Below, piece by piece: positions 1-24,171 of a DNA stretch of 24,171 bases. A program made the translations under genes and the position numbers. Numbering within the stretch: the first letter of the stretch is position 1; each line of letters starts with the position of its first letter. Source of the stretch: a virus (taxonomy: Duplodnaviria > Caudoviricetes). The stretch spans positions 1-24,171 of IMG/VR virus record IMGVR_UViG_3300025296_000128, one strand, 5' to 3'. The notes beneath the pieces are model-generated. The model was not told the DNA's origin. It saw only the letters and a list, made by a program, of their open reading frames with translations, and ran no database searches.

Positions 1-1745
1 CCGTCTGACTTGATGTGTTCACCGCCAGCAGCATCGTAGAAGTAGAGTTCCGCCCCAAGAGTCAAAACTAAGTCATCGGTATTCTCGTCCCAGAGCATAT
101 AAGTGCCAGTTGTGGCCCCGAAGAACTTAACGTCGTGGCCTGTGTCATCTACACCTACTGTGATAGTTCCTAGAGTGGTTAATGCTCCATCGGCAAGGGT
201 TAATAAATCTGTGTCGTCAGTGTGGCCTATCGTAGTTCCATTTATGAGTACGTTGTCGATATCCAATGACCCGCCAGATATCAGGCCAGTGGTTGTAAGC
301 GTATTAGAACCTAAGTCAACGGCAGCAGCAATAGAAAGTCCAGACGAATCGGTAACAACTCCATCAGTTATTACAGTGTTTCCGATAGTGAAGTCCGTAC
401 TCGCATCAATGGTCGTGCCTACAATCTCAGCAGCGGTAATAGCTGCTAAGGCATAACCTGTGCCGCCTGTATTTACTGTTGTTCCAGGCTCGGCTTCTAA
501 CGTGTCAAAGAATGTCCACGGGTCATTAGTCGCACTCAGGTCTCGGAATATACCTGCGTATTTAGCAGTACCCCCGACCCCATATTTACCGTAAATACCA
601 AAGTCTACTGCGTCTGCGCTAGTACCCTGGTCTTTAGCAAGCAGAAGCATAGAGTCAGCAATAGCGACGGTTGTTGAGACTACGGTTGTTGTTGTTCCAC
701 TAACAGTAAGGTCGCCGCCCACCACGAGTCCACCGGATACCGTGAAAGCCGAGGTGGTGAGGTTGGCGTGAGTTGTCCCGCCCAGGACAAAGTGCAGAGT
801 GTCCGATGCCCACCCGATACCCGTGTCCAGTTCGGCTTTGTCTGGGACAAGCGTTGGGTTGGTTGTCGTAGCCGCCTCGTTGACCAACGCTGGCCCTGCT
901 GCGTTCTCAGCCTCGATTCCGTTAGCCGTTACTTTGGCTTCGGCTGTACCGTCTATCTTGAAAATAACGCCTGCGGCATCAGCAGCGTCTATGACAATTT
1001 CACCATCAATATCTAGGGTGTAGTCACCTGCGGTGCCATCAGCGTCAACTGTGCTTACCGTAAAGGCACCGTTATCTGCCACAGCCATCTTGGTGTAATT
1101 AGTTGCAGGCGTGGTATCGGAGTGCATGAAAACGGCAGGGCCAGTTGTGTTAGCAGATTGCGCCCAGTCAGTTGCAATGCCGCCCACATCCGCGATATGC
1201 AGGTTCTGGTTAGCATTGGCTAACGCGAGAACCGTGGCATGGTTATCGGCATCGCCCGTTGACCAACGAAGAAGCGTGTCGCTACCAGTGCCAAGGGCAA
1301 CGTCTGACGCGTCCTGCACGATGATGTCCGCGGAGTGTGTTTGGATAGCACTGAACGTCTGTGCCAGGTTTATCTCAGCGACTGTGCCGGTGTTGTCAGG
1401 GAACGTGACCGTGCGCTCGGCAGTCGGCGTAGCCGTGAACAGCACATCGAAGTCGTTGTCGGGCTTGAACCGAAGGTCGCGGGCGACCATGCGCTGGACA
1501 ACTACCGCGTCATCGAACTTCCAGCGGAATACGGATGCGCCAGATGTTCCCTGCACGTCAGGGTTGGCCGAGGCACCCGTTGAACCAGGCACGTATGCAA
1601 GGTCGAAGCGCCCGTTGGAGTCGGACGTATCAGTAGCAAGCGCCGAGGATACCGTGTTGCGGGCGAAGGCAGATACGGCAACGTCCTGCAGCGCAGCGCC
1701 CGAGTCGTTGAAAACGTGGCCGGTGAGGGTAATACTAGAGGGCAT
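1..1745 (-). CDS. Tail fibre / receptor-binding protein, 3'-truncated by the window edge (>580 aa)
   Basis: Not in the ORF track because it has no stop in the window. ATG at 1745 follows AGGAG (MPSSITLTGHVFNDSGAALQDVAV...), and the frame reads open to position 3. The protein is rich in T/G/A/D/S with fibre-like segments (GGLVVGGDLTVSGTTTTVVSTTVAIADS; TITVGVDDTGHDVKFFGATTGTYMLWDE). It is the last gene of the tail module. Confidence 0.75.
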   Translation of the reverse strand, partial: MPSSITLTGHVFNDSGAALQDVAVSAFARNTVSSALATDTSDSNGRFDLAYVPGSTGASANPDVQGTSGASVFRWKFDDAVVVQRMVARDLRFKPDNDFDVLFTATPTAERTVTFPDNTGTVAEINLAQTFSAIQTHSADIIVQDASDVALGTGSDTLLRWSTGDADNHATVLALANANQNLHIADVGGIATDWAQSANTTGPAVFMHSDTTPATNYTKMAVADNGAFTVSTVDADGTAGDYTLDIDGEIVIDAADAAGVIFKIDGTAEAKVTANGIEAENAAGPALVNEAATTTNPTLVPDKAELDTGIGWASDTLHFVLGGTTHANLTTSAFTVSGGLVVGGDLTVSGTTTTVVSTTVAIADSMLLLAKDQGTSADAVDFGIYGKYGVGGTAKYAGIFRDLSATNDPWTFFDTLEAEPGTTVNTGGTGYALAAITAAEIVGTTIDASTDFTIGNTVITDGVVTDSSGLSIAAAVDLGSNTLTTTGLISGGSLDIDNVLINGTTIGHTDDTDLLTLADGALTTLGTITVGVDDTGHDVKFFGATTGTYMLWDENTDDLVLTLGAELYFYDAAGGEHIKSD

Positions 1746-1998
1746 CCAGGTCTCCTACCGGGGTGTAGCTGACTTCGCCACGTCCCCGTATCCAGTCTTG
1801 CGCCCTCTGGGCATCTTCGTTCACGGCGACAGCGTACAGCCTGCCGCGCACGTCGAAGCGCACCCAGTCCTCCGAGGACTGCGGATATTCTACCGTGAAG
1901 TTCACGTTCTCTCGTAAGCCGCGCTCGAACAGCGAGCGGTAGAAGCCGTACTCGCGCTCGGTGCCACCGCGTAGCTGCCAGTAATCAGGAGCTGCCAA
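1735..1998 (-). CDS. Small hypothetical protein (~87 aa)
   Basis: Track ORF 1735..2055. The start is re-called to the TTG at 1998 (LAAPDYWQLRGG...), which overlaps the stop of the upstream gene. It fills the gap between the nozzle-like gene and the fibre gene. Confidence 0.6.
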   Translation of the reverse strand: MAAPDYWQLRGGTEREYGFYRSLFERGLRENVNFTVEYPQSSEDWVRFDVRGRLYAVAVNEDAQRAQDWIRGRGEVSYTPVGDLDAL

Positions 1999-3937
1999 TG
2001 GCTTCCACCACCGTGACTTCGTACAGGAACTTGTCGGTGTAGCCAGTCCCCTCAAGCCCGCGCACGTTCCACATCTTCACCCACGCGTTCTCTTCGTTGT
2101 CCAGCTCGTCCCGGTAGCTGAAGTCGCTCAGGCCGCGCAGCGCAACCGTGGCCTCGATGAAATCCCGCTTCTCCCGCGCCGAGCGCCCGTAGCGGCCGTC
2201 AGTCGCATCAACGGTGAAGGTAAAGGCCCAGAGCGGGTCTAGTTCCTTGATGTAGTCCAGCGAGAGCTTGATAAGGTCAGGCGACGACGTGGCAGCCGCT
2301 CCGCGCCTGGCGTTCACGCGCGCGCGGATGGAATCGAACGGCACCCCTCGCTCGTCATCGACACCCAGCGGCAGCCGGTACTTCCGCTCGCCATTCTCAG
2401 CCTGCGTGGCAACCGTAACGAAGGCCGTGTCGCTGTCATCGAAGTTCAACGCGTACTGGAGCTGAAGGGTGTTCGAGTCGTTGCAGTCCTGCGCCTCCAG
2501 CCTGAACTGCAGCGCCGTCTTCGGCACCGCCTCCAGCCCGAAGAACGGGAAGTCGGTGTGTCCTGACGACGTGTAGTTCTGAGACGGTGTCTGCCGCGGG
2601 TTCACGATATCCGTGGGCAGGGCCGTGTAGTAGACGCGCTTGTTATGGCCCCACCAGAGGCGGTACTGGTCATCGGCATTGGATACGAGGAGGGCGTTGA
2701 TGCCCTTGCCCTGGGAGCCAGCGTCCCACTTCACCTCCCAGCCTTTTCCACCCTCCTGGCCGTTCCAGCCCATGATAGGTGAGACGCCAAGTTCCGATGC
2801 GAATACCGCCTGCCGCTGGCCTGACTTCAGGGTGGCACCAAATCCTTTGCCAGTGAACAGTTGCTGTTCCTGGTCGGCAGCACCCGATGAGTCCAGCCCG
2901 ATGATGAGGTCGTTGTGCGAGTCCGCCATCACCGCGATGGCCCCCCGCTGGTCGGTAGGCAGCCCGTCAACCAGGTCGGGGCCGACAAGTGATATCTGCG
3001 TTACCGGCCCCGGTGTTATCCGGTAGATAGCCAGACCCGCGTTGTAATAGATGGACTCCCTGCGGGCCACGGTGCCTGAGCCGTTGTCCGGGTGGAACGG
3101 AACCCGCAGACGGGTCTTGATGAACCGCTCGTTCTCGTTGTCGTAGACATACAGGCCGCGCAGTGTTGCCACGTACAGGGCGTCTTCGGGGTCGCCTGAC
3201 GGCTCCGGGCCGGTCAGCAGCCGCCTGGCGCTGTTGGCAGGCTCGGGAACCTGGGCATTGGTGGCCGTCCATCCGTCTGCACCTGAGCCAAGTGCCCGCG
3301 TGTAGAAGAGGTTGCCGGAAGAATCCAGCCCCCAGAGCAGGTCGCGCCACTCGGCAAGGAGCGAAATGTCCCGCGTGTCACGCGCCCACGTAGACCCGAC
3401 CTTGTAGTCCACCTCAGAGCCAGTGGCGAAGGCCATCGTCTCGGAGCCGTTGAGCAGCAGGTTGATGCTGTCCGTAGCAGAGTTTAGGAGTGCCCCGCCA
3501 ACAAGACCTGTTTCGGAAGTCCACGTATCCGCGGACGTGGAATACTTGTAGACCGCCGTGGCCTGTGCTACATAGACGGCACTTGCAAGCTCACTCAACT
3601 CATTCACGTCAGCGACCGCTGCGCTTGCCGTCTGCGTTACAAGTGATTGCAGCACGAGGTGGTCGCGGTGCCGCAGCGACATGTTGGAGTACCAGACCGA
3701 ATCGACCTGGCTGGCCTCCATCGTCTCGACACCTATGCCACCCCTGCGGTCGCGGAAGGTGACGGTGGAGATTACGGGGTTGAACTCGATGCCGATATCG
3801 CCTGTCGCCACCTTGGACGGGAAGCGACTGAAGAGCGACCGCATCACGCGGCCCTGTATCGGGAACAGGCGTCCGCCAAGCGATACCGTGTGCGCATCAA
3901 GCACACGCGCTCGTTCGGTAACGGGTGCGGTAGTCAT
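1985..3937 (-). CDS. Putative tail nozzle / stabilisation protein (podovirus tail tubular B / P22 gp10-like position), 650 aa
   Basis: Size, beta-strand-rich propeller-like repeats (LYVATLRGLYVYD, LWGLDSSGNLFYT) and position between the adaptor-like gene and the fibre. ATGA overlap with the upstream gene. Function is inferred from synteny. Confidence 0.55.
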   Translation of the reverse strand: MTTAPVTERARVLDAHTVSLGGRLFPIQGRVMRSLFSRFPSKVATGDIGIEFNPVISTVTFRDRRGGIGVETMEASQVDSVWYSNMSLRHRDHLVLQSLVTQTASAAVADVNELSELASAVYVAQATAVYKYSTSADTWTSETGLVGGALLNSATDSINLLLNGSETMAFATGSEVDYKVGSTWARDTRDISLLAEWRDLLWGLDSSGNLFYTRALGSGADGWTATNAQVPEPANSARRLLTGPEPSGDPEDALYVATLRGLYVYDNENERFIKTRLRVPFHPDNGSGTVARRESIYYNAGLAIYRITPGPVTQISLVGPDLVDGLPTDQRGAIAVMADSHNDLIIGLDSSGAADQEQQLFTGKGFGATLKSGQRQAVFASELGVSPIMGWNGQEGGKGWEVKWDAGSQGKGINALLVSNADDQYRLWWGHNKRVYYTALPTDIVNPRQTPSQNYTSSGHTDFPFFGLEAVPKTALQFRLEAQDCNDSNTLQLQYALNFDDSDTAFVTVATQAENGERKYRLPLGVDDERGVPFDSIRARVNARRGAAATSSPDLIKLSLDYIKELDPLWAFTFTVDATDGRYGRSAREKRDFIEATVALRGLSDFSYRDELDNEENAWVKMWNVRGLEGTGYTDKFLYEVTVVEAIGSS

Positions 3938-4239
3938 TCTCTACTCGTAAATGCCCACGTTATCGAGTCGCCGGTATCCGAGGCCCGAAACCAGAACGTG
4001 CTACGGCTTACAGAGGCGGGCCTGAAGTCCCTGCGCCACGGAGGCTCCCACGGTTCGAGCCGGTAGCCGAGGTTCGTATCGTTGGACGTGGTGATGGACG
4101 AGTCAGTGCCAACCACGACCACGCCATTGTTCATCGGGTGGGCACGGAACTCCGCTTCCAGCACGCGGTCGTTGTCGGTCGTAATCTGCGTCGCCGTCGT
4201 TACGGTGAACACGTGGGTGCCAACCTCGAAGCGGGCCAT
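3934..4239 (-). CDS. Small hypothetical virion-associated protein, 101 aa
   Basis: ATG is 3 nt after the upstream stop, and its own stop overlaps the next ATG. Beta-rich sequence. Confidence 0.65.
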   Translation of the reverse strand: MARFEVGTHVFTVTTATQITTDNDRVLEAEFRAHPMNNGVVVVGTDSSITTSNDTNLGYRLEPWEPPWRRDFRPASVSRSTFWFRASDTGDSITWAFTSRE

Positions 4240-4242
4240 GAG

Positions 4243-5526
4243 CTAGTTGGCGTCGCTCCAGACAACGCTTGGCCGCGGTGTCTCCATGCGTGCCAGCGTC
4301 ATCTGCGCACGCGCTTCCCGCCGGTCGGCTTCCAGCGCCGCTGCATCCCGCCGGTCGGCAGAGATATTCGTTCGTGCGCGCAGCATACGGGCAACCACGC
4401 TGTCGATGACGAAGTTGCTGTCCGCCTCGCAGATATCCGTGTCGCTGGAGAGCAGCGCAGGCACACGGCGGCCTGTGAGGCGTATCAGGCCAGCGTCGTA
4501 GCCGGGCACGGCAGACTTCTCGAACTCGATGCGCCGCTCGCCCGGCTCTATGTCCCAGAACCTGCGGTGAAGGCGCTTGTAGACCTGCGAGCCGTCACGC
4601 GACGCACGCACCCCGTCCAGCCACACGACGGTCGCTGACGACCCGCCCCAGTCCGAATCGCTCTTCAGCCCGAAAGTGGCAATCGCCGTATCGGACTCAG
4701 GGTTGTTGAGAGCCAGCGAGAACCACGTCCACGTGTCCGCGGTGAGCGCAGGCAGCGATAACTGCTCGGTGCTTGTGTCGTTCAGAAACAGGTCGAGTGT
4801 CGAAGCAGTGGTAGCCAGGTTCGTCTTGGCCCATCCCTCAAGATGCGTCATGCCCGAGAGGTCGATGGCCGTGAACGTATCGTTGATAACCTGCCCGGTA
4901 GAGAATCCGGCAGCAATCGTAATCTTGTTCGATGCCGACCCTTCCCTGAAGTCCTCCGTATCGGCAGCCACCGTCACGTTGGTCTGCGGGTTGGCCATCA
5001 CAGCGTCCAGGTTGCGAACGGTCTTCGACCTGAAGGCAGAGCGGCTCTCAACGCGCTGCACGCCAACCATGTCGCTTGGCAGCGGGAAGTTGTAGATGTC
5101 GCCGCCGAGATGGATGGACGAGTCGGTAACCGGCACGCTGCCCTTGCGGGTAACGTCGGCTATCGACTGGTTAATGAAGTCATGCACCATGATGGGCGAC
5201 ACGTCCGCATCCCACAGCTCGTAGCTGAAGGAAGTGTCCGTCTGGCTCGTGAACCCCACGCTGACGCGCAGCTCGCGGGCATCCGGGTCACTCTCGCTTA
5301 CGCGGCGTATCTCGCCCGAATCGGTAGCCCCGGTGGCCACTACCCATTTGCCACGGTGATTGTCGCGGGAGCCGAACGCGAGCGAGTTGTCGCGTATCGT
5401 GTTCACGCCACCCGTGTCGTCGGCAGTATGCGTGAGCGAGCCGTCAAACGTGTCGAGAGCACCAAGGGCGACACCGATAGACTGGCGTATCTGGAAGCGC
5501 TGGCGCTGCTGCGTCACCGGGGACAT
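4243..5526 (-). CDS. Putative head-tail adaptor / tail tubular A-like protein with an inserted beta-sandwich domain, 427 aa
   Basis: Adaptor-like segments (VHDFINQSIADV...YNFPLPSDMVGVQRVE; IRLTGRRVPALLSSDTD...VIDSVVARML) and position upstream of the nozzle-like gene. TAATG overlap with the HNH gene. Confidence 0.5.
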   Translation of the reverse strand: MSPVTQQRQRFQIRQSIGVALGALDTFDGSLTHTADDTGGVNTIRDNSLAFGSRDNHRGKWVVATGATDSGEIRRVSESDPDARELRVSVGFTSQTDTSFSYELWDADVSPIMVHDFINQSIADVTRKGSVPVTDSSIHLGGDIYNFPLPSDMVGVQRVESRSAFRSKTVRNLDAVMANPQTNVTVAADTEDFREGSASNKITIAAGFSTGQVINDTFTAIDLSGMTHLEGWAKTNLATTASTLDLFLNDTSTEQLSLPALTADTWTWFSLALNNPESDTAIATFGLKSDSDWGGSSATVVWLDGVRASRDGSQVYKRLHRRFWDIEPGERRIEFEKSAVPGYDAGLIRLTGRRVPALLSSDTDICEADSNFVIDSVVARMLRARTNISADRRDAAALEADRREARAQMTLARMETPRPSVVWSDAN

Positions 5527-5981
5527 TAGCTAAGCCACCCCCAGTTTGCCAGTTTGCGGGAAACGATATCGTCGTATTCTCTACCTAGCCGACGATGGCT
5601 ACGAGGAACAGCCGCTGCTTCCGTTCGGATAGCAAGCACTTGTTCGGGCGTTAACTTCGTGTGGGCTGCCGTTGCAGCTGAACCACGGCCCTTACGTTCT
5701 CTGTCTAGACAATTATCACTCTGGGTGCCCAGGCGAAGGTGCTTCGGGTTTACACAGCCGGGGTTGTCACACGTATGCATAACGATTTTGCCATGCAGTC
5801 GCTTCATATCGAATGGGGTGGCGCGATAGGCTGCCCACGCGACTCGGTGCGCCATCTCTTTCTTGCCATATACGGAGAGCGCGCCGTACCCACCGTACCG
5901 CTTCCCACCAAGCCACGGCCAGCAATCGTCCTCGCCTCGGCGCGCGACTTTCTCCCAGAATCGGGATCGTAATGACTTCAA
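5526..5981 (-). CDS. Free-standing HNH homing endonuclease (~151 aa)
   Basis: RFWEKV..CWPWLG..GYG..AHRVAW..VMHTCDNPGCVNPKHLRLGTQSDN..DRERKGR is the classic phage HNH_3-type pattern, followed by KLTPEQVLAIR. The start is re-called to TTG 5981 (TTGA overlap with the upstream stop, GGTGAGG upstream); the track gives 6119. Confidence 0.9.
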   Translation of the reverse strand: MKSLRSRFWEKVARRGEDDCWPWLGGKRYGGYGALSVYGKKEMAHRVAWAAYRATPFDMKRLHGKIVMHTCDNPGCVNPKHLRLGTQSDNCLDRERKGRGSAATAAHTKLTPEQVLAIRTEAAAVPRSHRRLGREYDDIVSRKLANWGWLS

Positions 5982-6391
5982 TCGAGCACCGGCCTCACCA
6001 CCAGCCCGGCTGGCCAGTAGTGGACCGCCCCGCCGCTCTCCGTGCCCCGTATGTCGCCGTGGAATACTATGGTGCTGTCTGAGGCCCACGCGTTCGATTG
6101 CGTGTCCGTAATCTGCCACCGGCAGCGGACGCCGAATCCAAGAGCGGCCGTCCCCATGAGGGTGGAGTCGGTGGCTTCGTCGGTGAGTATCAGGCTGGCG
6201 GACGAATCGGTGGAATCGCGCAGACTGAGGACAAACGTGCCGCCGCCAAGAGCGGCTGAGTCCGAGACGCCGTTCAGCGTCAACTCCGCTACGAGGTCGA
6301 AGTCCGACCCCTCTGGCACGCCGTTGGGGTCTCCCCAGACGCGCCGTGCGTCACGTGTATCAACCCGTATGCGGTGTTCCTGTGCGCTCAT
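5978..6391 (-). CDS. Hypothetical protein, possibly Ig-like structural protein, 137 aa
   Basis: Co-oriented ORF overlapping both neighbours, with an alternating beta-strand pattern. The fold is a guess. Confidence 0.6.
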   Translation of the reverse strand: MSAQEHRIRVDTRDARRVWGDPNGVPEGSDFDLVAELTLNGVSDSAALGGGTFVLSLRDSTDSSASLILTDEATDSTLMGTAALGFGVRCRWQITDTQSNAWASDSTIVFHGDIRGTESGGAVHYWPAGLVVRPVLD

Positions 6392-6794
6392 TGATTAGCG
6401 TCACTCCGTGGAACAGGGTTTTACCGTGGCTGGATGCCCGAACCTGCTTCATCCAGTTACGGATACGCTTCAGTTCCTTCGCGACATCCAACTTCAGGTG
6501 TTTCGGCCAACTGGCAGTATCTGACGCAAGTTTACCAGCCTGCTCCTGATGGCGGACAAACTCGCGCTCCATCGCACCTTCAAACCCGGCAAGCAGCATG
6601 TCCTCTATCTGCGCAGGCGAGGCATCGTCTTCGTGGATTATCTGGAACTGGAACTCGTTCCCGCACAGGCACTTGTAGGTGAACGGCTGGGCAAACGCCT
6701 TCAGGCCGTCTTCGCCCGTCTGCCCCAGGAACGTGGGCAGGCCAAGAGTCAGAGGTTCAGGAATCTTGAAATCCAGAGGCTCAATCATCGCCAC
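6360..6794 (-). CDS. Hypothetical protein with CxC motif, 144 aa
   Basis: AGGAG upstream of a GTG start, 14-nt overlap with the upstream gene. YKCLCGNEF is followed by a helical C-terminal half. Confidence 0.65.
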   Translation of the reverse strand: MAMIEPLDFKIPEPLTLGLPTFLGQTGEDGLKAFAQPFTYKCLCGNEFQFQIIHEDDASPAQIEDMLLAGFEGAMEREFVRHQEQAGKLASDTASWPKHLKLDVAKELKRIRNWMKQVRASSHGKTLFHGVTLINERTGTPHTG

Positions 6795-7743
6795 TGCTCT
6801 CCTGTGGGGCTACTGGCAACTCGCCACGATTGTAGGTATCGAACGGCCCGTCAGGTAGTTTCGTCTGCGGCGCTTCGCTCAACGAAACGTCCACGCCGCC
6901 AAGGTTGTGGTGCATGTTCTGCGCCTCACGCAACGCCGCAAACGACGAGTTGCACTGCTGGATAATCTGCTGAACCGTCGCGTACACGTCGTCCATGCGC
7001 TCCTGCGCTATGCCAACAGCCTCATCAGCCTTGTTGCTCTTGAATATCTCCCGCCATGCCTTCGTTTCCTGGTATGCCGCGATGCCCTCAATTAACTCGT
7101 CGCGCGATAGCTGATGCCCGGTTCGCCACTTCTCCACGCGCTGCTGCGACAGCGTTAGCAGGTCGTCTGCCACGACCTCGCGGGCATAGAGCGCGCCCTT
7201 CAGCAGGCCGCTGGTCTCCGGCACCCAGACCTTGATACCGCGGGCACGCGCCTCACCCAGCCAGTATTCCATGCACGCCTTCTGATGGTAATACTCGTTG
7301 AGCGTTGTCAGGTTGATGCCAAAGACCTTTATCTCGCCAACACGCTCACCGGCATCATGCTGCATGAGGATGAGGCCCATGATGTACGCCATCGTGGACG
7401 TGAAGTAGCTGATGCCAAAGTGGCTAACAACCTCCTGCAGCGGGAAGCGCACACTGTGCGGGATATCGGGGTGCTCTTGCCGCATGTAGACAGGTATCTC
7501 AAGCGCCTTCAGGTACTCAAGGTGCTCGGGCGAGCGACCGAACGAGCCGTCGGGGAAGCCCTTCTCCCAGTGCCAGTCGGACGGGTGCAACTGGAACCAC
7601 ATGGCCGCAGGCTTCGCCAGGAACTGGTGGGCGTTGTTGATAGCCAGTATCTCCGTGGAGTCGGGTTCGTCGTTGATACCCGCCCGCGAGTCCGGCGAGA
7701 AGCCCGCTATCGCGACGACCCGCTTGCGCTTACGCCGAGCCAT
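6781..7743 (-). CDS. Putative nonulosonate/sialyltransferase-like protein (Maf / GT42 Cst-II-like motifs) with C-terminal coiled coil, 320 aa
   Basis: GGGAGG precedes the ATG. The motif order VVAIAGFSP..EILAINNA..YFTSTMAYIMGL..EIKVFGINL..EY parallels the IIAGNGPS..VFRCN..TSG.Y...A...GYKEIYL.GIDF pattern of Cst-II/Maf-type transferases. It lies directly downstream of neuA. The CDS is secure; the function is inferred. Confidence 0.55.
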   Translation of the reverse strand: MARRKRKRVVAIAGFSPDSRAGINDEPDSTEILAINNAHQFLAKPAAMWFQLHPSDWHWEKGFPDGSFGRSPEHLEYLKALEIPVYMRQEHPDIPHSVRFPLQEVVSHFGISYFTSTMAYIMGLILMQHDAGERVGEIKVFGINLTTLNEYYHQKACMEYWLGEARARGIKVWVPETSGLLKGALYAREVVADDLLTLSQQRVEKWRTGHQLSRDELIEGIAAYQETKAWREIFKSNKADEAVGIAQERMDDVYATVQQIIQQCNSSFAALREAQNMHHNLGGVDVSLSEAPQTKLPDGPFDTYNRGELPVAPQESSGDD

Positions 7744-8479
7744 CGGAGCCTCCCTTCCGAACAGGGGGGAGGAGGTCAGGGTCTTCAGCTACGAGCATCT
7801 CTGCAGCCTTCCAGTCATGCTCGTCATTGATGTCGAAGCCCTCATGGCCCTCCGTAAAGAACGGAGCCACAACCTCCCCTGCCTGGTTGCCATACCTCTT
7901 TATGGTATCTGTCCATGCAATTTCCATAGATGCGTTCTGCACCCATACCTCTGGCAGCGCGGCCATCTGGCTGCTGTGCCACGGATACTCCGGCTGCAAC
8001 AGCAGCGGTGCAATCAGGTTGGTCTGCGGATAGTGCAGCCACATCTTGCCGGGGTGCTGTTTCACCCGTTCCACCGCCCGCAGGCTGTCTATGGCCCTGC
8101 CAGCCTCGGAAAACTCCGCGTATGCGCGGCGGATAGTGTCGGCCGTGCGAAATGGCGACGTGGGTCGCAAGAGAGCAAAGGCATCGAAAGACGCCGAAGC
8201 TCCTATGGCATGTCGGAGCCATTCAATATCAGGCGAAGTGTCGGTTGCGTACTCCTCTGGCCGCTTGATAGTGGTGGCACCGTAGTCTCTAGCTATCTTC
8301 AGGATTTCGTCGCTGTCGGACGAAACGACGATGTCCTTGAATAAGCCACTCTCGTCTGCGGCCTGAATCGTCCACGCCATGAGCGGCTTGCCGCCAAGCA
8401 GCCGGATATTTTTGTCCTTAACCCTCTTGGACTCGGCCCTCGCTGGAATAAGGGCAACGCAGTTAAACGCCTCAGTCAC
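7730..8479 (-). CDS. neuA: Acylneuraminate cytidylyltransferase (CMP-nonulosonate synthetase), 249 aa
   Basis: ALIPARAESKRVKDKNIRLLGGKPLMAWTI, IVVSSDS, LLRPTSPFR and FDINDEHD are CTP_transf_3/NeuA family motifs. Confidence 0.93.
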   Translation of the reverse strand: MTEAFNCVALIPARAESKRVKDKNIRLLGGKPLMAWTIQAADESGLFKDIVVSSDSDEILKIARDYGATTIKRPEEYATDTSPDIEWLRHAIGASASFDAFALLRPTSPFRTADTIRRAYAEFSEAGRAIDSLRAVERVKQHPGKMWLHYPQTNLIAPLLLQPEYPWHSSQMAALPEVWVQNASMEIAWTDTIKRYGNQAGEVVAPFFTEGHEGFDINDEHDWKAAEMLVAEDPDLLPPVRKGGSDGSA

Positions 8480-9533
8480 CGACCGCCGCCTTCACGTCCA
8501 GCCACTCGCAGTCGGCATACCTGCTCACGTCGTGTGCCAGCGTCTCACCAACCAGCCTGCTGGCGTGGTATGGAGGGATGCCGTTACCCGGACACATGGG
8601 TATCAGGTCGGCGAACGTCACGACGTGGCCTGCTGGCAGACTGGTCTTCCAGAGCAGCTTCTTACGCCGCTCTTCCGCAGGCGCAAGCTCGCGGTGGTCG
8701 GGGAACTTGTCGCCGCTGCCCAGCGCCTCACGCGTCGTGTCCAGCGCGCGCCTGAAATCACCAAGCATGGACGGCGTGAGCGAGAAGGCGTTGTCGGTGC
8801 CCTTCCACTCGCGGTCGTTGGTGTAGTGGAACTCGAAGATGCGGGCACCCAGCGCGTACGCCGCAATCCCCGGTATCCAGTCAGGGTGGTGGCACGAGAG
8901 GCCAACAACGATAGAGGGATACCACTTATGGTACTTTTCAAGTACCCGCACATTCAGGATGTCGGCAGGCGACGGGTAGATGCACGAGCACTGCATCAGG
9001 GCCACCTGCTCATTATGCCCTGCCGCCGCCACCATAGCCCGCACCACGTCGTCCATCGTGCTGCCGCCGGTCGAGAGGATTACTGGCTTCCCGTACTTCG
9101 CCACCTGCGCAATCAGCGGCGTATTCGTGATGTCGCCAGAGGCTATCTTGAAGGCTGGCACGTCGAGGTCTCTTAGCTGGTCAGCCGAGCGGCTATCGAA
9201 AGGCGTGCTGAAGGCCGTGATACCCACCTTGCGGCAGTAGGCGAACAGCTCCCCCCACTCGGTCTCTGTCGGCTCCAGAGCCTCGCGATGCAGGCCGTAA
9301 CTCTCCGCCATCGCGTGTGGGGAATCGAAGCGTGCGCTGAACATCGCAGGCGAGTAGACCTCGCGGGGCGTGCGCGTCTGGAACTTGACGGCAGAAGCGC
9401 CGTTGGCCTGCGCCGTGCGCACCATCGCACGCGCCCTTGCCATGTCGCCACCGTGGTTGGCGGATATCTCGGCGACGATGTAGGCGGGTTCGTCATCCGC
9501 TATGCGGGTGCCGTCAATCGCTATCTCTCTCAT
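8472..9533 (-). CDS. neuB: N-acetylneuraminate synthase-family (nonulosonic acid synthase) with C-terminal SAF/antifreeze-like domain, 353 aa
   Basis: IVAEISANHGGD, AVKFQT, STPFD, KIASGD, PVILSTG, C..YP, GLSCH, EFHYT, D..FSL and the C-terminal PGNGIPP are all present. Confidence 0.95.
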   Translation of the reverse strand: MREIAIDGTRIADDEPAYIVAEISANHGGDMARARAMVRTAQANGASAVKFQTRTPREVYSPAMFSARFDSPHAMAESYGLHREALEPTETEWGELFAYCRKVGITAFSTPFDSRSADQLRDLDVPAFKIASGDITNTPLIAQVAKYGKPVILSTGGSTMDDVVRAMVAAAGHNEQVALMQCSCIYPSPADILNVRVLEKYHKWYPSIVVGLSCHHPDWIPGIAAYALGARIFEFHYTNDREWKGTDNAFSLTPSMLGDFRRALDTTREALGSGDKFPDHRELAPAEERRKKLLWKTSLPAGHVVTFADLIPMCPGNGIPPYHASRLVGETLAHDVSRYADCEWLDVKAAVGD

Positions 9534-10264
9534 GCGTCCTCCTTCACGAAGAGATGGTTGAAGACTTCAATGCCTGACTGCTTTGAGCGCGGCCAGCTAT
9601 CCTTCTCGGTCAGCATCGCCAGCCGCAACGCTGACATGCACTGTTCGTAGTCCTCAGACAGATGGTTCAGCTCAATCATCACGCTGCGCAATGCCGGGGA
9701 GGCAAGCGCAAGGGTTGCGCCTGCAAGCACGCGGCCCTCGTAGCCATCCACGTCAATCTTTACATGGCTGGGAAGAGGGATGTCCCACATGGCGAGGTCG
9801 TCCATCTGGACGGACAGGATGGCCTGGGACACCGCCCAGTTCCCCTCGTCGCCTTCCTTGCCAATCTTGTGGCTCGCAGCCCCCGGCTCGGCCTGCATCA
9901 TGTACATCGTTTCTATCCGGCGCGTGTCCCACAGGGCTACCGGCAGGGGGGTTATGTCAAACTTCGTATCCGGCTGCGTACAGTCCTCGTTGTTCAGGTT
10001 GATGTTCTGCGCGAGCCGACTGAAGTTCATGGCCTCCGGCTCGAACGCGTATACCTTCGCACCGCGCGAGGCGGCAATCAGGCCGTACCCGCCCGTGTTG
10101 GCCCCGACGTCGTAGAACACGTCGCCTTCCCCAACGTACTCGTCAATCCATCCGACGGTCTCCGGCTCCTTGAAATGGGGTCTGACCCGCCACATCTTCT
10201 CCCACTGGGAATGTACGACGATACGAATATTGGCTTTCGGGTAATCAAGCAGTTCAAGGCCCAA
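9530..10264 (-). CDS. FkbM-family SAM-dependent methyltransferase, 244 aa
   Basis: FYDVGANTG.YGL, VYAFEP...NF..L..NI.LN, HVKIDVDGYE..VL.G and VMIEL. TTG start after GGAGG; ATGA overlap with neuB. Confidence 0.9.
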   Translation of the reverse strand: MGLELLDYPKANIRIVVHSQWEKMWRVRPHFKEPETVGWIDEYVGEGDVFYDVGANTGGYGLIAASRGAKVYAFEPEAMNFSRLAQNINLNNEDCTQPDTKFDITPLPVALWDTRRIETMYMMQAEPGAASHKIGKEGDEGNWAVSQAILSVQMDDLAMWDIPLPSHVKIDVDGYEGRVLAGATLALASPALRSVMIELNHLSEDYEQCMSALRLAMLTEKDSWPRSKQSGIEVFNHLFVKEDA

Positions 10265-10352
10265 CCGCAGCCTCCGGCATCGCGGCGGCTGCGTTTACGG
10301 CCGTGGGGATGTGCTCCGGGATAGGCCCGGTAACACAGGTATTACAAGCCAC
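10254..10352 (-). CDS. Putative 32-aa leader peptide / small ORF (MACNTCVTGPIPEHIPTAVNAAAAMPEAAVGP)
   Basis: GTG at 10352 with AAGGAGG 4 nt upstream. It is the 3' end of track ORF 10254..10640 and overlaps the FkbM start by 11 nt. Confidence 0.45.
   Translation of the reverse strand: MACNTCVTGPIPEHIPTAVNAAAAMPEAAVGP
10266..10293 (-). promoter_or_regulatory. Hairpin sequestering the FkbM Shine-Dalgarno
   Basis: The mRNA reads CGCAGCC-G-CCG-cgatgc-CGG-A-GGCTGCG, a 7+3 bp stem whose 3' arm contains the GGAGG just upstream of the TTG. Confidence 0.4.
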
Positions 10353-10387
10353 GAGTCCTCCTTCCGCGGCTCCTGAGAGCGATATCT

Positions 10388-10422
10388 GCACGGGCGCGGG
10401 AGCCGAAGCCCCCGCCCCATGC
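10388..10422 (-). terminator. Strong GC hairpin with C(UUCG)G tetraloop; terminator-like or mRNA-stabilising, no U-tract
   Basis: The mRNA reads GCATGGGGCGGGGGC-TTCG-GCTCCCGCGCCCGTGC, ~15 bp with G-U pairs and one bulge, ~20 nt after the stop of the decoration-like gene. Confidence 0.6.
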
Positions 10423-10441
10423 CTGTTACGCCATGACCTTT

Positions 10442-11188
10442 TTAGGGGTCTATCGTCAGTTTGACGAGCTGGAAGTCGGTTGATATGGCAGGAATCAATG
10501 CCGCCACACCGATGCTCTCGTTGTCCTGAGCCGAGCTGCTGTCGAGCAGTACGCCAGCACCGTCGGCGCTGGTCTCTGCTGGACCTACCTGGTCGCCGAC
10601 AACTGCCACGCCCTGCATCAGTACCGCTGCGTATCCCCACGTCTGAAGCCAGCCGTAGTAATCGGCTGTCATCGTCGTAGGAGAAACACCGGCAGCGACG
10701 TTGGTTACGCCTCCGGAGGGCTGGACAATGACCTGGTCGTACATGCTGTACGTGAGTCCGACCAGCGAACTCGTTGTCAGTGCTATCGACAGCCCATCCT
10801 CTTCATCGAGGGTAACAACGAGGCCCGCTGCACTCGACACTGCGGTGTTGGACTTAACGTCATACGTTGTTCCTTCACCTGCGCCGTCGTTGACGTACAT
10901 CAGACCTTCTTTGTACTGGTCCTTAGTTACTGTCAACGATGTCCCAACGGTAACCGTGGTGGCCCCTACCGCAGCAGCTTCCGACACTGCGAGGTCCATG
11001 TCGTGGGCAGCTACCGTAGCGGGTGCCTGGGCAATCCTGCCAGCCGCTATCTCGGTGCCCCCGACCAGGCAGTACCTGAACACCTTGCCGTTTTCGAGCG
11101 CCATGCGGGTGCCCAGCTTGTGTCGCTGGGTAGAAGTCAGCTTCTTCTCCCAGCCCTTTTTTCCGTAAATCGTATTCGGGAACGACAT
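10442..11188 (-). CDS. Putative capsid decoration/cement or minor head protein, 248 aa
   Basis: A/G/V/T-rich beta protein close behind the major capsid gene. Motifs KLGTRM...GKVFRYC and YYGWLQTWG are typical of proteins at this position. AAGGGAG upstream. Confidence 0.6.
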   Translation of the reverse strand: MSFPNTIYGKKGWEKKLTSTQRHKLGTRMALENGKVFRYCLVGGTEIAAGRIAQAPATVAAHDMDLAVSEAAAVGATTVTVGTSLTVTKDQYKEGLMYVNDGAGEGTTYDVKSNTAVSSAAGLVVTLDEEDGLSIALTTSSLVGLTYSMYDQVIVQPSGGVTNVAAGVSPTTMTADYYGWLQTWGYAAVLMQGVAVVGDQVGPAETSADGAGVLLDSSSAQDNESIGVAALIPAISTDFQLVKLTIDP

Positions 11189-11229
11189 TAGTTTTCAGAA
11201 CTCCCTTACAGGTTTCTTATACACCCTGC

Positions 11230-11271
11230 GATTGGCCGACGTAGATTGTTGCCGCATAGCCTCGGCCAATC
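11230..11271. repeat. Perfect 10-bp inverted repeat (GATTGGCCGA...TCGGCCAATC), 22-nt spacer, intergenic
   Basis: Arms at 11230-11239 and 11262-11271 within the 90-nt intergenic gap. Confidence 0.75.
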
Positions 11272-11278
11272 ATTACAG

Positions 11279-11860
11279 CTATGCTTTCGCCCTCTGCTTT
11301 CGGGTCTTCTTTGGCCGCACTCCTATGTCGTGCTCCCTGCCCATGTGAATCCTGAGCGACTTCTTCTGGGATTCCAGCTCAGTCGCCCTGGGAGTCCATT
11401 CATCACAGGCAGGACACACGAGGAGCGCCGCGGGTGGCGGGGGCGTAGCGGAGGACTCTACCATTGCCTCCGCCACCGTTGGCCTAGTTTCTTCGCCATC
11501 GCCTTCCTGTGCCCTGCAGGCACGCCACGCTCGTAGAACAGACTCGCGATTCCGGTCGTTCGTCTCATGCCCTGCGTCCATACGACGGTAGAGACTGAGA
11601 TGGTCGCGAGTTGGCTCCGTGCCAACGGGCCACGGGAACCAGCCGTTACCAAAAGCCTTCGACAGAAGGCCCATCTTGTCCTGCCCCGGATACCGTTCAG
11701 TCGCCACCGTGCCAGATTCCTTCGTCATCTTGCCGTCAACATTCAGAGACGGCCTGTGACGCCAGAGCGTGATGTAGTTCTCGTTGATGACGATTGGCTC
11801 AATGAGCGAGCCGCCGGAGCCGGGTTGTGTTTTTGGCTTATCGAAGTCGATGGTCGTCAC
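11279..11860 (-). CDS. Hypothetical protein with C-terminal C2H2-type zinc finger and basic tail (~193 aa)
   Basis: The start is re-called to GTG 11860 after TAAGGA (track: 11917). LVCPACD...SLRIHMGREH is followed by RPKKTRKQRAKA. Confidence 0.7.
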   Translation of the reverse strand: MTTIDFDKPKTQPGSGGSLIEPIVINENYITLWRHRPSLNVDGKMTKESGTVATERYPGQDKMGLLSKAFGNGWFPWPVGTEPTRDHLSLYRRMDAGHETNDRNRESVLRAWRACRAQEGDGEETRPTVAEAMVESSATPPPPAALLVCPACDEWTPRATELESQKKSLRIHMGREHDIGVRPKKTRKQRAKA

Positions 11861-11870
11861 GAATGAGTCC

Positions 11871-12758
11871 TTAACCGGTCGAAGCGGGGGCCGTCGCGTC
11901 GTAGAGCATGGGCGCACCGTGCTGGTCGTCCAACTCGAAGACGTTGTAGCGGGCCACCCAGTTCAACTCCCATGCACGACGGGATGCGTCACGCTCGCGC
12001 TCGATGGCGAATGACTTCGACTCAAGCGCAATCATCGCATCCTGCTGCGCGATAACCCCGGTTATGTCACCCGACGAGTCAATCGTCAGGTTCCCGTCCT
12101 CGAAGAAGTTCACCCCGTTGTAGCGGTGGCGGAAGAAGTTCTTCAGCACCGCACGCTGGAGGTCTTCGGGCGGATTCAGGTTTGCACCGCCCACCACGGA
12201 AACCGAAGTGAGCAGTGAGTGGAAGTTGTGCGGGTGAAGCACGATGTACGACGGGTCGAAAGGCTCCGTCTGGCTTGCACCTGAACCGCCGCGTGCCTTG
12301 ATGATGGCACCCGACATTGCGCTCAGGGTAGCCGTAGAACCAGACGAACCGAAAGCGGTTCCGCCGTTCAGGTTCGGGTACAGAGCAGTCGTGTCGTTGT
12401 CCTGCTTCTTTGTGAAGCCGTCACCCGCCTGTCTGCCAACAATCGAGAAGATGGGCGTCGAGCCGTGCTGTGCCACCAACTTGTCGGTCACGATTACCTT
12501 CGCGCCGACCTCTTTCACCGTGAGGTTAGTCGTGGTGATGTTGATGGTCTGCTCGTCCGTCATGTCCTCACCGTCAGTGAGGTCAGAGAACGTGAACTGG
12601 CCGACCTTCGGCACCTCCGCGTCCTTGTGGCCGCGTGGGAGCCGCATCTTCTCAATCAAAGCGTATGCGGGAGCCTTGTGCTCCTGCACATAGCGAGTGG
12701 CAGCAACCATTGTTTTCTGCGCGTTTTCGGCCTGCGCTGCCGTTGCTGTTGCAGCCAT
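11871..12758 (-). CDS. Major capsid protein (HK97-fold presumed), 295 aa
   Basis: Position after the scaffold and size. It shows typical capsid-like segments (VPKVG..TFSDLTDGEDM, GAKVIVTDKL, YIVLHP, IERERDASRRAWEL..V.RY). AAAGGTAGG upstream. Confidence 0.8.
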   Translation of the reverse strand: MAATATAAQAENAQKTMVAATRYVQEHKAPAYALIEKMRLPRGHKDAEVPKVGQFTFSDLTDGEDMTDEQTINITTTNLTVKEVGAKVIVTDKLVAQHGSTPIFSIVGRQAGDGFTKKQDNDTTALYPNLNGGTAFGSSGSTATLSAMSGAIIKARGGSGASQTEPFDPSYIVLHPHNFHSLLTSVSVVGGANLNPPEDLQRAVLKNFFRHRYNGVNFFEDGNLTIDSSGDITGVIAQQDAMIALESKSFAIERERDASRRAWELNWVARYNVFELDDQHGAPMLYDATAPASTG

Positions 12759-12775
12759 TTACCTACCTTTACTCA

Positions 12776-13663
12776 TTACCCCCGCCACTCCCGTTCGGCG
12801 ACTCTGCGCTCTCCGGCGCTCATCTCCGACCAGTCCTTGTCCTGGAGGCTTGTAAGCAGGGATGCGTGGTCAGCGCCCGCTGGGGCGGCTGACTCCTGTG
12901 CTTGAAGACTTGTTTCGGGTGTCTCCGCGGGAACCCGGCTCTGGGTGACGTTCTGCCTGCCAAGACGCTGTGCAAGCTGCTCCATTTCGGCAGGCGATTG
13001 CGTGCTAAAGAGCAGGGACTTGTCTGCATCTGTAACGCCAAATTGGGCTGCGTACTGGTCTACAGCTACTATCTTTCCAGCGTGGTCGAGCATCTGGTCG
13101 CTGGTCTGGACGGCAGCACGTGCCCTTATAAGCTCGGCCTGCGTCTCGAAGTACCTGCGCACCTGCCCGGCGTTCGCGGGCGAGCGGACAGTCTCTCGGG
13201 CTGCCTCTTCACCCATCTGCGCCGCATAGGCTTGTTCCTGTCGGGCAAGTTCAGCCTCGGTAAAAGCCGAAACCTGCTGCTGCTCGACCGCAGCCTGCTG
13301 CTGCTGGCCTGTCGCTGCCACCTGCTGTTCCAGTGCCGCAATGCGCGTGTCGTAGGTACTCTGCGCCTGCCGCCACTCGGGCGACTGGCTCAGGTCTACG
13401 CCTGCGGGTTTCGCCGCGGGAACCTCGGTCGTCTCTACAGGCGCAGGCGCTTCCCCTTCTGCAACTCCGGTAGCAACCGACCCGGCCTCTGCGCCTTCCG
13501 ACCCTCGCGCCGCAGACTCACCCGCCCGCTCGGCAGCGGCAGCCGCATCAGCGGCCTCGCCTACCTCGGGGGGAGTAGAGTCTTCCAGCTCAAGTGTCTC
13601 GGCGAGCTGCTGAATCTGATGCTCTTCGGTTGCAGGAGTGGTCGTCTGCTGCTCAGAAACCAC
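12776..13663 (-). CDS. Putative capsid scaffolding protein, 295 aa
   Basis: Acidic, A/E/Q-rich disordered N-terminus plus coiled coil, directly upstream of the capsid gene. AAGGAGG precedes the GTG. Confidence 0.7.
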   Translation of the reverse strand: MVSEQQTTTPATEEHQIQQLAETLELEDSTPPEVGEAADAAAAAERAGESAARGSEGAEAGSVATGVAEGEAPAPVETTEVPAAKPAGVDLSQSPEWRQAQSTYDTRIAALEQQVAATGQQQQAAVEQQQVSAFTEAELARQEQAYAAQMGEEAARETVRSPANAGQVRRYFETQAELIRARAAVQTSDQMLDHAGKIVAVDQYAAQFGVTDADKSLLFSTQSPAEMEQLAQRLGRQNVTQSRVPAETPETSLQAQESAAPAGADHASLLTSLQDKDWSEMSAGERRVAEREWRG

Positions 13664-13710
13664 CGCTATCCTCCTTGGTTGATTGGATATGTTACTACGT
13701 TATTACCTGT

Positions 13711-16700
13711 TTACTCGAATCTAGCGAAGTGCCTGGGGTCAGCGGCAGAGCGTCTACCCTTGGCGACAGGCCCTCCACGGCCCTGCGTACCAGTGGGACC
13801 GCCGAAAGCCGTGGTGCCTGTGCCGAAGAGCGCCGTTGCGCCGATAGCGCCACCAAGCAAGCCCTGCTCTTCAACGCCTTCGAGAATATCGACGATGATA
13901 AGCGGCACCAGTTGACCGAACAACTCGCGCTGTTCCGCCGTTACCTCTACCCCATACTCTTCGGTCAACAAGCCAGAGGCTTCATCAAGGTCTTCGCCAA
14001 TGAAGGTTTCCTGGAATACCCGGTTAGCCACGATGGACGGCAGGCCCGGTGCCAGCTTGGACCGCAAGAACCGGATTATCGTGTCTGAAGGCGGCTGCGG
14101 CACAGTAGCCCCTGCAGCCTTGCCGGTAACCGTCTTCCGACTACCACTGACAGCCTGAGCCAGATAGCGAGCGATAGGTTGCATACCGCCCCAGAACTCC
14201 ACGCGTGACGGGCCAACTCGTACCTTGCCGAAGTCCGACGAGCGAGGATTCAACTCAACCTCGGCGGCATTTGACGCTTTGATGAGACCAAGAATTGCCA
14301 TCCCCGCACCGAAGAACTTCAGCAGGTCGCCGACGACCATCTTGCGGATTACCGGGTCGCGCTCAAAGATGCTCAGAGGGGCCTGAATCCGTGACATTAC
14401 CAATCGGGGTGACCAGAAGGCAGCGTTCAACTCAGGGCCGATACTCTCAAACTTCCCTAGCCGACCGCGGCCCGTAGCCACGTTCAGCCAGCGGTTCATG
14501 CGCCGCACGCGGTCAGGAGTGACCTTGATACCTGCACTCCGCCAGTTGTCCAGCGTGTTCGTGGCCACGTCGAACCGTAGTTTGTTCAGATAGGTAGCAA
14601 AGCCCCGTTCAGACGCCTTTATGCCTGCCCCCAGCACAGGGATGCGCTGAAGGATGCGCCCCATGAACGCCTCTTCTCTGAGCGCCAGCCCAATCGTGCC
14701 TTCTACGTCGTGAAGGAACAGCCCGCCTTCATTCACCAAACGGTCGAAGTCAGGGTGAGCCACAATGTTAGCGTTGATGCGCCTAAACTCCGCAGGGTCG
14801 AAGGCGGCGCGGAACATCGGTACGAAACTCTTCACGAACTCCCGCGGGTGGCCAGCAGATAGAAGGATGCCCTGCCTGAGAGGGGCCGAGAAGTCGAACG
14901 ACGACCGCAGAACCTGCGGAATGTTCAGAACCTCAATGACGTTCTCTCTGACCCGTTGACTGAGCGGCCGCAGGTCACGTGCCGCGCGCACCAGTTCAGG
15001 GCCGAACCGCTCACGAAGCAGCCGTAACTCGGATGGCGTTGGGATGTGCCCCTGTAGCAGATTCGTGAGTGCCGTATCGGCATTGAGCTTCGTGAAGAAG
15101 CGGTCATCGGTGCCCCAGATACGTCCGAACAGAGAGTCGAGGTCGTCGTCGGTGAACTGCGGCCTCAGTGGCTCAAACTGCCCTAGCGCACGCTCGCCAC
15201 CAAGCTGCCCGCGGGCTGCAGGGCCTGCCCCCCGCGGCGAGACTGCTTCGGCAGCGCCTGCTGCTCGCGCTGTGATGCCCCGCAGTTCCTCGGCCCGTAA
15301 TCGTATTGTCTCCTCGGTCGCTACTTCTGCTTGCCTCAGTAACCTGGTCAACTTCTCAGTGGCAAGGACGCCCTGTGTCTCTGCAGACACCGGCAAGTTA
15401 TTCCGAACGGCAACGAGAGCGTCAATATCTGCTTCTGAGAACCAGCGCCCTGTAACTAAGCCTTCGGCCTCACGTACTGGAGGCGGTGGATTATTCGCCG
15501 CTTTCAGCACATCAATCTGCTCGGGCGCGGCAATCCCCGTGTCGAAAGCCGTGGCTACTCGCGGCCGTTCCGGGATGCCCCCGACAGCCTCGCGGGCCGC
15601 AGCAGCCCCGGTGGGAGGCCGTATGGGGGCGGTGGGAGCAACATCAGCAGCCCGTGTGGCCTGTCTGGCGGGAGAGATATCAAACTTCCCTGTCCGTATC
15701 AATGCCTCACGCACCAAAGACATCTGGTTACCAGGGTCTGCGGTTAGGTCTTTGGCTCCGACCGCAAACGACTTGTTCTTTAGGGTATTTTTGATGCCAA
15801 ATTCTCTTGCAAAGTTTTCTGCCTTTGCCTTTGACGGAATCCCTCTAGTTGACGTAGAACCTAAGTACCTCCACCCCAGCTCTATATCCTTAAATGGCCC
15901 CTTTGCTTGCCACGCCACCGTCCAGAAATTCCCTTCACCATGCACCTCAAATAGGTCTTTGGCAGCGATGTCCACCGCCTCTTCAAAGGTTGCCTCTGGC
16001 GTATTTTTGATGGTATCCAGTAGTTGCTGTGCCCGTACAGCAGGGACTACCTCACCAGCCCCCCTAGCAGCAGCGGCAGCGGGAGGCTGCGTGGGGGCGG
16101 TGGTGGCGGCCTGCTGCGCCTCGGGCAACGCGCGCGGGACTGGCCCTATCCGCGCCTCAGCCTCAATGCCAAAGAGCGCACGACGAGTCTCCGCCGCTAT
16201 CTGGTCAATGTCAGCAGCAACTTCAGCGGCAATTTGCGGGTTTTCTGTATCTACAAGCAATCTGTCGCCAAGCCGACCGCCAACAGACTGATCACCAACA
16301 ATCTCAAAGGGAGATGTTACCGATTTTCCTCCATGACGCTCAGCGATAACGTCCCAAAGTAGAGAGTTTTCGCGATCGGCGGCCCCAAGAGTTCTAGCCG
16401 GATTACCTATACGTGCAATCGCATTTAGGGACGCTCGACTCTCAGCAACAATCTCAGGCGTTAGGTTAACCCCCCGCCTCCGCATCTCCTTCGTCAGGTC
16501 AGCGATTTCGTCTCCAAGTGCTTCCCCAATGATTTCAGCCCGTATTTCGTCTTCGGGAAGCTCTTCAATTTTTATCCCTTCCCGCCTAACCGTTTCCGCT
16601 CCTTCATCAGCCGCCTGCCGCACACGAGCAATCGACTGGATAATGTCATCGGGCAGAATTGGGTCGCCACCACCCGGCAGCCCCGCCGCACCCTCCGGCA

Positions 16701-18684
16701 GTCCTGCGCCGCGGGCGGCCCCGGCCCCCGGCTCCGGTCCTGCTGCAAATCCTAGCCGCTCTGATATAGCTGGACTCAACTGCTGGCGCTCGCGTCCGAG
16801 TACCAGGTTCCGGTAAACCCGCTCTGCGTGGTCTCCTCTCCCGATAGTCCGAAGCCAGTTATAGAAACCAACGGCAATCTCACGGATGCGACGAGCCGTT
16901 CGCGTGAAGACGCCACCCTGCGGAACGGTTCGCTCGGCTACATCACGCATCCCCCTGCTGGTAATCGCTTCGGCAAACCACTCCTCGAAAGCCGAGAGGC
17001 GATGGCCGAGTTCTGGCTTAACGCCTACGGTAGCCCCCCTGCTAACACGACGAGAGGCGGCTGCTGCTACTTCGCGCTGGTACTGCCGCCTCAAGAGAGC
17101 CAGGTCTTCTGGGGGCACGTACCGTTGAAGACTGTGAGATAACTCGTGTATGAGCACTTCATCGGGCCAGAAGGCAGAGTTAGCGATTACCTTGCGGTAA
17201 AGAGTCGCCAGCCCCAGTGCCGGGTCGTAAGTACCGAGCAGGCCGCGCGAGCCAACGACCTCGCCCCGCAAAAATGCCAGGTCGCCTGCCGTTGGCTCGC
17301 TCCTGATAGATAGCCCAACGTCTTCCAGAAGTTCATCCGGGAGAGCACGGATAAACGCCTCACCGTAGTCAGTTTCACCGGCGATGCCGGGAGTGCCAAG
17401 ATTGCCTTCAAGCTGCAAGCGGTCAATCAGAGCGGCTCGACCGCGGGCGATATTCTCTCCGCGTGCCATGCGCTTGATGTTTGTCAGGCCCGGCTGTGGC
17501 CCCCTCCACGGCTCCTTCTGAAGTGACAGGTCATCTCCAACTACCCTCGTGATACGCCTGCCGCTCCACGTTTCGTAGCTGACTCGCGTACCCGGCGTTG
17601 TAAGGACAGTATCAACTTCGCCTTCTGCAAGACTGTCAAGATTGACCACGCGTCCTGTTCGAGACGGCTGTCGAGGCGTCGGTAGAAGTGGTCGGTCCGG
17701 TAACGTGACAGCACCGGGAGAAATCTCAGCCCGGAGCCTCTCGACACTCCCGCGCACAGCCGTACCAGCCCGTCGTCCTGCGGCCCCAACTGCCCCCTGA
17801 GTAGCTTCTCTAGTTATCGCTTTTGCGGCTGCTCCGACTGCTCCAGCTCCTCGTACAGCAGCTTTAGTGGCACCTAGCGGAGGAATATTTAACGGGTTAA
17901 ACGCCTCCGCCCCGGCCTCTGCGCCACCGAGAGTCCACAACGCCTCACCCGGTTCCTGAAGGAAGGGGATACCGGGAATAATAGGCATCTGAAAGAACTC
18001 GGGACTCGTTCGCTGCAACGCGCGCGCCTCGGGCGTCTGAGGGTCTATCTCTCCCAGCCTGGGACCGAGTGCCCGTTCTTCTTCAACTGCTTGCAGAAAC
18101 TCAGGAGGAGCGCCTGCCCAGAAGCCCTGGCCGGTCGCTGCGGCATAGGCAGCAAAGGTATCCGCACCCAGCCGTTGCGCGAACTCCCCCAGCCTTCCCA
18201 GCCTGTATGTAAAAGGCTTACCCTGTTGTTCCTCAACGGAGGGAATGGCGACCTGCCCCTCTACTGGAGGAGGAGTCGGCGCAGTTCTGAGTGCGTAAAA
18301 GTCTTCAAGCTCCTCCGTGCTGGCCCAGGTGGGAGGCGTAAGGCCACTCTCCAGGTACTTCTGCGTAATCAGGCGTCGCCGCTCTAAGTCCATCGGGCTG
18401 GGAGTCGCCAGCAGCCCCATGCCTTGTGGAATTGGCTCTGGCCGGGCTACGGGAGTTGTAATAAGAGGAGTCTCTATTCCGAGTTGACCTGGCTGGGCTA
18501 CGGGGGTCGTCCGCGGCCCTGCGCCGGCAACCTGGCCCAGGCTGGCGCGTTCCTCTTCAAAGGCAGCGGCTGCCTGCGTTATGAAGTCAGAAAAGAGGCG
18601 CGGGTTGGCAACGCGCACCTGTGGCCCGAACGACTGCCGTGCGACGCGGTTCAGGCGGTCAATCTCACCAGCCTGATTGACCAT
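13711..18684 (-). CDS. Large polyvalent / internal virion (DNA ejection-like) protein with zincin-like HExxH domain, 1657 aa
   Basis: Long, mostly helical A/R/E/G-rich ORF. LGTYDP...EVLIHELSH...EEWFAE resembles the metallopeptidase-like domains of phage polyvalent proteins. There is a hydrophobic segment near the C-terminus. Confidence 0.65.
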   Translation of the reverse strand: MVNQAGEIDRLNRVARQSFGPQVRVANPRLFSDFITQAAAAFEEERASLGQVAGAGPRTTPVAQPGQLGIETPLITTPVARPEPIPQGMGLLATPSPMDLERRRLITQKYLESGLTPPTWASTEELEDFYALRTAPTPPPVEGQVAIPSVEEQQGKPFTYRLGRLGEFAQRLGADTFAAYAAATGQGFWAGAPPEFLQAVEEERALGPRLGEIDPQTPEARALQRTSPEFFQMPIIPGIPFLQEPGEALWTLGGAEAGAEAFNPLNIPPLGATKAAVRGAGAVGAAAKAITREATQGAVGAAGRRAGTAVRGSVERLRAEISPGAVTLPDRPLLPTPRQPSRTGRVVNLDSLAEGEVDTVLTTPGTRVSYETWSGRRITRVVGDDLSLQKEPWRGPQPGLTNIKRMARGENIARGRAALIDRLQLEGNLGTPGIAGETDYGEAFIRALPDELLEDVGLSIRSEPTAGDLAFLRGEVVGSRGLLGTYDPALGLATLYRKVIANSAFWPDEVLIHELSHSLQRYVPPEDLALLRRQYQREVAAAASRRVSRGATVGVKPELGHRLSAFEEWFAEAITSRGMRDVAERTVPQGGVFTRTARRIREIAVGFYNWLRTIGRGDHAERVYRNLVLGRERQQLSPAISERLGFAAGPEPGAGAARGAGLPEGAAGLPGGGDPILPDDIIQSIARVRQAADEGAETVRREGIKIEELPEDEIRAEIIGEALGDEIADLTKEMRRRGVNLTPEIVAESRASLNAIARIGNPARTLGAADRENSLLWDVIAERHGGKSVTSPFEIVGDQSVGGRLGDRLLVDTENPQIAAEVAADIDQIAAETRRALFGIEAEARIGPVPRALPEAQQAATTAPTQPPAAAAARGAGEVVPAVRAQQLLDTIKNTPEATFEEAVDIAAKDLFEVHGEGNFWTVAWQAKGPFKDIELGWRYLGSTSTRGIPSKAKAENFAREFGIKNTLKNKSFAVGAKDLTADPGNQMSLVREALIRTGKFDISPARQATRAADVAPTAPIRPPTGAAAAREAVGGIPERPRVATAFDTGIAAPEQIDVLKAANNPPPPVREAEGLVTGRWFSEADIDALVAVRNNLPVSAETQGVLATEKLTRLLRQAEVATEETIRLRAEELRGITARAAGAAEAVSPRGAGPAARGQLGGERALGQFEPLRPQFTDDDLDSLFGRIWGTDDRFFTKLNADTALTNLLQGHIPTPSELRLLRERFGPELVRAARDLRPLSQRVRENVIEVLNIPQVLRSSFDFSAPLRQGILLSAGHPREFVKSFVPMFRAAFDPAEFRRINANIVAHPDFDRLVNEGGLFLHDVEGTIGLALREEAFMGRILQRIPVLGAGIKASERGFATYLNKLRFDVATNTLDNWRSAGIKVTPDRVRRMNRWLNVATGRGRLGKFESIGPELNAAFWSPRLVMSRIQAPLSIFERDPVIRKMVVGDLLKFFGAGMAILGLIKASNAAEVELNPRSSDFGKVRVGPSRVEFWGGMQPIARYLAQAVSGSRKTVTGKAAGATVPQPPSDTIIRFLRSKLAPGLPSIVANRVFQETFIGEDLDEASGLLTEEYGVEVTAEQRELFGQLVPLIIVDILEGVEEQGLLGGAIGATALFGTGTTAFGGPTGTQGRGGPVAKGRRSAADPRHFARFE

Positions 18685-18999
18685 TTACCGGGGGAAGTTG
18701 AATAGCGTCGGCGTTACGAGCGGCGTAGTGCGCCCTGCTGAAAGCGACGGCATCCGCAACAGTTGGCGCTGCGGGTCGAACTGCTGCTCCAGGAAGCCGC
18801 GGAACGTCGGTGTCTGCTCGCCTTCACGTATCCGTTGGCCATACTGGCCAAGGAAGCGGTTGAAGGTGGGCGCAAACTGTGCCGAAAGAGCCTGGCGCTG
18901 CTTGCCGAAGAGGTCCTGCGGCAGTAACGACTCAAAGATGAGCCGTCTACCAAACTCATCTTGCTCGAAGAGATTGAATGCCTCGGGCCACTCCGGCAT
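18685..18999 (-). CDS. Hypothetical protein (possible small internal virion protein), 104 aa
   Basis: Abuts both neighbours (3-nt and 0-nt gaps); F/Q/R-rich. Confidence 0.65.
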   Translation of the reverse strand: MPEWPEAFNLFEQDEFGRRLIFESLLPQDLFGKQRQALSAQFAPTFNRFLGQYGQRIREGEQTPTFRGFLEQQFDPQRQLLRMPSLSAGRTTPLVTPTLFNFPR

Positions 19000-19002
19000 C
19001 GG

Positions 19003-19794
19003 CTACATTCCAAGGCCGAGAAGTCTGTTTGCGAAGGGGGCGAATCTCGCTGCACCACCCGTGGGCTGCGCCATATACTGCTGCCCAATCTCCCCGGCAC
19101 CCGGAAGCAACGCTGGGGCAAATGTTCCGTACCGTTGACGGGCTGCCATGAGAGCCAGATTTGCTGCCCGAATCGCCTCATCTGTTATTGATGGCGTGAG
19201 CCACGGCTGCTGTACCGCAGACGGAGCCTCTCCCGCCAGCTCTCGCGACCGGTCAAGCATCGTCTGGAACACGCTGCTCGCTGCGCCTGGCAGGGCTGAA
19301 AACGGCGTTTCACGCGCGAATGTCTGCATCGTCTGGTGAGGACTGAGGAGCGGTGCGACGTCCAAACCCCCTTCCGGGCCAGCGCCAGAGACCGGGGTCT
19401 CAAATGCCCTCTGGCCCATTGCCGTAGCCCTGTATCCGGGGAACTGGCTGGCGAGGAACCGGGAGAACGGACTACCCCCGCTTACCGGCGTACCTCTTTC
19501 CTGCAGCCCTCGCCTGAAACCAGAGATGTACGACGTTTCCTCTTCGGGTGCTATGGGACCAGTGGGCAGGATGCCAGGCCCCTCTCCGACGACAAGCCCC
19601 GGTGCGGTGCCTGCTATGGTTGCGCCTTCTGGGAGGCTTTCGGGTCCTGAGAGGAGGTTTACGGTGTCCACAGACGAGCCGCCCCAGAAAGCATTGGGCA
19701 TCCCAAACGCAGCAGATTGCGCATCGCCCTGACGACCCGCGGGAATGGTGAAATATAACGTCCTGCCGTCCTTCAGCTTTACTTCAAGAACCAT
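19003..19794 (-). CDS. Hypothetical protein (possible internal virion protein), 263 aa
   Basis: Starts 3 nt after the portal stop; G/A/P-rich. Confidence 0.65.
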   Translation of the reverse strand: MVLEVKLKDGRTLYFTIPAGRQGDAQSAAFGMPNAFWGGSSVDTVNLLSGPESLPEGATIAGTAPGLVVGEGPGILPTGPIAPEEETSYISGFRRGLQERGTPVSGGSPFSRFLASQFPGYRATAMGQRAFETPVSGAGPEGGLDVAPLLSPHQTMQTFARETPFSALPGAASSVFQTMLDRSRELAGEAPSAVQQPWLTPSITDEAIRAANLALMAARQRYGTFAPALLPGAGEIGQQYMAQPTGGAARFAPFANRLLGLGM

Positions 19795-19797
19795 CTT

Positions 19798-21858
19798 TTA
19801 CGCTCCCAACTCCAGTCCTATCTCAGCCAGTCTCGCCTCGATGTCCTCGCGTTCTGCTGCGCCACGCGTGTTCGAGCCAGCCGTCGGCGACGGCGCGTTG
19901 CCGGTGCCGCGCAACTCTGCCACGCCCATACCACCTGCCGCTGGATTCCCAAGTATACCCGCGGAGCCATTCGGGCTAGCGCCACCACCAGCACCTGCGG
20001 CGCTGCCGTTCGTCTCGGTACCCGGCGGTGCGACGACGCCCTGCGCGGCCTGCATCAGTTGCGCGACGCCGGACTGTATCTGGACGGTGTGCATGAGCGC
20101 CGCCAGTTGAAGCTGGTCGAAGGTGATGGCGATGAGTTGCTCGTCGCCGGTGCGCTGCGCTGCCTCGAACTGTGCCAGTGCGAGGGCAACGGGAGACGAG
20201 TTACGTGCCAGCGACTCCATGTTCTGGGAGTGAATCGTATCTGACGACTGCATCTTGAGTATTCGCTCGCGCACGAACTGCGCAGAGCCGAGGGTTTCGT
20301 TCGTCCCCGGAATCGGCTGCATGTAGAACTGTGCCTGCTGCAGCCGCTGCACGTCGTCCTCGGGAAGCGTCAGCGCCATCTCGATTTCGAGGTTGTCGTG
20401 GCCCTGAATCTCCTCGGCCATGATTGCGCGGCTGAACGGCACGTTATCGAAGCGGCGGCCTGCAACGTCAATCGGGGCGAAAGCGCCCGTCTCGAACTGG
20501 CCGACCATCACCTCGAAAGCGCCCTCAATCACCATCTCGATGGCCCCCATGCGCGGGAGCACCTTGTGTTCAAGGTTGGAGCCTAGTTGCCTGAGAGCGA
20601 CTGCCGAGAGGGGCTTGTCGAGGATGCCGAACGCCTGTGGCGGCAGCGAGCCTGTGATTTCATCCTGTGCCAGGAGTTGCAGCAGGACCGAGCCTGCTCG
20701 CTGCAGGTCGGGCTGCTCCATGAGGCCCACCGCCTCCTGGTTGGCGGTAGACAGCGGGATTTCGGAGCCTTTCTCGTTGGCCGAGTCGCCCAGCTCCGTT
20801 GTGCCGTCGAGTGATGAGACCAGTTTCTGGGGGTCGGAAGCCTTGCCCATCAGGTCCATGAGATAGCTTGCCGAGCGCTCAATCTTGTCCCAGACCGTGC
20901 GGTTCTCGGCGAATATCGACTCGGCGAAGGCTTCCTTCATATTCGTCCCGTCGTGCCGGTCGGTCGGTCCCCGCAGCGGCACCTCGTCGGCGGGCACGGC
21001 GATTACGGGGAAGTGCAGGCAGAAGATGCGTGTCTCCATCTGTGCCCACTGGTCGTCGATGAGCACGCCCCGCAGGTAGACCCACGGATGGGAGTCAAAC
21101 GGGTCTTGCGAGGAGGCGTCGAAATCGGGGTTCTCCGCGCGCCGGTAGTAGTCGTAGACGGCCTCTCCGGGATGCGTGGCGTCGTCGCGGTCGTCCTCTT
21201 CTGCGAACCTGAAGCGCGGGTATCGCTCGCGAATCAGGTTGCGTCGCTGGTGGGTGCGGTAGGCGCACCACAGCGGCTCGTCCTCGCCCTTCAGAATCAC
21301 GAGGTGGCGCGGGTCGAACGGCTGCATGTCCTCGAACGTCTCGCCGTTTGGCTTCTTTCTCAGGAAGGCGCGCATCGCCACCCAGCCGCCCATGATTGTT
21401 GCGTGGGCTGCGAGTGCTCCCTGGATGGACCTCTCGTTGCGCCTCCTGCGCCTGCGGTTGGCGTTGGTCCACATGCCGACCACGAGGTCTTCGAGTGCGT
21501 CGTTGACCTCCCGCTTGCCGCCCTGCATCTGCTTGGCGTCGGGGACGCGGAAGGACGGGATGACGCCGTTCAGGAAGGCGATTACCTTCTGTGCGAGGAC
21601 GCGTGGCCGGTTGGTCGTAATGGCATCCTCGGAGGCGATGCCCTCTGCGGGGTCTGGCTCGAACTCTTCGAGGTTCCAGAGCGCCCAGTCGTCGTCCATC
21701 CGGTCGTGGAGCGCCTTCTCGGCAACGAACTCCTCCTCGATTTCACCGAAGATACGAGCGGCGCGCTCGCGCTCGCGCTGCGTGAGACGGCGCGGCTTCT
21801 CGGGTGCTCGGAGCACGGGCTGCTCGGGTGCTCGCAGCACAGGCTGCTCGGTTGTCAC
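19798..21858 (-). CDS. Portal (head-to-tail connector) protein (~686 aa)
   Basis: Downstream of terL, podoviral portal-like size and segments (ITTNRPRVLAQKVI, MQPFDPRHL, LPPQAFG...LSAVALRQL) with a low-complexity C-tail. The start is re-called to GTG 21858 (GTGA overlap with the upstream stop; track: 21951). Confidence 0.75.
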   Translation of the reverse strand: MTTEQPVLRAPEQPVLRAPEKPRRLTQRERERAARIFGEIEEEFVAEKALHDRMDDDWALWNLEEFEPDPAEGIASEDAITTNRPRVLAQKVIAFLNGVIPSFRVPDAKQMQGGKREVNDALEDLVVGMWTNANRRRRRRNERSIQGALAAHATIMGGWVAMRAFLRKKPNGETFEDMQPFDPRHLVILKGEDEPLWCAYRTHQRRNLIRERYPRFRFAEEDDRDDATHPGEAVYDYYRRAENPDFDASSQDPFDSHPWVYLRGVLIDDQWAQMETRIFCLHFPVIAVPADEVPLRGPTDRHDGTNMKEAFAESIFAENRTVWDKIERSASYLMDLMGKASDPQKLVSSLDGTTELGDSANEKGSEIPLSTANQEAVGLMEQPDLQRAGSVLLQLLAQDEITGSLPPQAFGILDKPLSAVALRQLGSNLEHKVLPRMGAIEMVIEGAFEVMVGQFETGAFAPIDVAGRRFDNVPFSRAIMAEEIQGHDNLEIEMALTLPEDDVQRLQQAQFYMQPIPGTNETLGSAQFVRERILKMQSSDTIHSQNMESLARNSSPVALALAQFEAAQRTGDEQLIAITFDQLQLAALMHTVQIQSGVAQLMQAAQGVVAPPGTETNGSAAGAGGGASPNGSAGILGNPAAGGMGVAELRGTGNAPSPTAGSNTRGAAEREDIEARLAEIGLELGA
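21802..21849. repeat. 24-bp tandem duplication (2 copies) encoding EQPVLRAP x2 at the portal N-terminus
   Basis: gggtgctcggagcacgggctgctc and gggtgctcgcagcacaggctgctc differ at 2 synonymous positions. Confidence 0.85.
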
Positions 21859-22265
21859 GGGCTGAAAGACTCCACCCGGAACTGCTGGCCGCACTCGAAG
21901 CAGACGGCCACGCTGGCATAAAGGCGCTTGAGCGGGGCGGCGTGTGAGCACGCCGAGGAGTTAGCGTCGCCGCCCGCGCTCAAGTCTGCGCCCTGAGACT
22001 TTCCGCCGGGAGCGGAATTAGCACCGTCAGTCTCCGGTTCGGTGAGGGTATCGAACGGGAACTCCGTGCCCTCGACCGGCTGGAACGGTACTGAAATCGC
22101 CCGTTCGGCAGCCGTGAGTGGCTGGATATCGTAGCGCATCTCCGGTGGTCTCAGGTGCTTCGGCGTGCTGGCGTAATAGCCCTCGTTCGTCGCCTTCAAG
22201 AGGGCTTCCCAGTCATGGCCGCCTGCGTCCATCGGCCACGGGTCTGAGAAGTGGAACTTGCTCAT
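21855..22265 (-). CDS. Hypothetical protein with C-terminal Zn-ribbon-like motif, 136 aa
   Basis: ATGA overlap with the terL stop; CSH..(12)..CFECG motif. Confidence 0.65.
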   Translation of the reverse strand: MSKFHFSDPWPMDAGGHDWEALLKATNEGYYASTPKHLRPPEMRYDIQPLTAAERAISVPFQPVEGTEFPFDTLTEPETDGANSAPGGKSQGADLSAGGDANSSACSHAAPLKRLYASVAVCFECGQQFRVESFSP

Positions 22266-23878
22266 GCGTACACCCTGCGGTCTCTTCGCCGCTTTACCTT
22301 GATGCGCCTGCGCTCCTGGTTAGCCGTAGCATACCCGAACTGGTTCACAAACAGATACGTGAGAGCCTTTATGCCGTCGCAGTATTCGTCACGCGGGTTG
22401 CCGCCGACAACCGAGCCTGAGCGGTCTTTCTGCCACGAGTAGACGTGAATCTGGCCGTCAAACGGATTGGTTGCGCCGCCAAGCTCAGATATTACACCCC
22501 TGCATTTCGGGTCGAAGACAAGGTACGGCTCGCCGCAGGCTGCACAGACCGACAGCATGGAGTCGAAGCGGTCGATTCCCGGCCGGATGTTCACCTTCTG
22601 GTTGAGCAGGACCAGTCCGGTCTTCTTGAGCCAGACCTCGACGTTGGACTCCATTGCGCCTGCGTGTGCGACGCCTGCAACGTCCACGACGGCGGTCTTG
22701 AGCTTCGATTTCCACCACGTCTGCTGCACCGTCATGTCGCAAATCTGCTCGGCAGTCATCTCCTTCTCGAATATCTCGTGAGTCACCCAGAAGTGGTGGT
22801 TCAGGCACGGCACTGGCCGTCGCTGCGCCACTTCCACGGCGTAAGTCGAGCTTCTGCCGCTGTAGCCGGGGTCGATTCCGATATAAACCGGCTCTTCCGG
22901 GTCGTACTCCGTCATCTGCACGTGGACGGTCGGGTCAAAGGCATGATGGACGCGGCCCGTGGGCGGTGCAGGAATGGCAAGCACCCGCTCCTTGTAGGCG
23001 GTTTCCGAAATCGACGCTGCGATTTCCAGTATCGCCGGGTCGTTCGCGCCACCCTGGTAGGCAAAGATGTTGGAAAACGACGGCATCGAGAAGGAGGCAA
23101 CGTTCTCCGCCTCCTGCACCGCCGGGGACTTCCATTTCGTAAGAAGCGTCGGATACCAGCCAAGCGACCCCTCCAGTGTTCCACTCAGGAGAATTGCGCC
23201 GTAACCGGGGAACATGGAACGCGCACGCCCAACCCTCGAACGGAGCCTCTCGTAGGCATCCGGCGACACCAGCGCCGCCTCGCAGACCATCACGACCACG
23301 GGAGACTCTGCCCTGAGCGACTGCGTGGAGTCAGACGAACGGGTCTTCACGATGAAGTCCCCACCCGGAACCCTCACCGTAATCTCGCCAGGGTCAACAC
23401 GCTTGCTGGCACGCACCTTGAAAGGAGTCGTCCTCAGCCAGTCACGAAGATTCCCGAACTCCTGGGCAGTAAGCTCGTAGTTGTCCGCAACAAGCCACGC
23501 AACCTCGCCAGCAGCCCGCCCGGAACCCGCATACTGGCCCAGGAACGCCAGAATCACCCCGAAAGCCTTCATGGAAACAGAGTTCGACTTCCCGGCCTGC
23601 TCACCACCCGTCCCCATCACCGTCAGATGGTCGTCAGCAAGGAAATCCTCCTGGTAAGAGTACTCAGAAGCCAGCTCAGGCCCGAGAAAACCACCACACG
23701 CAGGACACTCACGACCCGTAGGAATATAGCCACAACCCGGATGACGCTCAGAATCAGAATCCGGCAACTCACGCCACACAAGACGCATCGGCTCACCACT
23801 CAACTGCGATAACCGCTGCCTCCCCACAGGCAACGGGGCTGGCTCGCGAGCACCCGGCAACACGTCAGTTACGTCCAT
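22262..23878 (-). CDS. terL: Terminase large subunit, 538 aa
   Basis: Walker A GGEQAGKS, Walker B-position VVMVCEAA, coupling motif SGT, RNase H-like nuclease start YIGIDPG and C-terminal DEYCDGIKALTY. It is the first gene of the morphogenesis module. Confidence 0.88.
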   Translation of the reverse strand: MDVTDVLPGAREPAPLPVGRQRLSQLSGEPMRLVWRELPDSDSERHPGCGYIPTGRECPACGGFLGPELASEYSYQEDFLADDHLTVMGTGGEQAGKSNSVSMKAFGVILAFLGQYAGSGRAAGEVAWLVADNYELTAQEFGNLRDWLRTTPFKVRASKRVDPGEITVRVPGGDFIVKTRSSDSTQSLRAESPVVVMVCEAALVSPDAYERLRSRVGRARSMFPGYGAILLSGTLEGSLGWYPTLLTKWKSPAVQEAENVASFSMPSFSNIFAYQGGANDPAILEIAASISETAYKERVLAIPAPPTGRVHHAFDPTVHVQMTEYDPEEPVYIGIDPGYSGRSSTYAVEVAQRRPVPCLNHHFWVTHEIFEKEMTAEQICDMTVQQTWWKSKLKTAVVDVAGVAHAGAMESNVEVWLKKTGLVLLNQKVNIRPGIDRFDSMLSVCAACGEPYLVFDPKCRGVISELGGATNPFDGQIHVYSWQKDRSGSVVGGNPRDEYCDGIKALTYLFVNQFGYATANQERRRIKVKRRRDRRVYA

Positions 23879-23955
23879 CAGTTCCCATTAGACAACAACT
23901 CCCCCCCAGTAGATTTTCAGAACACCGCCGGACAACAGCACCACGTTCCGAAAGC

Positions 23956-23964
23956 TGTGGATAA
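23956..23964 (-). promoter_or_regulatory. Single perfect DnaA-box consensus (TTATCCACA) in non-coding DNA upstream of terL
   Basis: The + strand reads TGTGGATAA. Only one copy was seen, and function is unproven. Confidence 0.3.
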
Positions 23965-24171
23965 CTACCCGACAGGAACTAATACTAACCGCCATAACCC
24001 GGCTACGCAGGCAGAAACCCGAAAACGCTGGCGAGATTCAGGAGGACACCCCTTACTCCCGTCGCCCACGGCCAGTCTAGGAGTACCCCCCTCGCGGGCG
24101 CGTGCGCGCGGGCGTACCGGGCGTGCGCGGGCGGTTCCATTCCCTGCCGCCGCCGCCTAGCCGCCGCCGCT

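Follow-up and report, generated by a model that had tools for sequence, protein, structure and literature searches.

An all-or-none predicted nonulosonate cassette in the head module of marine phages and its possible role in virion glycosylation

In the window, a stretch of 24,171 nucleotides from an uncultured marine phage of ~40 kb, a predicted nonulosonate cassette lies between the head genes and the tail genes; it is old and conserved, and occurs as a unit or not at all in one slot of the head module. Since relatives either have all of the core genes or lack every one of them, the phage likely sugar-coats its own particle, and we consider it probable that a self-made CMP-nonulosonate is transferred late, in the cytoplasm, to virion proteins. 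More tentatively, we propose that a lineage of marine phages infecting Dehalococcoidia may turn central metabolites into KDN, or into an analogue that is methylated or 9-phosphorylated, with NeuB and NeuA alone, and O-link it to capsid or fibre proteins through a phage-specific Maf/GT42-like family with thousands of members, self-sialylated virions being common and swappable among ocean phages. The make-activate-transfer logic put forward in the first-pass annotation is supported by the predicted fold, the conservation and the slot; the transfer activity, the sugar and the acceptor are predictions. The features of the region are:

4243..5526, minus strand: conserved 427-aa protein, downstream border of the slot; tail or neck by position only
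5978..6391, minus strand: 137-aa Ser/Thr-rich beta-sandwich protein, a BppU_N-like lead; candidate acceptor
6360..6794, minus strand: 144-aa conserved lineage gene, overlapping the transferase stop by 14 nt
6781..7743, minus strand: predicted nonulosonate transferase, 320 aa, GT42/Maf-like Rossmann domain plus helical hairpin
7730..8479, minus strand: NeuA-type CMP-nonulosonate synthetase, 249 aa, PF02348
8472..9533, minus strand: NeuB-family nonulosonate synthase, 353 aa; E134D and R314C, a sugar-6-phosphate-type signature
9530..10264, minus strand: FkbM-family SAM methyltransferase, 244 aa, TTG start; optional cassette member
10442..11188, minus strand: 248-aa beta-rich post-capsid protein, decoration or head-fibre candidate that borders the slot upstream; candidate acceptor
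11871..12758, minus strand: major capsid protein (PF25209, 32.4 bits, cut-off 27); lineage marker and candidate acceptor

The FkbM, NeuB, NeuA and 320-aa genes are intact minus-strand open reading frames with overlaps of 4, 8 and 14 nt, as first described. Upstream lie genes for a terminase (phrog_2), the major capsid protein (PF25209) and the 248-aa all-beta protein; the downstream genes are unannotated and tail-type by position. The terminase and capsid genes bear out the placement given in the first-pass annotation, between capsid/decoration and tail genes; the word "decoration" does not carry over, as the model of the 248-aa protein (pLDDT 72) gave no PDB fold match at E<=0.001. Neither NeuC nor a phosphatase is present with the cassette. 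A 403-nt strain insertion at the neuA end gave no match when searched. In run X14 a single 10.4-kb contig spans positions 4200–11283 and thus the entire cassette, whose GC content (0.585–0.635) is the same as that of the remaining window, ruling out an assembly chimera.

Capsid searches of IMG/VR gave 342 relatives, of which 80 were kept; the sampling is biased, with cassette loci coming partly from targeted searches. The full span of the slot is covered in 30 of 46 capsid clusters: transferase, NeuB and NeuA occur together in 10, all three are missing in 20, and a partial set occurs in 0. (L175 is the window's own record and, with L001 and L255, collapses into the window's cluster, so these are not independent.) Two fragments outside this count, L084 and L201, have NeuB and, in the 1.6–1.8 kb left before their contigs end, no NeuA. 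One subclade is mixed, with L011, L275 and L213, which have the cassette, interleaved with empty L287, L288 and L298, and in L303 a different glycan cassette occupies the same slot. In cassette-free relatives the 144-aa gene directly follows the 248-aa gene; the 427-aa protein, which has no family match, is kept in all full-span relatives. In all three near-complete relatives tested, both genes searched for were absent genome-wide (positive control 5/5).

Among viral loci of the NeuB clade, the capsid and 248-aa genes lie upstream in 15 of 15, and NeuB identity across these loci is 48–56%, except for the identical L001. The capsid-adjacent neuB-neuA-transferase position, for which a check of conservation had been proposed, is kept across the cassette-bearing relatives. 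Median dN/dS values of 0.07–0.15 for the cassette genes, against 0.09 for the capsid gene (few, non-independent pairs), indicate that all four are under purifying selection. Because the cassette is old, selected and kept as a unit in a conserved position, the objection raised with the original proposal, that it might be a chimera or a recent capture from a host, fails.

One relative that lacks the cassette is integrated as a prophage, with an integrase at tRNA-Arg, in a genome of the class Dehalococcoidia, and Dehalococcoidia are the probable hosts. Antibody access, earlier listed among the roles of a charged coat, is irrelevant for a marine phage of such hosts.

The synthase belongs to the NeuB family (PF03102, 218 bits). 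Its residues E22, K50, Q52, K129, S132, S154, S213, H215, E234, H236 and D247 align with Neisseria NeuB (residue roles as in the available portions of PMC8208679 and PMC11339185); within the clade, E22 is found in 27 of 30 members and the remaining active-site residues in 30 of 30. The protein scores below the cut-offs for the Bacterial Neu5Ac synthase NeuB_NnaB (TIGR03569; 240.5 against 399.65 bits) and for PseI (TIGR03586; 216.5 against 340.25 bits). It has D134 and C314 instead of E134 and R314. D134 without R314 recurs in 55 of 59 phage NeuB rows, the other 4 being truncated, and the phage NeuB groups in a tree with synthases of this type. The available portion of PMC8208679 ties this combination to a phosphorylated substrate as a suggestion only. 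Bacterial KDN-9-phosphate/Neu5Ac-9-phosphate operons (NeuB, KdsC-like HAD, NeuA) likewise have D134, no R314 and no NeuC nearby, and form the sister group; unlike them, the phage has the linker ERRKK rather than KMGKK and no adjacent HAD phosphatase. A HAD motif (KdsC-like 9-phosphatase) lies beside none of the 59 phage NeuB rows, and is nearby in 5 of 10 GTDB D134/no-R314 rows and in the top three of three Dehalococcoidia-class rows. Given E134D, the loss of R314 and the lack of NeuC, a KDN-type sugar made from mannose-6-phosphate would be the simplest donor.

NeuA belongs to PF02348 (72.9 bits) and misses the PseF equivalog cut-off. Its best PDB matches are the CMP-Neu5Ac synthetases 6ifd (E 7e-21) and 1eyr (E 2e-18), with KdsB far weaker (9e-6). 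The methyltransferase matches TIGR01444 (63.1 bits, cut-off 37.7), PF05050 and phrog_8156; its gene is found in 7 of 10 cassette clusters, and it is predicted to act on the sugar.

The 320-aa protein matched no PHROG, NCBIfam or Pfam family, its sole Pfam match being a coiled coil below the cut-off. Its family is mostly viral and extends to at least 3,745 related clusters. The AlphaFold model (pLDDT 90.8) has a GT42/Maf-like Rossmann domain at about residues 8–190 and then a long helical hairpin at 193–280. By Foldseek and by VIA the model has a CstII-type Rossmann fold: Foldseek rows 1–7 are all CstII GT42 (E 6.5e-4 to 2.4e-3, probability 1.00), with TM-scores of just 0.32–0.45, and VIA gives Z 10.1 against CstI (rmsd 3.5, 154 residues aligned) and Z 10.4 against Maf (rmsd 15.5 over 216 aligned residues). 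The pyrophosphokinases HPPK (8sd5, Z 9.2) and TPK (Z 8.9) lie within ~1 Z of GT42. The best matches thus point to a GT42 sialyltransferase/Maf-type fold, also common to pyrophosphokinases. Against PDB sequences the family profile likewise finds CstII best (E 0.026). Among 132 family members, none matched PF06002 (GT42) at E<=0.01 and none PF01973 (MAF_flag10/DUF115), for which the Atlas gives a lead only. The only His columns conserved in at least 60% of the family are H53 and H74; E150 is 99% and S116 83% conserved, H53 and E150 being near-invariant. GT42 sialyltransferases have a C-terminal catalytic histidine.

The Campylobacter enzymes CstII and CstI (CAZy GT42; PDB 1ro7, 2p56) are the best structural match, over residues 4–183, with the phage segment TMAYIM...GINL aligned to SGVYM...GIDFY of CstII. 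The phage protein differs from them in its low identity (13–18%), its lack of PF06002, its extra long helical hairpin and its conserved H53 and E150 with no conserved C-terminal His, and CstII sialylates lipo-oligosaccharide, unlike the target proposed here. Maf flagellin nonulosonate O-transferases (PF01973; PDB 5mu5; available text of bioRxiv 10.1101/2020.06.03.131540) resemble it, as far as that text goes, in combining a GT42-like domain that binds the donor with a helical part after it, in being cytoplasmic, and in having genes for nonulosonate biosynthesis and for a structural polymer protein as neighbours. The phage protein is shorter (320 against 632 aa), has no PF01973 match, superimposes over both domains at an rmsd of 15.5 and is encoded in a phage rather than a flagellar locus; any correspondence of its E150 and S116 to the catalytic Asp, Glu and Ser of Maf (D324 and E415 among them) is putative.

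IMG/VR searches for the predicted transferase returned 0 loci with the single protein, 1 locus with 5 sequences and 78 loci with a 16-sequence alignment. Among GenBank phages, a single relative of the transferase and three records with a distant NeuB turned up. The profile found no real homologue in 401 Dehalococcoidia-class genomes and gave no match to a GT29-like protein from a jumbo phage (probability 0.8%).

If these assignments hold, NeuB would condense PEP with a hexose phosphate taken from the host, the simplest choice being mannose-6-phosphate, to give KDN-9-phosphate or a close analogue. As no phosphatase is encoded, a host HAD enzyme would then strip the phosphate, or this NeuB clade may take another substrate. 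NeuA would form the CMP-sugar, and the predicted GT42/Maf-like enzyme would transfer it in the cytoplasm to Ser/Thr residues on a protein of the head or fibre, in the manner of Maf, or to a glycan there; FkbM may optionally O-methylate the sugar. The likely purpose would be a charged coat that alters how the particle adsorbs or shields it against decay or grazing.

It is unlikely that the 320-aa protein is instead another enzyme of the same fold (an MptE/TPK-like kinase, a nucleotide hydrolase or a sugar-modifying enzyme) or a structural protein, with NeuB and NeuA serving a different transferase. HPPK, SteA and TPK do score Z 8.9–9.2, among named Atlas clusters an MptE-like one comes nearest (on 16% of members, with a score of 0.80, no more than a lead), the 132 members have no Pfam glycosyltransferase match, and outside the lineage many loci lack NeuA and NeuB: a NeuA-like gene occurs in 13 of 54 clusters and NeuB within the fetched flank in just 1 of 54. 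Yet GT42 comes first both by Foldseek and by sequence profile, co-occurrence with NeuB and NeuA is strict in full-span loci, and in G006, a 91%-complete relative, the 18 ORFs scanned out of 36 called included no other transferase. Modification of the host surface, the alternative named in the first-pass annotation, would place the nonulosonate on a host glycan, S-layer or pilin, blocking superinfection or altering the surface. The integrated relative lends this some support, as do the action of GT42 enzymes on glycans and the NeuB genes that Dehalococcoidia-class genomes have of their own (29 of 401 at E<=1e-60). It is disfavoured, and we judge it improbable: the overlap-coupled genes lie inside the head-tail run, where a sigma-70-type promoter scan of 6000–14000 found 0 sites against 2.0 expected (a weak test for this host); no flippase, transporter or membrane segment was found (none above KD19 1.59); and the single prophage found is without the cassette. 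Outside the lineage, moreover, 27 of 29 transferase loci in unrelated phages adjoin a gene of the head, packaging, connector or virion class, which in 20 of 29 is a major head protein.

Very unlikely, in our estimate, is a role in anti-defence, with the sugar placed on phage DNA or on injected or internal proteins, or a pathway that depletes the host's pools of CMP-sugar or PEP. Hypermodification of DNA by phage glycosyltransferases is known (available portion of PMC12619734), and large proteins putatively internal to the virion occur in the lineage; the cassette, however, lies in the structural arm, with the replication-type genes of G006 on the opposite arm and no base-modifying enzyme among its ORFs scanned. 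That the cassette is neutral cargo, host LPS/capsule genes recently captured and without phage function, is hardly credible. Four NeuB genes in bacterial context (L205, L209, L212, L197) do fall inside the same clade as the phage NeuB, but the best Dehalococcoidia-class NeuBs are 38–41% identical to it and the best GTDB match 43% (7 of 64 GTDB parts scanned), the GC content is phage-like, and purifying selection and a slot fixed across deep divergence largely refute recent capture.

Virion glycosylation by the phage's own enzymes has a precedent in mycobacteriophages Che8, Corndog and Myrna, whose own glycosyltransferases modify capsid and tail-tube proteins (Freeman et al. 2023, as given in the available portions of PMC12363180 and PMC12619734). 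As far as those portions go, these are likewise tailed phages with their own transferase, the virion targets being known there and proposed here. The cassette phage differs in also encoding predicted donor synthesis and activation (NeuB and NeuA), in its GT42/Maf-like enzyme and in its predicted acidic nine-carbon sugar. Kyanoviridae MH319754 and jumbo phage LR756508 also have NeuB beside glycosyltransferase-like genes; their NeuBs are 26–30% identical and lie in large islands of 149–484 kb genomes, in contrast to the compact cassette that the ~40-kb phage has in its head module. The available part of PMC3877843 lists neuB/neuA in viromes. Our literature search found no such nonulosonate-virion system in tailed phages, and the virion glycosylation it found there was confined to mycobacteriophages, so the proposal, if true, would extend it to marine phages. 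It would also assign a role to at least 3,745 protein clusters that make up an unannotated family adjoining capsid genes, provide a compact protein sialyltransferase useful for glyco-engineering, and possibly bear on how virions decay, adsorb and are grazed and on the chemistry of marine organic matter. Naturally occurring pairs of close relatives, one having the cassette and the other lacking it, and a soluble three-enzyme pathway make it testable in E. coli.

Among the candidate acceptors, the 248-aa protein (S+T 0.19) is conserved in cassette-bearing and cassette-free relatives, and its Ser/Thr content is no different in phages with the cassette than in empty ones (p 0.45), and neither is that of the capsid protein (p 0.67). 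In cassette-bearing phages Ser/Thr content is higher in the 427-aa gene (p 0.011) and lower in the 650-aa gene (p 0.004), uncorrected for kinship. The 137-aa protein (S+T 0.19–0.27) occurs in 26 loci, none cassette-free, and is confined to one clade; its Atlas TM-scores to BppU_N-containing models (0.65–0.70) are under the Atlas naming bar. A further count is given no weight as support, as it had no control and the proteins have no significant homology to those of the window: in 14 of 19 outside loci a protein of at least 20% Ser/Thr lies between capsid and transferase.

The cassette consists of four intact open reading frames on the minus strand, and the co-oriented, overlapping run described in the first-pass annotation was reproduced, with overlaps of 4, 8 and 14 nt between neighbors:

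6781-7743, minus strand: 320-aa gene, the predicted nonulosonate transferase (below, the transferase); sole family match a coiled-coil, under cut-off
7730-8479, minus strand: NeuA (PF02348, 72.9 bits)
8472-9533, minus strand: NeuB (PF03102, 218 bits)
9530-10264, minus strand: FkbM (TIGR01444, 63.1 bits, cut-off 37.7)

The window, which covers the entire record, reads terminase, 717 aa, 1657 aa, 295 aa, capsid, 212 aa, 248 aa, cassette, then 144 aa, 137 aa, HNH, 427 aa, 101 aa, 650 aa and an incomplete fiber-like gene that extends past the window end. The cassette is placed between head and tail genes, as proposed; only the terminase, capsid and HNH genes have family support, and the remaining structural labels are positional. 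The 1657-aa protein (13711-18684, minus strand) has no family match, is kept across the lineage and, by position, is probably an internal virion protein.

GC content is flat along the window. At least half of the window's words are present in 19 of the 23 sequencing runs listed, all marine (seven are possible sources), and a single contig of run X14, which is not marked as a source, spans positions 4200-11283. Strains in runs X14, X15 and X16 lack positions 5515-5977, so the HNH endonuclease gene (5526-6119, minus strand), which overlaps the 137-aa gene, is a mobile insert. In the same strains, 403 nt are inserted at the neuA 3' end (7755-7766); a search of IMG/VR gave no match for this insertion.

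The cassette is genuine: it is old, under selection and modular. A query built from 30 aligned close NeuBs retrieved 15 viral loci, and the capsid and 248-aa genes lie upstream in all 15, bearing out the conserved position beside the capsid for which the first-pass annotation had proposed a check. A capsid-based search gave 342 relatives; 80 of them entered the analysis. The slot between the 248-aa and 427-aa genes was scored in every locus whose capsid match was strong and nearly full-length (112 loci, 46 clusters at 95% identity), a pool biased toward cassette loci, and was spanned in 30 clusters, the other 16 being too short: seven carry transferase, NeuB, NeuA and FkbM, three lack FkbM only, 20 are empty and none is partial. 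At 85% identity, cassette and empty slots number 8 and 7. Two loci left out of the count for a weak or missing capsid (L084 and L201) have NeuB without NeuA up to their contig ends. On the capsid tree, cassette genes occur in all 13 informative rows of the window's clade (16 rows, support 100/99); in a second clade, three cassette rows are mixed among empty sister rows. Neither transferase nor NeuB was found genome-wide in five relatives (three near-complete) without a cassette beside the 248-aa gene, in a search that detected 5/5 cassette records as positive control. Median dN/dS, over non-independent pairs that do not necessarily include the window, was 0.15 for FkbM (5 pairs), 0.11 for NeuB (14 pairs), 0.15 for NeuA (3 pairs), 0.07 for the transferase (3 pairs) and 0.09 for the capsid (24 pairs).

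Eight loci (L010, L092, L219-L222, L019 and L181) have a second, shorter transferase paralog between the 248-aa gene and FkbM; the two paralogs are possibly priming and extending enzymes. Locus L303, scored as empty, holds another glycan cassette in the slot (12167-14222), including an unclassified 306-aa protein and a methyltransferase fused to a nucleotide-sugar (UDP-glucose/GDP-mannose) dehydrogenase domain. Loci L011 and L275 share a 538-aa fiber-like gene and have 97% identical NeuBs despite capsids in separate clusters with empty sisters in between, suggesting that cassette and fiber are swapped as a block. The cassette-bearing phage record G007 encodes a TatC-family protein (L332, 8532-9425).

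A word-indexed search found four relatives of the 320-aa protein, and a full profile search 3,745 related clusters (E≤0.001); in the Atlas it falls among clusters that are 94-100% viral. The AlphaFold model (132 sequences; pLDDT 90.8, pTM 0.81) combines a Rossmann-type domain with a long helical hairpin. The first seven Foldseek rows are the sialyltransferase CstII (E 6.5e-4 to 2.4e-3, TM 0.32-0.45), with thiamine pyrophosphokinase (TPK) and HPPK ranked below. VIA-align, in which the hairpin draws many coiled-coil rows, gave similar Z scores for Maf (10.4; rmsd 15.5, 216 aligned), CstI (10.1; rmsd 3.5, 154 aligned), HPPK and SteA (both 9.2) and TPK (8.9), so the fold alone is insufficient to fix the function. 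The best PDB sequence matches of the family profile are again CstII, weakly (E 0.026); none of 132 members matches a glycosyltransferase Pfam, and by profile the protein belongs to neither GT42 nor Maf. Near-invariant residues include G14, H53, G142, E150, G163 and Y186. The protein is predicted to work in a GT42/Maf-like manner.

Beyond the lineage, 69 transferase loci form 54 clusters, with a NeuA-like gene in 13 and, within the fetched flanks, NeuB in one; the donor pathway is thus often absent nearby. A scan of 93 of the 117 listed neighbors, from 29 of 35 representatives of at least 12 kb, found a head, packaging, connector or virion gene beside 27 of the 29 transferases (a major head protein in 20), so the association with the head module extends across the family.

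PMC8208679 reports E134D in archaeal and eukaryotic synthases, the latter also without R314, suggests a tie to a phosphorylated substrate, and gives D134 in 29% of environmental NeuBs; PMC11339185 notes that the arginine is missing in mammalian 9-phosphate synthases. In the phage NeuB the residues for metal, PEP and catalysis are as in Neisseria NeuB, but it has D134, C184 and C314. Its clade groups with the D134/no-R314 set in quick trees (SH-aLRT 99-100). In 80 GTDB loci, scanned with patterns taken to mark KdsC-like HADs and NeuC, a HAD motif lay within 5 kb of 5/10 D134/no-R314 genes versus 0/69 R314 genes (all five confirmed with NCBIfam), and a NeuC motif near 0/10 versus 15/69. A search of five cassette records, of which one is 91% complete, detected no NeuC. 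A phosphatase is missing beside the phage NeuBs and beside the bacterial members of their clade. One NeuB nested in the phage clade (L197, 9971-11056) lies on a 122-kb contig with no recognized phage genes in the locus, a possible phage-to-host transfer. In jumbo phage LR756508 (L005, 9247-14068), NeuB is flanked by four genes resembling GT29-type sialyltransferases by eye.

The best reading, which we hold with moderate confidence and which is open to direct test, is that a phage-made nonulosonate is transferred to virion proteins. The four cassette proteins have no strongly hydrophobic segments, so a cytoplasmic acceptor fits. Ser/Thr content of the capsid and 248-aa proteins is the same in cassette-bearing and cassette-free phages; the Ser/Thr-rich 137-aa protein occurs only in cassette loci, and only in one clade. 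Published work describes virion glycosylation in mycobacteriophages (PMC12363180, PMC12619734), Maf as a relative of CstII that transfers to Ser/Thr (bioRxiv 10.1101/2020.06.03.131540), and neuB with neuA in a virome table (PMC3877843); in PMC6292376 and PMC12801897, relevant terms appear in reference lists only. A search of the main text of largely open-access papers found none describing a nonulosonate on a tailed-phage virion, though virome annotation tables in supplements may list genes of this kind; as far as searched, the system is unpublished.

The host of the window's phage is probably of the class Dehalococcoidia. In a search that covered this class alone, the capsid profile matched 15 of 401 genomes. 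The one strong match (G122, 315 bits) is a syntenic prophage in a 1.36-Mb contig (C4, about 784000-817000; L353, L354, L356), whose tyrosine integrase adjoins tRNA-Arg and which host metabolic genes surround; it lacks the cassette. The transferase profile gave only one weak coiled-coil match in the 401 genomes, and the closest NeuBs encoded in them share 38-41% identity with phage NeuB.
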